In this document: one piece after another, positions 1-64,000 of the stretch
How the letters are laid out: each line of letters opens with the position of its first letter
Position numbering within the stretch: the stretch's first letter is position 1
Source: a phage
NCBI GenBank assembly: GCA_024790105.1
Contig: GCA_024790105.1_3053.1
Length of the DNA stretch: 64,000 nt
Strand: one strand, 5' to 3'
Notes under the pieces: model-generated
Told to the model about the DNA's origin: nothing
Databases searched by the model: none
The model's input: the letters and a program-made list of their open reading frames with translations, nothing else
Position numbers and translations under genes: made by a program

Positions 1-111
1 AATTGCACACTCATATGGAAAAATATTTTCTTTTATTATTTTGTCTTTCAGCTTTCCTGTGCTAAAATTTGGGTGTTTTCCTTCAAAAATTTCAGCTAAT
101 TTAGTATCCAT
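1..111 (-). CDS. hypothetical protein, 5' part only (ORF runs off window start)
   Basis: ATG at 109-111 on minus strand; open frame to position 1 (MDTKLAEIFEGKHPNF...); middle-promoter-like motif upstream. Confidence 0.4.
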   Translation of the reverse strand, partial: MDTKLAEIFEGKHPNFSTGKLKDKIIKENIFPYECAI

Positions 112-187
112 AATATGATTCCCAATTATTAACAAAGGCTCTCAAGCAAGAACCCTTGATGATAGAGGGTATTAATCAGTGCGATAT

Positions 188-220
188 GAGTTAATAATAA
201 CAAATAATTCTTAAAGCATA
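188..220 (-). promoter_or_regulatory. putative MotA-dependent middle promoter (MotA box ATGCTTTA, 12-nt spacer, TATTAT)
   Basis: minus-strand reading AAATATGCTTTAAGAATTATTTGTTATTATTAA; near-identical copy at 61165-61197. Confidence 0.45.
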
Positions 221-221
221 T

Positions 222-509
222 TTACCATTTATGATAATACATATTTACGATGCATTCAAGACCCAAAGGATTCTTGAAAATATCATATTCAAGAGGACCT
301 TTTTCTGTTTCAATAAAGAAATCAAAATTTACTGTATTAAATTTACGGTCTTCCTTCACTAATTTAACTTGAGAAGATGAACGGTCAATGTAAACCTTTT
401 CAACTTCAAAACATGTTAAAACGCCATAATCATCAATCAAGGCTTTAGCCGCGTCTTGATCATATTTATATCCATTTTCAATGGATGATACTTTCGCATA
501 AAGAATCAT
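222..509 (-). CDS. hypothetical protein (95 aa)
   Basis: ORF track; compact tandem arrangement with neighbours. Confidence 0.5.
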   Translation of the reverse strand: MILYAKVSSIENGYKYDQDAAKALIDDYGVLTCFEVEKVYIDRSSSQVKLVKEDRKFNTVNFDFFIETEKGPLEYDIFKNPLGLECIVNMYYHKW

Positions 510-511
510 TA

Positions 512-916
512 TTAACCTTTATCAACAATAGTATGTGTATGGGCATTTACGATTTGCCACCAGTCAAAACTATCGCCAAATCGTTTTGATTTATTGTCTT
601 CAATAATTTGGCGTAATTCATCTTCTGTTTCAGCATACGCAATCAAATCATCATATCCACCGCAAGGATAGTAATTATCGCCTGCGAACAAAAGAAAATT
701 TACTTTAGATGGGTCTATATAATAATGCTCTTTAGGATATTTAGTTCCTTTCCAATCAGTTACTTCAACATAATGGTAAGAAAATCCATTTTTACTTTCA
801 ACCCAACTCCACGCTTCAAAAGGAGTATTAAAAACTCTATCAGGTATTAAATTACCTTCAAAATGAGAAGGATTTGCATAATCCCCAGCATAAACATAAT
901 ATTCGTTAATATTCAT
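512..916 (-). CDS. hypothetical protein (134 aa)
   Basis: ORF track; stop/start abutting flanking ORFs. Confidence 0.5.
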   Translation of the reverse strand: MNINEYYVYAGDYANPSHFEGNLIPDRVFNTPFEAWSWVESKNGFSYHYVEVTDWKGTKYPKEHYYIDPSKVNFLLFAGDNYYPCGGYDDLIAYAETEDELRQIIEDNKSKRFGDSFDWWQIVNAHTHTIVDKG

Positions 917-1102
917 TTATTCACCTTTAGAAATTTTATCCATAACGATAGCAATTAAACCAATTAAAAATGCTACTACAAGTGAAAACACATTTTCTGC
1001 TGTAGTTAATAATCCACATATAAATCCAACAAACATTGAAAAACTAAAAGCGGAAGCAGAAATTGCAATAGCAACATTTCGAATTAATTCACAACGTTTC
1101 AT
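917..1102 (-). CDS. small hydrophobic (probable two-helix membrane) protein
   Basis: 61-aa ORF dominated by hydrophobic stretches (FSMFVGFICGLL, FSLVVAFLIGLIAIV). Confidence 0.5.
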   Translation of the reverse strand: MKRCELIRNVAIAISASAFSFSMFVGFICGLLTTAENVFSLVVAFLIGLIAIVMDKISKGE

Positions 1103-1124
1103 TTTATTCTCCTCGGTAGTTGAT

Positions 1125-1165
1125 AGGGTAATAGTATCACAACTAAAACCCTATGTAAACAACTT
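1125..1165 (-). promoter_or_regulatory. T4-type early promoter with flanking stem-loop (PeSL-like cassette)
   Basis: minus strand GTTTAC - 18 nt - TACTAT; inverted repeat ATAGGGT/ACCCTAT brackets the -10; shares a 31-bp block with 1483-1513. Confidence 0.5.
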
Positions 1166-1172
1166 TGTGAAA

Positions 1173-1430
1173 TTATTTTAAATCTTCTAATCGTTTCTTC
1201 ATCTTAGAACCATTTTTAGCAATTTCTCCTGCATCGGAGCATAATGCTAAAAGTGCTTTAACTTTAGTTTGGTCTCCTTTAAAAGATGAAGGATCGACTG
1301 CAGCAGCAAGTTCTTTAATACGAGAGAAAAGACGCTCAGCTTCAGCTAAAGCCATTCCAAGCTTTACTTCCATGCCATGAGAAGATTCAGTAATAGTAGT
1401 TTTTGTAGCAAACTCTTTGAAAGTTTTCAT
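1173..1430 (-). CDS. internal-protein-like head protein with N-terminal capsid-targeting-like sequence
   Basis: N-terminus MKTFKEFATK...TE resembles the T4 internal-protein capsid targeting sequence (MKTYQEF...); 85 aa. Confidence 0.5.
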   Translation of the reverse strand: MKTFKEFATKTTITESSHGMEVKLGMALAEAERLFSRIKELAAAVDPSSFKGDQTKVKALLALCSDAGEIAKNGSKMKKRLEDLK

Positions 1431-1454
1431 TTTATTTTCCTAATTAATTTTGAT

Positions 1455-1495
1455 GAGGTAATAGTATCACTACCTCATCAGTATGTAAACAACTT
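1455..1495 (-). promoter_or_regulatory. T4-type early promoter with flanking stem-loop (PeSL-like cassette)
   Basis: minus strand GTTTAC - 18 nt - TACTAT; 10-bp inverted repeat TGATGAGGTA/TACCTCATCA around the -10. Confidence 0.5.
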
Positions 1496-1502
1496 TGTGA
1501 AA

Positions 1503-2199
<697 letters not shown>

Positions 2200-2200
<1 letters not shown>

Positions 2201-2913
2201 TATAGTACCTTTAGTGTATTTTTAATTTTAGAAAAAAGTTCTTCAAGAGAACCATCGTTTGTAATTACTAAATCGCCATCACGAATTGGCAATCCAGCTT
2301 CTGTAATATGTGTATCATTGGATTTTTGACCAGGACGAACTACATGAATTACTGTAGCACCCATCGCCCTAGCCGCATCCATTTCATGATCTTGACGAGT
2401 ATCAGGAACGATATAATAATCATAACCTGAGTTAAATTTATCAAGATAATCTAAAGCAAATAATTTTACCCAATACATGCGGTCGAAGTTATTAACAATC
2501 AAATCCGTACCTAGGGCTTGCATCAGACGACGGACTGACCATTGATCTTCAATATTATTTATAACGTCAGCAATCTTGTTAAATGCTACGAAATTAACTG
2601 CGTCATCAAAAACAAACACACCTTTAATTGGGCTTTTACTATTAAGATAGCAAAATGCTTGTTCCATAATCGTAATTACTTCTAATTTAGTCAGATTTAA
2701 ATTAGTTTCACGATCATAGTCAATTCCTTCAAACTCTTTACGAGTTAAACAAGGATAGTCAGTGTTTTCTGCAAATACACCCCATGCATAAGCCAATGCA
2801 TCTTTAATAGGACCAGCAAGTTGATATTTAACTGCAGAATAATTATTCATGATAAAATCTGCAGTAGTATCTTTTCCACTGCGCTTTACACCACTTAAAA
2901 AGATTAGTTTCAT
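2200..2913 (-). CDS. 1: deoxynucleoside monophosphate kinase (gp1)
   Basis: MKLIFLSGVKRSGKDTTADF P-loop start; ATG at 2911-2913 preceded by GAGGAG; ORF-track start at 2952 is probably an upstream extension. Confidence 0.9.
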
Positions 2914-2962
2914 GTGTTTCTCCTCAAATTTAATTAAGATTATAACACACAAAACTGAAGCA

Positions 2963-3493
2963 TTAAACTTCTGCTATAATTTTTCCATCTTTTTCTACTT
3001 GAAAATAGGTGTAAGGAATCGTTGCAGTACATACTAAAGCCGGGTCTGAATCTTCCGTGTAGCTAAATTCTACTTCAGACAGATCAGAAACCCAAGGCTT
3101 ATAAAAATTTATTGACATCACGATTTCAGTTTTACTATTATCTAAAATGTAAAGCGTAATGTATTCAGGACCTGTTTTTTGGGCAGTATTTTCGCCTGTA
3201 AGATAGTTGCTAGTTCCTAGCATCCATTCATACATTCCTATCCATGACTTAAGTTCTTCATCAACTATAAATCTCACGATGAGTGGGTCGTACTCAAATG
3301 TAACACCTGGACGTTGTGCTCGGCCTAGTCCAAACGGCCCAGTCACGGTATCAGTAACAGGTATCCTAATTCCCGGAATAGGAACTGACTGAGCATTTAA
3401 AGTAAAAGCAGATGTAGTATTACTATGTGGTATTGATACTACAAAGTTAGTTGTATTTGCTTGGTTAAAAATTTGTTGCAGAGCTTGCGACAT
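2963..3493 (-). CDS. 3: tail completion / tube terminator protein gp3
   Basis: synteny 1-3-2-4; internal ATG (MSQALQQ...) with GAGGAA RBS gives 176 aa. Confidence 0.75.
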   Translation of the reverse strand: MSQALQQIFNQANTTNFVVSIPHSNTTSAFTLNAQSVPIPGIRIPVTDTVTGPFGLGRAQRPGVTFEYDPLIVRFIVDEELKSWIGMYEWMLGTSNYLTGENTAQKTGPEYITLYILDNSKTEIVMSINFYKPWVSDLSEVEFSYTEDSDPALVCTATIPYTYFQVEKDGKIIAEV

Positions 3494-3599
3494 ATATTCC
3501 TCATAATGCTTTATAACTGTTAGTGGTATAATGGGTCTAAGTCCCTTCCATTCAATTCCATTTAGAACAAACAACAGAAAAGAATGGAAGATAATAGAA

Positions 3600-4424
3600 T
3601 TAGATATTTGACCAGACTTTGTTTGCAGAGAAACGTTTTCCTTTGGAGTAGAAGCTTTGGAGTGGCATCAACACAACGTTCGCCCAGTCTTTCGGGGCGA
3701 TTTCAACAAGGCTACCCATAATATTACCGGGTATATATGCCTTAATCATTTGGTCTGCACCCCTAAATCCTTTCACTTGACTCCAATCAATTTTTAATTT
3801 CGTTTTATTAGTAATAGTAGGTGTATTTGAATATTGCTTTAAAAGCTCTTCTAGAAATTGCTGACGAGCTTTAGGTGGAATATAGTGCAAGTTTAATCCG
3901 TACATTAAATTATGCTTACCTAAACCAAGGTAAATTATCAAAGGAAATTTATCCCAGTAAGGAAGAGTTTCCTTGTGTTTAGCATCATAAGCAAAAGCAT
4001 ATATTCGTCCCGGCTGCGGGCGAACAACTTTATGTCCTTTTACTTGCTTAATAGTTTCAGCAAACCATTTTCTGGTTTTATTATTAATTGCTGCGCCTTC
4101 ATTACGAATTTTATCACGCAATGTTTGTCTGAATGAATTTATCATAAGCAGTTGTCTTTCTTGCTTATTGAGCTTATTCATTGGTTTTGATTCAAGCTTT
4201 TGAATCTTTTCAGCTGTTTTAATTCCTGAAGCATATTTTGACATTGCTGAAGTAAACGTAGAGTATTTGATTCCTCTTTCTTCAGCAAATTGCTTTCCTG
4301 TCATTCCTTTTGCTTTGGCCTTTTTGTATTCAAGACCTATCTGAATCCATTTCTTTTCGTTTAATGATTGCTTAACCTTTGGAACTTGGGGAGTGCTTTC
4401 ATTAATTATTTGAAAAATAGCCAT
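3600..4424 (-). CDS. 2: DNA end-protector protein gp2
   Basis: 274 aa, basic protein; synteny. Confidence 0.8.
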
Positions 4425-4876
4425 TATGCCCCCTTAAAGCCAAGAGCTCGTAATCCATCTTCTGTTAAAATTCTAAATTTTATTCCGCGCTTTTCAGCTA
4501 AAGCTTGAGCTGCTTTCCATTTATCAGTATTAACGGAATATGTATAAATTTCATTCATAAATCTTTTCTTCGCTGCAGTTGTTAGATGTGCTGGTTTAAC
4601 TGGTGGTTGTGTTTCTTTTTTAGGTTTTATTTCAATAAAAAATTCTTGTCCAGAAGAATCTTTCATCCAAATATCCATGAAGTATCTACGTTTTTTCCCT
4701 TCTGCATTACAAAAATAAGGAATTACTGCTGTTTCACTACCCCATGCAATAATTTCTGGATTTTTATCTAACCATTCAAAAAAGAATTTTTCCCAATTTG
4801 ATCTATACGTAATTTTTTTAGGGTCACCTCTATATTTTGATATATTTTTAGGAACCCATTTTCCAGAATATGCCAT
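4424..4876 (-). CDS. 4: head completion protein gp4
   Basis: 150 aa; synteny; divergent late promoter upstream. Confidence 0.8.
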
Positions 4877-4887
4877 TGGATTCTCCT

Positions 4888-4895
4888 TATAAATA
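4888..4895 (+). promoter_or_regulatory. late promoter TATAAATA (gene 53)
   Basis: exact TATAAATA ~28 nt upstream of gene 53 ATG. Confidence 0.6.
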
Positions 4896-4902
4896 GATAA
4901 TA

Positions 4903-4910
4903 TATTTATA
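4903..4910 (-). promoter_or_regulatory. late promoter TATAAATA (gene 4, divergent)
   Basis: exact TATAAATA on minus strand ~27 nt upstream of gene 4 start. Confidence 0.6.
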
Positions 4911-4923
4911 AACAGGAGGGCCC

Positions 4924-5514
4924 ATGCTCTTTACATTTTTTGATCCGATTGAATATGCGGCCAAAACGGTGAATAAAAACGCGCCGACTATTCCTATGAC
5001 AGATATTTTTAGAAACTATAAAGACTATTTCAAACGCGCTCTTGCTGGATACCGCTTACGTACTTATTATATTAAAGGTTCACCACGCCCGGAAGAATTA
5101 GCAAATACTATATATGGAAATCCACAGTTGTATTGGGTTTTATTGATGTGTAATGATAATTATGACCCGTATTATGGATGGATTACTTCGCAAGAAGCTG
5201 CTTATCAGGCATCTATACAAAAATACAAAAACGTAGGTGGAGACCAAATAGTATATCATGTAAATGAGAACGGTGAAAAATTTTATAATTTAGTATCATA
5301 CGATGATAATCCATATGTTTGGTATGACAAAGGTGATAAAGCTAGAAAATATCCTCAATATGAAGGAGCACTTGCTGCTGTTAATACGTATGAAGCTGCT
5401 GTTCTTGAAAATGAAAAACTTCGTCAAATAAAAATAATAGCAAAATCAGACATTAATTCATTTATGAACGACCTTATACGTATAATGGAGAAATCTTATG
5501 GAAATGATAAGTAA
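4924..5514 (+). CDS. 53: baseplate wedge protein gp53
   Basis: 196 aa; synteny immediately upstream of gene 5. Confidence 0.8.
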   Translation: MLFTFFDPIEYAAKTVNKNAPTIPMTDIFRNYKDYFKRALAGYRLRTYYIKGSPRPEELANTIYGNPQLYWVLLMCNDNYDPYYGWITSQEAAYQASIQKYKNVGGDQIVYHVNENGEKFYNLVSYDDNPYVWYDKGDKARKYPQYEGALAAVNTYEAAVLENEKLRQIKIIAKSDINSFMNDLIRIMEKSYGNDK

Positions 5515-7228
5515 TAACCTTAATTGGTTTGTTGGTGTTGTTGAAGATAGAATGGACCCATTAAAATTAGGTCGTGTTCGTGTTCGTGTGGTTGGTCTGC
5601 ATCCACCACAAAGAGCACAAGGTGATGTAATGGGTATTCCAACTGAAAAATTGCCATGGATGTCAGTTATTCAGCCTATAACTTCGGCAGCTATGTCTGG
5701 AATTGGAGGTTCCGTTACTGGACCGGTAGAAGGAACTAGAGTTTATGGTCATTTTTTGGACAAATGGAAAACTAACGGAATTGTCCTTGGCACGTATGGT
5801 GGAATAGTTCGCGAAAAACCGAATAGACTTGAAGGATTTTCTGACCCAACTGGGCAGTATCCTAGACGTTTAGGAAATGATACTAACGTACTAAACCAAG
5901 GCGGAGAAGTAGGATATGATTCATCTTCTAACATTATCCAAGATAGTAACTTAGACACTGCAATAAATCCTGATGATAGACCACTATCAGAGATTCCAAC
6001 TGATGATAATCCAAATATGTCAATGGCTGAAATGCTTCGCCGTGATGAAGGATTAAGACTAAAAGTTTATTGGGATACCGAAGGATATCCGACAATTGGT
6101 ATTGGTCATCTTATCATGAAGCAGCCAGTTCGTGATATGGCTCAAATTAATAAAGTTTTATCGAAACAAGTTGGTCGTGAAATTACTGGAAACCCAGGTT
6201 CTATTACAATGGAAGAAGCGGTAACTTTATTTGAACGCGATTTGGCTGATATGCAACGTGACATTAAATCACATTCTAAAGTAGGACCAGTCTGGCAAGC
6301 TGTCAACCGTTCTCGTCAAATGGCATTAGAAAATATGGCATTTCAGATGGGTGTTGGCGGTGTAGCTAAATTTAACACAATGTTAACTGCTATGTTAGCA
6401 GGAGATTGGGAAAAAGCATATAAAGCTGGTCGTGATTCATTGTGGTATCAACAAACAAAAGGCCGTGCATCCCGTGTTACCATGATTATTCTTACGGGGA
6501 ATTTGGAATCATATGGTGTTGAAGTGAAAACTCCAGCTAGGTCTTTGTCGGCAATGGCTGCTACTGTGGCGAAGTCTTCTGATCCAGCTGACCCTCCTAT
6601 TCCAAATGACTCAAGAATTTTATTCAAAGAACCAGTTTCTTCATATAAAGGCGAATATCCTTATGTGCATACAATGGAAACTGAAAGTGGACATATTCAG
6701 GAATTTGATGATACCCCTGGGCAAGAACGATATAGATTAGTTCATCCAACTGGAACTTATGAAGAAGTATCACCGTCAGGGAGAAGAACAAGAAAAACTG
6801 TTGATAATTTGTATGATATAACCAACGCTGATGGTAATTTTTTGGTAGCCGGTGATAAAAAGACTAACGTCGGTGGTTCAGAAATTTATTATAACATGGA
6901 TAATCGTCTTCACCAAATAGATGGAAGCAATACAATATTTGTACGTGGCGATGAAACTAAGACGGTTGAAGGTAATGGAACTATCCTAGTTAAAGGTAAT
7001 GTTACTATTGTAGTTGAAGGTAATGCTGACATTACAGTTAAAGGAGATGCTACTACTTTAGTTGAAGGAAATCAGACTAATACAGTAAATGGAAATCTTT
7101 CTTGGAAAGTTGCTGGGACAGTTGATTGGGACGTTGGTGGTGATTGGACAGAAAAAATGGCATCTATGAGTTCTATTTCATCTGGTCAATACACAATTGA
7201 TGGTAGCCGTATAGACGTAGGTTTATAA
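5498..7228 (+). CDS. 5: baseplate central spike with lysozyme domain (gp5)
   Basis: 576 aa; lysozyme-like segment EMLRRDEGLRLKVYWDTEGYPTIGIGHL; C-terminal 8-residue beta-helix repeats (VEGNGTILVKGNVTIVVEGNADITVKGD). Confidence 0.95.
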   Translation: MEMISNNLNWFVGVVEDRMDPLKLGRVRVRVVGLHPPQRAQGDVMGIPTEKLPWMSVIQPITSAAMSGIGGSVTGPVEGTRVYGHFLDKWKTNGIVLGTYGGIVREKPNRLEGFSDPTGQYPRRLGNDTNVLNQGGEVGYDSSSNIIQDSNLDTAINPDDRPLSEIPTDDNPNMSMAEMLRRDEGLRLKVYWDTEGYPTIGIGHLIMKQPVRDMAQINKVLSKQVGREITGNPGSITMEEAVTLFERDLADMQRDIKSHSKVGPVWQAVNRSRQMALENMAFQMGVGGVAKFNTMLTAMLAGDWEKAYKAGRDSLWYQQTKGRASRVTMIILTGNLESYGVEVKTPARSLSAMAATVAKSSDPADPPIPNDSRILFKEPVSSYKGEYPYVHTMETESGHIQEFDDTPGQERYRLVHPTGTYEEVSPSGRRTRKTVDNLYDITNADGNFLVAGDKKTNVGGSEIYYNMDNRLHQIDGSNTIFVRGDETKTVEGNGTILVKGNVTIVVEGNADITVKGDATTLVEGNQTNTVNGNLSWKVAGTVDWDVGGDWTEKMASMSSISSGQYTIDGSRIDVGL

Positions 7229-7247
7229 ATAATTCCAGAGGTGAATT

Positions 7248-8114
7248 ATGAAAAAATCTAACACAGTTCAATTTAGATACATATATAAAACAACCGTTAC
7301 TAATCCGAAAGGATTAGTACGTGTTTATATTGGTAAACATGAATCTAGATATTTTGATTTAGAAAATGATAAGTATAGAGGTTCCGGTGATTATATTAAA
7401 AAGATACGTAATAAACCTGGTTATAAAATAGATTTTGAAATAATTGAATTTGTTTCTACTTATGAAATTCTCAATTCAAGAGAAAGATATTGGATTTCGA
7501 AATATAAATCATCTGATATTCTATGTACCAATATAAAATCCGGCGGTGATGGTTTTTCATCCGAAGATTTGAAGAGAATGTGGTCTAATCCTGAATATAG
7601 GAAAGCTCAATTGAAGGCATTAGCTAAATCAACGTCAACTAAAGAATTTTCAGAGAAAATATCTAAAATAAACAAAGAAAGATGCGCATCGCCAGAATAT
7701 CGAAAGAAAATGAGTAATGCGATGAAAACTGCTTTTGAAAATGATCCAACATTAAAAATTCGTATTTCTAATACCGTTAAATCTTTATGGAAATCCGATG
7801 AATATAGAAACAAATTAATTAATCATCCAGGAAAAATAGAAGGAACGAAACAATCATGGAATGATCCTTTGATAAGAAAATCGAGATTAGATGCTAGAAA
7901 TAAAAAACTAAGATCAGTTGAACCTTGGATTAGTATAGAAAAAGTCAAAAAACTTTGGGAGGATTTGGGAAAACCACATCCACAGAAATACAAATGGTTT
8001 AGAGAAAAAGCAATTGAACACGACCTCCCGGATGTAAGTTATAACGCAATTTTAAAAGCGTTGAAAAAATGTGATTATAAATTTACATCATTAGAGAATT
8101 CAACAATTGGCTAA
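7248..8114 (+). CDS. GIY-YIG family homing endonuclease (Seg-like), free-standing
   Basis: N-terminal YIY...VYIGK motif; C-terminal repeated NUMOD3-like segments (SNPEYRKAQ, ASPEYRKKMS, KSDEYRNKL). Confidence 0.8.
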   Translation: MKKSNTVQFRYIYKTTVTNPKGLVRVYIGKHESRYFDLENDKYRGSGDYIKKIRNKPGYKIDFEIIEFVSTYEILNSRERYWISKYKSSDILCTNIKSGGDGFSSEDLKRMWSNPEYRKAQLKALAKSTSTKEFSEKISKINKERCASPEYRKKMSNAMKTAFENDPTLKIRISNTVKSLWKSDEYRNKLINHPGKIEGTKQSWNDPLIRKSRLDARNKKLRSVEPWISIEKVKKLWEDLGKPHPQKYKWFREKAIEHDLPDVSYNAILKALKKCDYKFTSLENSTIG

Positions 8115-8643
8115 CATACTTCCAATGAGCGCTGATTTAGGAGAATCCATGGAAGGTTCTTCTATCGACGTCACCTTTACCGCTCAATTAGAAACAGGTG
8201 AAACGTTAGTATCTATAAATATAACTAGTTACGAAGAAACTCCTGGGGTTTTAGTAGAAGAAAATCGTTTATATGGAACGTATGAATCTGTATTTGGATT
8301 TGGAAATGACGCGTTGAAATATCGTTTAGGCGATGAATTTAAAACTGCTGCTTCATGGGAAGAACTTCCTACTGATTCTGACACTCAGTTGTATTTGTGG
8401 AAAGCTCCTCAAAATCTCCAGAAGACATTCACTTACGAAGTAACATTAATATATGACTACCAAGAACAAAGTGAATCTGGAGGTTCTGGCAGTAATTCTA
8501 GGTCATCTTCTGATACTACTGAACCGACAGATCCTCCTACTCCAGTAAGAAAAACTCTCGTTAAAAATTATACTAAAACTATAGTTGGAAATTGGAGTCG
8601 TTGGGCTAATAAATTAAGAAGCTATGTGTATGAGAGGTCATAG
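8107..8643 (+). CDS. hypothetical protein with Ser/Thr/Pro-rich linker (in gene 5-5.4 cluster)
   Basis: 178-aa ORF; low-complexity segment SESGGSGSNSRSSSDTTEPTDPPTPV; exact start uncertain. Confidence 0.5.
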   Translation: MANILPMSADLGESMEGSSIDVTFTAQLETGETLVSINITSYEETPGVLVEENRLYGTYESVFGFGNDALKYRLGDEFKTAASWEELPTDSDTQLYLWKAPQNLQKTFTYEVTLIYDYQEQSESGGSGSNSRSSSDTTEPTDPPTPVRKTLVKNYTKTIVGNWSRWANKLRSYVYERS

Positions 8644-8937
8644 ATGTCAGGATTAAGTTATGATAAGTGTGTTACTGCTGGCCATGAAGCGTGGCCTCCA
8701 ACAGTTGTGAATGCTACACAAAGTAAAGTATTCACTGGAGGAATTGCTGTTCTAATAGCAGGCGATCCAATTACAGAACATACAGAAATCAAAAAGCCAT
8801 ATGAAACACATGGCGGAGTGACACAACCCAGAACTTCTAAGGTATATGTCACTGGAAAGAAAGCTGTTCAAATGGCTGATCCAATATCATGCGGTGATAC
8901 TGTGGCTCAGGCATCATCTAAAGTATTCATTAAATAG
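8644..8937 (+). CDS. 5.4: PAAR-repeat spike tip protein gp5.4
   Basis: 97 aa, matches T4 gp5.4 length and position before gene 6. Confidence 0.8.
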
Positions 8938-8945
8938 GATTTAAA

Positions 8946-10928
8946 ATGGCAAATACCCCTGTAAATTATCAATTAACAAGAACAGCAAATGCTATTCCCG
9001 AGATATTCGTCGGGGGTACGTTTGCTGAAATAAAACAAAACCTCATTGAATGGCTTAATGGCCAAAATGAATTTTTGGATTATGATTTTGAAGGCTCAAG
9101 ATTAAACGTTCTGTGCGACCTTTTAGCTTATAATACATTGTACATTCAGCAGTTTGGTAATGCTGCTGTATATGAAAGCTTCATGCGTACTGCTAACTTA
9201 CGAAGTTCAGTTGTTCAGGCTGCACAAGATAACGGATATTTACCTACTTCAAAATCCGCTGCGCAGACCGAAATTATGTTAACATGCACCGACGCATTGA
9301 ATAGGAATTACATTACTATTCCTCGCGGAACTCGCTTTTTAGCATATGCAAAAGATACTTCTGTTAATCCATATAACTTCGTTTCTACCGAAGACGTTAT
9401 TGCTATTCGTGATAAAAATAACCAATATTTTCCACGATTAAAATTAGCTCAAGGACGTATAGTAAGAACTGAAATCATTTATGATAAATTAACACCTATT
9501 ATCATTTATGACAAAAACATAGATAGAAACCAAGTTAAACTATACGTTGATGGAGCAGAATGGATTAACTGGACAAGAAAGTCAATGGTTCATGCTGGTT
9601 CTACATCAACAATTTACTACATGCGTGAAACTATTGATGGAAACACTGAATTCTATTTTGGCGAAGGTGAAATTTCTGTTAATGCGGCAGAAGGAGCTCT
9701 AACTGCTAACTATATTGGAGGTCTTAAACCTACCCAGAACTCTACGATTGTTATTGAGTACATCAGTACTAACGGTGCAGATGCGAATGGTGCAGTCGGA
9801 TTTTCATACGCAGATACATTAACAAATATAACTGTCATCAATATTAACGAAAATCCAAATGATGACCCAGATTTTGTTGGGGCAGATGGCGGTGGCGATC
9901 CAGAAGATATTGAGCGTATTCGCGAATTGGGTACTATTAAACGCGAAACCCAGCAACGCTGCGTAACTGCGACCGACTATGATACATTCGTTTCAGAGAG
10001 ATTTGGTTCTATTATTCAAGCTGTGCAGACTTTCACCGATTCTACTAAACCTGGGTATGCATTTATTGCTGCTAAACCTAAATCAGGACTATATTTAACT
10101 ACTGTGCAACGTGAAGATATTAAAAATTATCTCAAAGACTATAATTTAGCGCCTATTACACCGTCAATTATTTCTCCTAATTATCTTTTTATTAAGACTA
10201 ATTTAAAAGTCACATATGCTTTAAATAAACTACAAGAATCCGAACAGTGGCTTGAAGGTCAAATAATTGATAAAATTGATCGCTATTATACCGAAGATGT
10301 AGAAATTTTTAACTCATCTTTTGCCAAGTCTAAGATGTTAACTTACGTAGATGATGCAGATCATTCTATCATTGGTTCATCAGCGACTATTCAAATTGTT
10401 CGTGAAGTACAAAACTTCTATAAAACGCCTGAAGCAGGTATTAAATACAATAATCAAATAAAAGATCGTTCTATGGAATCTAATACGTTTTCATTTAATT
10501 CTGGACGAAAGGTTGTAAATCCTGATACTGGTTTAGAAGAAGATGTATTATATGACGTTCGTATAGTATCAACAGACCGAGATTCTAAAGGAATTGGTAA
10601 AGTTATTATTGGTCCATTTGCTTCTGGCGATGTTACAGAAAATGAAAACATTCAGCCGTATACAGGCAACGATTTTAACAAATTAGCAAATTCTGATGGA
10701 CGCGACAAATACTATGTTATCGGTGAAATAAATTATCCAGCTGACATGATTTATTGGAATATCGCTAAAATTAATTTAACATCTGAAAAATTTGAAGTTC
10801 AGACTATTGAATTATATTCTGACCCAACCGATGATGTTATCTTTACTCGCGATGGTTCACTGATTGTATTTGAAAATGACTTACGTCCACAATACTTAAC
10901 TATCGATTTGGAGCCTATATCACAATGA
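8946..10928 (+). CDS. 6: baseplate wedge protein gp6
   Basis: 660 aa; synteny. Confidence 0.9.
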   Translation: MANTPVNYQLTRTANAIPEIFVGGTFAEIKQNLIEWLNGQNEFLDYDFEGSRLNVLCDLLAYNTLYIQQFGNAAVYESFMRTANLRSSVVQAAQDNGYLPTSKSAAQTEIMLTCTDALNRNYITIPRGTRFLAYAKDTSVNPYNFVSTEDVIAIRDKNNQYFPRLKLAQGRIVRTEIIYDKLTPIIIYDKNIDRNQVKLYVDGAEWINWTRKSMVHAGSTSTIYYMRETIDGNTEFYFGEGEISVNAAEGALTANYIGGLKPTQNSTIVIEYISTNGADANGAVGFSYADTLTNITVININENPNDDPDFVGADGGGDPEDIERIRELGTIKRETQQRCVTATDYDTFVSERFGSIIQAVQTFTDSTKPGYAFIAAKPKSGLYLTTVQREDIKNYLKDYNLAPITPSIISPNYLFIKTNLKVTYALNKLQESEQWLEGQIIDKIDRYYTEDVEIFNSSFAKSKMLTYVDDADHSIIGSSATIQIVREVQNFYKTPEAGIKYNNQIKDRSMESNTFSFNSGRKVVNPDTGLEEDVLYDVRIVSTDRDSKGIGKVIIGPFASGDVTENENIQPYTGNDFNKLANSDGRDKYYVIGEINYPADMIYWNIAKINLTSEKFEVQTIELYSDPTDDVIFTRDGSLIVFENDLRPQYLTIDLEPISQ

Positions 10929-13900
10929 CAGTAAAAGCACCTTCAGTCACTAGTCTCAGAATTTCCAAGTTATCCGCTAATCAGGTGCAAGTACGCTGGG
11001 ATGACGTTGGTGCTAATTTCTACTATTTTGTAGAAATCGCTGAGACAAAATCAAACTCGGGAAAAAATCTCCCGAGTAATCAATATCGTTGGATTAATTT
11101 AGGATATACAGCAAATAATAGTTTCTTTTTTGATGATGCTGATCCATTGACATCATATGTTATTAGAGTAGCTACAGCTGCACAAGATTTTGAGCAGTCT
11201 GATTGGATTTATACCGAAGAGTTTGAAACTTTTGCTACAAATGCTTATACATTTCAAAACATGATTGAAATGCAATTAGCCAATAAATTCATTCAGGAAA
11301 AATTTACTCTTAATAATTCTGATTATGTTAATTTCAATAATGACACAATAATGGCTGCGTTGATGAATGAATCATTTCAGTTCAGCCCATCGTATGCTGA
11401 TGTCTCATCAATCAGTAATTTTATTATTGGTGAAAATGAGTATCATGAAATACAAGGTTCTATTCAGCAAGTATGTAAGGATATTAACCGAGTTTATTTG
11501 ATGGAATCAGAAGGGATTCTATATCTTTTTGAGCGTTATCAACCCGTAGTTAAAGTATCAAATGATAAAGGACAAACTTGGAAAGCTGTAAAGCTCTTCA
11601 ATGACCGTGTAGGATATCCTTTATCTAAGACTGTATATTACCAATCTGCAAACACAACATACGTTCTAGGATACGACAAGATTTTCTATGGCCGTAAATC
11701 GACTGACGTTAGATGGTCAGCAGATGATGTCAGATTCAGTTCACAGGATATAACATTTGCTAAATTAGGAGACCAACTTCATTTAGGATTCGATGTTGAA
11801 ATCTTCGCTACTTATGCTACTTTACCAGCGAATGTATACCGTATAGCTGAGGCTATTACTTGCACAGATGATTATATTTACGTTGTCGCCAGAGACAAAG
11901 TTAGATACATAAAAACGAGTAATGCACCTATAGATTCTGATCCATTATCTCCAACATATTCGGAAAGACTTTTTGAACCTGATACCATGACTATAACCGG
12001 AAATCCTAAAGCAGTATGCTATAAAATGGATTCTATCGGTGATAAAGTTTTTGCTCTTATTATTGGTGAAGTTGAAACATTAAATGCTAATCCTAGAACA
12101 TCAAAAATAATTGATTCCGCTGATAAAGGAATATATGTTTTAAATCATGACAAAAAAACATGGAAAAGAGTTTTTGGCAACACTGAAGAAGAAAGAAGAC
12201 GTATTCAACCAGGGTACGCTAATATGTCAACTGATGGTAAATTAGTTTATCTGTCTTCGAGTAATTTTAAATTTTTAAGTGATAATGTTGTTAATGACCC
12301 TGAAACTGCAGCAAAATATCAGTTAATTGGTGCTGTTAAATATGAATTTCCTCGCGAATGGTTAGCTGATAAACATTATCATATGATGGCGTTTATAGCG
12401 GATGAAAAATCTGACTGGGAGACTTTTACTCCTCAACCGATGAAATACTACGCAGAACCGTTCTTTAACTGGTCTAAAAAATCTAACACACGTTGTTGGA
12501 TAAACAACTCCGATAGGGTTGTAGTAGTTTATGCTGATTTAAAATATACTAAAGTTATTGAAAATTTTCCGGAAACATCACCAGATAGATTAGTTCATGA
12601 ATACTGGGATGACGGCGATTGCACTATAGTAATGCCAAATGTTAAATTCACTGGATTTAAAAAATACGCATCTGGGATGCTTTTCTATAAAGCCTCCGGT
12701 GAAATAATTTCTTACTATGATTTTAGCTATCGTGTGAGAGATACAGTAGAAATTATTTGGAAGCCAACTGAAGTATTTTTAAAAGCATTTTTACAAAACC
12801 AAGAGCATGAAACTCCTTGGTCGCCTGAAGAAGAGCGTGGATTGGCTGACCCTGATTTAAGACCATTGATTGGCACAATGATGCCTGATTCTTATTTGTT
12901 ACAGGATTCGAATTTTGAGGCATTTTGCGAAGCATATATTCAATATCTTTCTGATGGATATGGAACTCAGTATAACAATTTACGAAATTTAATTCGTAAC
13001 AAATATCCACGAGAAGAGCATGCGTGGGAATATTTGTGGTCAGAGATATATAAAAGAAACATTTATTTAAATGCTGACAAACGTGATGCTGTTGCGAGAT
13101 TCTTTGAATCACGTAGCTATGATTTTTATTCTACTAAAGGAATTGAAGCATCATACAAGTTTCTTTTTAAAGTTCTTTATAATGAAGAAGTTGAAATTGA
13201 AATTGAATCTGGGGCTGGTACTGAATATGACATAATCGTTCAATCTGATTCTTTGACTGAAGATTTAGTAGGACAAACGATTTATACAGCCACAGGAAGA
13301 TGTAATGTTACTTATATAGAAAGAAGCTATTCTAATGGTAAATTGCAATGGACCGTAACTATTCATAATCTTTTGGGAAGATTAATTGCTGGTCAAGAAG
13401 TTAAAGCAGAAAGACTCCCTAGTTTTGAAGGCGAAATTATTCGTGGAGTTAAAGGAAAGGATTTGCTTCAAAACAATATAGACTATATTAATAGAAGTAG
13501 ATCATACTATGTAATGAAAATTAAATCCAATTTACCTTCTTCCCGCTGGAAATCTGACGTTATTCGTTTTGTTCATCCAGTAGGATTTGGATTTATAGCA
13601 ATTACCCTTTTAACGATGTTTATTAATGTTGGTTTAACTCTTAAACATACAGAGACTATAATTAATAAATACAAAAATTATAAATGGGATTCTGGATTGC
13701 CTACTGAATATGCCGATAGAGTAGCTAAATTGACTCCAACTGGTGAAATTGAGCATGATTCAGTAACAGGCGAAGCAATTTATGAGCCTGGCCCAATGGC
13801 TGGTGTAAAATATCCTCTTCCTGATGACTATAATGCTGAAAATAATAATTCAATGTTTCAAGGTCAATTGCCGTCTGAACGACGTAAATTAATGAGTCCT

Positions 13901-14023
13901 CTATTTGACGCATCTGGAACAACATTTGCGCAATTTAGAGATTTAGTTAATAAACGTCTAAAAGATAATATAGGAAATCCAAGAGACCCTGAAAATCCAA
14001 CACAGGTTAAAATAGATGAATGA
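10925..14023 (+). CDS. 7: baseplate wedge protein gp7
   Basis: 1032 aa; synteny; overlapping stop/start with gene 6. Confidence 0.9.
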   Translation: MTVKAPSVTSLRISKLSANQVQVRWDDVGANFYYFVEIAETKSNSGKNLPSNQYRWINLGYTANNSFFFDDADPLTSYVIRVATAAQDFEQSDWIYTEEFETFATNAYTFQNMIEMQLANKFIQEKFTLNNSDYVNFNNDTIMAALMNESFQFSPSYADVSSISNFIIGENEYHEIQGSIQQVCKDINRVYLMESEGILYLFERYQPVVKVSNDKGQTWKAVKLFNDRVGYPLSKTVYYQSANTTYVLGYDKIFYGRKSTDVRWSADDVRFSSQDITFAKLGDQLHLGFDVEIFATYATLPANVYRIAEAITCTDDYIYVVARDKVRYIKTSNAPIDSDPLSPTYSERLFEPDTMTITGNPKAVCYKMDSIGDKVFALIIGEVETLNANPRTSKIIDSADKGIYVLNHDKKTWKRVFGNTEEERRRIQPGYANMSTDGKLVYLSSSNFKFLSDNVVNDPETAAKYQLIGAVKYEFPREWLADKHYHMMAFIADEKSDWETFTPQPMKYYAEPFFNWSKKSNTRCWINNSDRVVVVYADLKYTKVIENFPETSPDRLVHEYWDDGDCTIVMPNVKFTGFKKYASGMLFYKASGEIISYYDFSYRVRDTVEIIWKPTEVFLKAFLQNQEHETPWSPEEERGLADPDLRPLIGTMMPDSYLLQDSNFEAFCEAYIQYLSDGYGTQYNNLRNLIRNKYPREEHAWEYLWSEIYKRNIYLNADKRDAVARFFESRSYDFYSTKGIEASYKFLFKVLYNEEVEIEIESGAGTEYDIIVQSDSLTEDLVGQTIYTATGRCNVTYIERSYSNGKLQWTVTIHNLLGRLIAGQEVKAERLPSFEGEIIRGVKGKDLLQNNIDYINRSRSYYVMKIKSNLPSSRWKSDVIRFVHPVGFGFIAITLLTMFINVGLTLKHTETIINKYKNYKWDSGLPTEYADRVAKLTPTGEIEHDSVTGEAIYEPGPMAGVKYPLPDDYNAENNNSMFQGQLPSERRKLMSPLFDASGTTFAQFRDLVNKRLKDNIGNPRDPENPTQVKIDE

Positions 14024-15020
14024 TTCAAGTGTTATCTATCGTGCGATAGTTACTTCAAAATTTAGAACAGAAAAAATGTTGAATTTTTATAATTCAATTG
14101 GAAGTGGTCCGGATAAAAACACTATCTTTATCACATTTGGAAGATCAGAACCGTGGTCATCAAATGAAAATGAGGTGGGCTTTGCCCCACCTTATCCTAC
14201 CGATTCTGTATTAGGTGTAACTGACATGTGGACTCATATGATGGGAACAGTAAAAGTTCTTCCATCAATGCTTGATGCTGTTATTCCTCGCAGAGATTGG
14301 GGAGATACTAGATATCCGGATCCATACACATTTAGAATTAACGATATTGTAGTGTGTAACTCAGCTCCTTACAACGCTACTGAATCAGGCGCAGGCTGGT
14401 TAGTATATCGTTGTTTAGATGTTCCTGATACCGGAATGTGTTCAATCGCATCTTTAACTGATAAGGATGAATGCCTCAAATTAGGTGGAAAATGGACTCC
14501 TTCTGCTAAGTCAATGACTCCGCCTGAAGGCCGAGGAGATGCTGAAGGAACAATTGAACCTGGAGACGGATATGTTTGGGAATATCTATTTGAGATTCCG
14601 CCTGATGTATCTATAAATAGATGCACAAATGAATATATCGTGGTTCCTTGGCCTGAGGAATTAAAAGAAGACCCGACTAGATGGGGGTATGAAGATAATC
14701 TCACTTGGCAACAAGATGATTTTGGATTAATTTACCGTGTTAAGGCAAATACTATCCGTTTTAAAGCATATTTAGATTCAGTTTACTTTCCTGATGCTGC
14801 ATTACCAGGAAATAAAGGATTTAGACAAATATCAATAATCACCAATCCTCTTGAAGCTAAAGTTCATCCAAATGACCCAAACGTTAAAGCTGAAAAGGAT
14901 TATTATGATCCGGAAGATTTAATGAGGCATTCGGGCGAAATGATTTATATGGAAAATAGGCCACCTATTATCATGGCAATGGATCAAACAGAAGAAATCA
15001 ATATTCTGTTTACATTTTAA
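14016..15020 (+). CDS. 8: baseplate wedge protein gp8
   Basis: 334 aa; synteny. Confidence 0.9.
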   Translation: MNDSSVIYRAIVTSKFRTEKMLNFYNSIGSGPDKNTIFITFGRSEPWSSNENEVGFAPPYPTDSVLGVTDMWTHMMGTVKVLPSMLDAVIPRRDWGDTRYPDPYTFRINDIVVCNSAPYNATESGAGWLVYRCLDVPDTGMCSIASLTDKDECLKLGGKWTPSAKSMTPPEGRGDAEGTIEPGDGYVWEYLFEIPPDVSINRCTNEYIVVPWPEELKEDPTRWGYEDNLTWQQDDFGLIYRVKANTIRFKAYLDSVYFPDAALPGNKGFRQISIITNPLEAKVHPNDPNVKAEKDYYDPEDLMRHSGEMIYMENRPPIIMAMDQTEEINILFTF

Positions 15021-15025
15021 CTTAA

Positions 15026-15052
15026 GGGAGCCCATGGGCTCCCTTTTTCTTT
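15026..15052 (+). terminator. rho-independent terminator after gene 8
   Basis: GGGAGCCCATGGGCTCCC hairpin followed by TTTTTCTTT. Confidence 0.7.
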
Positions 15053-15059
15053 ATAAATA
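15052..15059 (+). promoter_or_regulatory. late promoter TATAAATA (gene 9)
   Basis: exact TATAAATA ~25 nt upstream of gene 9 ATG. Confidence 0.6.
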
Positions 15060-15083
15060 CTATAAACTCATAAGGAAACCGCT

Positions 15084-15950
15084 ATGTTCATTCAAGAACC
15101 AAAGAAATTGATTGATACCGGCGAAATTGGTAACGCTTCTACTGGTGATATCTTATTCGACGGTGGTAATAAAATTAATAGTGATTTTAACGCAATTTAT
15201 AATGCGTTTGGCGATCAACGTAAAATGGCAGTAGCAAATGGCACTGGAGCAGATGGCCAAATTATTCATGCTACTGGATATTATCAAAAACACTCTATTG
15301 CGGAGTACGCAACTCCAGTAAAAGTTGGCACTAGGCATGATATTGATACCTCTACTGTAGGTGTTAAAGTTATCATTGAAAGAGGCGAACTTGGTGACTG
15401 CGTTGAATTTATTAACTCAAATGGATCTATATCAGTTACTAATCCTTTAACGATTCAAGCAATTGATTCAATTAAAGGTGTTTCAGGCAATTTAGTAGTA
15501 ACTAGCCCATATAGTAAAGTAACTTTACGCTGTATTTCATCTGATAATTCTACATCTGTTTGGAATTATTCTATTGAAAGTATGTTTGGACAAAAGGAAT
15601 CACCAGCTGAAGGTACATGGAATATTTCTACATCCGGATCAGTTGATATTCCATTATTTCATCGTACTGAATACAATATGGCTAAATTGCTAGTTACATG
15701 CCAGTCAGTAGATGGAAGAAAAATTAAAACAGCAGAAATAAATATTCTTGTGGATACTGTTAATTCAGAGGTAATTTCTTCTGAATATGCTGTCATGCGG
15801 GTTGGAAATGAAACCGAAGAAGACGAAATCGCTAATATTGCATTTAGTATTAAAGAAAATTATGTAACGGCGACTATAAGTTCTTCTACTATTGGCATGA
15901 GAGCAGCAGTTAAAGTTATCGCTACGCAGAAAATCGGGGTGGCTCAATAA
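15084..15950 (+). CDS. 9: baseplate wedge / long tail fibre socket protein gp9
   Basis: 288 aa; synteny. Confidence 0.9.
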   Translation: MFIQEPKKLIDTGEIGNASTGDILFDGGNKINSDFNAIYNAFGDQRKMAVANGTGADGQIIHATGYYQKHSIAEYATPVKVGTRHDIDTSTVGVKVIIERGELGDCVEFINSNGSISVTNPLTIQAIDSIKGVSGNLVVTSPYSKVTLRCISSDNSTSVWNYSIESMFGQKESPAEGTWNISTSGSVDIPLFHRTEYNMAKLLVTCQSVDGRKIKTAEINILVDTVNSEVISSEYAVMRVGNETEEDEIANIAFSIKENYVTATISSSTIGMRAAVKVIATQKIGVAQ

Positions 15951-17755
15951 TGAAACAAAATATTAATATCGGTAATGTTGTAGATGATGGTACCGGTGAC
16001 TACCTGCGTAAAGGTGGTATAAAAATAAATGAAAACTTTGATGAACTTTATTATGAGCTTGGTGATGGGAATGTTCCATATTCAGCCGGTGCCTGGAAAA
16101 CTTATAATGCTTCATCAGGACAAACACTAACAGCAGAATGGGGAAAATCATATGCCATTAACACTTCATCTGGAAGAGTAACTCTACAACTTCCTAAAGG
16201 AACCGTTAATGATTATAATAAAGTAATTAAAGCTAGGGATGTATTTGCAACATGGAATGTTAATCCAGTTACTCTAGTAGCCGCTTCTGGTGATACTATT
16301 AAAGGATCATCGTCATCAGTTGAAATTAATGTTCAATTTAGTGATTTAGAATTAGTTTATTGTGCTCCAGGACGTTGGGAATATGTCAAAAACAAACAAA
16401 TTGACAAAATTATTAGTTCAGATATTAGTAATGTAGCACGTAAAGAATTTTTAGTCGAAGTTCAAGGACAAACAGACTTTTTAGATGTTTTCCGTGGAAC
16501 TAGCTATAATGTTAATAACATCCGAGTAAAACACCGCGGTAATGAATTATATTATGGCGATGTATTTAGTGAAAACAGTGACTTTGGCTCTCCTGGGGAA
16601 AATGAAGGAGAATTGATTCCTCTTGATGGATTTAATATTAGATTAAGACAGCCTTGTAATGTTGGTGACACTGTTCAAATTGAAACATTTATGGATGGTG
16701 TATCGCAGTGGAGAAGTTCATATACAAGACGCCAAATAAAAGTATTAGATTCAAAATTAACATCAAAGACTTCTTTAGAAGGAAGCATTTATGTTACTGA
16801 TTTATCAGCGATGAAATCAATTCCATTCTCCGCATTTGGATTAATTCCTGGCGAACCCATTAATCCTAATTCTCTTGAGGTTCGTTTTAATGGAATTTTA
16901 CAGCAGCAGGCTGGAACAGCTGGATATCCTCTGTTTTTGTGCGAAGGCGCTAATTCAGATACGCAAGAAGGATGTATATCTCTTGGCGGCGAATGGAAAG
17001 AATCAAACACCGATTATTCTATAGAATATGAAGACGGAAAACCTATCAGTCTTTTATTTGATAGAAAATTTGAATCCGGTGACATTATCGTTATAACATG
17101 GTTCAATAATGATTTAGGAACTCTTTTAGAAAAAGATGACATCATTGAATTGACTGATGACCGTTATGTTAGTAAAGGATCATCTACTGAAGTTACTGGT
17201 GATGTGGCCTTAACAGATTTTGATAAAATCGGTTGGCCAAATGTTGAAAAAGTTGATTCTTATACTAGAACGTATAATTCAATATCATCTATTTTCGACA
17301 GCATTTATCCTGTTGGTTCAATTTATGAAAACGCTATAAACCCAAATAATCCGGTGACTTATATGGGATTTGGTTCATGGAAATTATTTGGTAAAGGACA
17401 AGTTTTAGTAGGATGGAATGATGATGTTACGGATCCAAACTTTGCTTTAAACAATAATGATTTAGATTCTAGCGGAAATCCTTCACATACGGCAGGTGGA
17501 ACGGTTGGAACAACATCAGTAACGCTTGAAAACGCAAATCTTCCTGCAACTAAAACCGACGAAAGAGTTTTAATTGAAGACGAAAATGGATCGGTTATTA
17601 TTGGAGGTTGCCAATATGACCCAGATGAAACTGGTCCTATATATACAAAATATCGTGAAGATTACGCAACAACAAACTCTTCACATACTCCTCCTGCTAA
17701 TATTAGTAATATTCAACCGTCTATTACTGTATACCGTTGGATAAGGATTGCATAA
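15950..17755 (+). CDS. 10: baseplate wedge protein gp10
   Basis: 601 aa; synteny; TAATG overlap with gene 11. Confidence 0.9.
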
Positions 17756-18414
17756 TGAGTTTACTTAATAATAAAGCGGGAGTTATTTCCCGCTTAGCAG
17801 ATTTTCTTGGTTTTAGAACTAAGAAAAATGATATTTCGGTTATGAATAATCAACCGGTCGGCGCCGTAACAATATCACAAATAGCAAAAGGTTTTTATGA
17901 CCCAAATGTCGAATCAGCTATTAATGATGTTAGAAATATGGCAGAGCAACAGGTTGGAGCTGTATTAGTTAATATAAGCGGCTTATCTCCTACTGGCGTG
18001 CAACAAACAGACTATTGGTCATTTGAAGGAACTGTTACTGACACTTCAGCCAAACCAGGTGACCCAGTTATTGTTAACATGTTTGGTATTCCAGTTAAAG
18101 CTACTAATGGAATGACTTCAATCGAATTCACGAGTGCCGTTAGAACAGCTCTACAGGAAATGGTTGCAAAATTTATTGCAATTGATTCATTTGAAGACCA
18201 TCCTACTATAGGAAATAAAATACAAGTTAAGTATTTAGATAACCAAGAACATATCTTAGAACAATACTCTGATAAAGGAATTACTTTCAAACAAGAAATA
18301 ATTTCTCCTTCTAAACCTGGGTATGGAACTTGGCAATTATTAGGTGCGCAAACTGTTACGCTAGATAGTCACACACAACCTACAGTATTTTATTATTTTG
18401 AGAGAATAGCATGA
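17755..18414 (+). CDS. 11: baseplate wedge / short tail fibre attachment protein gp11
   Basis: ATG at 17755 ([17 protein letters not shown]) gives 219 aa. Confidence 0.9.
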
Positions 18415-19961
18415 GTAACAATACATATCAGCACGTATCAAATGAATCAAAATATGTTAAATTCGATCCAGTAGGATCGAATTTTCCTGACACTGTCACG
18501 ACAGTGCAGTCTGCATTATCAAAAATAAGTAATATTGGCGTAAATGGTATTCCTGATGCAACTATGGAAGTTAAAGGAATAGCAATGATTGCATCAGAGC
18601 AAGAGGTTTTAGATGGAACTAATAATTCTAAAATCGTTACACCGGCTACATTAGCAACAAGATTATTGTATCCAAATGCTACTGAAACTAAATATGGTTT
18701 AACGCGCTATTCAACAAATGAAGAAACTTTAGAAGGCTCAGATAATAATTCGTCGATAACTCCACAAAAATTGAAATACCATACTGACGATGTATTCCAA
18801 AACAGGTATTCATCTGAATCATCAAATGGAGTTATTAAAATATCATCTACACCTGCGGCTTTGGCTGGTGTAGATGATACTACGGCAATGACTCCATTAA
18901 AAACCCAAAAACTTGCAATAAAATTAATTTCACAAATAGCTCCTTCAGAAGACACAGCATCAGAATCTGTTAGAGGTGTAGTTCAGTTATCAACTGTCGC
19001 TCAAACTCGCCAAGGAACTCTTCGCGAAGGATATGCAATTTCTCCGTATACCTTTATGAATTCTGTTGCAACACAAGAATATAAGGGTGTTATACGTTTA
19101 GGAACACAATCGGAAATTAACAGTAATTTAGGAGATGTTGCAGTAACAGGTGAAACACTAAATGGTCGAGGAGCTACTGGTTCTATGCGCGGTGTAGTAA
19201 AATTAACGACGCAAGCCGGTATTGCCCCCGAAGGTGATGGCTCTGGAGCATTAGCATGGAACGCAGATGTAATTAATACTCGCGGTGGACAAACTATTAA
19301 CGGTTCTTTAAATTTAGACCATCTTACAGCAAATGGAATTTGGTCACGTGGCGGTATGTGGAAAAATGGCGATCAACCTGTTGCCACTGAAAGATATGCG
19401 TCTGAAAGGGTTCCAGTTGGAACTATTATGATGTTTGCGGGTGATTCTGCACCTCCAGGTTGGATTATGTGCCATGGTGGAACCGTGTCAGGAGATCAAT
19501 ATCCTGATTATAGAAACACAGTTGGAACGAGATTTGGTGGTGATTGGAATAACCCTGGCATTCCTGATATGCGAGGTCTTTTCGTCAGAGGAGCTGGCAC
19601 AGGAGGTCATATTTTAAATCAACGAGGACAAGATGGTTATGGAAAGGATAGACTTGGCGTAGGATGTGACGGAATGCATGTTGGCGGTGTTCAAGCACAA
19701 CAAATGTCATACCATAAACATGCTGGTGGCTGGGGAGAATACCAAAGACATGAAGCTCCATTTGGCGCGTCCGTTTATCAAGGATATCTTGGAACTAGAA
19801 AATATGCCGACTGGGATAATGCTTCATACTTCACTAATGATGGATTTGAATTAGGTGGACCGAGAGATGCCCTTGGTACACTTAATCGTGAAGGATTAAT
19901 TGGTTATGAAACTAGACCATGGAATATATCATTAAACTATATTATTAAAATTCATTACTAA
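18411..19961 (+). CDS. 12: short tail fibre protein gp12
   Basis: 516 aa; synteny. Confidence 0.85.
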
Positions 19962-19970
19962 GGATTACAA

Positions 19971-21428
19971 ATGATTGAATTAAAAGAGTTACCTTTTGTT
20001 GATAGCGTTCCTGGCGAAGGTCAGGAACGTATTTCATGGATTAAAAATGGTGAAGAAATATTAGGAGCTAGTACTAAGTATGGAAACGATGGGTCAATGA
20101 ATAGACCAACTGTTTCCGTGTTTAAAAACGTCGAGGTTCTCGACGAAAATGTAGGAATTCTTAAAACTGCCATTGAAACATCTCAGGAAGATATTAAAAC
20201 TATTCAAGGCATTTTAGATGTATCAGGAGATATAGAAGCGCTATCACAGATCAGCGTTAATAAAAATGACATATCAAATTTAAAAACGCTTACGAGCGAA
20301 CATACTGATATATTAAATGGTACAAATACTACTGTTGATAATATTCTTTCTGATATTGGTCCATTTAATTCGCAAGCAAATTCAGTTTATAGAACGATTA
20401 GAAATGATTTGTTATGGATTAAAAGGGAATTAGGACAATATGCTGGACAAGATATTAATGGTCTTCCTGTTGTAGGAAATACCAGCACGGGAATGAAGCA
20501 TCGTATTATTAATAATACAGATGCTATAACTTCCCAAGGAATACGTCTAAGTGATTTAGAAGAAAAATTTATTGAATCTGATGTAGGTTCGCTTACAATC
20601 GAAGTAGGAAATCTTAGACAGGAATTAGGACAAAGACCACCTTCATTTAGTGAAAGTATATATTCACGTGTGCATAATTTAGATCAATCTCAAATTAATC
20701 TTAGTTCCGAAATTAAATCTATCAAAACTTCTATTGGATATCCAGGAAATACTTCAATAATCACAGATGTTAACACTAATACACGAGAAATTTCAGCTTT
20801 AACTGATGAGCTAAATAAAAGCGGAGGTGTTAAACAGCGATTAACTGTCATTGAAACATCGATTGGCTCAGATGATATTCCTTCTAGTATTAAAGGTCAA
20901 ATTAAAGATAATACTACCTCTATTGAGTCTTTAAACGGAATTGTAGGTGAAAACACCTCGTCTGGTTTAAGAGCTAATGTTTCGTGGTTAAACCAAATTG
21001 TTGGAACTGATTCTAGCGGTGGACAACCTTCTCCTCCTGGGTCTCTTTTAAATAGAGTTTCAACAGTTGAAACTTCCGTTAATAGACTGAATAATGATGT
21101 TCAAAACTTGCAAGTTGAAATTGGTAATAACAATTCCGGAATTAAAGGACAGGTTGTAACATTAAATAAATTGGTAAATGGAACAAATCCAAATGGTTCA
21201 ACTGTCGAAGAACGTGGATTAACTAATTCAATAAAAGCTAATGAAACCAACATTTCTTCTATTAATCAAGAAATGCGTAGTATTAAAAGTGATGTATCTT
21301 CATTACAGGGGGATGTTCAGACTTTACAGGAAGCAGGTTATATTCCTGAAGCTCCAAAAGATGGCCAAGCTTACGTTCGTAAAGACGGCGAATGGGTACT
21401 ACTTTCTACCTTTTTATCACCAGCATAA
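19971..21428 (+). CDS. wac: fibritin (whisker) with C-terminal foldon
   Basis: 485 aa coiled-coil protein ending [27 protein letters not shown] (foldon). Confidence 0.95.
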
Positions 21429-21431
21429 CAT

Positions 21432-21458
21432 GGGGCCGCAAGGCCCCAAAGGATTTTT
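21432..21458 (+). terminator. hairpin terminator after wac
   Basis: GGGGCCGCAAGGCCCC hairpin followed by short T run. Confidence 0.5.
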
Positions 21459-21460
21459 AA

Positions 21461-23971
<2,511 letters not shown>

Positions 23972-24012
23972 TAAATATTATAAACTAATTAAAGCCCAGA
24001 TTAGGAGAAATC

Positions 24013-28170
<4,158 letters not shown>

Positions 28171-28201
28171 ATATATTAAAGCATATTAAAGAGGATTAAA
28201 A

Positions 28202-30181
28202 ATGACTTTATTATCTCCGGGCATTGAGCTCAAAGAAACTACGGTTCAAAGCACCGTGGTTAATAACTCTACTGGTACAGCAGCTTTGGCCGGTAAATTC
28301 CAGTGGGGTCCTGCTTTTCAAATTAAACAGGTTACAAATGAAGTAGATTTAGTTAATACTTTTGGTCAACCTACAGCTGAAACTGCTGACTATTTTATGT
28401 CTGCAATGAATTTCTTACAATACGGAAATGATTTGCGAGTTGTGCGTGCTGTCGATAGAGATACCGCTAAAAACTCATCTCCGATTGCCGGTAATATTGA
28501 ATACACTATTTCTACCCCAGGTAGTAACTACGCGGTTGGAGATAAAATCACGGTTAAGTATGTTTCAGAAGATGTTGAAACAGAATGTAAAGTTACCGAA
28601 GTAGATGCTGATGGAAAAATTAAGAAAATTAATATTCCTACCGCAAAAATTATCGCTAAAGCTAAAGAAGTCGGTGAATATCCAGAATTAGGTTCTAACT
28701 GGACTGTGGAAATTTCTTCATCTTCCTCTGGTTTAGCTGCAGTAATAACTCTTGGAAAAATTATTACTGATTCTGGTATTTTATTAGCTGAAATTGAAAA
28801 TGCTGAAGCTGCCATGACAGCGGTTGACTTTCAAGCAAATCTCGAAAAATATGGAATTCCAGGAGTAGTAGCTCTTTATCCAGGCGAATTAGGCGATAAA
28901 ATTGAAATTGAAATCGTATCTAAAGCTGACTATGCAAAAGGAGCTTCTGCATTACTCCCAATTTATCCAGGTGGTGGTACTCGTGCATCTACTGCTAAAG
29001 CAGTGTTTGGATATGGACCACAAACTGATTCACAGTACGCTATTATAGTTCGTCGTAATGATGCTATTGTTCAAAGCGTTGTTCTTTCAACTAAGCGTGG
29101 TGAAAAAGATATTTACGATAGTAACATCTATATCGATGACTTTTTCGCAAAAGGTGGTTCAGAATATATTTTTGCAACTGCACAAAACTGGCCAGAAGGC
29201 TTCTCTGGAATTTTAACTCTGTCTGGTGGATTATCATCAAATGCTGAAGTAACAGCAGGAGATTTGATGGAAGCTTGGGACTTCTTTGCTGACCGTGAAT
29301 CTGTTGACGTTCAACTGTTTATTGCGGGTTCTTGTGCCGGTGAATCTTTAGAAACAGCATCTACTGTCCAAAAACATGTTGTTTCAATCGGGGATGCTCG
29401 TCAAGATTGCTTAGTATTGTGCTCTCCTCCGCGTGAAACTGTAGTTGGAATTCCTGTAACTCGTGCTGTTGATAACTTAGTCAATTGGAGAACTGCAGCA
29501 GGTTCATACACTGATAATAACTTTAATATCAGTTCAACCTACGCAGCAATCGACGGCAACTACAAATATCAGTATGACAAATACAATGATGTCAATCGCT
29601 GGGTTCCATTAGCAGCTGATATTGCCGGTTTATGTGCAAGAACCGATAACGTTTCTCAGACTTGGATGTCTCCAGCTGGTTATAATCGCGGCCAGATTCT
29701 TAACGTTATTAAACTTGCTATTGAAACTCGCCAAGCTCAGCGCGACCGTTTATACCAAGAAGCTATCAACCCAGTGACTGGTACAGGTGGTGATGGTTAC
29801 GTATTATATGGTGATAAAACAGCTACTTCTGTTCCTTCTCCATTTGATCGTATTAACGTTCGTCGTCTGTTTAATATGTTGAAAACGAATATCGGACGTA
29901 GTTCAAAATATCGTTTGTTCGAATTAAACAACGCGTTTACTCGTTCATCATTCCGCACAGAAACTGCCCAATACTTACAGGGAATTAAAGCTCTCGGCGG
30001 AATTTATGAATATCGTGTAGTTTGCGATACAACAAATAACACTCCGTCAGTAATTGATAGAAATGAGTTTGTTGCAACATTCTACATCCAACCGGCGCGC
30101 AGTATAAATTATATTACTTTGAATTTCGTCGCAACTGCTACTGGCGCAGATTTCGATGAGTTAACTGGTCTTGCAGGTTAA
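28202..30181 (+). CDS. 18: tail sheath protein gp18
   Basis: 659 aa; synteny. Confidence 0.95.
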   Translation: MTLLSPGIELKETTVQSTVVNNSTGTAALAGKFQWGPAFQIKQVTNEVDLVNTFGQPTAETADYFMSAMNFLQYGNDLRVVRAVDRDTAKNSSPIAGNIEYTISTPGSNYAVGDKITVKYVSEDVETECKVTEVDADGKIKKINIPTAKIIAKAKEVGEYPELGSNWTVEISSSSSGLAAVITLGKIITDSGILLAEIENAEAAMTAVDFQANLEKYGIPGVVALYPGELGDKIEIEIVSKADYAKGASALLPIYPGGGTRASTAKAVFGYGPQTDSQYAIIVRRNDAIVQSVVLSTKRGEKDIYDSNIYIDDFFAKGGSEYIFATAQNWPEGFSGILTLSGGLSSNAEVTAGDLMEAWDFFADRESVDVQLFIAGSCAGESLETASTVQKHVVSIGDARQDCLVLCSPPRETVVGIPVTRAVDNLVNWRTAAGSYTDNNFNISSTYAAIDGNYKYQYDKYNDVNRWVPLAADIAGLCARTDNVSQTWMSPAGYNRGQILNVIKLAIETRQAQRDRLYQEAINPVTGTGGDGYVLYGDKTATSVPSPFDRINVRRLFNMLKTNIGRSSKYRLFELNNAFTRSSFRTETAQYLQGIKALGGIYEYRVVCDTTNNTPSVIDRNEFVATFYIQPARSINYITLNFVATATGADFDELTGLAG

Positions 30182-30189
30182 TTGATATG

Positions 30190-30208
30190 GGGGCTTCGGC
30201 CCCTATTC
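30190..30208 (+). terminator. GC hairpin after gene 18 (weak terminator or RNA-stability element)
   Basis: GGGGCTTCGGCCCC hairpin directly after gene 18 stop. Confidence 0.45.
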
Positions 30209-30220
30209 TCGAGGAATCAA

Positions 30221-30838
30221 GTGATTATTTCTAAATTTATTAAAGTGAAAATTGTACCATCAAATTTTAAACATTATCAATCAAAGGGTTATAAATTAAC
30301 ACCTCTTGGAGCGGTTAAACATGGATTTAGGTATTATGAAATTGATGTTAAAGTTGAAGACATTAAAGGTAGTACCGCGTATGTAAAATGCCGTTGCGAT
30401 AAATGTGGAATTGAATATAACCAACGCATTGGAAGAAACACTGATATTTGTCGTGATTGCCGTCATAAAGATAAAATGCGCAATAATTCATATGGTTCCG
30501 CGAATAAAGGAAAAACAGTAGAATGTATGCATGGCGTAAATCATCCAAGATGGAACCCAAATAAATCTGAAATGTGTGAATATATTTCATTGGTATATAA
30601 AGAAACTCGTAAGCATAAGAAAATTTGGTCAAAATGGCCAAATGCTGATAAAATAGGAGTGTGTGGTACAAAAGGCGCTTACCAACTTGATCATAAGGTA
30701 TCTATCAAATACGGTTTTGATAATTTAATTCCTGCTAAAATAATTGGCGGTATTAATAATTTAGAAATAATCACTTGGGAATCTAACCGAGAAAAATCAA
30801 AAAGAAATAGTGTAGATCTTTGGGATTTACTAGAATGA
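30221..30838 (+). CDS. HNH endonuclease with zinc ribbon, inserted between genes 18 and 19
   Basis: CRCDKCGIEY...CRDCRH Cys cluster; HNH-like YQLDHKVSIKYGFDN...NLEIITWESNREKSKRN; probable GTG start at 30221 after GAGGAA (ORF track begins at 30182). Confidence 0.7.
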   Translation: MIISKFIKVKIVPSNFKHYQSKGYKLTPLGAVKHGFRYYEIDVKVEDIKGSTAYVKCRCDKCGIEYNQRIGRNTDICRDCRHKDKMRNNSYGSANKGKTVECMHGVNHPRWNPNKSEMCEYISLVYKETRKHKKIWSKWPNADKIGVCGTKGAYQLDHKVSIKYGFDNLIPAKIIGGINNLEIITWESNREKSKRNSVDLWDLLE

Positions 30839-30844
30839 TTCTAA

Positions 30845-30862
30845 GGCCTGTTTCGGCAGGCC
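30845..30862 (+). terminator. hairpin after the HNH gene
   Basis: GGCCTG tttcg GCAGGCC inverted repeat. Confidence 0.4.
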
Positions 30863-30863
30863 A

Positions 30864-30871
30864 TATAAATA
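30864..30871 (+). promoter_or_regulatory. late promoter TATAAATA (distal, gene 19)
   Basis: exact TATAAATA. Confidence 0.5.
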
Positions 30872-30922
30872 CACTATATCCTTAATTCTTTAATTCTATA
30901 TGCCCTAGGTTAAACATAGGGA

Positions 30923-30930
30923 TATAAATA
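30923..30930 (+). promoter_or_regulatory. late promoter TATAAATA (proximal, gene 19)
   Basis: exact TATAAATA 15 nt upstream of gene 19 ATG. Confidence 0.55.
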
Positions 30931-30944
30931 CTACAGAGGCTAAT

Positions 30945-31436
30945 ATGTTTGTAGATGATGTAACACGAGCGTTTGAATCTGGTGATTTTGCTCGACCTAA
31001 CTTATTCCAAGTAGAAATTTCTTATCTTGGACAAAATTTTACGTTTCAATGTAAAGCCACTGCTTTACCAGCTGGTATTGTAGAAAAAATTCCAGTCGGA
31101 TTTATGAACCGTAAAATTAATGTAGCAGGCGATCGTACATTCGATGACTGGACTGTTACAGTAATGAACGATGAGGCACATGATGCTCGCCAGAAGTTCG
31201 TTGATTGGCAAAGCATTGCTGCGGGACAAGGAAACGAAATTACTGGTGGAAAACCAGCAGAGTATAAAAAGAGCGCTATCGTTCGTCAATATGCTCGTGA
31301 CGCTAAAACAGTAACAAAAGAAATTGAAATTAAAGGTCTGTGGCCTACTAACGTGGGTGAACTTCAATTAGATTGGGATTCAAACAATGAAATCCAAACA
31401 TTTGAAGTAACTCTTGCTCTCGATTATTGGGAATAA
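30945..31436 (+). CDS. 19: tail tube protein gp19
   Basis: 163 aa; synteny. Confidence 0.95.
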   Translation: MFVDDVTRAFESGDFARPNLFQVEISYLGQNFTFQCKATALPAGIVEKIPVGFMNRKINVAGDRTFDDWTVTVMNDEAHDARQKFVDWQSIAAGQGNEITGGKPAEYKKSAIVRQYARDAKTVTKEIEIKGLWPTNVGELQLDWDSNNEIQTFEVTLALDYWE

Positions 31437-31468
31437 AATGAATGGGGAGAAATCCCCATCCTGCTTAA

Positions 31469-33093
<1,625 letters not shown>

Positions 33094-33094
<1 letters not shown>

Positions 33095-33333
33095 TGGAAG
33101 GTTTAATTGAAGCTATTAAATCAAACGACCTCGTAGCCGCTCGTAAATTATTTGCTGAAGCCATGGCTGCAAGAACGATTGATTTAATTAAAGAAGAAAA
33201 AATCGCTATCGCTCGTAATTTCTTAATCGAAGGTGAAGAACCTGATGACGAGGATGATGACGAAGACGAAGATGGTGATGATAAAAAAGACAAAGGCTCT
33301 GATGAAGATGACGAAGACGAGGATGATGAATAA
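33094..33333 (+). CDS. 67: prohead core protein gp67
   Basis: 79 aa with acidic D/E-rich tail. Confidence 0.9.
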
Positions 33334-33758
33334 TGCTTCTGATCCCTGAAACTCATGAATTAGTTCTCGAGAATGTCGAAGCACTTATTCCTGAAGCACA
33401 GGGTCGCTTTGACGAATTGTCTTCTGCTTTAAATAAAGACGATATAAATACAATTGTCGAGAATATGCTTGATGATGAAACTGATTTAGCGGTTGCATTA
33501 GCTTCTATTAATGAAAATATGCCGTTAAATGAATTCATCGTTAAACATGTTTCTGCCCGTGGTGAAATTACTCGCACTAAAGACCGCAAAACGCGTGAAC
33601 GTAATGCATTTCAAACCACTGGGTTGTCTAAAGCAAAACGTAGACAAATTGCTCGTAAAGCTACCAAAACGAAGATTGCCAATCCAGCAGGTCAATCTCG
33701 TGCTCAGCGTAAGCGTAAAAAAGCTCTTAAACGCCGTAAAGCATTAGGATTAAGCTAA
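33333..33758 (+). CDS. 68: prohead core protein gp68
   Basis: 141 aa; synteny. Confidence 0.85.
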
Positions 33759-34396
33759 TGAATGAACCCCAATTACTAATTGAAACTTGGGGTCAACCTG
33801 GCGAAATTATTGATGGCGTACCAATGCTTGAATCTCATGATGGAAAAGACTTAGGTTTAAAACCGGGTTTATACATCGAAGGAATATTCATGCAAGCGGA
33901 AGTCGTCAATAGAAATAAACGTCTTTATCCAAAACGTATATTAGAAAAAGCGGTAAAAGACTATATTAATGAGCAAGTTTTAACTAAACAAGCTCTCGGA
34001 GAATTAAATCATCCTCCACGCGCTAATGTTGACCCGATGCAAGCCGCTATCATTATAGAAGATATGTGGTGGAAAGGAAATGACGTATACGGACGAGCTC
34101 GTGTTATTGAAGGTGACCATGGTCCTGGAGATAAATTAGCAGCTAATATTCGTGCCGGATGGATTCCAGGAGTTTCTTCTCGTGGATTAGGTTCATTGAC
34201 TGACACAAATAAAGGTTATCGTATCGTAAACGAAGGATTCAAATTAACTGTAGGTGTTGATGCAGTATGGGGTCCAAGTGCTCCAGATGCATGGGTAACT
34301 CCTAAGGAAATTACCGAATCACAGACGGCGGAAGCCGATACAAGTGCCGATGACGCCTATATGGCTCTCGCAGAGGCCATGAAAAAAGCGTTATAA
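33758..34396 (+). CDS. 21: prohead protease gp21
   Basis: 212 aa; synteny. Confidence 0.9.
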   Translation: MNEPQLLIETWGQPGEIIDGVPMLESHDGKDLGLKPGLYIEGIFMQAEVVNRNKRLYPKRILEKAVKDYINEQVLTKQALGELNHPPRANVDPMQAAIIIEDMWWKGNDVYGRARVIEGDHGPGDKLAANIRAGWIPGVSSRGLGSLTDTNKGYRIVNEGFKLTVGVDAVWGPSAPDAWVTPKEITESQTAEADTSADDAYMALAEAMKKAL

Positions 34397-34426
34397 ATAT
34401 TATTATCTAAACAACAGGACTACAAA

Positions 34427-35236
34427 ATGCTTAAAGAACAACTGATTGCCGAAGCGCAGAAAATTGATGCTTCCGTTGCTCTTGATAGTATTTTCGAATC
34501 AGTTAATATTTCTCCGGAAGCAAAAGAAACTTTCGGCACTGTATTCGAAGCTACCGTCAAGCAGCACGCCGTTAAATTAGCTGAATCTCATATCGCTAAA
34601 ATTGCTGAAAAAGCAGAAGAAGAAGTAGAAAAAAATAAAGAAGAAGCCGAAGAAAAAGCTGAGAAGAAAATCGCTGAGCAAGCTTCTAAATTCATTGACC
34701 ATCTTGCAAAAGAATGGCTCGCTGAAAATAAATTAGCAGTTGATAAAGGCATCAAAGCCGAACTGTTTGAATCCATGCTTGGTGGATTAAAAGAGCTCTT
34801 TGTTGAACACAACGTTGTTGTTCCAGAAGAATCAGTTGATGTTGTAGCTGAAATGGAAGAAGAACTGCAAGAACATAAAGAAGAATCAGCTCGTCTGTTC
34901 GAAGAACTCAATAAGCGTGACGCATATATCAATTATGTGCAGCGTGAAGTGGCATTGAGCGAAAGTACTAAAGATCTGACTGAGTCTCAAAAAGAAAAAG
35001 TCTCTGCTCTGGTCGAAGGTATGGATTATTCAGATGCATTCTCAAGTAAATTGAGTGCAATCGTAGAAATGGTGAAGAAATCTAATAAAGATGAAAGCAC
35101 TATTACTGAGAGTATAAATACTCCTGATACTGAAGCAGCCGGACTGAATTTCGTCACTGAAGCTGTAGAAGATAAATCTGCACAAAGTGCAGAAGATATT
35201 GTAAGTGTATATGCGAAAGTCGCATCTCGTTTCTAA
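34427..35236 (+). CDS. 22: prohead scaffold core protein gp22
   Basis: 269 aa, E/K-rich helical scaffold. Confidence 0.9.
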   Translation: MLKEQLIAEAQKIDASVALDSIFESVNISPEAKETFGTVFEATVKQHAVKLAESHIAKIAEKAEEEVEKNKEEAEEKAEKKIAEQASKFIDHLAKEWLAENKLAVDKGIKAELFESMLGGLKELFVEHNVVVPEESVDVVAEMEEELQEHKEESARLFEELNKRDAYINYVQREVALSESTKDLTESQKEKVSALVEGMDYSDAFSSKLSAIVEMVKKSNKDESTITESINTPDTEAAGLNFVTEAVEDKSAQSAEDIVSVYAKVASRF

Positions 35237-35254
35237 TTTTAAAGGTTAACACAA

Positions 35255-36820
35255 ATGACTATCAAAACTAAAGCTGAACTTTTGAACAAATGGAAGCCAT
35301 TACTGGAAGGTGAAGGTTTACCGGAAATTGCTAATAGCAAACAAGCGATTATCGCTAAAATCTTTGAAAACCAGGAAAAAGATTTCCAGACAGCTCCGGA
35401 ATATAAAGACGAAAAAATTGCTCAGGCATTCGGTTCTTTCTTAACAGAAGCTGAAATCGGTGGTGACCACGGTTACAATGCTACTAACATCGCTGCAGGT
35501 CAGACTTCTGGCGCAGTAACTCAGATTGGCCCAGCTGTTATGGGTATGGTACGTCGTGCTATTCCTAACCTGATTGCTTTCGATATTTGTGGTGTTCAGC
35601 CGATGAACAGCCCGACCGGTCAGGTATTCGCACTGCGTGCAGTATACGGTAAAGACCCAATCGCTGCCGGTGCTAAAGAAGCATTCCACCCAATGTATGG
35701 TCCAGATGCAATGTTCTCTGGTCAGGGTGCTGCTAAGAAATTCACAGCTCTGGCTGCTAGCACACAAACCACAGTAGGTGATATCTATACTCACTTCTTC
35801 CAGGACACTGGTACTGTGTATCTGCAGGCTTCTGCTCAAGTAACAATTAGTTCTACTGCAGATGATGCAGCTAAATTAGATGCTGAAATTAAGAAACAAA
35901 TGGAAGCTGGTGCACTGGTAGAAATCGCTGAAGGTATGGCTACTTCTATCGCTGAACTTCAGGAAAGTTTCAACGGTTCCACCGATAACCCATGGAATGA
36001 AATGGGCTTCCGTATCGATAAGCAAGTTATTGAAGCTAAATCTCGCCAGCTGAAAGCTGCTTACTCTATCGAATTAGCACAGGACCTCCGCGCTGTTCAC
36101 GGTATGGATGCTGATGCTGAACTGTCTGGTATTCTGGCTACCGAAATCATGCTGGAAATCAACCGTGAAGTTGTTGATTGGATTAACTACTCAGCTCAGG
36201 TTGGTAAATCTGGTATGACCCTGACTCCGGGTTCTAAAGCTGGTGTATTTGACTTCCAGGATCCGATTGATATTCGTGGTGCTCGCTGGGCGGGTGAATC
36301 CTTTAAAGCTCTGTTGTTCCAGATTGACAAAGAAGCAGTTGAAATTGCTCGTCAGACCGGTCGTGGTGAAGGTAACTTCATTATCGCTTCCCGTAACGTA
36401 GTTAACGTTCTGGCTTCAGTTGATACCGGCATTTCTTATGCTGCACAAGGTCTGGCTACCGGCTTTAACACTGATACTACCAAGTCAGTATTTGCTGGTG
36501 TTCTGGGTGGTAAATACCGTGTATATATCGACCAGTATGCTAAACAGGATTATTTCACTGTAGGTTATAAAGGTCCGAACGAAATGGATGCTGGTATTTA
36601 CTACGCTCCATATGTAGCTCTGACTCCGCTGCGTGGTTCCGATCCGAAGAACTTCCAACCAGTAATGGGATTCAAAACTCGTTACGGTATCGGTATCAAC
36701 CCATTTGCAGAATCTGCTGCTCAGGCTCCGGCTTCTCGCATCCAGAGCGGTATGCCTTCTATTCTGAATAGCCTTGGTAAAAACGCTTACTTCCGCCGTG
36801 TATATGTTAAAGGTATCTAA
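35255..36820 (+). CDS. 23: major capsid protein gp23
   Basis: 521 aa; near-identical to recalled T4 gp23 (AEIGGDHGYNATNIAAGQTSGAV..., ends RRVYVKGI). Confidence 0.97.
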   Translation: MTIKTKAELLNKWKPLLEGEGLPEIANSKQAIIAKIFENQEKDFQTAPEYKDEKIAQAFGSFLTEAEIGGDHGYNATNIAAGQTSGAVTQIGPAVMGMVRRAIPNLIAFDICGVQPMNSPTGQVFALRAVYGKDPIAAGAKEAFHPMYGPDAMFSGQGAAKKFTALAASTQTTVGDIYTHFFQDTGTVYLQASAQVTISSTADDAAKLDAEIKKQMEAGALVEIAEGMATSIAELQESFNGSTDNPWNEMGFRIDKQVIEAKSRQLKAAYSIELAQDLRAVHGMDADAELSGILATEIMLEINREVVDWINYSAQVGKSGMTLTPGSKAGVFDFQDPIDIRGARWAGESFKALLFQIDKEAVEIARQTGRGEGNFIIASRNVVNVLASVDTGISYAAQGLATGFNTDTTKSVFAGVLGGKYRVYIDQYAKQDYFTVGYKGPNEMDAGIYYAPYVALTPLRGSDPKNFQPVMGFKTRYGIGINPFAESAAQAPASRIQSGMPSILNSLGKNAYFRRVYVKGI

Positions 36821-36835
36821 TCTTTGACGATTTAA

Positions 36836-36865
36836 GGGACCTTCGGGTCCCTTTAGTTGTTTTTA
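36836..36865 (+). terminator. rho-independent terminator after gene 23
   Basis: GGGACCTTCGGGTCCC hairpin followed by TTTAGTTGTTTTT. Confidence 0.7.
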
Positions 36866-36868
36866 TGG

Positions 36869-36876
36869 TATAAATA
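36869..36876 (+). promoter_or_regulatory. late promoter TATAAATA (gene 24)
   Basis: exact TATAAATA ~28 nt upstream of gene 24 ATG. Confidence 0.6.
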
Positions 36877-36903
36877 AATCATATAAACCAAAAGGAAAGC
36901 GCA

Positions 36904-38184
36904 ATGGCTAAAATCAACGAACTTCTGCGCGAATCAACCACAACGAACAGCAACTCAATCGGTCGCCCAAATCTCGTTGCTTTGACTCGCGCTACCACTA
37001 AATTAATATATTCTGACATTGTAGCAACGCAAAGAACTAATCAACCTGTTGCTGCTTTTTATGGTATCAAATACCTTAACCCAGACAATGAATTTACATT
37101 TAAAACTGGTGCTACTTATGCTGGCGAAGCTGGATATGTAGACCGAGAACAAATCACAGAATTAACAGAAGAGTCTAAATTAACTCTCAATAAAGGCGAT
37201 TTATTCAAATATAATAATATCGTTTATAAAGTATTAGAAGATACACCATTTGCTACCATTGAAGAAAGCGATTTAGAATTAGCTCTTCAGATTGCAATTG
37301 TTCTTTTAAAGGTTCGTCTATTTTCTGACGCAGCGTCAACGAGCAAATTTGAAAGCTCTGATAGCGAAATTGCGGATGCTAGATTCCAGATTAATAAATG
37401 GCAAACCGCAGTTAAATCTCGTAAACTTAAAACTGGCATCACAGTTGAATTGGCTCAAGATTTAGAAGCAAACGGATTCGACGCTCCTAATTTCCTGGAA
37501 GATTTGCTTGCAACCGAAATGGCGGATGAAATCAATAAAGATATTTTACAATCTTTGATTACCGTATCAAAACGCTACAAAGTTACAGGAATCACTGATA
37601 CTGGATTTATTGATTTGAGTTATGCATCTGCTCCTGAAGCAGGTCGTTCATTATACCGAATGGTATGTGAAATGGTTTCACATATCCAAAAAGAATCAAC
37701 TTATACAGCAACATTTTGTGTAGCTTCAGCTCGCGCTGCTGCGATTCTTGCTGCATCAGGTTGGTTAAAACATAAACCGGAAGACGATAAATATCTTTCA
37801 CAAAATGCTTACGGGTTCTTAGCTAATGGTTTACCGCTTTATTGCGATACTAACAGTCCATTAGATTATGTGATCGTTGGCGTAGTAGAAAATATCGGTG
37901 AAAAAGAAATTGTTGGATCAATTTTCTATGCTCCGTATACAGAAGGTCTCGACTTAGATGACCCGGAACATGTTGGTGCATTTAAAGTTGTAGTTGATCC
38001 AGAAAGCTTGCAACCGTCTATTGGTTTATTGGTTAGATATGCTTTATCTGCGAATCCTTACACAGTAGCAAAAGACGAAAAAGAAGCTAGAATAATTGAT
38101 GGCGGGGACATGGATAAAATGGCAGGACGTTCAGACTTGTCTGTTTTACTTGGTGTTAAATTGCCTAAAATTATTATAGATTAA
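36904..38184 (+). CDS. 24: capsid vertex protein gp24
   Basis: 426 aa, gp23 paralog; synteny. Confidence 0.9.
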   Translation: MAKINELLRESTTTNSNSIGRPNLVALTRATTKLIYSDIVATQRTNQPVAAFYGIKYLNPDNEFTFKTGATYAGEAGYVDREQITELTEESKLTLNKGDLFKYNNIVYKVLEDTPFATIEESDLELALQIAIVLLKVRLFSDAASTSKFESSDSEIADARFQINKWQTAVKSRKLKTGITVELAQDLEANGFDAPNFLEDLLATEMADEINKDILQSLITVSKRYKVTGITDTGFIDLSYASAPEAGRSLYRMVCEMVSHIQKESTYTATFCVASARAAAILAASGWLKHKPEDDKYLSQNAYGFLANGLPLYCDTNSPLDYVIVGVVENIGEKEIVGSIFYAPYTEGLDLDDPEHVGAFKVVVDPESLQPSIGLLVRYALSANPYTVAKDEKEARIIDGGDMDKMAGRSDLSVLLGVKLPKIIID

Positions 38185-38185
38185 T

Positions 38186-38212
38186 AAAAGGGACCGTAAG
38201 GTCCCTTTTTTT
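38186..38212. terminator. bidirectional terminator between gene 24 (+) and rnlB (-)
   Basis: AAAA GGGACC gtaa GGTCCC TTTTTTT. Confidence 0.75.
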
Positions 38213-38214
38213 CG

Positions 38215-39219
38215 TTATGATACTAATTCAATCCATGCAGGACGAAGTACATCTTGTACCATTTTAACTAATTCCTTTTTAACCAAAGAAGGATTATCCG
38301 CTTGAGTTAGAGTAATACCTTCACGAGAAGTTTCTTCCAAAATATCTTGAACAGTTAGTCCCATCACCTTTCCAAAATCTTTTGGACCAATTTCACCAAT
38401 TTTAGAAATAACGTTATTTACTCGGTTCAGTGTAACGTAACAAGCTAAAATTCCCACCAATTTGTTATCAGCTTCTGACAGTTCAACTTTAGCTTTAATA
38501 GGCTTATCAGACTTTTTCTTTTCACTAAATTTAGAGTTCTTGCATTTAATTGCTACACGATTGCCATTAGGCATCCAAGAAGGATAACAAGGTTTCAATA
38601 CATATCCTTCAGCGGTAAATACTTCGCCTTTTGCTTCGGCATTCCAAACGCATTTATTTGCATCAACTAATCCAGCATGGTCTACTGTAAAATTATAATC
38701 TTGGACGACAGAATCTAAATCATTTGGCAATTTAATAAGCTCTTCAAATTTACCGCGACCTAAAAGTGGAGCAATTTTAAATTTAAATGTATTGCAGAAT
38801 GATTCCATCATATAATCATCGACATAAGTCACGTCACCACTTTCCGTAGTAACAATAATGTCAAATACATAGAAATCTTTATCACCATAATCAACATTCT
38901 TCTGAATGCCAGGCCCAGCGAATTCACCAAAGACTTGATAAGATACAACTGCTGAAGTTTCCATAATATCTTGTACTGCTTTAATGGAATCAGCGTAATT
39001 CTTTAGAATAATTTCATACCCAAAGAAATCTTCAGCAGGAAGAATAGGACCAGTACGTTTAGCGCAAGTTACTTTATCACGCTCAATAATTAATGAGAAA
39101 TTTGTGCCGTGAATCTTTTCACGAGCTACCCACTCCCCACCAGTCAATCCCAAGCTATAAAGTTTTTCAATGAATTTAGAATTGTAATGATTTTCAAGAC
39201 TGCTATACTTTTTAAACAT
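38215..39219 (-). CDS. rnlB: RNA ligase 2
   Basis: 334 aa; KIHGTN ligase motif I; matches recalled T4 Rnl2. Confidence 0.9.
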
Positions 39220-39228
39220 AATTAATCC

Positions 39229-39507
39229 TCAAAATGTAATTTCTAACCAATCACCATCACGCTGATCACTATTGACTTTAAAGCTAAATCCTTCTTTTCT
39301 CAGCCAATCACCAATTTCTTCAGTAATCAATTTATCGCGAGCAGTACAATAATAACTAAAATATGTTTTACCTTGTTCAGCTGCTTTATTAGCAAGTTCT
39401 GAAAAATCTTTAATAAAACACTCTAGCTTAAACTGTTTACTTTTTAATGCTTTTTCACGTAATTGATTAGCAAAAGATTCATTTTCATAAAGATCATACT
39501 GTTCCAT
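39229..39507 (-). CDS. hypothetical protein (T4 24.2 position)
   Basis: 92-aa ORF; synteny. Confidence 0.55.
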   Translation of the reverse strand: MEQYDLYENESFANQLREKALKSKQFKLECFIKDFSELANKAAEQGKTYFSYYCTARDKLITEEIGDWLRKEGFSFKVNSDQRDGDWLEITF

Positions 39508-39709
39508 TTTTCACCTTTTTATTGATATGTCTTTTTCTATAGACAACTTTTTCTCGAGTTTCAAATTTATTCTTAGCAGTCATAGCTCGAGCCCATAATA
39601 CAGCCACTTCTTTCGCCTGTAAGTTTAATTCACGAGCAATTTCAATGAATGACTTTCCAGACTCATGAAGAGTAAACACCACAACCTCAGTTCTCATAAT
39701 CAATCTCAT
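39494..39709 (-). CDS. hypothetical protein (T4 24.3 position)
   Basis: 71-aa ORF; synteny. Confidence 0.5.
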   Translation of the reverse strand: MRLIMRTEVVVFTLHESGKSFIEIARELNLQAKEVAVLWARAMTAKNKFETREKVVYRKRHINKKVKNGTV

Positions 39710-39759
39710 GTTATCGAGTTGGTGCCATTATATACAACATTTTCTGATTGTGTTTTGTG

Positions 39760-39792
39760 TGCTTTCAAAATGAAGAAAGGGGCCGAAGCCCC
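39760..39792 (-). terminator. hairpin terminator downstream of hoc
   Basis: GGGGC cgaa GCCCC hairpin just 3' of hoc stop; U-rich tract on minus strand. Confidence 0.45.
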
Positions 39793-39797
39793 TACGA

Positions 39798-40928
39798 TTA
39801 TGGATAGGTATAGATGATACCAGTTTCTAAAGCAGTTTTGTGAATGATGTATCCATTACGCGATTCTTGGACATCAACTTCTGGATAATCTTTCATCATC
39901 TTCTGAAGAGTGTAACGATGTAAGTAGTACTTACTATCTGGATCTTCAGTTTTCCAATCTTTACCTTCTTCAGTCATTTTTTGAATTTCATCCATAACCC
40001 ACCAACCGCACCAGATGTAAGCTGAAGTACGATGTGGAAGAGGATGAACATAAGGCAATTCACCTTCTGGTTCCGGAGCAACTTTATCAGTCACCTGAAC
40101 TTGGCCTGTTGCTTTAACTGTTTTACTATCATAGTCAGTTGCTGTAACGACAGCAGTAACTTCAATAGTTTGACTTCCAATAGATGAGGTATCAACAGTA
40201 TATACGTTAGTTGACCCTTCCACAGGAGAAGAATCTTTCTTCCATGAATACGTAATTTGTGCTTCTTCCGGAGCATCCGTAACGTTAGCAGTAAATGTAG
40301 CTGAAGCATCTTGCTGAACATTAATAGAAGGAGGAGTCAATGTAACCTGTGGATTCATTGTCTTCTTATTAACTGTCAATGATACTTCATTGGAAGTAAC
40401 TTCCTTTGCATCATAATCTGTCGCGGTTACTTGAGCTACACACTTAATTGTTTTAACTCCGCTTGTGGAAGGAGTGTAATTGAATGTAGCAGAAGTTGCT
40501 TCGCCCACAGGAGAACCGTCAACGTACCATTGATACGTAGCAGATGCGCCCGATGGCTGTGAAGCTAAGGCAGCAGTAAATTCAACGGCTGTTCCGATTA
40601 CTCCTTCTGGAGGACTATTAGGAGTTACAGCTAAGGTAGTTGTCTGTGTCTTATTTTGAACTGTGATAGTTGTAGTAGCTTCTGCTGTTTCAGCATCAGT
40701 ATCTGGAATTGTATTTGTTGCAACCACCTTAATAGTCTTTTGACCGGCAGGTCCTTTTAGTACATAACTAAAAGTTGCTTCAGCCCCATCTTGTGGAACA
40801 TTATCTACAGTCCAAGCATATGTAATAGGTCCATCTCCAGTTTGACCACTGGGTGTAGCAGTAAACTGCTGAGTCTGATCTATAACTCCAGTAGGTGTTT
40901 TAGGAGTTATATCAACTGTAAAAGCCAT
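39798..40928 (-). CDS. hoc: highly immunogenic outer capsid protein Hoc
   Basis: 376 aa; repeated Ig-like segments (TATDYD motifs, T/V-rich beta repeats). Confidence 0.9.
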   Translation of the reverse strand: MAFTVDITPKTPTGVIDQTQQFTATPSGQTGDGPITYAWTVDNVPQDGAEATFSYVLKGPAGQKTIKVVATNTIPDTDAETAEATTTITVQNKTQTTTLAVTPNSPPEGVIGTAVEFTAALASQPSGASATYQWYVDGSPVGEATSATFNYTPSTSGVKTIKCVAQVTATDYDAKEVTSNEVSLTVNKKTMNPQVTLTPPSINVQQDASATFTANVTDAPEEAQITYSWKKDSSPVEGSTNVYTVDTSSIGSQTIEVTAVVTATDYDSKTVKATGQVQVTDKVAPEPEGELPYVHPLPHRTSAYIWCGWWVMDEIQKMTEEGKDWKTEDPDSKYYLHRYTLQKMMKDYPEVDVQESRNGYIIHKTALETGIIYTYP

Positions 40929-40937
40929 AAGTTATCC

Positions 40938-41618
40938 TTATTTTAATGTTACGAAAGAAGAATTACGTGTTTCACGAATTAGAACTGATCCGTCGCGATT
41001 AATGTAATAAATTAAGCTAAATAAAGTTTGGTGCGCCGACGCGTGTTCAAAACTAGTTGGGTGAGATTTCCAATCCGGAGTTTCAGCAATCCACTGGTAA
41101 ATCCACCAAGGAACGGTGCAGAATCCTGGATTTTTTCCAATCAGCTGAAGATTCGGACTAAAGTTTTCCGGAAGAGTAAATACAGACGGCTTTTCAGATT
41201 CAATAATCTCAGCTACAGCCTGCTCGAATTTTTCTTCAACAAAAGGAGTATCTTCAATCAAAACATCGGTATTTTCAGGAATTTTATCCGTTTCTACTAC
41301 TTCAATTTTAATATCAGATTTAACTGGAGAATCAATCAGAAGTGCTGCTTCTGGATTAACTTCTTCATCGTCATATTTTAATCCCTCTGCAGCATCAGCA
41401 GCATCAATTAAGTCTTTAATAGATAACCCATCAGTCTCTGGCATAGGTTCACTAGCGAGCTTCTGGAGGGCTTCTTCAATATCAGCAACGATATTATCAA
41501 AAGATTTATTCTTTTTGACCTTTATACCAAACTGTTCAGCATATTCAGCTAATTTAGCTTTAGCTTCTTTATTATCATCAAGAGCCTTCAGCTCTGCAAT
41601 ATAATCTTTATCTATCAT
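40938..41618 (-). CDS. inh: Inh, inhibitor of prohead protease
   Basis: 226 aa; position between hoc and uvsW region. Confidence 0.7.
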   Translation of the reverse strand: MIDKDYIAELKALDDNKEAKAKLAEYAEQFGIKVKKNKSFDNIVADIEEALQKLASEPMPETDGLSIKDLIDAADAAEGLKYDDEEVNPEAALLIDSPVKSDIKIEVVETDKIPENTDVLIEDTPFVEEKFEQAVAEIIESEKPSVFTLPENFSPNLQLIGKNPGFCTVPWWIYQWIAETPDWKSHPTSFEHASAHQTLFSLIYYINRDGSVLIRETRNSSFVTLK

Positions 41619-41631
41619 AATATTTCCTCAG

Positions 41632-41639
41632 TATAAATA
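41632..41639 (+). promoter_or_regulatory. late-promoter-like TATAAATA upstream of the GIY-YIG gene
   Basis: exact TATAAATA 28 nt upstream of ATG 41668. Confidence 0.45.
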
Positions 41640-41667
41640 TAGATATATTTATTACTCGGAAAATAGT

Positions 41668-42285
41668 ATGTACCACTTTGTATATGAAACAACAAATCTA
41701 ATAAATGGTAAAAAGTATATAGGAAAACACTCTACTGATGACTTGAATGATGGTTACCTTGGTTCCGGTAAGGCAATTCAGCAGGCTATAAAGAAATATG
41801 GTGAAAACAATTTCTCTAGAACAATACTAAAAGAGTTTAAAACTTCCGAAGAAGCGTACATGTATGAAGAAGAAATTATAACTCCTGAAATAATAAAAAG
41901 CAAAAATTATTATAATATGAAACCCGGTGGAATTGGTGGAATTGTTATGACTACAGAGGTTATAGCAAAGATGAAAGAATCTTCCGCTAAGAGATTTGAA
42001 AACTCACCGGGCACGGTATTAGGTACAACTTGTTACACTAATGGAACTAAAAATATTTTTATTAAACCTGGAGAACTTGTTCCAGAAGGATTTGTAAAAG
42101 GGATGGTTCATCCTAATAGAAAGTCCAGAAAAGGATGTAAAGTCAAACCGACTACCACAGGAACTTTTTGGGTCAATAATGGTGCAATAAATAAATTAAT
42201 ACAGCCAGACGGTATTATTCCCGACGGATTTATTAAAGGTCGTCTCATGAAAAGAGATTCTAAAGGCAAATTTAGTAAGGCATAA
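41668..42285 (+). CDS. segE: GIY-YIG homing endonuclease (SegE-like)
   Basis: MYHFVYETTNLINGKKYIGKH GIY-YIG motif; 205 aa; sits immediately upstream of uvsW. Confidence 0.75.
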   Translation: MYHFVYETTNLINGKKYIGKHSTDDLNDGYLGSGKAIQQAIKKYGENNFSRTILKEFKTSEEAYMYEEEIITPEIIKSKNYYNMKPGGIGGIVMTTEVIAKMKESSAKRFENSPGTVLGTTCYTNGTKNIFIKPGELVPEGFVKGMVHPNRKSRKGCKVKPTTTGTFWVNNGAINKLIQPDGIIPDGFIKGRLMKRDSKGKFSKA

Positions 42286-42287
42286 TT

Positions 42288-43796
42288 ATGGATATTAAAG
42301 TACATTTTCACGACTTCAGTCATGTACGCATCGATTGTGAAGAGAGCACGTTCCACGAATTAAGAGATTTCTTTTCGTTTGAGGCCGATGGATATAGATT
42401 TAACCCTCGCTTCAGATATGGCAACTGGGATGGACGAATCCGTCTTTTAGATTATAATCGTCTTCTTCCATTCGGCTTAGTCGGGCAAATTAAAAAGTTC
42501 TGTGATAACTTTGGCTATAAAGCCTGGATTGACCCACAAATTAACGAAAAAGAAGAATTATCAAGAAAAGATTTTGATGAATGGCTTTCTAAATTAGAAA
42601 TCTATTCAGGAAATAAAAGAATTGAACCACATTGGTATCAAAAAGATGCAGTGTTCGAAGGATTAGTTAATCGTCGTAGAATTCTTAATCTTCCAACATC
42701 CGCTGGTAAATCGTTAATTCAAGCTTTGCTTGCGCGATATTATTTGGAAAATTACGAAGGTAAAATTCTTATCATTGTTCCAACAACTGCTCTAACAACT
42801 CAGATGGCTGATGACTTTGTTGACTATCGTTTATTCAGTCATGCAATGATAAAGAAAATTGGTGGCGGAGCATCAAAAGATGATAAATGTAAAAATGATG
42901 CACCAGTCATTGTTGGTACATGGCAAACTGTAGTTAAACAGCCCAAAGAGTGGTTTTCTCAGTTTGGAATGATGATGAATGATGAATGCCATCTTGCTAC
43001 AGGAAAAAGTATTTCATCTATCATATCAGGTTTAAATAACTGCATGTTCAAATTCGGTTTGTCTGGTTCATTACGTGATGGCAAAGCCAATATCATGCAG
43101 TATGTTGGAATGTTTGGTGAAATATTTAAGCCAGTAACGACTTCTAAGTTAATGGAAGATGGACAAGTAACTGAGCTAAAAATTAATAGTATTTTTCTTC
43201 GCTATCCCGATGAGTTCACTACTAAATTAAAGGGAAAAACTTACCAAGAAGAAATAAAAATTATTACTGGGCTCAGTAAAAGAAATAAATGGATCGCTAA
43301 ATTAGCTATTAAGCTTGCGCAAAAAGATGAAAACGCTTTTGTCATGTTTAAACATGTATCACATGGTAAAGCTATTTTCGATTTAATTAAAAATGAATAC
43401 GATAAAGTTTATTACGTATCAGGGGAAGTTGATACCGAAACCCGCAACGTAATGAAAACTTTAGCTGAAAACGGTAAAGGAATAATTATAGTAGCTAGTT
43501 ATGGCGTATTTTCTACTGGTATTTCAGTTAAAAATCTGCATCATGTTGTTTTAGCGCACGGCGTTAAATCAAAAATTATTGTATTACAAACAATCGGTCG
43601 TGTATTACGTAAGCATGGTTCTAAGACAATAGCAACAGTCTGGGACCTCATAGATGACGCGGGTGTAGTTTCTAAATCAAAAACATCTTCTAAAAAATAC
43701 TCGCATTTAAACTATCTTTTAAAACATGGACTTGATCGTATTCAGCGTTATGCTGATGAAAAGTTTAATTATGTGATGAAAGAGGTTAAACTTTGA
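42288..43796 (+). CDS. uvsW: UvsW DNA/RNA helicase
   Basis: 502 aa; Walker A PTSAGKS, DECH box MMNDECH. Confidence 0.9.
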   Translation: MDIKVHFHDFSHVRIDCEESTFHELRDFFSFEADGYRFNPRFRYGNWDGRIRLLDYNRLLPFGLVGQIKKFCDNFGYKAWIDPQINEKEELSRKDFDEWLSKLEIYSGNKRIEPHWYQKDAVFEGLVNRRRILNLPTSAGKSLIQALLARYYLENYEGKILIIVPTTALTTQMADDFVDYRLFSHAMIKKIGGGASKDDKCKNDAPVIVGTWQTVVKQPKEWFSQFGMMMNDECHLATGKSISSIISGLNNCMFKFGLSGSLRDGKANIMQYVGMFGEIFKPVTTSKLMEDGQVTELKINSIFLRYPDEFTTKLKGKTYQEEIKIITGLSKRNKWIAKLAIKLAQKDENAFVMFKHVSHGKAIFDLIKNEYDKVYYVSGEVDTETRNVMKTLAENGKGIIIVASYGVFSTGISVKNLHHVVLAHGVKSKIIVLQTIGRVLRKHGSKTIATVWDLIDDAGVVSKSKTSSKKYSHLNYLLKHGLDRIQRYADEKFNYVMKEVKL

Positions 43797-44485
43797 ATTA
43801 TAAATTAATATATGATAATTTAATTAATAGAGCCCAGAATCGGGCTCGCATTAGTGGATACACTGAAACTCATCATATAATTCCTAGATGTATGGGTGGT
43901 ACAGATGATAAGTGTAATTTAGTAGAACTAACGGCTGAAGAACATTTTATAGCCCATAAACTTTTAGCTAAAATTCATCCAAACCATTACGGTATAATTA
44001 AAGCTGTTATATGTATGGGGATGAATTCAAATACTCATGAAAGACACGTTAATAAATCTTACGCATGGGAACGTCGTAAAATGGCAGAACTTCAATCCGG
44101 CGAAGGTAATCCATTTTACGGAAAACACCATACGGAAGAACATAAACAATATATGTCAAAACTCATGAAAAGTCGTCCAATTACATGGGGAAATAAAATT
44201 AGTAAAACTAAAAGAATGAACCCAACGAAATGGACTGAAGAAGCTAAAAGATTACATTCAATCAATCAATCGGGTAAAAATAACGGCATGTATGGAAGGA
44301 AACATTCCGCTAAATCTATTCAGAAAATTAAAGATAACATGCCGGATAATTCAGGAGCTAATAACCCAGCTGCTAAACCTATAGAAGTAAATGGTGTTAA
44401 ATATAAATGTATGAAAGATGCTTCTAAAGCTACTGGATTATCAATGTACAAACTAAGAATACTTAGAAAAACAGTTAATTTATAA
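43793..44485 (+). CDS. HNH family homing endonuclease (Mob-like), paralog of 22387-23199
   Basis: N-terminus MNYKLIYDNLINRAQNR...HHIIPRCMGGTDDKCNLVELTAEEHFIAH parallels the other HNH ORF; overlaps uvsW stop. Confidence 0.8.
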   Translation: MNYKLIYDNLINRAQNRARISGYTETHHIIPRCMGGTDDKCNLVELTAEEHFIAHKLLAKIHPNHYGIIKAVICMGMNSNTHERHVNKSYAWERRKMAELQSGEGNPFYGKHHTEEHKQYMSKLMKSRPITWGNKISKTKRMNPTKWTEEAKRLHSINQSGKNNGMYGRKHSAKSIQKIKDNMPDNSGANNPAAKPIEVNGVKYKCMKDASKATGLSMYKLRILRKTVNL

Positions 44486-44510
44486 GGGCTTCGGCCCTTT
44501 GGAGAAAAAG

Positions 44511-44741
44511 ATGTTACTAGGATTTAAACAATTTCTTTATGAAGCTTCTATTGATGAATTTATGGGTAAAATTGCCTCTTGCCAAACATTAGAAGGTTTA
44601 GAAGAACTTGAAGCTTATTATAAGAAAAGAGTTAAAGAAACTGAATTAAAAGATACTGATGACATCTCTGTAAGAGATGCTTTGGCAGGAAAAAGAGCTG
44701 AATTAGAAGATTCAGACGATGAAGTAGAAGAAAGCTTTTAA
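44511..44741 (+). CDS. uvsW.1: UvsW.1-like small acidic protein
   Basis: ATG at 44511 after GGAGAAAAAG gives 76 aa. Confidence 0.6.
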   Translation: MLLGFKQFLYEASIDEFMGKIASCQTLEGLEELEAYYKKRVKETELKDTDDISVRDALAGKRAELEDSDDEVEESF

Positions 44742-44797
44742 ATTAAAAAAAGGCCCAACCAAAAAGGAAGGGCCAAAACTATAGACTAAAGGTCACA

Positions 44798-44965
44798 CTA
44801 TAGCAAAAGTTGTGTTTCATTTAATTGTTCTTCCGAACTTTCTGAAACTGGTAGTTCTTTAATGTAATTATAGCAAGGCCCAGGATGTACAGGACCTTTG
44901 TCTGTTTCAACAACCAATGCAGAATCGATTGGAGTTTTACAGACAACACAAATCTTATCTGACAT
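44798..44965 (-). CDS. small Cys-containing protein (T4 uvsY.-2 position)
   Basis: internal ATG with GGAGA RBS (MSDKICVVCK...); CxxC...C motif. Confidence 0.5.
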   Translation of the reverse strand: MSDKICVVCKTPIDSALVVETDKGPVHPGPCYNYIKELPVSESSEEQLNETQLLL

Positions 44966-44990
44966 GATTGTCTCCTTTTGAATATAGTAA

Positions 44991-44998
44991 TATTTATA
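44991..44998 (-). promoter_or_regulatory. late promoter TATAAATA (minus strand)
   Basis: exact TATAAATA on minus strand ~26 nt upstream of the 44965 start. Confidence 0.5.
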
Positions 44999-45088
44999 AA
45001 CCCATTTTAATCCGCATTTCTTGTACACGGATTAAGCAGGCTTCCATCTCTGCTAATAGTCGAAATACTTCTTTATAATCTGTCATAT

Positions 45089-45316
45089 TTACCCCATATC
45101 TCTCATATGCATATCAATGCCCATATCTTTAGAATAAAAATATTCATCAAGATATCCGGCAAATTTTCCTTTAATATAAAGGACATCTTCACCACACGGG
45201 TGGTCGGCCAGGATACGAATATCCTGACGCTTAAGATTATGCTTTTTCATTAAGAATTGAATTTCCGTTTCAAATTCTTCTTCATAATTAAAAGCATCAT
45301 CAATGTTATATCTCAT
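45089..45316 (-). CDS. hypothetical protein (T4 uvsY.-1 position)
   Basis: 75-aa ORF; synteny. Confidence 0.5.
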   Translation of the reverse strand: MRYNIDDAFNYEEEFETEIQFLMKKHNLKRQDIRILADHPCGEDVLYIKGKFAGYLDEYFYSKDMGIDMHMRDMG

Positions 45317-45729
45317 TATTTTCCAGCCTCAAATGCCCGCATGTCTTGAATATGCTTAATAGCAAATCCACGTGATTTGATAGCATCAAGAGCTCCACTG
45401 CAGAAATCTAATAAAATCCCCCAATACTGTAACGAGGTATCAACCTTTAAAACATCCTTATCAGCTGATAGAACTGTCTTCATTTCTGATTTCTCGTAAC
45501 GATCCATACTAAATTCATCACCATCTCCTCGTCCCGAGTAGTAGTCTAATCTAGCTTTAAGAGCAACTTTTTTCTGTGCGTCAATTCTAAGCATTTCCTT
45601 TTTAATACTTGAATGCTTATTAAGCCATTTACTATATAACATTACATTGTTAGCTGCTTCATACTGTAATTTAGTCGAATCTATAAACACATCTTTCTTC
45701 AATTCTTCTTGAAGATCTTCTAATCTCAT
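45316..45729 (-). CDS. uvsY: UvsY recombination mediator
   Basis: 137 aa; synteny; MotA-type middle promoter upstream. Confidence 0.85.
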   Translation of the reverse strand: MRLEDLQEELKKDVFIDSTKLQYEAANNVMLYSKWLNKHSSIKKEMLRIDAQKKVALKARLDYYSGRGDGDEFSMDRYEKSEMKTVLSADKDVLKVDTSLQYWGILLDFCSGALDAIKSRGFAIKHIQDMRAFEAGK

Positions 45730-45764
45730 ATTGTTCTCTATTCAATTGTTATTGGATGGACTTA

Positions 45765-45796
45765 GATTCATTATACCACGTTTATACGTGAAGCAT
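45765..45796 (-). promoter_or_regulatory. MotA-dependent middle promoter of uvsY
   Basis: minus strand AATGCTTCA (MotA box) - 13 nt - TATAAT. Confidence 0.6.
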
Positions 45797-46194
45797 TATA
45801 CTCTATTACTGGAAGCCAGTTGCAGTTTTATCTGCTCAATATCATCGGGGTTATCGATGACCGAAAAGCGTATTTCTACTATTAGAGTATAATCATCATA
45901 AACGGGTATCACATTAACTGATAATTTATCAATACGTGGTTCATAGTTTCTTACTGCGCTTTCAATATTGCGCTCAACTGTGTCAGCAGTAAGAGGAGTC
46001 ATATTTTCAAAAAGCTGGTCTGATAAATCACATCCAAATTCAGGGTCAAACGGTCTTGAACCTTTTCTTGTTGTAATAATTCCCAAAAGACTGTTTTTAA
46101 TTGACCTTAATCCAAGTGATCTGGAAACATCTTTGTTCCAATCCATTTTCATTTCCGGGTCAATATCAGAATAAAGCTTATTAATATTTGCCAT
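45796..46194 (-). CDS. 25: baseplate wedge protein gp25
   Basis: 132 aa; synteny. Confidence 0.85.
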   Translation of the reverse strand: MANINKLYSDIDPEMKMDWNKDVSRSLGLRSIKNSLLGIITTRKGSRPFDPEFGCDLSDQLFENMTPLTADTVERNIESAVRNYEPRIDKLSVNVIPVYDDYTLIVEIRFSVIDNPDDIEQIKLQLASSNRV

Positions 46195-46820
46195 TATAAT
46201 AGCTCAAAGAATTCTTTGAGTCCTCTTATTACATGAGCGTGAGTTTTTCCACACTCTGGACATTTAATTGGAACAGCCAAATAAACGGTAGGCTTTAAAA
46301 GCATATCTTTTATAGCTACAATATCTGACTCTGTGATGATAGAATATAAATCTTCCAGTTCTTTTTCATTTAAGTCTTCAACTGGAATGCTTTCCCCGTT
46401 AGCGTGAATCGTTTCTATGCATGATACTATCATGTGGGCTATATTTTTATCATCAAAAATTTTAGGGTATCGGAATTTAATTTTAATGTCACCTAGTGTA
46501 TACCAGAGGTCTTCTGGTGCATCTATTTGTGCATGTAATAGATTTATATGGGTTGGTATTTCAGTTCCACAGGTGCACTTCCAGGAGTTTTCGTGATTAA
46601 CTTCGCCGAGAGAATGTGCCCATAAATGAATCAACAATAGTTCTGATTCTTGGCGGTTTAAATCTTTTGCATTTGTGCAGTCTTTGATTAGCTTTTTAAC
46701 AATTACTTCTACAGAACCATTATTTTTGGCAGTAATAAGTTCTAGATATTCTTTAAGCGTGAATGCGCGACAATTGATTATTTTAGAACCAACTCTCACA
46801 TCAAATTTGTATTCATACAT
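46194..46820 (-). CDS. 26: baseplate hub protein gp26
   Basis: 208 aa; synteny. Confidence 0.8.
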
Positions 46821-46841
46821 ATTTAGCTCCTTTATTTATCA

Positions 46842-46853
46842 TATTTATAAATA
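46842..46853. promoter_or_regulatory. overlapping divergent late promoters (TATAAATA on both strands) for genes 26 and 51
   Basis: TATTTATAAATA: TATAAATA readable on plus (46846-46853) and minus (46842-46849). Confidence 0.55.
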
Positions 46854-46870
46854 GAATAAAAGGAGCATCT

Positions 46871-47620
46871 ATGGCAAACATTATTCGTTGTAAATTACCA
46901 GATGGTGTTCATCGTTTTAAACCATTTACGGTAGAAGATTATCGAGATTTTTTGTTAGTTCGAAACGATATAGAACATCGGTCACCACAAGAACAAAAAG
47001 AAATAATTACTGATTTAATTGATGATTATTTTGGAGACTATCCGAAGACTTGGCAACCATTTATATTTTTGCAGGTATTTGTAGGGTCAATAGGTAAAAC
47101 AAAAGTACCAGTCACATTTGTATGTCCAAAATGTAAAAAAGAAAAGACAGTTCCATTTGAAATATACCAAAAAGAATTAAAGGAGCCTGTTTTTGATGTA
47201 GCTAATGTTAAAATTAAATTAAAGTTTCCTTCTGAGTTTTATGAAAATAAAGCAAAGATGATTACTGAAAATATTCATTCTGTTCAAGTAGATGAAACTT
47301 GGTATGATTGGAAGGAAATTAGCGAGTCCAGTCAAATAGAACTCGTTGACGCCATCGAGATAGAAACATTAGAAAAAATTCTCGATGCAATGAATCCTAT
47401 TAATTTAACTCTACATATGTCATGCTGTAATAAGTACATTAAAAAATACACTGATATAGTAGACGTGTTTAAGCTATTAGTTAACCCAGATGAGATATTT
47501 ACTTTTTATCAAATTAATCACACACTCGTAAAAAGTAATTATAGCTTAAATTCAATAATGAAAATGATTCCTGCTGAGCGCGGATTCGTATTAAAACTGA
47601 TTGAGAAGGATAAACAATAA
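46871..47620 (+). CDS. 51: baseplate hub assembly protein gp51
   Basis: 249 aa; synteny. Confidence 0.8.
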
Positions 47621-48795
47621 TGAGTATGTTGCAACGCCCCGGATATCCAAATCTCAGCGTTAAATTATTTGATAGCTACGACGCTTGGAGTAATAATAGA
47701 TTTGTTGAATTAGCTGCTACTATTACTACATTAACTATGCGGGATTCTCTTTATGGCCGAAATGAAGGAATGCTGCAGTTTTATGATTCTAAAAACATCC
47801 ATACAAAAATGGATGGAAATGAAATAATTCAGATTTCTGTAGCTAATGCAAATGATATTAATAATGTTAAAACACGAATTTATGGATGTAAGCATTTTTC
47901 CGTGTCAGTAGATTCAAAAGGTGATAACATCATTGCTATTGAATTGGGAACTATTCATTCTATAGAAAATCTTAAATTTGGTAGACCATTTTTCCCTGAT
48001 GCAGGTGAATCTATAAAAGAAATGCTTGGCGTCATTTATCAAGACCGTACATTATTAACTCCAGCGATAAATGCTATAAATGCTTATGTTCCTGATATTC
48101 CATGGACTAGCACATTTGAAAACTATTTGTCATATGTAAGAGAAGTTGCTCTAGCTGTAGGAAGCGACAAATTTGTATTTGTATGGCAAGACATCATGGG
48201 AGTTAACATGATGGACTATGATATGATGATAAATCAAGAACCATATCCAATGATTGTCGGTGAGCCATCTTTAATAGGTCAATTCATCCAAGAATTAAAA
48301 TATCCATTAGCATATGATTTTGTTTGGTTGACTAAATCGAATCCTCACAAACGTGACCCAATGAAAAATGCTACTATCTATGCTCATTCATTTTTAGATT
48401 CTTCATTGCCAATGATTACTACAGGAAAGGGCGAAAACTCTATTGTAGTGTCAAGGTCAGGTGCTTATTCTGAAATGACTTATAGGAATGGATATGAAGA
48501 AGCTATTCGTCTTCAAACTATGGCGCAATATGACGGCTATGCTAAATGTTCTACTGTCGGTAATTTTAACTTGACTCCTGGTGTTAAAATTATTTTTAAT
48601 GATAGTAAAAACCAATTTAAAACAGAATTTTACGTTGATGAAGTTATCCATGAATTATCCAATAATAATTCAGTAACTCATCTATATATGTTCACTAATG
48701 CAACGAAACTGGAAACAATAGACCCAGTTAAGGTTAAAAATGAATTTAAATCTGATACTACCACTGAAGAAAGTAGTTCTTCCAATAAGCAATAA
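47620..48795 (+). CDS. 27: baseplate hub protein gp27
   Basis: 391 aa; synteny. Confidence 0.9.
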
Positions 48796-49273
48796 AGAAG
48801 TTTCTATTCCTAAAATGGGTCTTAAACATTATAACATTTTAAAGGATGTTAAAGGTCCTGATGAAAATTTAAAACTTCTTATTGATTCTATTTGTCCGAA
48901 TTTATCACCGGCAGAAGTTGATTTCGTTTCTATTCATTTATTGGAATTTAATGGAAAGATTAAATCTCGTAAAGAAATAGATGGCTATACTTATGACATT
49001 AATGATGTCTATGTATGCCAAAGATTAGAATTTCAATACCAAGGAAATACATTTTATTTTAGACCTCCTGGAAAATTTGAACAATTTTTAACGGTGAGCG
49101 ATATGTTATCTAAATGCTTGCTTAAGGTCAATGATGAAGTTAAAGAAATTAATTTTCTTGAGATGCCAGCATTCGTTTTAAAATGGGCAAATGATATTTT
49201 TACAACTTTAGCAATTCCTGGCCCTAATGGTCCAATAACTGGAATTGGCAATATTATTGGATTATTTGAATGA
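48740..49273 (+). CDS. 28: baseplate hub distal protein gp28
   Basis: 177 aa; ATG at 48740 with AAGG RBS, overlapping the 3' end of gene 27 in another frame. Confidence 0.75.
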
Positions 49274-51042
49274 AAAAGCCACAAGAAATGCAAACGATGC
49301 GTAGAAAAGTTATTTCAGATAATAAACCAACACAGGAAGCGGCTAAATCCGCTTCTAACATTTTATCTGGACTTAACGATATATCTACGAAATTGGATGA
49401 TGCTCAAGCTGCCTCTGAATTAATAGCTCAAACTGTCGAAGAAAAATCGAATGAAATAATTGGAGCAATTGATAGCGTAGAAAGCGCAGTGAGTGATACT
49501 ACTGCCGGTTCTGAGTTAATTGCTGAAACTGTCGAAATTGGCAACAATATTAATAAAGAAATCGGTGAATCACTCGGAAGCAAATTAGATAAATTAACGA
49601 GTTTATTAGAACAAAAAATTCAGACAGCTGGAATTCAACAGACAGGAACAAGTTTAGCCACAGTTGAAAGCGCTATTCCTGTTAAAGTCGTTGAGGATGA
49701 TACTGCTGAATCTGTGGGTCCTTTATTACCAGCTCCCGAAGCAGTTAATAATGATCCTGACGCTGATTTTTTTCCTACCCCTCAACCAGTTGAACCCAAA
49801 CAAGAATCACCAGAAGAAAAACAGAAAAAAGAAGCATTTAACTTAAAATTATCTCAAGCTTTAGATAAATTAACAAAGACAGTTGATTTTGGATTTAAGA
49901 AATCTATTTCAATTACTGATAAAATATCAAGCATGCTATTTAAGTACACCGTCAGTGCTGCTATTGAAGCTGCTAAAATGACTGCAATGATATTGGCTGT
50001 TGTTGTTGGAATAGACTTGTTGATGGTTCACTTTAAATACTGGTCAGATAAATTTTCGCAAGCCTGGGACTTGTTTAGTACTGACTTTACTAAATTCTCT
50101 AGCGAAACCGGAACATGGGGACCTTTATTACAGAGCATCTTTAGCTCTATTGACGAAATTAAAAAATTCTGGGAAGCTGGAGATTGGGGCGGTTTGACGG
50201 TAGCTATTGTAGAAGGGCTTGGAAAGGTTCTTTTTAATTTAGGAGAGCTTATTCAATTAGGTATGGCTAAATTATCTGCGGCAATTCTTCGAGTCATTCC
50301 TGGCATGAAGGATACTGCTGATGAAGTAGAAGGAAGAGCACTAGAAAATTTCCAAAATTCTACTGGAGCATCTCTCAATAAAGAAGACCAAGAAAAAGTA
50401 GCGAATTATCAAGATAAACGAATGAATGGAGACCTTGGTCCGATAGCAGAAGGACTAGACAAAATTGCGAACTGGAAAACTCGTGCATCTAACTGGATTC
50501 GTGGTGTTGATAATAAAGAAGCACTAACTACCGACGAAGAACGTGCAGCAGAAGAAGAAAAATTAAAGCAACTTTCACCAGAAGAAAGAAAAAATGCTTT
50601 AATGAAAGCTAATGAAGCTCGTGCTGCGATGATTCGTTTTGAAAAATATGCTGATTCGGCTGATATGAGTAAAGACTCAACGGTTAAATCAGTTGAAGCT
50701 GCTTATGAAGACCTTAAAAAACGGATGGATGACCCGGATTTAAATAATTCACCGGCAGTTAAAAAAGAACTTGCTTCTAGATTTGCTAAAATTGATGCTA
50801 CTTATCAAGAGCTCAAGAAAAATCAGCCTAATGCCAAACCTGAAACTTCTGCTAAATCACCAGAAGCGAAACAGGTCCAGGTTATTGAAAAGAACAAAGC
50901 ACAACAAGCTCCTGTTCAACAAGCATCTCCTTCAATCAATAATACTAATAATGTTATTAAGAAAAATACTGTCGTTCATAATATGACACCTGTTACGAGC
51001 ACAACTGCTCCTGGTGTATTTGGCGCGACTGGAGTTAATTAA
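49270..51042 (+). CDS. 29: baseplate hub / tail length determination protein gp29
   Basis: 590 aa; synteny. Confidence 0.9.
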   Translation: MKKPQEMQTMRRKVISDNKPTQEAAKSASNILSGLNDISTKLDDAQAASELIAQTVEEKSNEIIGAIDSVESAVSDTTAGSELIAETVEIGNNINKEIGESLGSKLDKLTSLLEQKIQTAGIQQTGTSLATVESAIPVKVVEDDTAESVGPLLPAPEAVNNDPDADFFPTPQPVEPKQESPEEKQKKEAFNLKLSQALDKLTKTVDFGFKKSISITDKISSMLFKYTVSAAIEAAKMTAMILAVVVGIDLLMVHFKYWSDKFSQAWDLFSTDFTKFSSETGTWGPLLQSIFSSIDEIKKFWEAGDWGGLTVAIVEGLGKVLFNLGELIQLGMAKLSAAILRVIPGMKDTADEVEGRALENFQNSTGASLNKEDQEKVANYQDKRMNGDLGPIAEGLDKIANWKTRASNWIRGVDNKEALTTDEERAAEEEKLKQLSPEERKNALMKANEARAAMIRFEKYADSADMSKDSTVKSVEAAYEDLKKRMDDPDLNNSPAVKKELASRFAKIDATYQELKKNQPNAKPETSAKSPEAKQVQVIEKNKAQQAPVQQASPSINNTNNVIKKNTVVHNMTPVTSTTAPGVFGATGVN

Positions 51043-51050
51043 GGAATAAT

Positions 51051-52151
51051 ATGGCAATTGTTAAAGAAATAACTGCTGATTTAATTAAAAAGTCCGGTGA
51101 GACAATTTCAGCTGGACAAAGTACTAAATTAGAAGTAGGAATTAAAACATACACAGCCCAGTTTCCAACTGGGCGTGCTAGTGGTAATGACACTACAGGG
51201 GACTTCCAGGTAACAGATCTATATAAGAATGGATTATTATTTACTGCATACAATATGTCATCTAGGGATTCTGGAAGTCTTAGATCGATGAGATCTAACT
51301 ACGCTTCTTCATCCTCATCCTCTAATATTTTGAGCACAGCTAGAAACACTATTAGTAGTACAGTATCAAAACTATCAAATGGATTAATATCAAATAATAA
51401 TTCAGGAACAATAAGTAAAGCTCCTGTCGCAAACATTCTTTTACCGAGATCTAAATCTGATGTTGACACATCATCACATAGATTTAATGATGTTCAAGAA
51501 AGCCTTATCAGTAGAGGCGGAGGTACTGCTACTGGTGTGCTAAGTAATATTGCTTCAACCGCAGTATTTGGGGCACTGGAAAGTATAACACAAGGTATAA
51601 TGGCTGATAATAATGAACAGATTTATACGACAGCCAGAAGTATGTATGGTGGTGCTGAAAATAGAACTAAAGTGTTTACATGGGATTTAACTCCACGTTC
51701 AACAGAAGATTTAATGGCTATTATTAATATCTATCAATATTTTAACTATTTTTCTTACGGTGAAACGGGTAAATCTCAATATGCTGCTGAAATAAAGGGG
51801 TATTTAGATGATTGGTATCGTTCTACGTTAATTGAACCTTTATCTCCGGAAGACGCAGCTAAAAATAAAACACTATTTGAGAAAATGACATCGAGTTTAA
51901 CGAACGTTCTAGTAGTTTCAAACCCGACAGTTTGGATGGTGAAAAACTTTGGCGCAACATCTAAGTTTGATGGAAAAACGGAAATATTTGGTCCATGCCA
52001 AATACAGAGCATTAGATTTGATAAAACACCTAATGGTAACTTTAACGGATTAGCTATTGCTCCAAACCTCCCTAGTACATTTACTCTCGAGATTACTATG
52101 AGAGAAATTATCACGTTAAACCGTGCTTCTTTATATGCGGGGACTTTTTAA
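51051..52151 (+). CDS. 48: baseplate tail tube cap protein gp48
   Basis: 366 aa; synteny. Confidence 0.85.
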   Translation: MAIVKEITADLIKKSGETISAGQSTKLEVGIKTYTAQFPTGRASGNDTTGDFQVTDLYKNGLLFTAYNMSSRDSGSLRSMRSNYASSSSSSNILSTARNTISSTVSKLSNGLISNNNSGTISKAPVANILLPRSKSDVDTSSHRFNDVQESLISRGGGTATGVLSNIASTAVFGALESITQGIMADNNEQIYTTARSMYGGAENRTKVFTWDLTPRSTEDLMAIINIYQYFNYFSYGETGKSQYAAEIKGYLDDWYRSTLIEPLSPEDAAKNKTLFEKMTSSLTNVLVVSNPTVWMVKNFGATSKFDGKTEIFGPCQIQSIRFDKTPNGNFNGLAIAPNLPSTFTLEITMREIITLNRASLYAGTF

Positions 52152-53116
52152 TGTATTCTTTAGAGGAATTTAATAATCAAGCAATAAACGCAGATTTCCA
52201 ACGTAATAATATGTTTAGCTGCGTTTTTGCAACAACTCCATCAACTAAAAGCTCTTCGTTGATAAGTTCAATTAGCAACTTTTCTTATAATAACTTGGGC
52301 CTAAATTCAAATTGGTTAGGATTAACTCAAGGTGATATTAATCAGGGAATTACCACGCTAATTACAGCTGGCACACAAAAACTGATAAGAAAATCAAGGG
52401 TTAGTAAATATCTTATTGGTGCCATGAGTCAACGTACAGTTCAAAGTTTATTAGGCTCATTTACAGTTGGTACATATTTAATTGACTTCTTTAACATGGC
52501 ATATAACTCATCTGGATTGATGATATATTCCGTAAAAATGCCAGAGAATAGATTATCCTATGAAACTGACTGGAATTATAATTCTCCTAATATTCGTATA
52601 ACTGGGAGAGAATTAGACCCTTTGGTTATTTCATTTAGGATGGATTCAGAAGCTTGTAACTATCGTGCAATGCAAGACTGGGTTAACGCTGTTCAAGACC
52701 CAGTAACTGGACTGCGTGCTTTGCCACAAGATGTCGAGGCAGATATTCAGGTTAATCTTCATGCTCGTAATGGATTACCTCATACTGCGGTGATGTTCAC
52801 CGGATGCATTCCAATATCAGTGAGCGCTCCTGAGTTATCATATGATGGAGATAACCAAATAACTACATTTGACGTTACTTTTGCGTACAGAGTGATGCAG
52901 GCTGGAGCAGTTGATAGGCAAGCTGCGCTTGAATGGCTTGAATCTGCTGCTATAAATGGTATTCAAAGCGTTCTCGGAAATAGTGGAGGTGTTACTGGAC
53001 TATCTAATTCGCTTTCACGACTCAGTAGATTAGGGGGAACTGCTGGAAGCATTTCAAACATTAATACCATGACAGGAATTGTCAATTCGCAAAGTAAAAT
53101 ATTAGGAGCAATATAA
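52151..53116 (+). CDS. 54: baseplate tail tube initiator gp54
   Basis: 321 aa; synteny. Confidence 0.85.
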   Translation: MYSLEEFNNQAINADFQRNNMFSCVFATTPSTKSSSLISSISNFSYNNLGLNSNWLGLTQGDINQGITTLITAGTQKLIRKSRVSKYLIGAMSQRTVQSLLGSFTVGTYLIDFFNMAYNSSGLMIYSVKMPENRLSYETDWNYNSPNIRITGRELDPLVISFRMDSEACNYRAMQDWVNAVQDPVTGLRALPQDVEADIQVNLHARNGLPHTAVMFTGCIPISVSAPELSYDGDNQITTFDVTFAYRVMQAGAVDRQAALEWLESAAINGIQSVLGNSGGVTGLSNSLSRLSRLGGTAGSISNINTMTGIVNSQSKILGAI

Positions 53117-53120
53117 CAAT

Positions 53121-53150
53121 GGGGACCTTTCGGTCCCCATATTTTTATTT
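53121..53150 (+). terminator. rho-independent terminator after gene 54
   Basis: GGGGACCTTTCGGTCCCC hairpin followed by ATATTTTTATTT. Confidence 0.7.
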
Positions 53151-53441
53151 ACGAAATGAAATGAAAGCAGCAACTGAAGCAACTAAACTGTCTTCAATAT
53201 AAACTTCAATTTTTACCGGAGCTTCTGACTCAAATTTACCTGTTACTACACCTTGAAAAATACTTTCAGTCTGTTCTGGCTTTGAAAAATTTTCAGAAGG
53301 AAAAATTAAAATTCCGAACTTTTTATCTGTTCCAAAAATTTTGATAAATTCATCATAAACTGCTTCATTAAAAGCATTATCAGCAGGAATAACGCCTTCA
53401 ACTACAAGTTCTTGACCTAAAAAGCGCAAAGAAGATTTCAT
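53145..53441 (-). CDS. hypothetical protein (alt-upstream small ORF)
   Basis: 98-aa ORF. Confidence 0.5.
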   Translation of the reverse strand: MKSSLRFLGQELVVEGVIPADNAFNEAVYDEFIKIFGTDKKFGILIFPSENFSKPEQTESIFQGVVTGKFESEAPVKIEVYIEDSLVASVAAFISFRK

Positions 53442-53473
53442 TTTGTGTTCCTCATGTTATGTCAGTAAGACTA

Positions 53474-53863
53474 CTATAACACAAAACGAGGGACTTGTAA
53501 ACTACATTTTGAACTTTTTAGTACGCGTAATAGGCATGCGTCGATTTTATACTGTTTCATTGTTTGAAGAGCAGTATCAAAAACGGCGTTAATGACACCA
53601 ATTGGATTTCCACCTAAGTTTTTAAGCTTAACTAATGATAGTTTCTCATTAACACCTATCATTACGATATGCATCATTTTGTCGCCTGGCTTAACGTTTT
53701 TATTCGTATCACCGCCAGAGGTGTATGTACAAAATCTAAATCCAGGAAGCACGCTTTCTTCGCCGGCTTGAATAGCAAAAATTTGTGGTATTTTATGCTT
53801 AGGATTTAAGTTAACAACCGGCGCCGAAGCGCCGTTAAATAATTATGTAATAAGTTCCATGAT
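53474..53863 (-). pseudogene. truncated alt paralog (N-terminal ADP-ribosyltransferase fragment, in-frame stop after codon 5)
   Basis: translation ...PGFRFCTYTSGGDTNKNVKPGDKMMHIV...QTMKQYKIDACLLRVLKS parallels Alt residues ~40-130; upstream homology (MELIT) is followed by TAA. Confidence 0.55.
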
Positions 53864-55915
53864 TTATCCTTGAACGAACTTGTAAGGCATATTTGCAATA
53901 TCTATGCAAGACGCAATAATTCCAAGAGATGATTCTACTTTCTGTTTAACATTTGATGAAACAAATGATGCAAAGTCAACTCTATCTTCTATATCACCTG
54001 TCATTGTAACCAATTCACCAGTTTCCATTAAATGGTCTCCGTCATAGATTACAGATTCGGTGAGTTCTTCTGTGGTCATAACTTCAGCTTGAATAAGCTT
54101 GTTGTTAGTTCTAACTGTTCCATCGTTGTAAGATGCATCGGTTATTTTATTAACTTTGACCATTAATCCACGTGGCAAAATGACTTCCATTTCATTTGAA
54201 GGCGCTAAACTTCCACCGGGTAAAACAACATTGACCTTATCAGCCCCAGTAATAACCCATCCAATTCCAACTAAATTATCGCTAGAATTTACTAGTCCTT
54301 CATCAGTTTTATCAATAGAAACACTTAGACGCTTTTCGTCTGGTAAAACACCTATAGATGAATCAGTCATCCAAGTACCAAAAATATTTGGATATAATGA
54401 TGTTGACACAAAGTTTCTAAAATAAAAAACTCGATTTTTTACCATTGCTTCATATATTGAAGGTAACATTCGTTGTGAACGATACAAAGTAATACCTTTT
54501 GGTAATCGTTCACCATTTTTAAAGGCTGAATCTAAATTATCAATGGCTTGTTCTATTTCAGGTGCTGTTAAAATACTTGTACGCTCATCTGGATTATATA
54601 ATCCCAAAAGAGCATTATTCATGTCTACATATCCTGAACCTACATATTCACGAATTCCGCGTTTTTGCGCTGGTGTGTATTTAGATGAATCTTTATTTTC
54701 GACTATAGGATGTAATGACCATCCAGCGGTAAGAGCATATCCACGTAATTCTCTTCGAATAATCTTTGTTTTTATTGCATTCCAAGAATTTTGCACTAAC
54801 TCATTTGCAGCGTCTTGATTTAAATGCGAATGCTTGTTAATATTTCTTTCTAACCAAGCACCTTTATATTTTTCTAAGGTATCATCGACGATAGAAGCAA
54901 TAGTTTCTAAAGTTTTTATTGAAGTAATAGATTCTTTTCGTAATTTTTCTAAAGCTTTATTTTTTATTTCTGCATTAATAATGGATTCTTTATCTTCAGG
55001 AATTATAGAAGCTTCTCTGAATGCCATCCCAGCTGTAACACTACTAAGAGCATTCTCTAATGCAAATCCTGAAGTAGAAATAACAGTTAATTCATTAGCA
55101 TCAGAAATTAAAGGAGCGTCAGCAGGTTTATTTAATTCTGCCGCTGAAGCCTCAAATTTTTGAAACATCGGCGTTTCAAATCTAGAAGATTCCAACGACT
55201 GACTTTGTGCAATTGCTCTACGGGAAATTTTAACTTTAACGATTACAGCTTGGTCAGAACGTTTATCATTTTCTTGTGCAATAGATGCTGCAATTGCCTC
55301 ATTTTTAGTTACTTGGGCTCCAGTATCTTTATTGATATAAACATCACCGACCTTCGATTCAACTTTAGTAAAGAGCTCGGTACTAATTTCCGGAACTCCT
55401 GGAATGTCTTCTAGTGATACATTTTTGCGATGTATAAGAATATATGCATACTTTTTATCGTAATCCCAGAGTTCCTTAAGAAGGACGTATCTGCCACCTG
55501 AACGACTACGGATAAGTCTATCAGCAATAACTTGAATTTGTCGAGCTTGACCAGCGGTTTTAGACTTAAGAATACGAAGCATACAAGCATCAATTTTATA
55601 CTGACGCATTGTTTGCATTGCAACAGTAAAAACCGAATTGATATAATTAATTGGGCTTGGACCAAGACCTTTCAATTTAGCAATTGAACCTTTAGCGGTT
55701 AATGTAAAAGGAACAATATGCATCATTTTATCGCCCAGTTTTAAATCGCGATTAGTATCACCTCCAGATGTATAGGTACATAAACGAAAGCCTGGTTGTT
55801 CAATTGCATCATCAACATGAACTGAAAAAATTTGCGGTATTTTCTTCTTTGGATTTAAGTTTGTAATTGGAAGAGTAGTATCTTCGTCAAATAATTCTGT
55901 AATTAGTTCCATCAT
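53864..55915 (-). CDS. alt: Alt ADP-ribosyltransferase (packaged head protein)
   Basis: 683 aa; R / STS / ExE-type ART motifs (YRSQR, VSTSLYP, NEMEV). Confidence 0.85.
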   Translation of the reverse strand: MMELITELFDEDTTLPITNLNPKKKIPQIFSVHVDDAIEQPGFRLCTYTSGGDTNRDLKLGDKMMHIVPFTLTAKGSIAKLKGLGPSPINYINSVFTVAMQTMRQYKIDACMLRILKSKTAGQARQIQVIADRLIRSRSGGRYVLLKELWDYDKKYAYILIHRKNVSLEDIPGVPEISTELFTKVESKVGDVYINKDTGAQVTKNEAIAASIAQENDKRSDQAVIVKVKISRRAIAQSQSLESSRFETPMFQKFEASAAELNKPADAPLISDANELTVISTSGFALENALSSVTAGMAFREASIIPEDKESIINAEIKNKALEKLRKESITSIKTLETIASIVDDTLEKYKGAWLERNINKHSHLNQDAANELVQNSWNAIKTKIIRRELRGYALTAGWSLHPIVENKDSSKYTPAQKRGIREYVGSGYVDMNNALLGLYNPDERTSILTAPEIEQAIDNLDSAFKNGERLPKGITLYRSQRMLPSIYEAMVKNRVFYFRNFVSTSLYPNIFGTWMTDSSIGVLPDEKRLSVSIDKTDEGLVNSSDNLVGIGWVITGADKVNVVLPGGSLAPSNEMEVILPRGLMVKVNKITDASYNDGTVRTNNKLIQAEVMTTEELTESVIYDGDHLMETGELVTMTGDIEDRVDFASFVSSNVKQKVESSLGIIASCIDIANMPYKFVQG

Positions 55916-55935
55916 ATCCTCTCTATTGTTTATTC

Positions 55936-55943
55936 TATTTATA
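55936..55943 (-). promoter_or_regulatory. late promoter TATAAATA (alt)
   Basis: exact TATAAATA on minus strand ~21 nt upstream of alt start. Confidence 0.55.
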
Positions 55944-55964
55944 AAATTAAAGGCCCGAAGGCCT

Positions 55965-56153
55965 TTAATAATCTAACGGTAAGAGAGTACGATATATTTC
56001 AAACTTTGGACCTTTTTCATAAGCATCAAATGTTTCTGTGAATTTATTATAAGCATATGCATCTACAAATTCGAGAATGACTTGTGATACAGAAGTAGAA
56101 ACATCTCCACCTTCTTTTTGAGCAATGACAATTGTTTCTAAGTAAGCTTTCAT
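55965..56153 (-). CDS. hypothetical small protein
   Basis: 62-aa ORF overlapping gene 30 stop. Confidence 0.45.
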   Translation of the reverse strand: MKAYLETIVIAQKEGGDVSTSVSQVILEFVDAYAYNKFTETFDAYEKGPKFEIYRTLLPLDY

Positions 56154-57613
56154 AGACCAGTTACCTCATGAAAATCGCCAAATACATCTTCGAACGTATT
56201 AGCTTTAGTTTTATCTTCACGTAAACGAATCGCAATCGGAAGAAATAATTTAACGTAATCAGTGCGGCCATCAGATTTTAACCAACCGTTGCATTCGCAC
56301 TCTAGAATTTTTCCAATATAATAATTTTGGTTTTCCATAATGCGAGTACGGTCAAGTTCATGCGATTTTACACCGGCTTTATCTTTTAAGCCTGAACCAG
56401 CATTTACTTTAATTTTTCCACACTCTGATTCAAGAATAAATCCACCTGCTTTAGTAGGGTCTTTACGGTGAGGATAAATTCCTACAATTTTTAAATCAAC
56501 ATCAATTACTTCTTTAAATTTATAGAGATTTTTTGAACGAGCATTTTCCCATAATCCATCGATATTTTTGAGAATAATACCTTCAAGACCTTGGTCAATA
56601 TACTTTTTATAAATTACCTTAGCTTCATCTAGGTTATTTACTACCTGGTTTTCAATTAAAATTACTTTATCATAGCCTGATGTCATTTGTTCTAGTTTAG
56701 AAAAACGTACATCATATTTCAAACGAAATGCAGGAAGACCGTATATTTCTACCAATGGAACATAATCCCAGACCTGAAACTTCATGCATTGAGCTTCTTT
56801 TTCTGAAATAGTTCCCTTCAAAGATTTATTGGCAATTCCATTAGATGTAGTACGTGATTCAGCTACTTCTGTGAAGTCTTTAACTTTGCTGTTTTCAGGA
56901 TGAGCATCAAAAAGAAAATCTAGGCCTTCTGGCTCCTTTTTAACTTGCTCATGGTATACCAATTCGCCATCAATTAACACGCCTTCTGGATGAATCTGGC
57001 GGGCTTCAGCAGTCATTTTGATTAATTCTTCCTTAAGAAGATCTAATCCTAGATATTCATTACCAGCTCGTGATAAAAGACGAACATCATCTAATTCATC
57101 ACCTCTGACTTCGGCAAAGCACCGAGCTCCATCAGCTTTTAACTGGGCAAAGGCTGGAAATTTGATATTCTTATTAATGCCTTTTTCATCATAAGAACTT
57201 GCAAGCATTTGAGGTTGTTCAGGAATTAAACCTGGCCAAACTTTGTTTGCAATAGATACTGAAGCACCACATTCAAGGTCTCGCATCATCACCCGACGCA
57301 AAACTTCAACATCATCTTTTTTACCGTCAGCAATATATCCAGTTAATTCCTCAATTGCTGCATTTCCAGTCAATTTCCGAGTAGCTAATGTGAATTCAAT
57401 GAAGTCAAGCATATCGGTAAGAGTCAACATTCCAAAACTCTGGGTAGCAATACCCGGTTTAGGCCATTTCTTGATATAATACTGCAACCCACGAGAATAA
57501 GTCAGACGATATACTCGTTTAAGCAATTCATTATCTTTATTCTTTTCAAGAATTGCTTGCTTCTGCTTAGTTGAACCAATAGATGCTATTTCGTTCAGAA
57601 TTTTAAGAATCAT
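56150..57613 (-). CDS. 30: ATP-dependent DNA ligase gp30
   Basis: 487 aa; ligase motif I KADGAR. Confidence 0.95.
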   Translation of the reverse strand: MILKILNEIASIGSTKQKQAILEKNKDNELLKRVYRLTYSRGLQYYIKKWPKPGIATQSFGMLTLTDMLDFIEFTLATRKLTGNAAIEELTGYIADGKKDDVEVLRRVMMRDLECGASVSIANKVWPGLIPEQPQMLASSYDEKGINKNIKFPAFAQLKADGARCFAEVRGDELDDVRLLSRAGNEYLGLDLLKEELIKMTAEARQIHPEGVLIDGELVYHEQVKKEPEGLDFLFDAHPENSKVKDFTEVAESRTTSNGIANKSLKGTISEKEAQCMKFQVWDYVPLVEIYGLPAFRLKYDVRFSKLEQMTSGYDKVILIENQVVNNLDEAKVIYKKYIDQGLEGIILKNIDGLWENARSKNLYKFKEVIDVDLKIVGIYPHRKDPTKAGGFILESECGKIKVNAGSGLKDKAGVKSHELDRTRIMENQNYYIGKILECECNGWLKSDGRTDYVKLFLPIAIRLREDKTKANTFEDVFGDFHEVTGL

Positions 57614-57879
57614 TATTCATCCTTCAGAGTTTGGTTTACAGCTCTATTATAAATCAATTCATCATTAAGCTCAGTCAAAGACTTATGATATGTGGTTCTA
57701 ACTTTATTTCCTTGCATCCAGTGCTTGATATAAATGAAACCTTGCTCTACGCATTTTTTAAAAATTCGTTCGTCTTTTTGAGCTCGGAATTCTGGATTGC
57801 ATCTAAAAAATTGATTTACGTGACCGTAATCACGTGTAGTATTACCTTCATTTTCATAAATAGTGTGAACAACAAACAT
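57613..57879 (-). CDS. hypothetical protein (T4 30.1 position)
   Basis: 88-aa ORF. Confidence 0.5.
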   Translation of the reverse strand: MFVVHTIYENEGNTTRDYGHVNQFFRCNPEFRAQKDERIFKKCVEQGFIYIKHWMQGNKVRTTYHKSLTELNDELIYNRAVNQTLKDE

Positions 57880-58715
57880 TAGAATGCTCCTTGGAAAATA
57901 TTATCACCACCAGTAGGTCTATTATACAAATACTCTATGCCACCAGGTTTAATATAGTTCCATGTCTGAAACGGATGTGTCTGATATGGATGATATAGAT
58001 TATAAGGATTAAATCCAGGAGTTCTCCAGGTAGTGTTCCAAGGAAAAGAATCGTTTTTGATCATCTTCTCAATTACATCTTTTATAACTTTTTCACTATC
58101 AAAACTTTCTTTATTTTCCTTCGATGGAAAAAGCTTATTCTCTACATCGTTCCATGTATAAACTCGCTGTGCAGTTTTTGGAATACTGTCACGCTCTCCT
58201 CGAGCCATCCAATAAACTGGAACATTTAATATTTCACTCGCATGATCGCAGTGGTGAGCGAGATCGTCAATATAACAAATTACGTTATATTTCTCTTTTG
58301 CCTTTTTGAACAACTCTTCTTTTGAAGAATCATGACCACACATCAATACTTCTGAGAAGGCACCAGGAAAAAGAGCATTCAAGTTAAATTGACGATTCAG
58401 CAGAGCGTCAATAGAATCACCCAATGCTGTAACAGCTACAAAATTATAATCTTCTTTTAATTTGTTAATTACACACAGGGCATCTTTATATGGAGACAAG
58501 TAACGAATAAAATCTGAACGATTGTATTTTTCAATTAACTTGACGCCAAGTTCTTCATCACAATTAAAGAGTTTGCCAGGAGAAATAAATTTCTCATCTT
58601 GGATCATTTTTAAAATATGTTCTAACGGAAGATTATATTTCTGAGCAAAATAAGGAAGGCCTGATTGCCAGCTTAAACATACTCCATCAATATCAGTTAA
58701 AATAGTAGGCTTCAT
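57879..58715 (-). CDS. HAD-superfamily-like hydrolase (T4 30.2 position)
   Basis: N-terminal ILTDIDGV (DxDG HAD motif I); 278 aa. Confidence 0.6.
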   Translation of the reverse strand: MKPTILTDIDGVCLSWQSGLPYFAQKYNLPLEHILKMIQDEKFISPGKLFNCDEELGVKLIEKYNRSDFIRYLSPYKDALCVINKLKEDYNFVAVTALGDSIDALLNRQFNLNALFPGAFSEVLMCGHDSSKEELFKKAKEKYNVICYIDDLAHHCDHASEILNVPVYWMARGERDSIPKTAQRVYTWNDVENKLFPSKENKESFDSEKVIKDVIEKMIKNDSFPWNTTWRTPGFNPYNLYHPYQTHPFQTWNYIKPGGIEYLYNRPTGGDNIFQGAF

Positions 58716-59176
58716 AGAGAGTCTCTTAATAGGTTTAACACATCAATAAATTCAGCTTCGGTTAGTATTGTATCATCTTTTGTTAGACCACTAGCCATGC
58801 TGTGCTTCAAAACTTTTCCTTTTGAGGCTTGTAAGGCATCACGAAACCCCTTGTTTTGAATCGCTGCTTCAAAATATGCATTTGTGTATAATTCTTTCCA
58901 CGCTGTGGAGTATCTTGAAAACGGAACTCCAAGCCAGAAGAGGGTCCCACGGTCCTGAGCTCTAGCATAAGACCTTCCAGCTTGTTGAGCGGCAAGCCCG
59001 GATAACCCAAATATACGACGTTGTTGTTCAACATTTTTCACCTTGCATCCTTGGAGGAATCCTTCAAGACCTCCGAATTGAATACCATCCATAACAAAAG
59101 GCCATTGAGCGAAATTACTTAATGCGCATGATGGCCATCTAAAATTGCTTCTAATCTCTAACTCAGACATTTTCAA
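58712..59176 (-). CDS. hypothetical protein (T4 30.3 position)
   Basis: 154-aa ORF. Confidence 0.5.
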   Translation of the reverse strand: MKMSELEIRSNFRWPSCALSNFAQWPFVMDGIQFGGLEGFLQGCKVKNVEQQRRIFGLSGLAAQQAGRSYARAQDRGTLFWLGVPFSRYSTAWKELYTNAYFEAAIQNKGFRDALQASKGKVLKHSMASGLTKDDTILTEAEFIDVLNLLRDSL

Positions 59177-59369
59177 TACTTATAATTTCAACATCAGCCC
59201 AATGACCATAGCAAGGAAGACGAAATTCAACTGGCCAGTTAGGGTCCTTTTCTAATATAATAGACTCAACTCGTGGTTCTTCGTGTTCATCAGTATACGG
59301 ATTTTTATCTGTTACTTTATATGTGACCTTAATGTACTGAATTCCAAAAATCTTATTAATTATATTCAT
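59163..59369 (-). CDS. hypothetical small protein
   Basis: 68-aa ORF. Confidence 0.45.
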   Translation of the reverse strand: MNIINKIFGIQYIKVTYKVTDKNPYTDEHEEPRVESIILEKDPNWPVEFRLPCYGHWADVEIISIENV

Positions 59370-59563
59370 ACTAATTCCTTTAATCCGTAGATAGGAGATA
59401 ATTCATCACCCATACGAAGGTCTTCATTTCCATCTACCCAGGAAACAATATAAGCCTCTTTTATTTGAATACCACTCCATTTAAATGGAGGTAGAACCTT
59501 AGAAATTAATCCAGGTATACCAACTCCCTTTAATTCAACAGTTTGACCTAAAAAGAATTTCAT
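59366..59563 (-). CDS. hypothetical small protein
   Basis: 65-aa ORF. Confidence 0.45.
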   Translation of the reverse strand: MKFFLGQTVELKGVGIPGLISKVLPPFKWSGIQIKEAYIVSWVDGNEDLRMGDELSPIYGLKELV

Positions 59564-59850
59564 TAGAACCTCATCTGAAAACCGTGCGATTTAACATTAC
59601 CGCCATTAATATCAGAACTATTAATTTCGCGCGCAATTGAAGGGTCAATGTCAATTTCACGATTGAGTTTAGTGATAGCTAAAGTATCACGCCCATTTAC
59701 TGTACGGAATTCTAAAGGACAAACCACATCAACGTAGTTTTTAATCGATTCGCTAGTAGGTTGCAAATGTGCAGGAAGGTCTTTAGGTGCCTTTGAGAAA
59801 ACAACTTCACAGAAATTTTTGCGGGTATCAAAATAAGTAGTCATAAACAT
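59563..59850 (-). CDS. hypothetical protein
   Basis: ATG at 59848-59850 with GAGGAA RBS (MFMTTYFDTRK...); ORF-track extension to 59913 crosses a hairpin and promoter. Confidence 0.5.
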   Translation of the reverse strand: MFMTTYFDTRKNFCEVVFSKAPKDLPAHLQPTSESIKNYVDVVCPLEFRTVNGRDTLAITKLNREIDIDPSIAREINSSDINGGNVKSHGFQMRF

Positions 59851-59903
59851 AATATTTTCCTCAATAGGGGGCCGAAGCCCTTTTCTTTTGTTTGTGTAAG
59901 ATA

Positions 59904-59933
59904 ATACTATCACAAAGGAACCATACTGTAAAC
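59904..59933 (-). promoter_or_regulatory. T4-type early promoter
   Basis: minus strand GTTTAC - 18 nt - TAGTAT, similar to the 1125-1165 and 1455-1495 cassettes. Confidence 0.45.
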
Positions 59934-59950
59934 AACTTTATGCAATCTTT

Positions 59951-59980
59951 GGAAAATAAAAAAGGACTCCCGAAGGAGTC
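59951..59980 (-). terminator. rho-independent terminator (minus strand)
   Basis: GGACTCC ttcg GGAGTCC hairpin followed by TTTTTTATTTT on minus strand. Confidence 0.7.
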
Positions 59981-59986
59981 CTTAAC

Positions 59987-60163
59987 TTATGCTTTCTGCT
60001 TACCAAAACGAGAAGCATCATCTCGAAGAACCGCACGTGCTCGGCGCATGATCTTCTCAACAGTTTGATTGATACGAGAGTTCGACCCACGCTTGTAGCC
60101 AGCGCGTTTAGAATCACCAACTTTCTTTTCAACTGCTTTCTTTGCTTTAACTTGTTTTGCCAT
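59987..60163 (-). CDS. small basic Lys/Arg-rich protein
   Basis: ATG at 60161-60163 with AAGAGAA RBS (MAKQVKAKKAVEKK...); 58 aa. Confidence 0.5.
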   Translation of the reverse strand: MAKQVKAKKAVEKKVGDSKRAGYKRGSNSRINQTVEKIMRRARAVLRDDASRFGKQKA

Positions 60164-60408
60164 TATAAATTCTCTTTTAAATGAAAATGCAGGACTTATT
60201 GGCATTGCCTGCGCAAGCCCTCAAGGGGAACATAGGTTTTTGGATATTTAACGACCAGGATAACCATAAACCCGTCATCATTCACATTCAAGAGGTACAC
60301 CGTAAAACTGCCGGGGTCTTAAAACTATAATGATTCGCAAATCATTAATCAGACAGTTCGACGGCTCCTCGATTTTAGCTCACACTAAGGCAGTGAATCT
60401 CCAATGAA

Positions 60409-60657
60409 TTACTTCAGTGTTACCACAAAGTGACGAACTGCTTTTCGTGCAGCAGAAGCCAAAGGCTTAGCATATTTAAGTTCATCTTTTTCCTGAAGCT
60501 CAGCAGCTAGTGCAGTTTGAGCAGGATTCAGATGTTTGAAATAACGCAGGATTTCAAGAGCTTCGGCTTCAACATCAATAGATGCGCCATAGTTTTCGTG
60601 ACCATTATTCCATGTGTTTCGTTGCAGTTCAAGAGCGTGTTGTAATTGTTTAATCAT
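60409..60657 (-). CDS. rIII: rIII lysis inhibition accessory protein
   Basis: 82 aa; position between gene 31 and the gene 30 cluster as in T4. Confidence 0.7.
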   Translation of the reverse strand: MIKQLQHALELQRNTWNNGHENYGASIDVEAEALEILRYFKHLNPAQTALAAELQEKDELKYAKPLASAARKAVRHFVVTLK

Positions 60658-60804
60658 TTAAAAATTCTCGTTAGAGATTAAAACTCGGTAGTCACGTTCT
60701 TCTGAATTTCATCTTCTTTCGACAGATCTCTCAGTTGTAGACTACCACATAGAATTGTTCGGTTAACTTATTATTCCGACACCCAATTCATATTATTATT
60801 TATA

Positions 60805-61140
60805 TCACTTATAAAGACACGGAATAGCTTTATAGTGACAGGTAACAAATTTTTGTTTAATTTCTTTTGGCTGCTTAAGACCCAGAGCTACAAAAGGATG
60901 CGGAACGTTTCGAATTTGACCAACTGGAAGAGAAGTCAAATCACCAACTTCACAAAAACCTTCAGGAACATCAGGACCGACAGAGTGAATTACACACAGT
61001 TCAGGAACTTCACCTTGAACACGTTTACCGATAATAAGTCCTGATTCTGTAACTTCTTCATCACCGGCTTGTGCAGGTTCAGAAACTAAAATAACATATT
61101 CACCGACAGCACGAATTGGTAGCTGTTGTACTTCAGACAT
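60805..61140 (-). CDS. 31: gp31 co-chaperonin (GroES analogue)
   Basis: 111 aa [30 protein letters not shown]... matches recalled T4 gp31. Confidence 0.9.
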
Positions 61141-61164
61141 CGTTTTTCCTTTTTGTTAACAGAT

Positions 61165-61197
61165 GAATTAATAATAACAAATAATTCTTAAAGCATT
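61165..61197 (-). promoter_or_regulatory. putative MotA-dependent middle promoter of gene 31
   Basis: minus strand ATGCTTTA (MotA box) - 12 nt - TATTAT; near-identical to the 188-220 copy. Confidence 0.5.
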
Positions 61198-61505
61198 TAT
61201 TTACCAATAAATTGGAGTAAATGCTCAACTTTCATACTATTAACAGAAATCAATTTGTCAATAGAAAAACCTCGCCACTCGCCAAGCTCAACATCAAATA
61301 CTGGAATCATGTCAGTAGATTCTTTCCGAGTAGATTCAGTCAATTTACCAGTTTGCATGGTTGGCATAAAGTCTGCGTCACGAGTACCTTTCATAGTACG
61401 AATAGTACCATCAGACTTTTCAAAAACTACGTTTGAAACACCCATGGACAGTTTAGTTTTCAAAATTTCACGAATTGCTACTTTTTGTTCAGTCGTCAAT
61501 TTCAT
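61197..61505 (-). CDS. hypothetical protein (T4 31.1 position)
   Basis: 102-aa ORF. Confidence 0.5.
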   Translation of the reverse strand: MKLTTEQKVAIREILKTKLSMGVSNVVFEKSDGTIRTMKGTRDADFMPTMQTGKLTESTRKESTDMIPVFDVELGEWRGFSIDKLISVNSMKVEHLLQFIGK

Positions 61506-61742
61506 TTATTTGCCTATTACAGTTTTATGATAAATTGTTCCACGTTCTTTAAGAGTGGAAAGTAATTTTTGATATTTTTCTAAATCAGATTTCCAACTAT
61601 GCGGTCTATCAATACAAACCCAGTTTGATTTATAATACTGTTTCCACCTAGAGAAAAAATATTTCTTATACTCTACAGCAAATGAAATGTTCTCGGTAGA
61701 ATAAGAACTAATTGCTGTGAGCTGTACCAAACGAAATTTCAT
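61506..61742 (-). CDS. hypothetical protein (T4 31.2 position)
   Basis: 78-aa ORF. Confidence 0.5.
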   Translation of the reverse strand: MKFRLVQLTAISSYSTENISFAVEYKKYFFSRWKQYYKSNWVCIDRPHSWKSDLEKYQKLLSTLKERGTIYHKTVIGK

Positions 61743-62323
61743 TATTCACCACAGAATTCGTTGATATTTTCCCAGTTTAACTTATTCAAGTTTTTCTTAG
61801 GAACATTAAACACTTCAATACCTGCATTTCGCAGAATATCATCCCAGCCAGGTTTATTTTTATCGTATGTTTCACAATAAACCAGCTTTTTAATACCAGA
61901 TTGAGCTATCGCTTTTGCGCAATCCGGACAAGGAGAAAGTGTTACATACATAGTAGCACCTTCAATAGAAGAACCATTTCGTGCAGCAAACAAAATTGCA
62001 TTTAGTTCAGCATGAATTTCATTTTTAGACGACCATTCAGAGTGAGCGCTGCGGTGTTCTTTCGCCAAGACAAAACGATCAGTTGAACCAAATGATACAC
62101 ATTCGGGCTTATGACCTTGAATGATAGTATGTTTAGGCTTATTCAGCAACCAACCTTGCTCAGCAGCATAATCACAGCAATTCACATCGCCTGCAGGCGA
62201 ACCGTTATATCCAGTAGAAATAATACGTCCATTCTTTTCAATTACTGCTCCTACCTTCCAGGAGCAACATTTTGATTCCTGCGATACTAAATATGCAATT
62301 TGAAGTACTGTACTCGCTTTCAT
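61742..62323 (-). CDS. cd: dCMP deaminase
   Basis: 193 aa; HAELNAI...PCPDCAKAI zinc-binding deaminase motifs. Confidence 0.9.
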   Translation of the reverse strand: MKASTVLQIAYLVSQESKCCSWKVGAVIEKNGRIISTGYNGSPAGDVNCCDYAAEQGWLLNKPKHTIIQGHKPECVSFGSTDRFVLAKEHRSAHSEWSSKNEIHAELNAILFAARNGSSIEGATMYVTLSPCPDCAKAIAQSGIKKLVYCETYDKNKPGWDDILRNAGIEVFNVPKKNLNKLNWENINEFCGE

Positions 62324-62658
62324 TTCATAATCACCAGATAAGCAGATTTAGCAGTTTCAACACGATAAATTTCGTGACGAAGTTTAGTTATACTTTTAAC
62401 AACAGAAGTAATTATATTCAACCCATCTTTAAAGCGATTTTTCTTATCAATAAAAACTGCGCCGGTCATCTTTTTGTGAAGCTCAACTGGATACTTCGTC
62501 ACAATAATAGCATCATACACAGAAGGATGAATACTATTCACTAGAGTATCATTCATTAAAGTTATTCTAATGAACTTTGCTGTTTCATAGTCAAGCGCTC
62601 TATGATCGCCAGTATTATTTTCAAGACAATTATCAATTATATCAGTTAAATTCATCAT
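62320..62658 (-). CDS. hypothetical protein
   Basis: 112-aa ORF. Confidence 0.5.
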   Translation of the reverse strand: MMNLTDIIDNCLENNTGDHRALDYETAKFIRITLMNDTLVNSIHPSVYDAIIVTKYPVELHKKMTGAVFIDKKNRFKDGLNIITSVVKSITKLRHEIYRVETAKSAYLVIMK

Positions 62659-62891
62659 AGTACGCCATACACCCTTTGTGCTTCAACTAATCCATCAAAA
62701 TCTAATTTAAGATGCGATATTTGATCGCCATCACCTGGATTCACAATTACTAATACTGAACGAGGAGTTTCGGTAATAACACGAACCGATGTTTCAGGAA
62801 ATCGTTCAGAAACCTTATTTACTAATTCCTGTGCAAATAGTTTAACTTTTTCTTGGAATTCTTTAACAGTAATTGGTTTTTCACTTAGCAT
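62655..62891 (-). CDS. hypothetical protein
   Basis: 78-aa ORF. Confidence 0.5.
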   Translation of the reverse strand: MLSEKPITVKEFQEKVKLFAQELVNKVSERFPETSVRVITETPRSVLVIVNPGDGDQISHLKLDFDGLVEAQRVYGVL

Positions 62892-63412
62892 GTTGATCCC
62901 AGCTCCTTACTTTCAACATTTTTAACTAATTTGACAGAAACTAATTCAGCATCTTGAGTAATCATTACCGGACCTTCTTCATACTCTTCAAGATATTCTA
63001 GAGCTTTCTTTTTAGCTTCTTCCTTCGTATCAGTTTGAGCATAGATATAAAACATACAACCAGTAATACCTACTACTTTCCACTTAATTTCTTTATCAGT
63101 TTTAATTTCAAATTTACTGACAGAATCATCTTTTTGAACTTCTTCGAAAAAAGAATATTCTAACATATAAGCAATTGAAAATAACGGGCTATCTTTATAG
63201 GATTCGCCCATTACATCAATAGCTTTATACCAGCAGTCATCAATTTCGCGTTTAATGCTAATAACATTCTTTGCAGGGTCAATTTTTACTTTAAATGAAT
63301 TTTCCCCAATAAACTGGGCAATTCGTTTATTAGCCCCGCAAGTTTCATTAAAAATATCTTTATACCCAGTTTTAAAGCGATAAACCTTATCTTCTTCAAA
63401 CCATTCGCTCAT
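62885..63412 (-). CDS. hypothetical protein
   Basis: 175-aa ORF. Confidence 0.5.
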   Translation of the reverse strand: MSEWFEEDKVYRFKTGYKDIFNETCGANKRIAQFIGENSFKVKIDPAKNVISIKREIDDCWYKAIDVMGESYKDSPLFSIAYMLEYSFFEEVQKDDSVSKFEIKTDKEIKWKVVGITGCMFYIYAQTDTKEEAKKKALEYLEEYEEGPVMITQDAELVSVKLVKNVESKELGSTC

Positions 63413-63442
63413 TTCAATTTCCTCATTTGTTTTGGTAGAGCT

Positions 63443-63472
63443 ATAATATCACAACTCTACCGTAAAGTAAAC
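63443..63472 (-). promoter_or_regulatory. T4-type early promoter with stem-loop (PeSL-like cassette)
   Basis: minus strand GTTTAC - 18 nt - TATTAT; GGTAGAG/CTCTACC inverted repeat brackets the -10. Confidence 0.5.
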
Positions 63473-63474
63473 TA

Positions 63475-63750
63475 TTAAATCGCTTTGAATTCCGCGGTTT
63501 GAGATTTAAAGCGAATGTCGCCTTGAATAACTAGTTCAGCATCAAGACCAAATACGACAATGATATGCGCTGACCCAGGATACAGTTGAATAACAACAGA
63601 ATCTACTTGACCAGGAAGCAAAGTGTTCAATACATGAGTCACTTGAGCGTGGATTCGAAGCTCAGCTGCGTTATCAAGTTTTTCAAACATATTATTAGCG
63701 ATAATTTGGCTAAACACTACTTCTACGATTTTAGAGTAAGTCGGAAACAT
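63475..63750 (-). CDS. hypothetical protein, tandem paralog A
   Basis: 91-aa ORF; ~85% nucleotide identity to 63824-64000. Confidence 0.55.
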   Translation of the reverse strand: MFPTYSKIVEVVFSQIIANNMFEKLDNAAELRIHAQVTHVLNTLLPGQVDSVVIQLYPGSAHIIVVFGLDAELVIQGDIRFKSQTAEFKAI

Positions 63751-63791
63751 ATTTACCTCACATAATTTTCCTCGTTTGTTTTGGTAGAGCT

Positions 63792-63821
63792 ATAATATCA
63801 CAACTCTACCGTAAAGTAAAC
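63792..63821 (-). promoter_or_regulatory. T4-type early promoter with stem-loop (PeSL-like cassette), second copy
   Basis: near-identical copy of the 63431-63480 cassette. Confidence 0.5.
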
Positions 63822-63823
63822 TA

Positions 63824-64000
63824 TTAAATTGCTTTGAATTCTGCTGTCTGCGATTCAAAACGAATATCGCCTTTGATAACTAGCTCAGCATCAAGACCGA
63901 ATACAACAATGATATGCGCGGAACCTGGATACAACGTAATGGCAATAGAATCCACCTGATCTGGAAGCAAAGTATTCAATACATGAGTCACTTGAGCATG
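63824..64000 (-). CDS. hypothetical protein, tandem paralog B (3' part only, truncated by window end)
   Basis: same C-terminal residues (...QTAEFKAI) and in-frame homology to 63475-63750. Confidence 0.5.
   Translation of the reverse strand, partial: HAQVTHVLNTLLPDQVDSIAITLYPGSAHIIVVFGLDAELVIKGDIRFESQTAEFKAI

Follow-up and report, generated by a model that had tools for sequence, protein, structure and literature searches.

Re-identification of ip5, a catalogued internal-protein gene at the 57B-trna.4 locus of a T4-like phage, and the probable role of its product as an injected effector

The 64,000-nucleotide stretch of DNA analysed here (the window) belongs to a Tequatrovirus (T4-like) genome, and its minus-strand gene order of trna.2, trna.3, trna.4, ip5 ORF, 57B, 57A, 1, 3, 2, 4 is that of T4 and PP01. 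The ORF under study lies between 57B and trna.4, which is exactly the slot occupied by ipI in T4. The features of the locus are as follows.

1503 to 1958, minus strand: gene 57B (Acb1 family; Pfam PF23474, E 2.6e-60), a conserved upstream neighbour by which the ipI-type locus is defined, placed also by synteny with T4 and PP01.
1431 to 1502, minus strand: upstream intergenic cassette with an early-type promoter, a 13-bp stem-loop and an AGGA Shine-Dalgarno sequence, from a promoter scan and RNA folding.
1173 to 1430, minus strand: ip5 coding sequence, 85 codons plus stop in the ORF listing, encoding the precursor of internal head protein Ip5.
1386 to 1430, minus strand: codons 1-15 of ip5, the leader (capsid targeting sequence) MKTFKEFATKTTITE, from its match to the T4 IPI leader and its L/I-x-E motif.
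1176 to 1385, minus strand: residues 16-85 of Ip5, the predicted mature protein Ip5* of 70 residues (7.5 kDa, pI 9.2, net charge +3), modelled as a three-helix bundle.
1103 to 1172, minus strand: downstream intergenic cassette of the same type, preceding trna.4, with TTTACA at 1159..1154, TACTAT ending at 1131, a stem-loop and a Shine-Dalgarno sequence.
917 to 1102, minus strand: trna.4, encoding a predicted membrane protein of 61 residues, the conserved downstream neighbour (PHROG 1692; synteny with T4 and PP01).

Translation of the ORF from its ATG start gives a product of 85 residues, MKTFKEFATKTTITESSHGMEVKLGMALAEAERLFSRIKELAAAVDPSSFKGDQTKVKALLALCSDAGEIAKNGSKMKKRLEDLK, in which the precursor begins with MKTFKEFATKTTITESSHGMEV and ends with RLEDLK, and an AGGA Shine-Dalgarno sequence is situated at 1441..1438, 7 nt 5' of the start codon. 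The product is 100% identical to Ip5 of phage RB15 (CAA84462.1) and shares 98.8% identity with that of T2 ip5, and the same protein is annotated as Ip5 in PP01, ime09, RB51 and VR26. Additionally, it matches PHROG 3499, 'internal head protein', with an E value of 1.2e-49. Identity to the deposited Ip5 sequence assigns the ORF to the allele of that name, for which the work of Repoila and colleagues in 1994 is said to be the source. Judged by its sequence, then, the ORF is ip5, which belongs to the set of interchangeable genes for internal proteins at the 57B/trna.4 hypervariable locus in T-even phages. Since ip5 has already been named and catalogued, this constitutes a re-identification as opposed to the discovery of a gene.

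Relatives of Ip5 are present, intact, in 497 phage records; Ip5 itself is carried by 269 records, compared with 292 for IPI, and its sequence is nearly constant over roughly 250 Tequatrovirus records. Comparison with ip5 of VR26 returned a dN/dS of 0.05 for the whole gene and of 0.04 for the part encoding the mature protein, with synonymous sites near saturation, while comparison with PP01 revealed five synonymous and no non-synonymous changes. With dN/dS at about 0.04, purifying selection on Ip5 is strong. The idea that the ORF is a chance open frame without a protein product draws on nothing but its small size, and is refuted by the 497 intact relatives together with dN/dS values of 0.04-0.05, the synonymous change relative to VR26 being close to saturation; the presence of a Shine-Dalgarno sequence and a promoter, and a confident structure prediction, also argue against it, leaving it with a negligible probability.

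The 102 nt immediately 5' of the ip5 start codon are those found upstream of T4 ipI, bar one 1-nt indel, and the 70 nt 3' of the stop codon are near-identical to the region downstream of ipI, with DNA similarity between the two genes themselves fading soon after the leader. In the upstream cassette the promoter scan located TTTACA at 1489..1484 and TACTAT ending at 1461, separated by a 17-nt spacer, and RNA folding gave -17.4 kcal/mol (z -3.4); a stem-loop of -17.4 kcal/mol is present in both intergenic segments, 1431-1502 and 1103-1172. Promoter/stem-loop cassettes at the two hypervariable IP loci have previously been proposed to mediate module exchange (PMC2839356). These loci are recognised by their position, either between 57B and trna.4 or next to e/denV, combined with cassettes bearing an early promoter and a stem-loop, and ip5 has both the position and the cassettes. 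On the right, the replaceable ip module is bounded by the downstream cassette at 1103..1172. Both cassettes share TTTCACAAAGTTGTTTACATA...GTGATACTATTACC; they bracket ip5 here, and are kept in T4 around a different gene. The locus in RB15 is the same as that in the window with respect to the Ip5 protein, the location of its gene directly 3' of 57B and the flanking promoter/stem-loop cassettes; however, in RB15 the ip9, ip7 and ip8 genes come after ip5, whereas in the window and in PP01 ip5 stands alone between 57B and trna.4. A search for a terminator-like site between 57A and trna.4 found none. Directly upstream of ip5, 57B encodes a full-length protein of the Acb1 anti-CBASS family, and is still annotated as 'RNA ligase' or as hypothetical in many records; an anti-defence gene therefore directly adjoins the injected-protein locus.

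A preliminary description of the ORF had proposed a capsid-targeting-type N-terminus, and here the proposal proved sound: the pattern MKT[FY]x[ED]F has a single occurrence in the six-frame translation of the 64-kb window, at ip5, and 200 shuffles of the window yielded no instance of it, so the N-terminus of Ip5 is not a chance match. The likeness that had been drawn to MKTYQEF, the start of the T4 IPII/IPIII leader (MKTYQEFIAE, 10 residues), is valid also, but the closer match is to the T4 IPI leader (MKTFKEFTSTTTPVSTITE, cut before ATLT), to which the Ip5 leader is identical over its first seven residues and at its TITE end, while being four residues shorter. The leader length of about 10 residues given at that stage also has to be revised, the predicted length in Ip5 being 15 residues.

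Previous work has placed the targeting information of IPIII in leader residues 4 and 7, and has shown that gp21 cleaves after Glu in L/I-x-E (PMC9026906). In IPIII, an Asp at the cleavage position prevents processing yet leaves targeting intact. The Ip5 leader displays the M-K-T-(Y/F)-x-E-F targeting pattern as MKTFKEF, with F4 and F7, and the cleavage motif as I13-T14-E15 followed by the small residue S16 (the start of SSHG), equivalent to the I-T-E then A of T4 IPI; the gp21 cut is accordingly predicted to fall after Glu15. Two relatives bear directly on the position of this junction. Ip5 of VR26 has a different, 10-residue leader, MKTYQTFMTE, joined at the predicted cut to the same mature sequence (SSHGMEVKLG...), and a Mosigvirus paralogue has the leader MKTYSEFLSESILNE, then A, at the same aligned column. 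Because different leaders are joined at one and the same point in these proteins, the predicted cleavage junction of Ip5 can be regarded as fixed. The three different leaders in the family all conform to M-K/Q-T-F/Y..F and all end in x-E. Codons 3, 4 and 6 of the Ip5 leader differ synonymously from those of T4 ipI (ACT/ACA, TTC/TTT and GAG/GAA), and retention of the peptide despite these differences indicates selection on the peptide, not on the DNA. AlphaFold models the leader as disordered, block-mean pLDDT being 51 over residues 1-10 and 56 over residues 11-20. With regard to its distribution, the mature Ip5 domain has the 15-residue IPI-type leader where its gene is the first after 57B (in the window, and in RB15, L006 82-1353) and a 10-residue leader where the gene lies inside an ip array (VR26 ip9-ip5-ip6, L005 1220-2032); the leader seems to go with position in the ip locus, not with the cargo.

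Leader-bearing proteins are taken in at the prohead scaffolding core. The window contains genes for both this core and the protease that acts within the prohead.

33758 to 34396, plus strand: gene 21, prohead serine protease, which would be expected to cut off the leader (Pfam Peptidase_S77, E 1.5e-111; 211/212 residues as in T4 gp21).
34427 to 35236, plus strand: gene 22, prohead scaffolding core protein (Pfam T4_CASP, E 2.1e-89; 265/269 residues as in T4 gp22).

The gp20 and gp23 proteins are encoded in the window also. The genome thus supplies both the gp22 core that receives leader-bearing proteins and the gp21 protease that processes them, and since these are 99% identical to their T4 counterparts, a leader that works in T4 should work here. 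Gene 24 (36904-38184) begins shortly after the end of gene 23 (35255-36820), and the short stretch between the two (36820-36904) lacks segD, the homing endonuclease gene found there in T4. The initial designation of the ORF as an internal-protein-like gene is borne out by the presence of every sequence-level hallmark of T-even internal proteins, namely the leader, the cleavage motif, the ipI slot, the cassettes and gp21/gp22.

The early-type promoter in the upstream cassette is the sole promoter directly upstream of ip5. A search for the late promoter consensus TATAAATA on the ip5 strand found none within about 1.1 kb upstream, the nearest being at 2563..2556, inside gene 1, approximately 1.1 kb away; late supply of Ip5 to proheads would therefore rely on read-through or on persisting early protein. 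The same promoter arrangement could feasibly mean that Ip5 is not packaged, and that it is an early cytoplasmic protein, expressed from the adjacent early promoter, whose leader has been retained just as part of a recombination module. Such a scenario appears highly improbable, since the upstream region of T4 ipI is identical and yet packaging and injection of IPI are proven (PMC3012670). The conservation of the leader peptide across synonymous changes in codons 3, 4 and 6, and of the M-K/Q-T-F/Y..F pattern and x-E end across the three family leaders, similarly speaks against it. In the window as a whole, TATAAATA occurs 22 times where 9.9 would be expected, a count that no shuffle reached, and most copies are on the plus strand, before structural genes.

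Beyond the leader, the preliminary description had seen no resemblance to IPI, IPII or IPIII, and BLASTP agrees, in that its alignments are confined to the leader. A relationship between Ip5* and IPI* was considered, and BLASTP aligned residues 1-21 alone (the leader plus six residues; E 0.001); relationship to IPII* or IPIII* was rejected, similarity again being confined to the leader. Structurally, IPI* comprises two beta sheets flanked by N- and C-terminal helices (PMC3012670), whereas the AlphaFold2 model of Ip5 is all-alpha, with three helices (residues 18-44, 54-63 and 67-83), no strands, a mean pLDDT of 82.8 and block means of 87-95 from residue 21 on, and an IPI* fold for Ip5 was rejected on this basis. 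Ip5 and T4 IPI share the locus, near-identical flanking non-coding DNA and the leader type (MKTFKEF...TITE), but differ in mature domains that are unrelated in sequence and, going by the Ip5 model, in fold. A phmmer search with the 70-residue mature sequence, covering 1.84 billion cluster representatives, retrieved just the Ip5 cluster and a Mosigvirus cluster of 48% identity. Word-indexed homologue searches each returned five near-identical clusters and nothing further, Pfam and NCBIfam scans returned sub-threshold noise alone, and profile searching against PDB sequences produced no credible match, the top one being to an ADAMTS fragment with an E value of 0.009. Foldseek found no match to the Ip5 model in the PDB below an E value of 6, and in BFVD it returned the VR26 Ip5 orthologue alone.

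The functional precedents for Ip5 are the T4 internal proteins. T4 Ip1, Ip2 and Ip3 each specifically inhibit one, different, GmrSD type IV restriction enzyme (PMC12373910). IPI is an injected inhibitor of the GmrSD enzyme from E. coli CT596, and IPII and IPIII are injected inhibitors of GmrSD-ECOR21 and GmrSD-ECOR17, respectively (PMC12373910). Until 2025, a target had been identified for IPI alone; inhibition of other GmrSD enzymes has since been shown for Ip2 and Ip3. IPII and IPIII, which are found inside the head, resemble Ip5 in being small and basic and in having an M-K-T-aromatic-x-E-F leader with a cleavage site after x-E, but their genes lie beside gene e, in the second IP locus, and the two proteins have a 10-residue leader and show no similarity to Ip5 in the mature part.

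By analogy with T4 IPI-III, the 85-residue, 9.3-kDa Ip5 precursor would enter the prohead scaffolding core via its 15-residue N-terminal capsid targeting sequence, and gp21 would then cut it after Ile13-Thr14-Glu15. The resultant Ip5*, a basic, three-helix protein of 70 residues, would remain in the head beside the DNA and be co-injected with it, and would therefore be in a position to act ahead of any phage gene expression. Its most probable action would be to bind and block a single, specific defence protein of the host that attacks glucosyl-hmC DNA on entry; this protein may be a type IV restriction enzyme of another subtype than those tested to date, or some other early-acting defence. It seems likely, from this analogy, that Ip5 is a packaged, gp21-processed and injected effector directed against one host defence protein. 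The size, pI and net charge of Ip5* are consistent with this, being similar to those of IPI* (8.0 kDa, pI 9.0 and net +2, as opposed to 7.5 kDa, pI 9.2 and net +3). Literature searches turned up no work devoted to Ip5, and no virion proteomics or N-terminal sequencing of the protein.

The predicted processing of Ip5 could conceivably extend beyond the leader. Two further L/I-x-E motifs are present in Ip5, at residues 28-31 (LAE/A, nt ~1338-1349) and 38-41 (IKE/L, nt ~1308-1319), and if gp21 were to cut at these sites also then Ip5 would be reduced to short peptides, in the manner of gp22 and gp68, and no folded effector would be injected. Both motifs are kept in the 48%-identical paralogue, motifs of this type are enriched in gp22, gp68 and gp21, of which gp22 is likewise helical, and none is found in mature T4 IPI*, IPII* or IPIII*, or in Ip6 or Ip7. 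However, Ip8 and Ip9 carry one such motif each, and the two in Ip5 do not represent a significant excess over the 0.9 expected (P 0.23). Moreover, both are located inside helix 1 of a confidently predicted bundle (pLDDT 87-95, residues 21-50), and would therefore be poorly accessible to the protease, while strong purifying selection over the whole 70 residues, including helices 2 and 3, argues for a folded functional domain. Fragmentation of Ip5 is thus considered very unlikely. As a separate observation, the combined expectation for the five other mature internal proteins that have no L/I-x-E motif is about 3.8, and characterised internal proteins may be selected against the motif.

A different view of the packaged and processed protein is that it has no specific host target, and serves as a generic, basic, DNA-associated head protein with a role in charge neutralisation, DNA organisation or ejection, which would account for its being interchangeable with other internal proteins. 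The composition of mature Ip5 (pI 9.2, net +3, 13 Lys+Arg in 70 residues) would suit such a role, and lysines of the T4 internal proteins contact DNA phosphates (PMC3012670). Furthermore, when ip4-10 were expressed in trans and challenged with a panel of active GmrSD variants, no reproducible inhibition was observed (PMC12373910, Suppl. Fig. 9), the ip5 of that experiment being matched to the present gene by name alone; with no GmrSD target found for ip4-10, and with Ip5 almost constant across roughly 250 Tequatrovirus records, a generic function gains some ground. Conversely, a net charge of +3 is modest, all three T4 internal proteins turned out to be specific inhibitors once the right hosts were tested (PMC12373910), and the variable presence, at a single locus, of many folds unrelated to one another fits accessory anti-host roles better than a structural requirement. 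On balance, a purely generic head protein appears unlikely.

Returning to Ip5 as an injected effector, the null result with ip4-10 against the GmrSD panel means that its target may lie outside the tested set. The near-invariance of Ip5 among Tequatroviruses counts against this interpretation to a degree, since the protein is not diversifying in the way expected of a simple arms-race effector. Carriers of ip5 include T2 and many therapeutic candidates against E. coli, Shigella and Yersinia, and since Ip5 is found in about as many sequenced phages as IPI, identifying its target would help to account for the host range of the carriers; it could also reveal a defence directed at glucosylated hmC DNA on entry. 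A more specific proposal, which we put forward tentatively and regard as possible as opposed to probable, is that Ip5 is an injected inhibitor of a defence outside the tested GmrSD subtypes, perhaps no type IV restriction enzyme at all, and that it belongs to a small family of all-alpha effectors whose transfer between the two IP loci, and among Tequatrovirus, Gaprivervirus and Mosigvirus, took place by leader swaps. Under this proposal, the near-invariance of Ip5 and a distribution as wide as that of IPI would imply that its target is a defence both common and conserved in E. coli, Shigella and Yersinia.

The Mosigvirus paralogues of Ip5 are annotated as 'internal head protein' (for example YP_009593134.1 of O157 typing phage 6) and are present in 228 records. 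Their mature domain is homologous to that of Ip5, with approximately 48% identity and 36 invariant columns, the invariant patches including KLGxALxEAExL and EIAKNGSxMKxRLE. The leader is also of 15 residues and ends, as L-N-E, at the aligned position of the Ip5 leader end, but differs in sequence, and the paralogue has an 8-residue C-terminal extension relative to Ip5. Whereas ip5 is at the 57B-trna.4 locus, the paralogue belongs to the second IP locus, where its gene immediately follows the lysozyme gene e. Its start codon overlaps the end of e (L003 2501-2782; L004 2501-2769). In phage HX01 the annotation splits the paralogue into two short ORFs, of 41 and 33 codons, suggestive of a frameshift or a pseudogene.

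What the first reader, a model, noticed from the sequence alone, without database searches (positions are those of the whole stretch)
7248..8114. GIY-YIG (Seg-like) endonuclease immediately downstream of gene 5
The protein has a clear GIY-YIG N-terminal module (FRYIYKTT...VYIGKH) and three NUMOD3-like repeats in the C-terminal half. It is free-standing, with its own RBS (GAGGTGA), between the spike gene and the 5.4-type PAAR gene. T4 carries a seg gene in roughly this region from memory, but I cannot confirm whether this is the same family member or an independent insertion.
Basis: partly seen in the sequence, partly recalled or inferred. Interest (0 to 1): 0.45.

Follow-up and report, generated by a model that had tools for sequence, protein, structure and literature searches.

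The report
Seg-like homing endonuclease after gene 5
This is an intact but uncharacterised selfish "homing" nuclease gene of the T4 Seg family, found in phage T6 and about 6% of its relatives at the junction of the tail-spike gene 5 and gene 5.1; it is a correct but fairly ordinary annotation, and not the same gene or site as T4's segC.

The parts
7204..8105 (+). The mobile cassette (902 bp). It replaces 13 bp (ATCGAGGATTGAC) of the empty-site allele found in T2, T4 and PP01.
   Evidence: Junction alignments of window/T6 against T2/PP01/T4. The cassette differs by 0.1-0.3% between phages whose flanks differ by 2.6-5.1%.
7204..7228 (+). Replacement 3' end of gene 5 carried by the cassette: GG(T) AGC CGT ATA GAC GTA GGT TTA TAA. 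This changes gp5 from ...GSRIDIG* to ...GSRIDVGL*. Nearly every codon is recoded relative to the empty allele GGA TCG AGG ATT GAC ATT GGC TAA.
   Evidence: A similar tail (GSRVDIGL*, GGTTTATAAATA) is native in Salmonella phage S16, which lacks the gene.
7224..7231 (+). TATAAATA, the T4 late-promoter consensus, overlapping the gene 5 stop codon (7226-7228), 17 nt before the ATG.
   Evidence: 22 matches in the window against 9.9 expected. Annotated as 'predicted late promoter' at the same position in Yersinia phage fPS-2. Absent from the empty allele. Function is inferred.
7238..7244 (+). Shine-Dalgarno sequence GAGGTGA.
   Evidence: Read directly from the sequence.
7248..8114 (+). Seg-like endonuclease ORF, 288 aa.
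   Evidence: dN/dS 0.098 against the 86%-identical phage F2 copy.
7269..7556 (+). GIY-YIG catalytic domain (aa 8-103). Key residues: Y13, Y27, G29, H31, Y43-x-G45-S46-G47, E79, N95.
7298..7319 (+). Intragenic hairpin TACTAATCC-GAAA-GGATTAGTA, encoding TNPKGLV in the loop between the GIY and YIG strands.
   Evidence: z -3.1. It is kept, with two compensatory synonymous pair changes, in F2/CEV1 and in a metagenomic copy, and it occurs at the homologous place in T4 segF. The review PMC2988022 states that segF has an intrinsic terminator in its 5' coding region. A terminator or attenuator role here is inferred.
7557..7916 (+). Helical repeat region (aa 104-223) with NUMOD3-like units and a W-x-x-PEYR-x-K repeat. 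Presumed extended DNA-binding linker.
   Evidence: AlphaFold secondary structure. Home-made NUMOD3 HMM, 19.5 bits, 0 of 300 shuffles reach it. The aligned columns of relatives carry PF07460.
7929..8072 (+). C-terminal three-helix domain (aa 228-275) shared with SegA and SegF (W..IEKxKxxWexxGK...AIE..xP..SY). Presumed winged-helix/HTH DNA-binding domain.
7223..7230 (+). Left copy of the 8-bp direct repeat TTATAAAT. The right copy is at 8075-8082. Deletion between the two copies (852 bp) gives the footprint alleles.
   Evidence: positions. Footprint sequences of ESh36 and LF73P1. Four such records exist.
8106..8114 (+). ATTGGCTAA. These are the original last codons and stop of gene 5, now the last codons and stop of the endonuclease ORF. 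They overlap the TTG start of gene 5.1 (8107).
   Evidence: The 5.1 N-terminus (L/M)A(N/Q)ILP... is conserved from this start in T2, T4, F2, S16 and a metagenomic contig, where it is an ATG.

Best explanation
The ORF encodes a free-standing, Seg-type GIY-YIG homing endonuclease. It is part of a 902-bp mobile cassette inserted at the overlap of gene 5 and gene 5.1. Proposed mechanism, by analogy with SegF, SegG and SegE; no step below has been tested experimentally. The gene is transcribed late, from its own TATAAATA promoter and by read-through from gene 5. In a mixed infection with a T-even phage that has the empty junction, the enzyme binds through its helical repeat region and C-terminal helix domain. 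It then cuts the naive allele in or near the 3' end of gene 5 or the 5' end of 5.1. Phage recombination repairs the break from the cassette-bearing genome, which copies the cassette into the recipient (intronless homing with local marker exclusion). The carrier is protected because the 25-bp tail of gene 5 is recoded and the junction is split by 0.9 kb. The insertion is non-disruptive. It supplies a new end for essential gene 5, and it keeps the old TTGGCTAA stop/start overlap, so 5.1 is now coupled to the endonuclease ORF.
For: GIY-YIG fold and catalytic residues. Family-level similarity to the experimentally active T4 Segs, closest to SegF and SegA and including the C-terminal domain. Presence/absence polymorphism at one exact site: about 34 carriers against 486 uninterrupted junctions out of 518 records. 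Carriers span Tequatrovirus and Mosigvirus and phages of Escherichia, Shigella, Yersinia and Salmonella. The cassette is more than 10-fold less diverged (0.1-0.3%) than the flanking gene 5 and 5.1 (2.6-5.1%) in the same three phages. Purifying selection: dN/dS 0.098, pN/pS 0.16, similar to gp5 at 0.22. The gene 5 tail is recoded and linked to the cassette. Late-promoter motif and SD. Deletion footprints that keep the recoded tail fit the gain-and-loss cycle of homing endonuclease genes.
Against: No cleavage or homing experiment exists, and no paper characterising this protein was found. The target site is only inferred. The recoded gene 5 tail resembles the native tail of S16-type phages, so it may be co-converted donor flank and not an immunity adaptation. 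The residue equivalent to I-TevI Arg27 cannot be aligned with confidence, although the same is true of active T4 Segs. Curated Pfam models do not recognise the domain. Only about 6% of related genomes carry it, so its drive is not overwhelming.
Confidence: 0.78

Rival explanations
1. It is a catalytically dead or no longer mobile relic. It persists only by linkage to essential baseplate genes and spreads by ordinary recombination.
For: Low frequency, about 6% of records. Precise losses occur. T4 itself holds decayed endonuclease genes, for example segC+5.3, which is a frameshifted copy of a 196-aa gene. Arg27 equivalent unclear.
Against: The ORF is intact in all roughly 35 records with >=60% identity. 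dN/dS is about 0.1 across lineages that are 86% identical. All residues invariant in the family are retained. The cassette is nearly identical across backgrounds that are 3-5% diverged, which ordinary recombination without drive explains poorly.
Confidence: 0.1
2. It is an active nuclease whose main selected role benefits the phage and is not selfish. Examples would be SegB-like break-induced segmental amplification of anti-defence loci, or degradation or exclusion of competing phage genomes at many sites.
Confidence: 0.08
3. It is simply the T6 orthologue of T4 SegC, the seg gene of this region.
For: Same neighbourhood, between gene 5 and gene 5.4, and the same superfamily.
Against: Different insertion site: 5/5.1 here against 5.1/5.3 for segC. 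Only 30% identity over 96 aa, lower than to SegF. Different C-terminal architecture. Both genes coexist in 5 records.
Confidence: 0.01

Closest known systems
T4 SegF (free-standing GIY-YIG homing endonuclease between genes 56 and soc; targets gene 56 of T2)
   Same: Best T4 match: 32% over 167 aa. Shares the extra 'xPKGxx' insertion between the GIY and YIG strands and the GKHES motif. Shares the C-terminal LW..LGKP helix domain. Has a stable GAAA/AAAG-loop hairpin at the same codons in the 5' coding region, described for segF as an intrinsic terminator (PMC2988022).
   Different: Different locus and presumably a different target. 288 aa against 224 aa, with a much longer helical repeat region. 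Has its own late-promoter motif, whereas segF is listed as a promoter-less cassette. The hairpin stem is AU-rich and its U-tract is interrupted. Uncharacterised.
T4 SegC (between 5.1 and 5.3)
   Same: GIY-YIG Seg family, in the same gene 5 to gene 6 baseplate cluster. Both flank gene 5.1.
   Different: Sits on the other side of 5.1. 30% identity over the catalytic domain only. Its C-terminal half is NUMOD3 plus an I-TevI-like HTH. The T4 copy is frameshifted into segC (140 aa) plus 5.3. The two genes coexist in 5 records.
T4 SegA and SegB
   Same: SegA aligns end to end: 23% identity, blastp alignment covering ORF288 residues 1-273 of 288 and SegA 1-215 of 221, including the C-terminal W..IEKIKEIWENSGK...AIEAGFPNKSY domain. 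SegB shares the LWSTPEYREKF repeat unit.
   Different: Low identity, different loci (uvsX/beta-gt; tRNA cluster), and shorter linkers.
I-TevI (intron-encoded GIY-YIG endonuclease; structures 1LN0/1MK0)
   Different: Free-standing and not intron-encoded. No zinc finger. Arg27/His40 not alignable; it has the Seg-type GxH...YxGSG motif instead.

Membership tests
GIY-YIG nuclease superfamily | GIY and YIG motifs on two adjacent beta-strands in an N-terminal domain of about 100 aa | tested here: met
   Y11-I12-Y13 and Y27-I28-G29. Y13, Y27 and G29 are invariant in 85 relatives. The model places them on strands E9-18 and E24-33.
GIY-YIG nuclease superfamily | Catalytic/metal-binding Glu (I-TevI E75) and conserved Asn (N90) | tested here: met
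   E79 and N95 are invariant. They align to E75 and N90 in the profile alignment with 1LN0.
GIY-YIG nuclease superfamily | Conserved Arg after the YIG motif (I-TevI R27) | tested here: inconclusive
   The R27 region of I-TevI falls in an insertion relative to the family profile. ORF288 has G29-K30-H31...R34. T4 SegA-F have the same GxH motif without an alignable Arg, and most of them are reported as active (PMC2988022).
GIY-YIG nuclease superfamily | GIY-YIG alpha/beta fold | tested here: met
GIY-YIG nuclease superfamily | Match to curated models PF01541 / PF19835 (SegE_GIY-YIG) above threshold | tested here: not met
   No hit at E<=0.1 for the protein itself. TIGR01453 scores only 19.7 bits against a cut-off of 56. 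Relatives at 30-37% identity do match: 8 of 13 hit PF19835 and 4 of 13 hit PF01541. PHROG 314 'homing endonuclease' scores 1.2e-25.
T4-type Seg free-standing homing endonucleases | Own ORF between conserved phage genes, present or absent at one exact site among close relatives | tested here: met
   About 34 carriers, 486 uninterrupted junctions and 4 footprints among about 518 records. The junctions are identical in the T6-type, F2-type and metagenomic copies.
T4-type Seg free-standing homing endonucleases | Sequence relationship to SegA-G | tested here: met
   SegF 32% over 167 aa; SegB 26% over 192 aa; SegA 23% over 286 alignment columns; SegC 30% over 96 aa; SegD 30% over 117 aa. This is family-level relationship only; there is no orthologue.
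T4-type Seg free-standing homing endonucleases | Site-specific double-strand cleavage of the endonuclease-less allele near the insertion site | not testable with these tools
   Only indirect evidence: the naive junction is >=99% identical in 488 records, and the carrier allele is recoded and split.
T4-type Seg free-standing homing endonucleases | Endonuclease-dependent unidirectional transfer (homing / marker exclusion) in mixed infection | not testable with these tools
   Indirect: cassette divergence of 0.1-0.3% against 2.6-5.1% in the flanks.
T4 SegC orthologue | Same insertion site (5.1/5.3) and high identity to SegC | tested here: not met
   The site here is 5/5.1. Identity is 30% over 96 aa. 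The two genes coexist in 5 records.
NUMOD3 DNA-binding motif (PF07460) | Match to the NUMOD3 model | tested here: inconclusive
   Pfam gives no hit at E<=0.1. An HMM built here from 82 motif instances of relatives scores 19.5 bits, with the best unit at aa 148-160 (14.2 bits), and 0 of 300 shuffles reach that score. This is comparable to SegA at 16.8 and SegD at 16.2.

The most novel reading that the evidence does not exclude
The cassette may be a self-contained invasion module aimed at the stop/start overlap of essential spike gene 5 and gene 5.1. It carries a recoded replacement end for gene 5 that doubles as immunity to its own nuclease and as a late promoter. It hijacks the translational coupling to 5.1. 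It throttles itself with a conserved 5'-proximal intragenic terminator hairpin inherited from a common ancestor with segF. The footprint alleles would then be naturally occurring nuclease-resistant, endonuclease-free survivors, so this locus would be a complete, observable homing cycle (invasion, fixation, loss, resistance) in well-studied T-even phages.
Probability: 0.35. Interest if true: 0.45.

Novelty: new member of a known kind. Interest (0 to 1): 0.3.

Why it matters
It adds one uncharacterised, apparently functional member to the classic T-even Seg endonucleases. This member is in T6, a model phage in which another Seg (SegB) was recently shown to drive anti-defence gene amplification (PMC13096335). 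Carrier, naive and footprint alleles all exist in cultured phages such as T6, T2/T4 and ESh36. The target, the immunity mechanism and the homing efficiency could therefore be tested directly with existing strains. It also explains a local difference between T6 and T4/T2 at the tip of the gp5 spike (IG* against VGL*), and it clarifies the true start of gene 5.1. It does not reveal a new kind of system.

Tried and rejected
- **Pfam and NCBIfam on the protein alone.** They gave only spurious sub-threshold hits (GerD, GBP repeat; TIGR01453 at 19.7 bits). These were rejected as chance or low-complexity matches to the Lys/Glu-rich repeat region.
- **phmmer against PDB with the single sequence.** Nothing relevant was found. 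Only the family profile worked.
- **An I-TevI/segB-style hairpin that sequesters the RBS.** The fold of 7185-7285 contains a small AU-rich stem around the SD, but the energy is no better than shuffles (z -0.32). Not supported.
- **A sigma-70 promoter upstream of the ORF.** None was found. The scan gave fewer sites than shuffles did.
- **A long co-conversion tract.** Apart from the 25-bp recoded tail, no flanking SNPs are shared by carriers against non-carriers within 700-800 bp. The flanks are mosaic.
- **Self-BLAST of the repeat region.** It did not detect the repeats. They are too short and degenerate, and are seen only by eye, by the HMM and by secondary structure.
- **Origin of 'T4_ev151', which carries both endonuclease genes.** One literature hit, uninformative.
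- **Literature searches for a characterisation of this gene.** Nothing was found beyond a count of 6 seg-like genes in T6 (PMC2993671).

Full report
**1. The observation**

The window holds an ATG-initiated ORF at 7248-8114 (+) of 288 aa. It is preceded by GAGGTGA at 7238-7244. It follows gene 5, the spike-lysozyme gene at 5498-7228, which matches Pfam Gp5_OB, Phage_lysozyme and Gp5_C. Downstream come gene 5.1 (PHROG 1168), the PAAR gene 5.4 at 8644-8937 (PF05488) and gene 6. The ORF therefore lies between 5 and 5.1, not directly next to the PAAR gene.

T6ncORF142'. The same protein occurs in ACG-C40, D5505, T4_ev151 and others. A few records call it 'homing endonuclease' or 'Seg-like homing endonuclease, GIY-YIG family'. 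At the DNA level the window is 98.7% identical to T6 over 6900-8700, so it comes from a T6-like Tequatrovirus and not from T6 itself.

**2. Is it a GIY-YIG enzyme?**

Curated models do not detect it.
- Pfam gives no GIY-YIG, SegE_GIY-YIG or NUMOD3 hit at E<=0.1.
- NCBIfam gives only a sub-threshold hit to the group I intron endonuclease model (19.7 bits against a cut-off of 56).
- PHROG 314 'homing endonuclease' matches at 1.2e-25.

The word-indexed protein search found 13 relatives. In their alignment Y11, I12, Y13, Y27, I28, G29, Y43, G45, S46, G47, E79 and N95 are invariant.
- A profile of that alignment hits the I-TevI catalytic domain (1LN0 E 1.7e-6; 1MK0 E 3.1e-5). In that alignment E79 matches E75 and N95 matches N90.
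- Eight of the 13 members match PF19835, four match PF01541 and three match NUMOD3.
- The same profile finds 99,254 cluster representatives at E<=1e-3 in the exhaustive library, so this is a very large family.
- In an 85-sequence alignment Y13, Y27, G29, Y43, G45, S46, G47, E79, N95, G99 and G100 stay invariant.

An AlphaFold2 model built on that alignment has mean pLDDT 78, and >90 over most of residues 10-100.
- Foldseek on the whole model was not significant.

The equivalent of I-TevI Arg27 cannot be aligned. ORF288 has the Seg-type G-K-H ... Y-x-G-S-G arrangement also seen in T4 SegA-F. The review PMC2988022 lists most of those proteins as active.

**3. The rest of the protein**

Residues 104-223 are predicted as about eight short helices. 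They carry a recurring unit:
- SSEDLKRMWSNPEYRKAQL
- SEKISKINKERCASPEYRKKMSNAMK
- RISNTVKSLWKSDEYRNKL
- TKQSWNDPLIRKSRL

An HMM I built from 82 NUMOD3 instances of relatives scores 19.5 bits on ORF288. It finds units at 136-143, 148-160 (14.2 bits) and 182-190. No shuffle out of 300 reaches that total (maximum 8.4). The score is comparable to SegA (16.8) and SegD (16.2). The repeats are therefore NUMOD3-related but divergent, and only one is convincing.

The architecture is catalytic domain, then extended helical linker, then a small C-terminal DNA-binding domain. This is the modular plan of I-TevI and the Segs (established knowledge; PMC2988022).

**4. Relation to the T4 Segs**

I fetched all T4 seg genes and compared them with ORF288 by blastp.

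| T4 protein | Identity | Aligned length | E-value |
|---|---|---|---|
| SegF | 32% | 167 aa | 1.4e-9 |
| SegB | 26% | 192 aa | not recorded |
| SegA | 23% | 286 columns | not recorded |
| SegD | 30% | 117 aa | not recorded |
| SegC | 30% | 96 aa | not recorded |
| SegE | 38% | 52 aa | not recorded |

SegG and I-TevI/II give no significant blastp match. None of these is an orthologue.

T4's order is 5, 5.1, segC, 5.3, 5.4, 6. The review lists the segC insertion site as 5.1/5.3. The window's order is 5, ORF288, 5.1, 5.4, 6. T4, T2 and PP01 have nothing between 5 and 5.1. Five records (T4_ev151, Manna, LH2, SP21535, CJY920) carry both ORF288 and a full-length 196-aa segC.

**5. Junction anatomy**

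The two alleles, shown with the replaced segment between bars:
- Naive allele: ...ATTGATGG|ATCGAGGATTGAC|ATTGGCTAATATACTTCC...
- Carrier allele...ATTGATGG|TAGCCGTATAGACGTAGGTTTATAAATAATTCCAGAGGTGAATTATG ... GAATTCAACA|ATTGGCTAA...

A 902-bp cassette (7204-8105) thus replaces 13 bp.

Left end:
- The cassette supplies a new gene 5 end, GGT AGC CGT ATA GAC GTA GGT TTA TAA.
- This is recoded at almost every codon relative to GGA TCG AGG ATT GAC ATT GGC TAA.
- gp5 changes from ...GSRIDIG* to ...GSRIDVGL*.
- TATAAATA at 7224-7231 overlaps the new stop codon. It is the T4 late-promoter consensus. It is annotated as a predicted late promoter in phage fPS-2 and is absent from the naive allele.

Right end:
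- The endonuclease ORF runs into the old gene 5 end and uses the old stop (ATT GGC TAA, 8106-8114).
- That sequence also contains the start of 5.1. The N-terminus (L/M)A(N/Q)ILP... is conserved from the TTG at 8107 in T2, T4 and F2.
- It is an ATG in S16 and in a metagenomic contig, where it overlaps the endonuclease stop as ATGGCTAA.
- The T2 record also annotates 5.1 from this TTG.

The cassette therefore sits exactly in the 5/5.1 stop-start overlap. It gives gene 5 a new end and leaves 5.1 coupled to the endonuclease ORF. The coupling itself is inferred.

**6. Population evidence for mobility**

Counts from the phage record collection:
- A 121-bp probe across the naive junction is uninterrupted in 486 of 518 records, and >=99% identical in 488.
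- The left junction of the cassette is complete in 34 records. 33 records cover >=80% of 6900-8700.
- Carriers include phages of Escherichia, Shigella, Yersinia and Salmonella, the more distant F2/ZQ3 lineage (86% protein identity) and Mosigvirus CEV1.
- A 78%-identical copy on a metagenomic contig has the same neighbours and the same junction logic.

Divergence among window, T6 and T4_ev151:

| Region | Differences |
|---|---|
| Cassette | 0.11-0.33% |
| Last 1.5 kb of gene 5 | 3.7-5.1% |
| Gene 5.1 | 2.6-4.0% |

This is the pattern expected from recent horizontal spread into diverged backgrounds. Beyond the 25-bp tail I saw no carrier-specific flanking SNPs.

Between the T6-type and F2-type copies dS is 0.93 and dN is 0.091, giving dN/dS 0.098 (pN/pS 0.16). 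The constraint is comparable to gp5 at 0.22. The protein is therefore under selection.

**7. Loss alleles**

Four records (ESh36, 215Ecol030PP, LF73P3, LF73P1) match only the first 35 nt of the junction probe. Their sequence is the recoded gene 5 tail, then TTATAAAT, then the last 32 nt of the endonuclease ORF. This is exactly a deletion between the 8-bp direct repeats at 7223-7230 and 8075-8082. These records are endonuclease-free alleles that keep the recoded tail.

LF73P1 combines an F2-type left tail with a T6-type right remnant. This indicates either a second deletion event or later recombination.

S16-type phages never carried the gene, yet their gene 5 natively ends in ...GGTTTATAAATA (GSRVDIGL*). 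The 'recoded' tail is therefore probably donor-lineage sequence that travels with the cassette. Whether it also confers immunity to cleavage is untested.

**8. Expression features**

The SD and late-promoter motif are described above. An RBS-sequestering hairpin of the I-TevI/segB type is not supported (z -0.32).

Inside the ORF a 9-bp hairpin with a GAAA loop lies at 7298-7319. It is much more stable than shuffles (z -3.1).
- It encodes TNPKGLV, which lies between the GIY and YIG strands.
- F2/CEV1 and the metagenomic copy encode the same peptide with different codons. They keep the stem through two compensatory pair changes, each T:A to C:G.
- T4 segF has a GC-rich hairpin followed by UUUU at the homologous codons (RTPKGVF).

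In ORF288 the stem is AU-rich and the U-tract is interrupted, so I propose a weak terminator or attenuator role only as an inference. With three variants plus segF, the covariation evidence is suggestive and not conclusive.

**9. Mechanism and comparison**

The best-supported reading is a free-standing Seg-type homing endonuclease that practises intronless homing as shown for SegF, SegG and SegE (PMC2988022, PMC2993671). It would be expressed late, cleave the naive 5/5.1 region of a co-infecting phage, and be copied in by recombinational repair. Cleavage, target and homing are all unshown.

Rivals are an inactive relic, a SegB-like 'useful' nuclease (PMC13096335) and SegC orthology. They are weighed in the rival section; SegC orthology is refuted.

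**10. Novelty and verdict**

Petrov et al. (2010) already counted six seg-like genes in T6, and the T6 record flags this ORF as seg-like. I found no paper that characterises it. It is a new, uncharacterised member of a known kind.

The junction design, the takeover of the 5.1 coupling, the footprint alleles and the hairpin shared with segF are useful details. They make a clean experimental system but do not amount to a new type of element. Interest 0.3.

Noticed in passing
L003 5197-5792 (T4 NC_000866 80196-80791) versus L010 4383-4973: T4's annotated segC (140 aa) plus gene 5.3 look like a frameshifted version of a single 196-aa SegC ORF. That ORF is intact in T4_ev151 and in four other phages. 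The window lacks both segC and 5.3.
   Followed up: partly
window 8107-8643: Gene 5.1 most likely starts at the TTG at 8107, overlapping the preceding stop codon in TTGGCTAA, and not at the ATG at 8149 used in the T4/T6/PP01 annotations. The 14 extra residues (LANILPMSADLGES) are conserved in F2, in S16 (annotated ATG start) and in a metagenomic contig (ATG start).
   Followed up: yes
L012 2501-2560 (Shigella phage ESh36) and L014 2501-2560 (Tequatrovirus LF73P1); also 215Ecol030PP and LF73P3: These are natural deletion footprints of the cassette. The recoded gene 5 tail is joined at TTATAAAT to the last 32 nt of the endonuclease ORF. LF73P1 has an F2-type left side and a T6-type right side.
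   Followed up: yes
window 7298-7319; L011 about 3051-3072; L004 (T4 segF, minus strand) codons 13-19: A hairpin within the coding sequence is conserved by compensatory synonymous changes across the ORF288 clade. It is also present at the homologous codons of T4 segF, where the literature describes an intragenic intrinsic terminator.
   Followed up: partly
window 7204-7228: Carriers of the cassette have a different gp5 C-terminus (…IDVGL against …IDIG). From general knowledge this is the tip of the spike beta-helix, next to the gp5.4 PAAR cap. Any structural consequence is unknown.
   Followed up: no
window 7248-8111 versus L011 3001-3861: Synonymous divergence between the T6-type and F2-type copies falls steeply from 5' to 3' (pS 0.82, 0.43, 0.26 for the three thirds of the gene). 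This suggests recombination within the gene, or a mosaic origin.
   Followed up: no
window 41668-42282 (+): A second Seg gene is present: a SegE orthologue 98.5% identical to T4 SegE.
   Followed up: no
window 43793-44485 (+): A 230-aa ORF has an HNH motif (HHIIPR...N...H) and NUMOD3-like repeats (GKHHTEEHKQYMS, GRKHSAKSIQKIK). Its C-terminus resembles that of I-TevI. It is probably a Mob-like free-standing endonuclease.
   Followed up: no

What the first reader, a model, noticed from the sequence alone, without database searches (positions are those of the whole stretch)
30182..30838. Zinc-ribbon HNH endonuclease wedged between tail sheath (18) and tail tube (19) genes
Genes 18 and 19 are adjacent in T4 as I recall it; here a ~205-aa ORF with a CxxC...CxxC cluster and an HNH-like DH...N...N core separates them. 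It is bracketed by a GC hairpin after gene 18 and by a hairpin plus two TATAAATA late promoters before gene 19. That suggests the regulatory architecture was preserved or duplicated around the insertion, as expected for a mobile endonuclease cassette that must not disrupt late gene expression.
Basis: partly seen in the sequence, partly recalled or inferred. Interest (0 to 1): 0.55.

Follow-up and report, generated by a model that had tools for sequence, protein, structure and literature searches.

The report
Mobile nuclease gene between tail genes
A 205-residue zinc-finger protein with an HNH-like nuclease core is inserted exactly between the tail sheath and tail tube genes of this T4-like phage; it behaves like a selfish "homing endonuclease" gene from an unnamed family, which is an ordinary kind of element in these phages, though this family and its probable target are undescribed.

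Summary
A 657-bp cassette (30182-30838) lies between gene 18 and gene 19. It consists of a GC hairpin, a Shine-Dalgarno sequence and a GTG-initiated 205-aa ORF (30221-30838). T4 has 8 bp at this position. About 76% of T4-like records have the empty site and about 24% carry one of two alleles.

The ORF has a CxxC...CxxC finger. Its C-terminal domain has only four invariant residues across 61 diverse relatives: D157, H158, N180 and N189. These sit on a predicted beta-beta-alpha unit. Pfam, NCBIfam and PDB sequence profiles do not call it HNH. Fold searches put HNH nucleases first, but weakly.

The downstream hairpin and both TATAAATA promoters are native T4 sequence. They are preserved, not duplicated.

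All 16 homologues whose context I read (33-99% identity, several genera) lie between the sheath and tube genes. ORF identities disagree with gp18 identities (53% against 99%), which indicates horizontal exchange.

The most divergent stretch of gene 18 between carriers and non-carriers, in three genera, is a synonymous island (30097-30130) encoding PARSINYITLNF. I propose it as the cleavage and immunity site.

Verdict: a free-standing HNH-like homing endonuclease gene, and a new member of a known kind. Moderate interest.

The parts
28166..28173 (+). Late promoter (TATAAATA) upstream of gene 18. It is the only late promoter upstream of the ORF before 30864, so it is the inferred source of read-through transcription of the ORF.
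   Evidence: no TATAAATA between 28166 and 30864. The role is inferred.
28202..30181 (+). Gene 18, tail sheath (659 aa), 98% identical to T4 gp18.
30097..30130 (+). Synonymous-substitution island in gene 18 (codons for A-R-S-I-N-Y-I-T-L-N-F-V of the conserved motif KPARSINYITLNFVAT). Proposed recognition/cleavage site in element-free phages and immunity variant in carriers.
   Evidence: It is the most divergent 36-nt window of gene 18 in carrier versus non-carrier pairs in three genera (10-14 of 36 differences), and not in non-carrier pairs. Function is inferred.
30182..30838 (+). Inserted cassette, absent from T4, where 8 bp 'TACGGTGC' stand instead.
30187..30206 (+). GC hairpin with UUCG loop, part of the cassette. 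Its extended lower stems pair the gene 18 stop region with part of the Shine-Dalgarno sequence. No T-run follows, so it is not a canonical terminator.
30211..30216 (+). Shine-Dalgarno GAGGAA for the ORF, partly sequestered in the extended hairpin.
30221..30838 (+). ORF, 205 aa, GTG start, TGA stop at 30836-30838. Putative free-standing homing endonuclease, allele A (the 'T6 gp19.1' family).
30389..30460 (+). Zinc-ribbon / treble-clef-like finger, C57/C59/C62 ... C77/C80. It lies in the variable N-terminal module presumed to bind DNA.
   Evidence: (DUF4379 in 7 members, best E 8e-4)
30680..30796 (+). HNH-like beta-beta-alpha core, residues 154-192, with D157-H158 at the end of beta1, N180 before beta2, and N189 in the helix.
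30845..30862 (+). Native T4 hairpin of the 18-19 spacer, identical in T4.
30864..30871 (+). Native late promoter 1 for gene 19, identical in T4.
30923..30930 (+). Native late promoter 2 for gene 19, identical in T4.
30945..31436 (+). Gene 19, tail tube (163 aa), 100% identical to T4 gp19.

Best explanation
The cassette at 30182-30838 is a free-standing homing endonuclease gene of an uncharacterised family, the one labelled 'gp19.1' or 'T6ORF160' in some records. The protein is modular. It has a variable N-terminal domain with a four-cysteine finger (presumed DNA recognition), a flexible linker, and a conserved C-terminal HNH-like (D-H...N...N) beta-beta-alpha nuclease domain. It has no promoter of its own. 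It is transcribed late by read-through from gene 18 and translated weakly, from a GTG start with a partly occluded ribosome-binding site. In a mixed infection with a relative that lacks it, the enzyme is proposed to nick or cut the recipient's gene 18 about 50-85 bp upstream of the insertion point, within the DNA encoding the ultra-conserved gp18 motif PARSINYITLNF. Recombinational repair from the carrier genome then copies the cassette and the flanking synonymous variants into the recipient. Carrier genomes are largely protected by a dense block of synonymous changes at that site.

Shown here: the insertion/absence polymorphism with exact boundaries; the conserved catalytic-type residues; horizontal exchange of alleles; the polymorphic island linked to carriage.

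Inferred: nuclease activity, the cut site, immunity, and homing itself.
For: Insertion. T4 and 382 of 502 T4-like records have the empty site, and about 120 are filled. Clean indels occur at the same junction in a second genus.

Module context. In remote relatives the same C-terminal domain follows DUF7487. That is where Hef-like homing endonucleases carry a DUF559 nuclease.

Mobility. ORF identity is 53% between phages with 99% identical gp18, and 34% between two Dhakaviruses with 99% identical gp18. Cross-genus pairs reach 58-60%. Alleles A and B share their ends (90-96% DNA identity) but not the central 380 nt (about 42%). There are two different insertion points within the spacer.

Target island. 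It is the top-ranked divergent window of gene 18 in carrier versus non-carrier comparisons in three genera. The changes are nearly all synonymous and include AGA<->CGC and AGC<->TCG switches. The island is not top-ranked in non-carrier pairs. Carriers are almost always the variant type, whereas about two thirds of empty sites are T4-type.

Precedent. This closely parallels MobE and nrdB: promoterless gene, polymorphic nick site (PMC2790892).
Confidence: 0.7

Rival explanations
1. It is an old, vertically inherited accessory late gene of the sheath-tube module, for example a nuclease or nucleic-acid-binding helper in tail or packaging biology. On this view it has been lost many times (T4, T2 and others) and is not a selfish mobile element.
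Against: ORF identity is decoupled from gp18 identity: 53% against 99%, 34% against 99%, while cross-genus pairs reach 58-60%. The gene is absent from 76% of otherwise about 98% identical genomes, with exact boundaries. There is a central-module swap between alleles. There are two distinct insertion points. A linked synonymous island sits in gene 18. T4 is fully viable without the gene (established knowledge).
Confidence: 0.12
2. It is a nuclease kept mainly as a weapon in phage-phage competition. On this view it excludes markers or degrades co-infecting relatives' DNA, and copying of the gene is a by-product rather than the selected trait.
For: It has the same nuclease-type core and target-island evidence as the main explanation. 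T-even homing endonucleases are known to cause localized marker exclusion (PMC2988022, PMC2790892). About one third of empty-site phages carry variant, possibly resistant, islands, as expected under an arms race.
Against: It cannot be distinguished from homing with sequence data. The cassette is minimal and ends at its own stop codon, as selfish cassettes do. It matches no defence-system model.
Confidence: 0.1
3. It is not a nuclease. On this view it is a zinc-finger nucleic-acid-binding protein that regulates late expression around genes 18 and 19, and the D-H/N/N motif is coincidental or structural.
For: Only zinc-finger families give hits in Pfam and the PDB. No HNH model is significant.
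Against: Across 61 diverse domains the four invariant residues are exactly the catalytic set of Cas9-type HNH domains, and the Asn-to-Asn spacing of 9 is the same (residue roles from established knowledge of SpCas9 D839/H840/N854/N863). Fold searches are enriched for HNH-type (His-Me finger) nucleases. In relatives the domain replaces a DUF559 nuclease after DUF7487. Regulation of genes 18 and 19 works without the protein in T4.
Confidence: 0.05

Closest known systems
T4 MobE (and MobA-D), free-standing HNH homing endonucleases
   Same: Free-standing gene in a spacer between conserved genes. [quoted passage not shown] Patchy distribution among T-even phages. A cluster of polymorphisms in the neighbouring conserved gene distinguishes carriers from non-carriers (PMC2790892).
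   Different: Mob proteins have an N-terminal HNH that passes Pfam PF01844, and C-terminal NUMOD modules. Here the HNH-like core is C-terminal, has an 8-residue insertion and H-N-N instead of H-N-H, fails all Pfam HNH models, and the DNA-binding part is an N-terminal Cys4 finger. The profile-profile probability is 0.2%. It is not a Mob family member.
Cas9-type HNH domain (Pfam HNH_4) and small phage HNH nucleases (Gme HNH 4h9d, GVE2 HNH 5h0o)
   Different: None of these matches is statistically significant. There are 22 rather than 14 residues between His and the first Asn. No Cys pairs flank the motif. The biological context is different.
I-HmuI and I-TevIII (intron-encoded HNH endonucleases of phages)
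   Same: Modular design: a nuclease domain plus extended DNA-binding modules joined by a linker. I-TevIII also combines HNH with zinc fingers (PMC2988022). A BFVD hit named after the I-HmuI structure has E 4e-6.
   Different: Those are intron-encoded, while this gene is free-standing. The domain order is reversed relative to I-HmuI. There is no detectable sequence similarity.
Hef-like homing endonucleases (e.g. F-LimVIII of Dickeya phage LIMEstone1)
   Same: F-LimVIII also sits between the tail sheath and tail tube genes. Its DUF7487 module is found fused to this family's C-terminal domain in remote relatives.
   Different: Hef-like proteins are about 500-600 aa and carry a DUF559/Vsr-type nuclease. 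hhalign probability against this family is 0.8%. The nuclease domains are unrelated.

Membership tests
HNH / His-Me finger (beta-beta-alpha-metal) nuclease superfamily | Catalytic His at the end of strand beta1, usually preceded by Asp/Asn/His | tested here: met
   D157-H158 are invariant in 29 full-length and 61 diverse domain sequences. They lie at the end of predicted strand 154-158.
HNH / His-Me finger (beta-beta-alpha-metal) nuclease superfamily | Structural Asn at beta2 and a metal-binding Asn/His in the following helix | tested here: met
   N180 (followed by L181) precedes strand 181-185, and N189 lies in helix 186-192. Both are invariant. The registry agrees with MobC (N-L, H) and with the SpCas9 alignment.
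HNH / His-Me finger (beta-beta-alpha-metal) nuclease superfamily | Beta-beta-alpha fold similar to solved HNH structures | tested here: inconclusive
HNH / His-Me finger (beta-beta-alpha-metal) nuclease superfamily | Significant match to a curated HNH sequence model | tested here: not met
   Pfam gives no HNH hit for the ORF. HNH_4 and HNH_5 appear at E 0.03-0.2 in single relatives only. NCBIfam gives none. PDB profile searches give none. As a positive control, T4 MobB and MobC pass PF01844.
HNH / His-Me finger (beta-beta-alpha-metal) nuclease superfamily | Metal-dependent DNA nicking or cleavage | not testable with these tools
   Needs purified protein or in vivo mapping.
T4 Mob family (MobA-E) | Conserved N-terminal HNH block (MNY..IY...HHIIPR.MGG.DD..NLV.LT..EH) | tested here: not met
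   Alignment A4 of MobB-E against A3 gives hhalign probability 0.2%. The HNH-like core here is C-terminal.
T4 Mob family (MobA-E) | C-terminal NUMOD-type DNA-binding modules | tested here: not met
   NUMOD1/3 are found in MobB but not in the ORF.
Free-standing homing endonuclease genes (functional class) | Gene in a spacer between conserved genes, with presence/absence polymorphism and exact boundaries among close relatives | tested here: met
   382 empty against about 120 filled; T4 has 8 bp in place of 657 bp; the same pattern is seen in a second genus.
Free-standing homing endonuclease genes (functional class) | Horizontal spread: gene tree discordant with host backbone | tested here: met
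   Identity matrix. Mosaic alleles. This is based on pairwise identities, not a formal reconciliation.
Free-standing homing endonuclease genes (functional class) | Site-specific cut in the element-free allele near the insertion site, with protective polymorphisms in carriers | tested here: inconclusive
   A linked synonymous island at 30097-30130 is seen in three genera. There are exceptions (sb1, sb2), and cleavage itself was not tested.
Free-standing homing endonuclease genes (functional class) | Nuclease-dependent super-Mendelian inheritance in mixed infection | not testable with these tools
   Requires phage crosses.
Hef-like homing endonucleases | DUF7487 repeats plus a DUF559/Vsr-like nuclease domain | tested here: not met
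   No such Pfam hits in the ORF. hhalign against F-LimVIII gives probability 0.8%.
Terminase-associated HNH proteins of cos phages | Conserved, required partner encoded next to the terminase genes | tested here: not met
   The ORF is separated from gene 17 by gene 18 and is absent from 76% of close relatives including T4. The requirement for packaging was not tested, but T4 packages DNA without it (established knowledge).
Known anti-phage defence proteins (PADLOC) | Match to a defence-system model | tested here: not met
   No hit at E <= 1.

The most novel reading that the evidence does not exclude
This is a deep lineage of HNH-like homing endonucleases with no Pfam or NCBIfam model (6,281 cluster representatives at E <= 1e-3). 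It is locked to one genomic address, the sheath/tube junction, across T4-like phages of enterobacteria, Acinetobacter, rhizobia and uncultured hosts. It holds that address because it targets the DNA encoding the near-invariant gp18 motif KPARSINYITLNFVAT. It is in an ongoing arms race with that site. The host gene escapes by wholesale synonymous recoding, including six-fold codon-family jumps. The element answers by swapping its central recognition module while keeping its catalytic domain and its cassette ends, as seen in alleles A and B in otherwise 99% identical phages.
Probability: 0.4. Interest if true: 0.6.

Novelty: new member of a known kind. Interest (0 to 1): 0.45.

Why it matters
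If confirmed, this adds an uncharacterised and widespread nuclease family to the catalogue of phage homing endonucleases. Nearly all deposited copies are currently annotated 'hypothetical protein'.

It also offers a well-defined test system using classical phages. T6 and RB3 carry the gene. T4 has an empty, putatively sensitive site. T2 has an empty site with a variant island. That set allows study of how a homing endonuclease and its target co-evolve through synonymous recoding and recognition-module exchange.

Practically, the element marks a recombination hotspot inside the structural gene block. That is relevant to mosaicism, to marker exclusion in mixed infections of therapeutic T4-like phages, and to annotation pipelines. 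A small modular HNH nickase with an exchangeable finger domain could also interest genome-engineering work.

None of this changes the general picture of T-even genomes as rich in such elements.

Tried and rejected
- Pfam, NCBIfam, PHROGs and PADLOC scans of the ORF gave only weak zinc-finger hits, PHROG 5104 'unknown function', and no defence model.
- PDB sequence searches with the ORF, the family profile and a 61-sequence C-terminal profile gave zinc fingers, spurious leucine-rich-repeat and AAV capsid hits, and no HNH.
- Hef-like membership is rejected.
- T4 Mob membership is rejected.
- The idea that the downstream hairpin and promoters were duplicated by the insertion is rejected, because they are native T4 sequence.
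- The hairpin after gene 18 as an intrinsic terminator has no support: there is no T-run and the scan found 0 sites.
- I looked by eye for a MotA-box/-10 combination (T4 middle promoter) inside the cassette. None is convincing.
- My last large protein search, with the MobC N-terminus to build an HNH profile, returned one hit and was wasted.
- The metagenome pattern scan gave only six loci, one of them a duplicate of L011.
- The IMG/VR scan with gp19 gave 15 loci.
- Literature searches for gp19.1, for homing endonucleases at the 18/19 junction, and for Hef found no description of this ORF. The Sandegren 2005 paper is not held.

Full report
**1. What is in the sequence**

The window is a T4-like (Tequatrovirus) structural-gene region. 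Gene 18 (tail sheath, 28202-30181) and gene 19 (tail tube, 30945-31436) are 98% and 100% identical in protein to T4. An ORF lies between them. The ORF lister gives 30182-30838 with a TTG start. The biologically sensible start is GTG at 30221, five bases after GAGGAA (30211-30216). This gives 205 aa, matches the RB3 annotation, and matches the common 'MIISK' N-terminus of every homologue.

- The cysteines are C57/C59/C62 and C77/C80.
- The D-H...N...N set is D157-H158, N180 and N189.
- There is a GC hairpin with a UUCG loop at 30187-30206.
- A second hairpin lies at 30845-30862.
- Two TATAAATA late-promoter motifs lie at 30864 and 30923.

**2. It is an insertion with exact boundaries**

In T4, genes 18 and 19 are separated by 116 nt. 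A base-by-base comparison shows that T4 and five uncultured T4-like contigs have 'TACGGTGC' directly after the gene 18 stop codon. The window has 30182 to about 30836 at that position. From 'ATTCTAAGGCC...' onward the spacer, including the hairpin and both late promoters, is identical in all of them.

The downstream regulatory block is therefore the native T4 spacer, preserved rather than duplicated. The upstream hairpin belongs to the cassette and has a different sequence.

The cassette contains no TATAAATA of its own; the nearest upstream one is at 28166, before gene 18. The scan finds no terminator. The ORF must therefore be transcribed late by read-through. The local RNA fold pairs the gene 18 stop region and part of the Shine-Dalgarno sequence in extensions of the hairpin (-20.6 kcal/mol, z -2.9). 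Together with the GTG start, this suggests low, possibly termination-coupled translation. That last point is inference.

Phage T4 mobE is likewise promoterless, and an RNA hairpin sequestering its ribosome-binding site has been reported (PMC2790892; reference 68 in PMC2993671).

**3. Distribution**

- With a 176-nt probe across the T4 empty junction, 382 of 502 matching phage records have the uninterrupted site.
- With a probe across the window's filled junction, 116 records are filled.
- 48 records carry this allele (A; RB3, RB5-10, HP3, HY03, Sf22 and others).
- The rest carry allele B (ECML-134, PP01, T6).
- T6 has allele B. It is annotated 'T6ORF160', and the VR7 record calls it 'T6 gp19.1'.
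- T2 has an empty site.

tblastn finds homologues in 237 phage records, and 233 of them are full length. I read the genomic context of 16 homologues: RB3, ECML-134, T6, VR7, a VR26-like contig, PSD9, Bp7, EcoM_005, Acinetobacter phage Mokit, Sinorhizobium phage phiM7, three Shigella sb phages, and three environmental contigs with 32-38% identity. All 16 lie between the sheath and tube genes.

**4. What the protein is**

No curated model names it.
- Pfam, NCBIfam and the PDB give only sub-threshold zinc-finger hits.
- PHROG 5104 is 'unknown function'.
- PADLOC gives nothing.

The family is nonetheless large. There are 164 clusters at 90% identity. A profile search of 1.84 billion representatives gives 6,281 hits at E <= 1e-3, of which 1,362 are at 1e-10.

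The AlphaFold model (mean pLDDT 85) has three parts: an N-terminal strand/helix region with the cysteine finger, a low-confidence linker (residues about 87-113), and a confident C-terminal domain.

I aligned 61 C-terminal domains that are at most 55% identical to each other. The only invariant columns are D157, H158, N180 and N189. In the model they sit at the end of strand 154-158, just before strand 181-185, and in helix 186-192. That is the beta-beta-alpha-metal topology.

The set D-H...N...N with nine residues between the two Asn is the catalytic set of Cas9-type HNH domains. The residue roles come from established knowledge of SpCas9 D839/H840/N854/N863.

Fold-search results:
- Foldseek against the PDB gives the Nme1Cas9 HNH domain first, at E 0.63.
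- Foldseek against BFVD gives E 4e-6 to 3e-3 to viral proteins that their sources name HNH or homing endonuclease, and to DUF7487 proteins.

Both align D-H, N-L and N with the HNH positions, with an 8-residue insertion between the strands. A profile of MobB-E gives the same registry but 0.2% probability. As a control, MobB and MobC pass Pfam HNH.

I conclude that the C-terminal domain is very probably a divergent H-N-N member of the HNH/His-Me finger superfamily (about 0.75). This is not proven by sequence statistics.

An architectural argument supports a nuclease role. In remote relatives the same domain follows DUF7487. In Hef-like homing endonucleases such as F-LimVIII, DUF7487 is followed by a DUF559/Vsr-type nuclease.

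**5. Evidence for mobility**

- Pairwise identities are discordant. The window and ECML-134 have 99% identical gp18 but 53% identical ORFs. PSD9 and Bp7 have 99% against 34%. Cross-genus ORF pairs reach 58-60% although gp18 is about 72%.
- Alleles A and B are mosaics. The first 60 nt (hairpin, Shine-Dalgarno, 11 codons) are 96% identical. The last 220 nt (the nuclease domain) are about 90% identical. The central 380 nt are at background identity, about 42%. The presumed recognition module has therefore been exchanged inside a conserved cassette.
- In Gaprivervirus-like phages there are again empty and filled sites with clean boundaries.
- Two different insertion points are used in the spacer. 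One is directly after the gene 18 stop (A, B, VR7, PSD9). The other abuts the gene 19 start (Bp7, EcoM_005, VR26-like, Mokit).
- An unrelated Hef-like endonuclease gene occupies the same spacer in Dickeya phage LIMEstone1.

**6. A probable target**

Comparing the window or RB3 with T4, the densest cluster of differences in all 1,980 nt of gene 18 is a 36-nt window starting 84 nt before the end of the gene. It has 10 differences against a gene-wide 2.6-4.6%. All ten are synonymous, including Arg AGA to CGC.

The same window ranks first in two further comparisons:
- allele B against T4 (14 of 36);
- a carrier against a non-carrier in a second genus (L004 against L018, 14 of 36, including CGC to AGG and AGC to TCG).

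In a third genus, two Dhakaviruses with different alleles (L006 against L008) have 14 of 36 differences in the top window, which starts 99 nt before the stop; the windows starting 87 and 75 nt before it rank next and overlap the island. The island is not among the top windows in three non-carrier pairs.

The island encodes PARSINYITLNF, part of a motif that is conserved from coliphages to KVP40-like and environmental phages. The 50 nt between the island and the cassette are nearly invariant. The island is therefore a discrete patch, not merely the end of a co-converted tract.

The island also tracks the allele. Allele A carriers have ...ATT ACT TTG AAT.... Allele B carriers (ECML-134, T6 and two metagenome contigs) have ...ATC CAA CTT AAT....

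Across records, carriers are almost all of variant type. Among evenly spaced rows of the ranking, about 29 of 45 empty-site rows are T4-type. A rough 2x2 table (116/4 against 134/243) gives p about 1e-36. The counts are estimates and are not phylogenetically independent. My hand-read sample (7/2 against 2/7) gives p = 0.057.

There are exceptions. Shigella phages sb1 and sb2 combine allele A with a T4-type island. About a third of empty sites, including T2, have variant islands.

This pattern closely mirrors the nrdB polymorphisms at the MobE nick site (PMC2790892). I propose 30097-30130 as the recognition/cleavage and immunity site, with confidence about 0.5.

**7. Comparison with known systems and verdict**

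In kind, this is a free-standing homing endonuclease gene like the T4 mob and seg genes.

It is not a member of the Mob family. The domain order is reversed, there are no NUMOD modules, and there is no significant similarity. It is not Hef-like either.

I found no paper describing it. The two 2010 T4 reviews list homing endonucleases by family, and in the passages I searched neither mentions an element at the 18/19 junction. A few recent GenBank records label homologues 'HNH endonuclease' or 'homing endonuclease'.

I rate it a new member of a known kind. Its interesting particulars are a large nuclease family with no curated model, strict site fidelity over deep divergence, an allelic module swap, and a concrete, testable target. 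Interest 0.45.

Noticed in passing
window 25318-28170: Gene 17 (terminase large subunit) is split into three ORFs. The first (25318-26211) ends '...IYIDE|[11 protein letters not shown]...' which looks like the start of an intein. The second (26198-26797) is a 199-aa TnsA_N/endonuclease-I-like ORF (Pfam PF08722, E 5e-10; PHROG 15427 'endonuclease'). The third (26785-28170) begins with about 105 extra residues ending '...VESHN|CAFIPNF', which looks like an intein C-terminus plus Cys+1. Together this looks like a bisected (split) intein with a free-standing nuclease gene inside. 17 of 579 matching phage records share it, for example HY03, PD112 and pSe_SNUABM_01.
   Followed up: partly
L025:8129-9919 (Dickeya phage LIMEstone1): An unrelated 596-aa Hef-like homing endonuclease (F-LimVIII; DUF7487 plus DUF559) also sits between the tail sheath and tail tube genes, on the opposite strand. 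The 18/19 spacer is therefore a landing site for more than one endonuclease family.
   Followed up: partly
L006:3769-4350 and 4408-5630 (phage Bp7); L009:3747-4328: Dhakaviruses Bp7 and EcoM_005 carry a further 193-aa ORF between genes 19 and 20. It is annotated 'HNH endonuclease', but only a weak SegE GIY-YIG Pfam hit was found. Bp7 gene 20 (portal) is annotated in two pieces.
   Followed up: no
L026, L027 (Shigella phages sb1, sb2): Allele A sits next to a T4-type gene 18 island, contrary to the general linkage. sb2 also has frameshifted annotation around the junction, so assembly quality or chimerism is a concern.
   Followed up: partly
L004:2960-3000, L005:2955-3000, L006/L009 upstream of 2501: In other genera the homologous ORF has its own TATAAATA late promoter. 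It lies inside the hairpin loop or stem (VR7, Mokit) or between hairpin and start codon (Bp7, EcoM_005). Several alleles also use GTG starts.
   Followed up: partly
BFVD M1HDJ8 (Salmonella phage S16); P0023: These are truncated relatives. One is a 106-aa protein matching only the C-terminal domain at 67% identity. The other is a 120-aa fragment cluster. They may be decayed copies, as expected in a homing-endonuclease life cycle.
   Followed up: no
search hits MG010123.1, PV654520.1, MW749000.1: Records labelled Staphylococcus phage SAJK-IND (32 kb), Pseudomonas phage vB_PSGBLB0006 and Hafnia phage IsaacDaniel contain this T4-like region at 96-98% identity or carry a Tequatrovirus-type allele. 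The host labels look doubtful for at least the first two.
   Followed up: no
window 30189-30193 vs L001: The cassette hairpin has five G in the window (GGGGGCTTCGGCCCC) but four in RB3, T6 and ECML-134. This gives a slightly longer stem in the window (-20.8 against -16 to -17 kcal/mol).
   Followed up: no

What the first reader, a model, noticed from the sequence alone, without database searches (positions are those of the whole stretch)
43793..44485. Second copy of the Mob-like HNH endonuclease, downstream of uvsW
Listed separately because it occupies an independent locus. Its start overlaps the uvsW stop (ATGA-type junction) and it is followed by a GGGCTTCGGCCC hairpin before uvsW.1. Its C-terminal half contains repeated H-x-EEH/K-rich NUMOD-like segments (HTEEHKQYMSKLMKSR, KHSAKSIQKIKDNM) that differ from the 22387 copy, consistent with a different target site.
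Basis: partly seen in the sequence, partly recalled or inferred. Interest (0 to 1): 0.45.

Follow-up and report, generated by a model that had tools for sequence, protein, structure and literature searches.

The report
Mob-type homing endonuclease inside uvsW's end
This is an intact selfish "homing endonuclease" gene of the well-known phage T4 Mob family, wedged into the last five codons of the uvsW helicase gene of a T6-like phage; it is an ordinary kind of element and already annotated in public genomes, though its anatomy is neat and its target has never been mapped.

Summary
The ORF is real: 43793-44485, + strand, 230 aa. It is an intact free-standing HNH homing-endonuclease gene of the T4 Mob family: a MobE-like N-terminal HNH domain, two NUMOD3 motifs and an I-TevI-like C-terminal DNA-binding end.

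- The junction is TTGA (a forced TTG start), not ATGA.
- The GGGCTTCGGCCC hairpin belongs to the native uvsW/uvsW.1 spacer, not to the insert.
- It is a distant paralogue of the 22387 gene (38% identity, N-terminal domain only), not a copy.

New findings:
- The 689-bp insert lies five codons inside uvsW. It gives uvsW a substitute tail (EVKL*), and the endonuclease ORF ends in the original uvsW tail (KTVNL*).
- It occurs in 49 of 775 matching phage records, including T6, where it is annotated "homing endonuclease". It is absent from the T2 and T4 records examined.
- Orthologues occupy the same junction in Jiaodavirus, Dhakavirus, Bragavirus and a Morganella phage.
- All 32 fixed differences between carriers and non-carriers lie in the 120 nt of uvsW just upstream. 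None lie downstream. This fits homing with one-sided co-conversion or self-immunity.

No activity data exist and I found no paper on it. It is an uncharacterised member of a known kind, of modest interest.

The parts
41632..41639 (+). T4-type late-promoter consensus TATAAATA upstream of the segE-like ORF and uvsW. It is the likely source of the transcript that carries the promoterless endonuclease gene.
   Evidence: Exact match. The same sequence context precedes uvsW in T2 and F26. No exact late or MotA-type promoter match lies between it and the ORF. Use of this promoter is inferred.
42288..43796 (+). uvsW helicase gene (502 aa), the host gene whose 3' end is invaded.
   Evidence: Pfam UvsW_N 8.6e-44, ResIII, DEAD, Helicase_C.
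43657..43781 (+). Carrier-linked variant tract of the uvsW 3' end. Block A (43657-43702) is dense and changes the protein: AGVVSKSKTSSKKYS versus CGVKPKSANTKKKYV. Block B (43708-43781) has third-codon-position changes, all synonymous except a Leu/Ile site at 43729-43730 that varies among carriers. This is the candidate region for the endonuclease's target and for self-immunity or co-conversion.
   Evidence: All 32 fixed differences between 8 carriers and 6 non-carriers fall at 43658-43774. None lie at 42290-43657 or 44471-45100. 49 records match the tract at >=95%, the same number as carry the ORF. Four insert-less phages carry block A only.
43782..44470 (+). The 689-bp insertion relative to insert-less T-even phages. 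The boundaries are ambiguous by the AAA repeat (43779-43781 / 44468-44470).
   Evidence: Alignments with T2 and five other empty sites. Length difference 2810 versus 2121 nt.
43782..43796 (+). Substitute uvsW tail GAG GTT AAA CTT TGA (EVKL*), which replaces the native ACA GTT AAT TTA TAA (TVNL*). It contains the Shine-Dalgarno-like GAGGT (43782-43786), six bases before the TTG start.
   Evidence: The same K-E-V-x-L/I tail with GAGG is found in carriers of other genera.
43793..44485 (+). Homing-endonuclease ORF, 230 aa, with a TTG start that overlaps the uvsW TGA.
   Evidence: Intact in all 10 T6-type copies examined, with 28 silent versus 11 amino-acid-changing polymorphic sites. dN/dS is 0.12-0.33 against orthologues.
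43793..43978 (+). N-terminal Mob-type HNH nuclease domain (about residues 1-62). Motif residues: H27-H28 (43871-43876), N42 (43916-43918), H51 (43943-43945), H55 (43955-43957).
   Evidence: Invariant or near-invariant columns in 34 homologues. Pfam HNH E 0.006, below the cut-off. AlphaFold pLDDT above 90 for residues 1-70, with two strands followed by a helix. Weak Foldseek hits to HNH domains.
43830..43847 (+). GC-rich hairpin GAGCCC-AGAAUC-GGGCUC inside codons 13-18. It is the positional counterpart of the weak internal terminator of T4 mobE, but here no U-tract follows.
   Evidence: It is the strongest local hairpin in the ORF (-12.3 kcal/mol, z -4.3). A hairpin with a different stem sequence is found at ORF nt 30-60 in 9 of 9 Mob ORFs examined. 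mobE terminator: PMC2790892.
44072..44158 (+). First NUMOD3 motif (residues 94-122, GEGNPFYGKHHTEEHKQYMSKL).
   Evidence: Pfam PF07460, 51.9 bits against a cut-off of 20.4, two stretches.
44261..44440 (+). Second NUMOD3-like helix plus a helix-turn-helix-like end (residues 157-216), resembling the I-TevI DNA-binding domain.
   Evidence: phmmer against PDB 1i3j E 0.006. Foldseek top hit 1i3j_A, probability 1.00, E 0.05. Pfam I-TevI_DNA-bd and TIGR01453 are both below their cut-offs.
44471..44485 (+). Native uvsW terminus ACA GTT AAT TTA TAA, now read as the last four codons and stop of the endonuclease ORF.
   Evidence: 100% identical to the uvsW end of hundreds of insert-less phages.
44486..44497 (+). 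GGGCUUCGGCCC tetraloop hairpin of the native uvsW/uvsW.1 spacer. It is not part of the insert.
   Evidence: Present identically in carriers and non-carriers. Fold -9.3 kcal/mol. Not scored as a terminator.
44511..44741 (+). uvsW.1 (76 aa) with its own GGAG (44501-44504). It is unchanged by the insertion.
   Evidence: Pfam UvsW-1 1.7e-30. No fixed carrier/non-carrier difference. T2 annotation.

Best explanation
ORF 43793-44485 is an intact, free-standing homing-endonuclease gene of the T4 Mob (HNH) family. It is specialised for the uvsW/uvsW.1 junction of T4-like phages.

Shown by the sequence and comparisons:
- A 689-bp cassette sits five codons before the end of uvsW.
- The cassette gives uvsW a replacement tail (EVKL*), which also carries a GAGGT ribosome-binding site.
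- The endonuclease ORF starts at a TTG that overlaps the uvsW stop. It ends in the original uvsW tail (KTVNL*), ahead of the native hairpin and uvsW.1.
- The protein has a MobE-like HNH domain, two NUMOD3 motifs and an I-TevI-like C-terminal DNA-binding end.
- The cassette is present in about 6% of related records and absent from the rest.
- Orthologues sit at the same junction in at least four other phage lineages.
- Carriers share a variant uvsW 3' tract on the upstream side only.

Inferred mechanism:
1. The gene has no promoter of its own. It is co-transcribed with uvsW from the late promoter at 41632.
2. It is translated at a low level, by coupling or re-initiation at the weak TTG.
3. In a mixed infection with an insert-less relative, the C-terminal modules bind the 3' end of that phage's uvsW. 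The HNH domain nicks or cuts within the last ~140 nt, as T4 MobE nicks T2 nrdB about 120 nt from its own insertion point.
4. Recombinational repair copies the cassette and the adjacent variant uvsW tract into the broken genome.
5. The carrier is immune because the site is split by the insert and altered at mostly synonymous positions.
For: Identity of the protein:
- PHROG 655 E 2e-60. NUMOD3 above the Pfam cut-off.
- 43% identity to T4 MobE, E 1e-34.
- HNH motif residues invariant in 34 homologues.
- I-TevI DNA-binding-domain similarity by sequence and by fold.

Intactness:
- 10 of 10 copies have an open reading frame. Silent changes outnumber replacement changes, and dN/dS is 0.12-0.33.

Mobility footprints:
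- 49 of 775 records carry the ORF. The T2 and T4 records examined lack it: T2 locus L003 is an empty site, and the best matches in T4 are the paralogues mobE and mobB.
- The empty-site and occupied-site junctions are exact.
- 32 of 32 fixed differences fall in the 120 nt upstream and none downstream.
- The tract and the ORF give the same record count, 49 and 49.
- The same one-sided pattern is seen in Jiaodavirus (13 carriers among ~145 close records) and in Dhakavirus.

Site fidelity:
- Orthologues of 54-69% identity in Jiaodavirus, Dhakavirus (PSD2002), Bragavirus PM2, Morganella phage Rgz1 and a metagenome contig all lie between uvsW and uvsW.1 and overlap the uvsW stop by 4 nt.

Expression logic matches MobE:
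- MobE is promoterless, its start overlaps the upstream stop, and it has an internal 5' hairpin (PMC2988022; PMC2790892).
Against: - There is no biochemical or genetic evidence for this protein, and I found no paper describing it.
- A TTG start implies low expression.
- Endonuclease divergence between genera roughly tracks UvsW and UvsW.1 divergence. That also fits long vertical residence with occasional loss rather than frequent homing.
- No close donor for the T6-type uvsW tract is in the collection; the best other alleles are 73-76% identical.
- The position of the target is inferred only. The candidate sub-sites (block A, block B or the junction) cannot be told apart. One candidate segment reads the same in Jiaodavirus carriers and in T-even non-carriers.
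Confidence: 0.85

Rival explanations
1. It is a resident, no-longer-mobile or domesticated nuclease gene. It would be inherited mostly vertically at this junction and lost sporadically, and kept for another role, for example excluding or degrading co-infecting relatives, or an effect on uvsW/uvsW.1 expression.
For: Its divergence between genera parallels that of UvsW and UvsW.1. It is under purifying selection. Its weak TTG or GTG start is found in 5 of 7 lineages. All 49 Tequatrovirus carriers share one set of junctions, which indicates a single origin.
Against: It is rare within each genus: about 6% of Tequatrovirus-region records and about 9% of Jiaodavirus. It occurs in otherwise mosaic backgrounds, with or without the neighbouring segE-like gene. 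The sharply bounded carrier-linked tract, repeated in three genera, is what gene conversion from a break produces. Simple deletion would not leave a variant tract confined to carriers.
Confidence: 0.1
2. It is an intron-encoded endonuclease, or part of a group I intron. Several GenBank records label it 'group I intron endonuclease'.
For: TIGR01453 'group I intron endonuclease' hits the C-terminal half (E 4e-7). The I-TevI DNA-binding domain is the best solved-structure match.
Against: The TIGR01453 score is below its cut-off (30 versus 56 bits). No Rfam intron or any other RNA family is found at 41500-45300. The 689-bp insert is filled by the 693-nt ORF, which leaves no room for intron RNA. 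Both flanks are ordinary coding sequence.
Confidence: 0.01
3. The insertion created a 'gene in pieces' by splitting one uvsW helicase gene into uvsW-A and uvsW-B. Some records annotate it this way, and the case would resemble Aeh1 mobE in nrdA.
For: Annotations in phage PST and others name the flanks uvsW-A and uvsW-B. The insertion does lie inside the uvsW reading frame, by five codons.
Against: uvsW and uvsW.1 are separate ORFs in insert-less phages: T2, wV7 and others, and the Jiaodavirus empty site. They are also reported as separate in T4 after resequencing (PMC1524935). Only the last four residues of UvsW are exchanged (TVNL to EVKL).
Confidence: 0.02
4. It is a recent duplicate ('second copy') of the HNH gene at 22387-23199 in the same genome.
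For: The two share the Mob-type N-terminal domain and the same PHROG family. Both have the 5' hairpin.
Against: They are only 38% identical over ~117 residues, and the C-terminal halves do not align. The present ORF is closer to T4 MobE (43%) and to its orthologues in other genera (54-69%) than to the 22387 ORF.
Confidence: 0.01

Closest known systems
T4 MobE (free-standing HNH homing endonuclease between nrdA and nrdB; Wilson & Edgell 2009, PMC2790892)
   Same: The N-terminal HNH domain is 43% identical over 181 aa. Both genes are promoterless and lie inside a host operon. In both, the start codon overlaps the upstream stop. Both have a GC-rich hairpin about 30 nt into the ORF (paper). Both are polymorphic among T-even phages. 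For MobE the target lies in the adjacent conserved gene, about 120 nt from the insertion. That matches the position of the carrier-linked tract here.
   Different: The C-terminus here is NUMOD3 plus an I-TevI-like end, not MobE's CPHC zinc-finger-type motif. The start is TTG instead of AUG. No U-tract follows the hairpin, so terminator function is doubtful. The cassette lies inside the upstream gene's last codons and borrows its stop codon. The polymorphic tract lies upstream of the endonuclease gene rather than downstream. Activity is untested.
I-TevI (GIY-YIG intron endonuclease of T4 td), DNA-binding domain only
   Same: Residues 157-216 align with the minor-groove helix and helix-turn-helix part of PDB 1i3j. 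Both show the modular NUMOD-type architecture.
   Different: The catalytic domain here is HNH, not GIY-YIG. No intron is present. The similarity is below the Pfam and TIGRFAM cut-offs.
Aeh1 MobE / T4 MobA insertions that split nrdA and gene 39/60 (review PMC2988022)
   Same: In each case a Mob-type endonuclease gene is inserted inside a conserved replication or repair gene's reading frame, and host function is preserved.
   Different: Those insertions split the host protein into two functional pieces. Here only the last four residues are swapped and no gene is split.
T4 SegE (GIY-YIG; inserted between inh and uvsW; target gene uvsW; PMC2988022 Table 1)
   Same: It parasitises the same host gene. 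A segE-like ORF sits at 41668-42285 in this window, so uvsW is bracketed by two homing-endonuclease genes.
   Different: It belongs to a different nuclease family and sits at the opposite end of uvsW. The two elements assort independently among phages.

Membership tests
HNH (beta-beta-alpha-metal) nuclease superfamily | Conserved His-His ... Asn ... His motif residues | tested here: met
   H28, N42, H51 and H55 are invariant, and H27 is at least 90% conserved, in an alignment of 34 homologues.
HNH (beta-beta-alpha-metal) nuclease superfamily | Score above the curated Pfam HNH (PF01844) threshold | tested here: not met
   17.1 bits against a cut-off of 21.4, E 0.006. Mob-type HNH domains are divergent. 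PHROG homing-endonuclease profiles match strongly.
HNH (beta-beta-alpha-metal) nuclease superfamily | Beta-beta-alpha fold similar to solved HNH domains | tested here: inconclusive
HNH (beta-beta-alpha-metal) nuclease superfamily | Metal-dependent DNA nicking or cleavage | not testable with these tools
   Needs an enzyme assay.
T4 Mob-type free-standing homing endonucleases | N-terminal domain homologous to MobA-E | tested here: met
   43% identity, E 1e-34 to T4 MobE. tblastn hits to mobE and mobB of T4. PHROG 655.
T4 Mob-type free-standing homing endonucleases | Free-standing gene (no intron or intein) next to conserved genes, in the same orientation, without its own promoter | tested here: met
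   No Rfam intron. The ORF fills the insert. No promoter consensus lies in the uvsW 3' end.
T4 Mob-type free-standing homing endonucleases | C-terminal zinc-finger-type DNA-binding region as in MobE | tested here: not met
   There is no CPHC...C motif. Instead the protein has NUMOD3 x2 and an I-TevI-like end. The review says only that Mob proteins have 'distinct C-terminal regions', so this does not exclude membership.
Homing endonuclease gene (functional definition) | Presence/absence polymorphism at one precise site among otherwise homologous genomes | tested here: met
   49 carriers among 775 matching records. The junctions are identical in the eight Tequatrovirus carriers aligned. Jiaodavirus has 13 carriers.
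Homing endonuclease gene (functional definition) | Flanking sequence co-inherited with the gene (co-conversion or immunity tract) | tested here: met
   32 of 32 fixed differences lie in the 120 nt upstream. The database-wide counts are equal, 49 and 49. The pattern repeats in Jiaodavirus and Dhakavirus.
Homing endonuclease gene (functional definition) | Cleavage of the empty allele and super-Mendelian inheritance | not testable with these tools
   Needs crosses and nick mapping.
NUMOD3 DNA-binding motif (PF07460) | Score above the curated threshold | tested here: met
   51.9 bits against 20.4, two stretches.
I-TevI-type DNA-binding domain (PF20987 / PDB 1i3j) | Significant sequence or fold match | tested here: inconclusive
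   Pfam 14.8 bits against a cut-off of 27. phmmer E 0.006. Foldseek probability 1.00 but E 0.05 and TM 0.46 on the target.
Group I intron-encoded endonuclease | Located inside a group I intron | tested here: not met
   No intron model matches. TIGR01453 is below its cut-off.

The most novel reading that the evidence does not exclude
The uvsW/uvsW.1 junction may host an ancient endonuclease lineage that has persisted at one site across at least five T4-like lineages. Its natural variants could capture every stage of the homing cycle.
- Susceptible empty sites: T2 and the many other insert-less records.
- Occupied immune sites: T6-type phages.
- Insert-less genomes that keep only the distal variant block: LH2 and OES_C-1/2/3. 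If the cleavage site lies in block A, these would be naturally resistant empty alleles.
- The same site occupied by a different Mob endonuclease: Bp7.

The hairpin at ORF nt 30-60, kept by compensatory changes in all nine Mob genes examined, would then be a family-wide regulatory RNA element and not merely the mobE terminator.
Probability: 0.25. Interest if true: 0.45.

Novelty: new member of a known kind. Interest (0 to 1): 0.3.

Why it matters
Only two of the T4 Mob endonucleases, MobA and MobE, are reported to nick DNA, and only MobE is listed as active with a named target gene. This member offers a clean, testable case:
- an exact empty site and occupied site;
- a one-sided tract of 32 linked substitutions that narrows the search for the target to about 140 nt;
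- natural recombinants that separate two candidate sub-sites.

It also shows how a selfish gene can enter a coding region harmlessly, by bringing a replacement tail for the host gene and reusing the host's own stop codon.

For annotation, it corrects recurring mislabels in public records: 'mobD', 'group I intron endonuclease', 'GIY-YIG', and 'uvsW-A/uvsW-B'. It does not change the current understanding of homing.

Tried and rejected
- Sequestration of the ribosome-binding site by RNA structure was not supported. The minimum-energy and centroid folds of 43760-43860 disagree around the GAGG, and only the 43830-43847 hairpin is stable.
- The GGGCTTCGGCCC hairpin is not a terminator for the insert. 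The terminator scan does not flag it, its fold is not significant against shuffles (z -1.1), and it is native to empty sites.
- I searched for the donor of the T6-type uvsW tract and found no allele closer than 73-76% outside the carriers and the four recombinants.
- IMG/VR scans gave few T-even genomes, so flank statistics rest on the GenBank phage collection.
- I tested whether the Val codon of EKFNYVMK marks the target. It is GTA in 18 of 21 empty sites and in 0 of 4 occupied sites that keep Val. Counted by lineage this is only suggestive, about 7 of 10 against 0 of 4.
- Block A as a universal target determinant is weakened, because part of it reads the same in Jiaodavirus carriers and T-even non-carriers.
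- Four literature searches found no description of this gene. Petrov et al. 2010 only count three mob-like genes in T6.
- The near-consensus late promoter TATAAATT at 43799-43806 lies inside the ORF, downstream of the start. It was not taken as the gene's promoter.
Full report
THE OBSERVATION

The window is a T6-like Tequatrovirus. The region 43000-45300 matches Escherichia phage F26, G2540-3, HY03 and T6 at 97.7-98.5% identity. The local gene order is inh (- strand), a segE-like GIY-YIG ORF (41668-42285), uvsW (42288-43796), the ORF in question (43793-44485), uvsW.1 (44511-44741), then uvsY.-2, uvsY.-1 and uvsY on the - strand.

Three details need correcting.
- The junction reads cTTTGAa. The start is TTG (43793-43795) and overlaps the uvsW TGA (43794-43796), so it is not ATGA.
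- TTG is a forced start. The frame has a TAA at 43787-43789, and the next ATG is codon 34, after the catalytic His-His.
- A GAGGT lies six bases upstream of the TTG.

Protein identity:
- Pfam finds NUMOD3 above its cut-off (two stretches, E 7e-14), HNH just below its cut-off (E 0.006) and a weak I-TevI DNA-binding match.
- PHROGs gives 'homing endonuclease' at 2e-60.
- GGGCTTCGGCCC is at 44486-44497.

WHAT THE INSERT REALLY IS

I aligned the window with insert-less T2, wV7, G4500, CrRp10, PYps14T and 4E10. The comparison shows a 689-bp insertion.
- Empty site: ...GTA ATG AAA | ACA GTT AAT TTA TAA GGGCTTCGGCCC...
- Occupied site: ...GTG ATG AAA | GAG GTT AAA CTT TGA ATT ATA ... CTT AGA AAA | ACA GTT AAT TTA TAA GGGCTTCGGCCC...

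The cassette therefore lies five codons inside uvsW, not in the spacer.
- It gives UvsW a substitute tail, EVKL* in place of TVNL*. That DNA also supplies the ribosome-binding site and the start of the endonuclease ORF.
- The endonuclease ORF runs out into the original uvsW tail and uses its stop codon.
It is native.
- uvsW and uvsW.1 are separate ORFs in the empty genomes and in the literature (PMC1524935). The 'uvsW-A/uvsW-B' split-gene annotations are therefore misleading.
- There is no intron. Rfam finds nothing, and the ORF fills the insert.

THE PROTEIN

The N-terminal ~60 residues are MobE-like:
- 43% identity over 181 aa to T4 MobE, E 1e-34.
- H28, N42, H51 and H55 are invariant, and H27 nearly so, in 34 homologues.

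The AlphaFold model has a mean pLDDT of 81, above 90 in the N-terminal domain. It shows two strands and a helix there, followed by a string of helices and a small beta-hairpin plus helices at the end.
- The best solved-structure match is the I-TevI DNA-binding domain: Foldseek probability 1.00, E 0.05, and phmmer E 0.006.
- Weak HNH-domain hits follow.

The architecture is therefore a Mob-type HNH domain, two NUMOD3 motifs and an I-TevI-like helix-turn-helix end.

The ORF at 22387-23199, between genes 13 and 14, shares only the N-terminal domain (38% over ~117 aa). It ends in two CPHC...C motifs like MobE. The two are paralogues with different DNA-binding modules.

DISTRIBUTION

In the GenBank phage collection, 49 of 775 records that match the region carry the full ORF at 95-99% protein identity.
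- The T2 and T4 records examined lack it. The T2 locus L003 is an empty site. The best matches in T4 are the paralogues mobE and mobB.

Orthologues of 54-69% identity occupy the same junction, each overlapping the uvsW stop by 4 nt:
- Klebsiella Jiaodavirus, 13 carriers among ~145 close records
- Dhakavirus-type phage PSD2002
- Proteus Bragavirus PM2
- Morganella phage Rgz1
- a metagenome contig

Dhakavirus Bp7 has a different Mob-like gene at the same site.

Start codons are TTG in four lineages, GTG in one and ATG in two.

Divergence of the endonuclease between genera (46-68% identity) parallels that of UvsW (64-77%) and UvsW.1 (51-68%). The lineage is therefore old at this site.

Selection:
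- dN/dS is 0.12-0.33 between lineages.
- All ten T6-type copies examined are intact, with 28 silent and 11 replacement polymorphic sites.
- The protein is under purifying selection.

FOOTPRINTS OF HOMING

Between 8 carriers and 6 non-carriers, every one of the 32 fixed differences lies at 43658-43774, the 120 nt of uvsW just upstream of the insert. There are none in the other ~1370 nt of uvsW and none in the 630 nt downstream.

The tract has two parts.
- Block A (43657-43702) is dense and changes the protein.
- Block B (43708-43781) consists of third-codon-position changes. All are synonymous except a Leu/Ile site at 43729-43730 that varies among carriers.

Database-wide, 49 records match the tract at >=95%, the same number as carry the ORF. 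The rest are at 90% or below.

Four insert-less phages (LH2 and OES_C-1/2/3) are recombinants with T6-type block A, T2-type block B and no cassette. The reciprocal type was not seen among the 49 carriers.

Jiaodavirus carriers show a linked variant tract of ~100 nt upstream and none downstream. Both Dhakavirus carriers show ~220 nt upstream and none downstream.

The right-hand junction also repeats across lineages.
- In PSD2002 the endonuclease ORF ends in that genus's native uvsW tail (MKQVDL*).
- In PM2 an imperfect 18-nt repeat, AAAGAGGTTAAATT[G/A]TGA, ends both uvsW and the endonuclease ORF.

This one-sided, sharply bounded pattern is what a break in the uvsW 3' end, repaired from a carrier genome, would leave. 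It equally marks the changes that protect the carrier from its own enzyme.

MECHANISM AND ITS LIMITS

By analogy with MobE, I infer the mechanism set out under the best explanation: late co-transcription with uvsW from the TATAAATA at 41632, low-level coupled translation from the TTG, a nick or cut in the last ~140 nt of an empty uvsW allele, and recombinational copying of the cassette with its variant flank. The MobE properties that support the analogy are these (PMC2790892; PMC2988022):
- It is promoterless.
- Its start overlaps the upstream stop.
- It has a weak internal terminator hairpin 27 nt after the AUG.
- It makes a strand-specific nick at nt 122-126 of T2 nrdB.

That uvsW is a late gene rests on my own knowledge of T4.

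The exact target is not resolved.
- The Val codon in EKFNYVMK is GTA in 18 of 21 empty sites from several genera and in none of the 4 occupied sites that keep Val. By lineage this is only suggestive.
- The recombinants hint at block A.
- Part of block A reads the same in Jiaodavirus carriers and T-even non-carriers.

The hairpin at 43830-43847 is the strongest in the ORF (z -4.3). It has counterparts with different stem sequences at ORF nt 30-60 in all nine Mob genes examined, including T4 mobE. Here no U-tract follows it, so whether it terminates transcription is open.

COMPARISON AND VERDICT

This is a member of the T4 Mob family by its N-terminal homology, its free-standing context and its expression layout. 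It differs from MobE in four ways:
- its DNA-binding module
- its TTG start
- sitting inside the upstream gene's last codons
- having its linked tract upstream

It is already annotated as a homing endonuclease in T6 and relatives, and it was probably counted among T6's three mob-like genes in 2010. I found no paper that describes it, its site or its target.

It is an ordinary element with a tidy, instructive anatomy: a new, uncharacterised member of a known kind, of modest interest.

Noticed in passing
window 41668-42285 (+); polymorphism-dense stretch 42300-42400: A segE-like GIY-YIG homing-endonuclease ORF sits directly upstream of uvsW, so uvsW is bracketed by two selfish genes. It is present in T6, HY03, PST, EC121 and CrRp10, and absent in F26, vB_SsoM_113, SYGD1, T2 and wV7. 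It therefore assorts independently of the HNH cassette. The first 100 nt of uvsW are the most polymorphic part of the gene (28 of 100 sites). T4 SegE is listed as targeting uvsW, and this may be related.
   Followed up: partly
window 22387-23199 (+): The other Mob-type ORF (270 aa) lies between genes 13 and 14. It has a MobE-like C-terminus with two CPHC...C zinc-finger-type motifs and the same kind of 5' hairpin (ORF nt 33-58). Its presence or absence among relatives was not examined.
   Followed up: partly
window 43799-43806 (+): TATAAATT, one base off the T4 late-promoter consensus, lies just inside the endonuclease ORF and is conserved in all eight T6-type carriers aligned. A transcript starting here would lack the TTG start. 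Its meaning is unknown.
   Followed up: no
L004 (Proteus phage PM2) 272-3004: In PM2, uvsW itself is annotated as two helicase pieces (272-1255 and 2084-3004) separated by an 875-nt 'hypothetical' ORF (1246-2121). This is a second insertion inside uvsW, possibly an intein or another endonuclease, in addition to the HNH gene at the 3' end.
   Followed up: no
L112 (phage Bp7) 154-1657 and 1654-2436: Bp7 carries a different Mob-like HNH gene (260 aa, no NUMOD3 tail, TTG start) at the same uvsW/uvsW.1 junction. Its uvsW is annotated in two pieces (154-366 and 677-1657). Two unrelated endonuclease genes thus use the same site.
   Followed up: partly
L127 and L130 (IMG/VR T4-like contigs), just after the uvsW stop: In two Yersinia-phage-like genomes, the ORF that starts at the uvsW stop is neither uvsW.1 nor a Mob-type gene (MMQPTESRLY... 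and MIFILLIAFQ...). This suggests that other insertions use the same junction.
   Followed up: no
window ~44950-45100 (- strand genes uvsY.-2 / uvsY.-1): This is a highly variable stretch among T-even phages: 68 of 100 aligned sites at 45000-45100 are polymorphic. T6-type records match the window only in two pieces across it. F26, HY03 and SYGD1 share the window's longer version.
   Followed up: no
L117 (Logan DRR827159 contig) 2897-3595 (-): An extra 232-aa ORF with no Pfam hit sits between uvsY.-2 and uvsY in a PSD2002-like contig. It may be another mobile gene in this neighbourhood.
   Followed up: no
public records matching window 43793-44485: Annotation of this gene is inconsistent: 'mobD' (PST), 'group I intron endonuclease' (G28, G2540-3, G8) and 'hypothetical protein' in many records. 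Its Jiaodavirus orthologue is labelled 'GIY-YIG homing endonuclease' (Klebsiella phages Metamorpho and Nispero). In T6 record AP018814 the neighbouring segE-like ORF is labelled 'tail tape measure protein' and uvsY is labelled 'ribonucleotide reductase large subunit'.
   Followed up: yes

Follow-up and report, generated by a model that had tools for sequence, protein, structure and literature searches.

The alt locus and its neighboring genes

The window, that is, the whole 64,000-nt stretch of phage DNA that we analyzed (contig GCA_024790105.1_3053.1), is a segment of a Tequatrovirus (T4-type) genome. The 2.9-kb region examined here shows 97-98% identity to many T4-like phages of Escherichia, Shigella, Yersinia, and Salmonella, and about 96-97% identity to T4. 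The nearby plus-strand genes are 29, 48, and 54, and the minus-strand genes are alt.-3, alt, alt.1, and DNA ligase. Between alt.-3 and alt lies the subject of this study, a short stretch resembling the beginning of alt and most likely a gene remnant. The order alt / remnant / alt.-3 / gene 54 matches that of T4. The main features are as follows:

53145-53441, minus: alt.-3, 98 aa, DUF5498 (Pfam PF17602, E 1.2e-62), intact and downstream of the remnant
53474-53752, minus: 92-aa open reading frame (ORF) with a GTG start, made of ancestral codons 37-116 plus 12 frameshifted codons
53474-53860, minus: whole remnant (pseudo-alt.-2), which begins with the ancestral ATG (53860-53858) and whose 5' frame now runs on to a TAG (53476-53474), through 116 ancestral and 12 out-of-frame codons
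53843-53845, minus: nonsense codon TAA (E6*), ancestral codon 6, GAA to TAA
53867-53870, minus: AGGA, the Shine-Dalgarno sequence of the ancestral alt.-2 start, within the final codons of alt (…CAAGGATAA), aligning with alt's own AGGAT-ATG region
53864-55915, minus: alt, intact packaged ADP-ribosyltransferase and paralog of the remnant (Pfam PF03496, E 7e-34), labeled alt in T4 and relatives
55936-55943: late promoter of alt, recognized by the late-promoter motif (TATAAATA)

At the other end of the locus, a strong bidirectional terminator-like hairpin (53119-53140; 9-bp stem with 6 GC pairs) separates the convergent genes 54 and alt.-3. It is also marked as a terminator on both strands in the fPS-2 and ASO78A records.

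The remnant resembles the N-terminal part of Alt

The original prediction aligned the 92-aa ORF with Alt residues ~40-130. Our BLASTP comparison with the window's own Alt supports the homology but shortens it: ORF residues 3-80 match Alt residues 41-118 (52/78 identities, 67%, E 4e-36), where the similarity ends, and the final 12 residues (SKCSLQVPRFVL) are not Alt-like. The proposed relationship to the 5' region of alt is also significant at the nucleotide level. When 53440-53900(-) was compared with 55400-55960(-) by blastn, 147 of 210 positions were identical (70%, E 7e-23) in a match that begins at the Shine-Dalgarno AGGA and ATG, and a second segment pair covered 37/50 (74%, E 6e-5). Upstream of the ORF, the homology indeed reaches back to a start that is interrupted at codon 6, as had been noticed before: the 5' frame reads ATG GAA CTT ATT ACA TAA, giving M E L I T and a stop (53845-53843), where the Alt counterpart reads M(M)ELITELFDED.

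Profile searches agree with this relationship. The remnant ORF matches phrog_15247 (the T4 alt.-2 family) over the full 67-position profile (E 1.2e-48), phrog_23015 (the T4 alt.-1 family; E 1e-9), and positions 41-120 of phrog_802 (Alt; E 6e-35). No Pfam domain was found in the 92-aa ORF, whereas Alt and the RB14 Alt.-2 both match PF03496. The catalytic motifs of ADP-ribosyltransferases (ART; R / S-T-S / E-x-E) are absent from the remnant, and the catalytic region falls in the 1699 bp described below. No model in Pfam or NCBIfam detects the N-terminal region, and a PDB sequence search returned the ART domain only, with weak matches to CdtA-type toxins.

A comparison with the T4 ORFs beside alt had been suggested as a check, and it identified the remnant as the counterpart of T4 alt.-1 (T4p199, 61 aa) and alt.-2 (T4p198, 67 aa), with the same locus, the same 1699-bp junction, and ~96% nucleotide identity. 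T4 differs by a 1-nt deletion in an A-run at nt 160 that creates two overlapping ORFs, whereas the window keeps the frame, carries E6*, and has one 92-aa GTG ORF. Phages fPS-2, SG1, and PTE-Eco15 are arranged like the window, which also has the private changes D9N and F111L.

The remnant is orthologous to the ends of a full-length alt paralog

In RB14, T2, T6, HP3, Sf21, Sf25, IME339, RB27, APTC-EC-2A, YUEEL01, and BCPSen_003, as well as in three metagenomic or IMG/VR contigs, the position of the remnant is occupied by an intact gene of 2058 nt and 685 aa, which is labeled alt.-2 in RB14. Its coding sequence begins 3 nt past the alt stop (RB14, T2, and T6). The product aligns with Alt from end to end (41% identity, E 5e-164) and carries PF03496 together with LYR 480, STS 507, and EAE 587. 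This gene, also annotated as 'Alt-like RNA polymerase ADP-ribosyltransferase' (RB14, T2, T6, HP3, Sf21, and RB27), is orthologous to the remnant over the first 116 codons and the final ~20 nt, and differs from it in keeping the 1699 bp with the PF03496 ART domain. Over the first 348 nt of intact alt.-2, the remnant shows 95-98% nucleotide identity (RB14, T2, T6, HP3, and one IMG/VR contig) but only 65% identity to the window's own alt. Past nt 348, the window runs straight into the final ~20 nt of alt.-2 and then into the alt.-2/alt.-3 spacer. Two further features mark this transition:

53513-53521, minus: deletion junction, the sole remaining copy of the 9-bp repeat CTAAAAAGT
53502-53504, minus: original alt.-2 TAG stop, out of frame with the 5' part (RB14 coding sequence end: …ATG TCT AAA AAG TTC AAA ATG TAG)

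In intact genes, CTAAAAAGT occurs at nt 339-347 and again at nt 2038-2046 from the ATG, exactly 1699 bp apart; of the seven intact genes inspected first, six show this exact spacing, the exception being Sf25, where no exact left copy is present. A single copy joins both flanks in the window and in T4. Because 1699 is not a multiple of 3, the 5' frame passes the original TAG and stops 12 codons later, which leaves 12 foreign C-terminal residues. Judged from the aligned genomes, this architecture is the signature expected of a deletion between short direct repeats.

Further lesions and relaxed constraint in the remnants

Our alignment comprised 21 remnants of the deletion type together with 14 intact genes, 35 of ~480 genomes. 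All 21 remnants carry a further disabling lesion. E6* stands alone in four (the window, fPS-2, PTE-Eco15, and SG1), 11 have only the frameshift caused by one missing nucleotide in the A-run at nt 160 (the T4 state, creating the ORFs alt.-1 and alt.-2), and both lesions occur together in five; 235Ecol030PP combines both with a second 1-nt deletion, which lies inside the ORF. In total, E6* is present in 10/21 remnants versus 0/14 intact genes. The ancestral frame is open from codon 37 on in the four phages with E6* alone, and the 67-codon ATG ORF (T4 alt.-2) is open in 20/21 of the remnants sampled.

The two classes also differ in their substitutions. Among the first 116 codons of the 14 intact genes, we counted 35 synonymous variants against 10 non-synonymous ones, of which seven lie in a single gene-conversion patch copied from alt in APTC-EC-2A. 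The variants private to remnants comprise 5 synonymous, 12 non-synonymous, and 1 nonsense change (18 substitutions from 21 partly redundant genomes), and the contrast of 5:13 with 35:10 is significant (Fisher p = 3.7e-4). Under neutrality, 22-28% of changes should be synonymous, and both halves of the remnant agree with this (binomial P 0.29-0.74). These counts indicate that the remnant is under relaxed constraint and that the N-terminal 116 codons of intact alt.-2 are under purifying selection. With the out-of-frame 1699-bp deletion and E6* set against an intact 685-aa alt.-2, they bear out the earlier suggestion of decay into a pseudogene. A constraint on the downstream half, hinted at by a smaller set of 7 intact and 13 deleted genomes, was gone with 14 intact genes, as several 'private' changes proved to be shared polymorphisms.

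Several observations concern exchange at this locus. In APTC-EC-2A (L149), alt.-2 carries at nt ~145-180 from the ATG (locus ~2585-2620) a patch, GGAGGTGATACTAATCGCGATTTAAAAATGGGCGAT, encoding NRDLKM, that matches the alt gene of this phage exactly, whereas the usual alt.-2 residues at this site are NKNVKP; the patch is a case of gene conversion between alt and alt.-2. Alleles of alt differ in length (2049, 2058, 2088, or 2094 nt) with no dependence on the intact or deleted state of alt.-2 (window 53864-55915; records L003, L014-L016, L009, L144, and L145), and E6* and the -1 frameshift are found in all combinations; both patterns point to frequent recombination (mosaicism) across the locus. 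Moreover, two T4 records (L005, NC_000866.4, and L004, OZ209057.1) differ by an AC/CA swap at remnant nt 50-51 (N17T in the ancestral frame, inside alt.-1), owing either to different strains or to a mistake in one of the records.

Distribution of the intact and deleted forms

Of 477 phage records, 90, including T4 and RB59, match a 111-nt junction probe over its full length. In the remaining records sampled, the probe splits into halves 1-60 and 52-111, whose overlap is the 9-bp repeat. It follows that the intact gene is the common state, present in roughly 80% of records (~387/477). Pattern scans of IMG/VR yielded few relevant contigs: the junction was present in two and the hairpin described below in three, one contig being common to both. 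The hairpin pattern GACGGCGCTTCGGCGCCGG performed poorly in a metagenome scan: it gave at least 120 matches, nearly all of those listed being unrelated GC-rich soil contigs, and the only T4-like ones among the matches listed were L085 (intact type) and L094 (deletion type).

Promoter and hairpin sequences at the two ends of the remnant

Two elements within or at the edge of the remnant could have roles of their own:

53473-53501, minus (to 53502 with the leading G): predicted T4-early-type promoter of alt.-3, with (G)TTTACA, a 17-nt spacer, and TG-n-TATAGT (GTTTACA-N17-(TGt)TATAGT)
53819-53834, minus: CGGCGC-UUCG-GCGCCG hairpin, 30-45 nt past the alt stop, encoding G10-P14 in intact alt.-2

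Among the minus-strand sigma-70 matches in 53050-56200, the promoter ranks first (10/12, with TG), and both hexamers are almost invariant in the 35 genomes. The record of vB_EcoM_ASO78A marks a 'T4 early promoter' at the same spot, and T4 alt.-3 is early for both RNA and protein (Wolfram-Schauerte et al. 2022, PMC9697503 Table S2). The -35 element, the spacer, the extended -10 element, and an early-expressed gene are all in place, so that, as far as its sequence tells, this element has the makeup of a T4 early promoter for alt.-3. The element lies just downstream of the junction, and its -10 hexamer contains the stop codon of the 92-aa ORF.

The UUCG hairpin has a centroid fold of -12.8 kcal/mol and is unchanged in 35/35 aligned sequences. 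As an intrinsic terminator it was rejected: it lacks a U-run, the terminator scan did not call it, and its fold z-score in context was unremarkable. The absence of synonymous variation in its five codons is not significant by our estimate given the overall variant density, and among the 35 sequences no conservation beyond coding constraint and sample size could be demonstrated. The hairpin may possibly have a function, for instance as a cis element. At the corresponding codon positions, alt itself contains a 5-bp inverted repeat, GAAGA-TACTAC-TCTTC (55870-55885, minus), and a stem-loop at codons ~9-14 may be common to both paralogs.

The remnant as a potential source of protein

It had been proposed that the fragment could still be packaged or act as a decoy, and we found no support for this. 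T4 Alt is a late product with ~40 copies in each head, and gp21 processes it at both termini, its N-terminal propeptide being 7 residues long (PMC9026906). In the window, the Glu codon of MELITE is the one mutated to TAA, so a gp21-site propeptide (L/I-x-E on the mature chain) is missing from the open frame; the 92-aa ORF starts 31 codons past this stop and is cut off from MELITE. Translation from the ancestral alt.-2 start would halt after five residues, and sequence inspection revealed no convincing Shine-Dalgarno sequence ahead of the GTG (53752) or the internal ATG-ATG (53677-53672).

When Alt residues 1-260 were modeled with AlphaFold (pLDDT 79.6, pTM 0.77), secondary structure continued to residue ~240, and of this predicted ~240-residue domain the ORF would span no more than strands 39-79, helix 87-104, and strand 109-115. 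There was no evidence for a stand-alone family of this domain: a homolog search with the 240-aa N-domain returned six proteins, all of them fragments or shortened Alt-like ORFs. Three of the Alt-like ORFs seen, P0001, P0002 (Salmonella phage Melville), and P0005, have 323-379 aa, contain the N-terminal half only without an ART domain, and cover phrog_802 from position 1 to ~311-380; in other T4-like phages, they may represent additional cases of alt having been shortened or split.

The T4 counterparts alt.-1 and alt.-2 are transcribed with class 'middle', and their proteins were undetected (Wolfram-Schauerte et al. 2022, PMC9697503 Table S2), although non-detection by shotgun proteomics is weak evidence for peptides so small, and it concerns T4 rather than the window phage. 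It seems that the remnant yields no protein product in the window phage.

DISCUSSION

The feature itself is already known. Paralogous duplications beside alt include RB49ORF183c, 44RRORF188c, and 44RRORF187c of T4-like phages that are more distant, one of them full length, and T4 alt.-1/alt.-2 have been listed as paralogous duplications of alt as well (Nolan et al. 2006, PMC1524935). The T4 RefSeq note describes alt.-1/alt.-2 as an 'old duplication of the first part of gene alt, into which a stop codon and new …', and the fPS-2 record describes an identical 92-aa ORF as 'similar to N-terminal of … Alt; putative pseudogene'. Our analysis adds an incremental clarification, namely that the remnant is the stump of a full-length, widespread paralog, shortened by a repeat-mediated 1699-bp deletion and evolving neutrally. 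We found no statement of this refinement in the accessible papers or records.

We consider it very probable (about 0.9) that 53474-53860 on the minus strand is a non-functional remnant of the full-length tandem alt paralog alt.-2, produced by the 1699-bp deletion and subsequent decay. The starting point would be a full-length tandem paralog of alt that is still intact in most Tequatroviruses. In a lineage including T4 and the window phage, a deletion between the two CTAAAAAGT repeats would have removed codons 117-682, presumably by microhomology-mediated illegitimate recombination or replication slippage. The whole catalytic domain would thereby have been lost and the 5' stump joined out of frame to the final ~20 nt. 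The stump would then have decayed, the window changing GAA to TAA at codon 6, T4 losing one A from the A-run, and several phages acquiring both lesions, and the 92-aa ORF would be what stays open after the nonsense codon. Sequences with a likely function, the alt.-3 early promoter and possibly the C(UUCG)G hairpin, would predate the deletion. The relation to T4 Alt (gpAlt), a packaged mono-ADP-ribosyltransferase, is accordingly that of a paralog: the ancestral N-terminus MELITELFD is common to both, whereas Alt is intact and the remnant has neither the catalytic domain nor, on its open frame, the propeptide.

Two other histories of the locus have to be compared with this deletion. The original prediction, like the wording of the T4 RefSeq note, took the stretch for a partial tandem duplication of only the first ~130 codons of alt that later decayed, which would account for its homology to the N-terminal part of Alt only. 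We regard this as highly improbable, since most relatives have at this locus an intact 685-aa paralog whose 5' end is orthologous to the fragment (95-98%), while the adjacent alt is only 65-70% similar, and since the fragment ends with alt.-2's own 3' end, joined at a 9-bp repeat that occurs twice in the intact gene. A secondary fusion of such a fragment with a foreign ART module is countered by the colinear, whole-length homology of alt.-2 to Alt. The opposite polarity, in which the short form is ancestral and T2/T6/RB14-type phages gained an insertion, has its source in the T6 record (L015, MH550421.1), where the intact alt.-2 (CDS 2113-4170) is described as having an 'apparent insertion in alt.-2'. 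The probability of this course of events is close to negligible: the supposed insert prolongs the match to Alt in colinear order across the catalytic domain as far as the C-terminus, giving a single 685-aa frame, and an insertion should hardly re-create a complete colinear homolog of the adjacent gene. In addition, the short form changes frame at the junction and has extra lesions in every remnant aligned, and intact genes are in the majority. By this comparison, the polarity is the reverse of that in the T6 note, the event being a deletion in T4.

A different question is whether the stump, once formed by the deletion, encodes a functional small protein from the 92-aa GTG or the 67-aa ATG ORF, for example one that is packaged or competes with Alt for prohead-core binding. 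The openness of the ORF in the window and of its 67-codon version in nearly all remnants speaks for such a product, as does the transcription of the T4 region, where the alt.-1 stop overlaps the alt.-2 start (ATGA) and would permit translational coupling. In the window, however, the TAA at codon 6 removes any upstream translation to couple with, neither start has a good Shine-Dalgarno sequence, and the ORF lacks the MELITE propeptide and covers only part of the predicted domain. Further points against it are the neutrality of the private substitutions in both halves, the extra frameshift within the ORF of 235Ecol030PP, and the lack of any such protein among those detected in T4. We therefore hold a functional product to be very unlikely. 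There is likewise only a slim chance that the stump is not wholly inert and has for that reason been retained instead of disappearing, with the UUCG hairpin acting as a 3' stabilizer or attenuator of the late alt mRNA, or a 67-92-aa N-domain piece modulating the incorporation of Alt into the prohead core.

The decayed paralog is of little importance for biology at large. For annotation, it means that T4 alt.-1/alt.-2 and the 92-aa ORF of the fPS-2 type are pieces of one pseudogene and should be named neither hypothetical proteins nor 'ADP-ribosyltransferase'. For the biology of the group, it means that T2, T6, and ~80% of sequenced Tequatroviruses have kept a second Alt-type enzyme, apparently with catalytic competence and probably packaged as Alt is, that is missing from the laboratory model T4, so that conclusions on 'the three T4 ARTs' do not extend to the genus.
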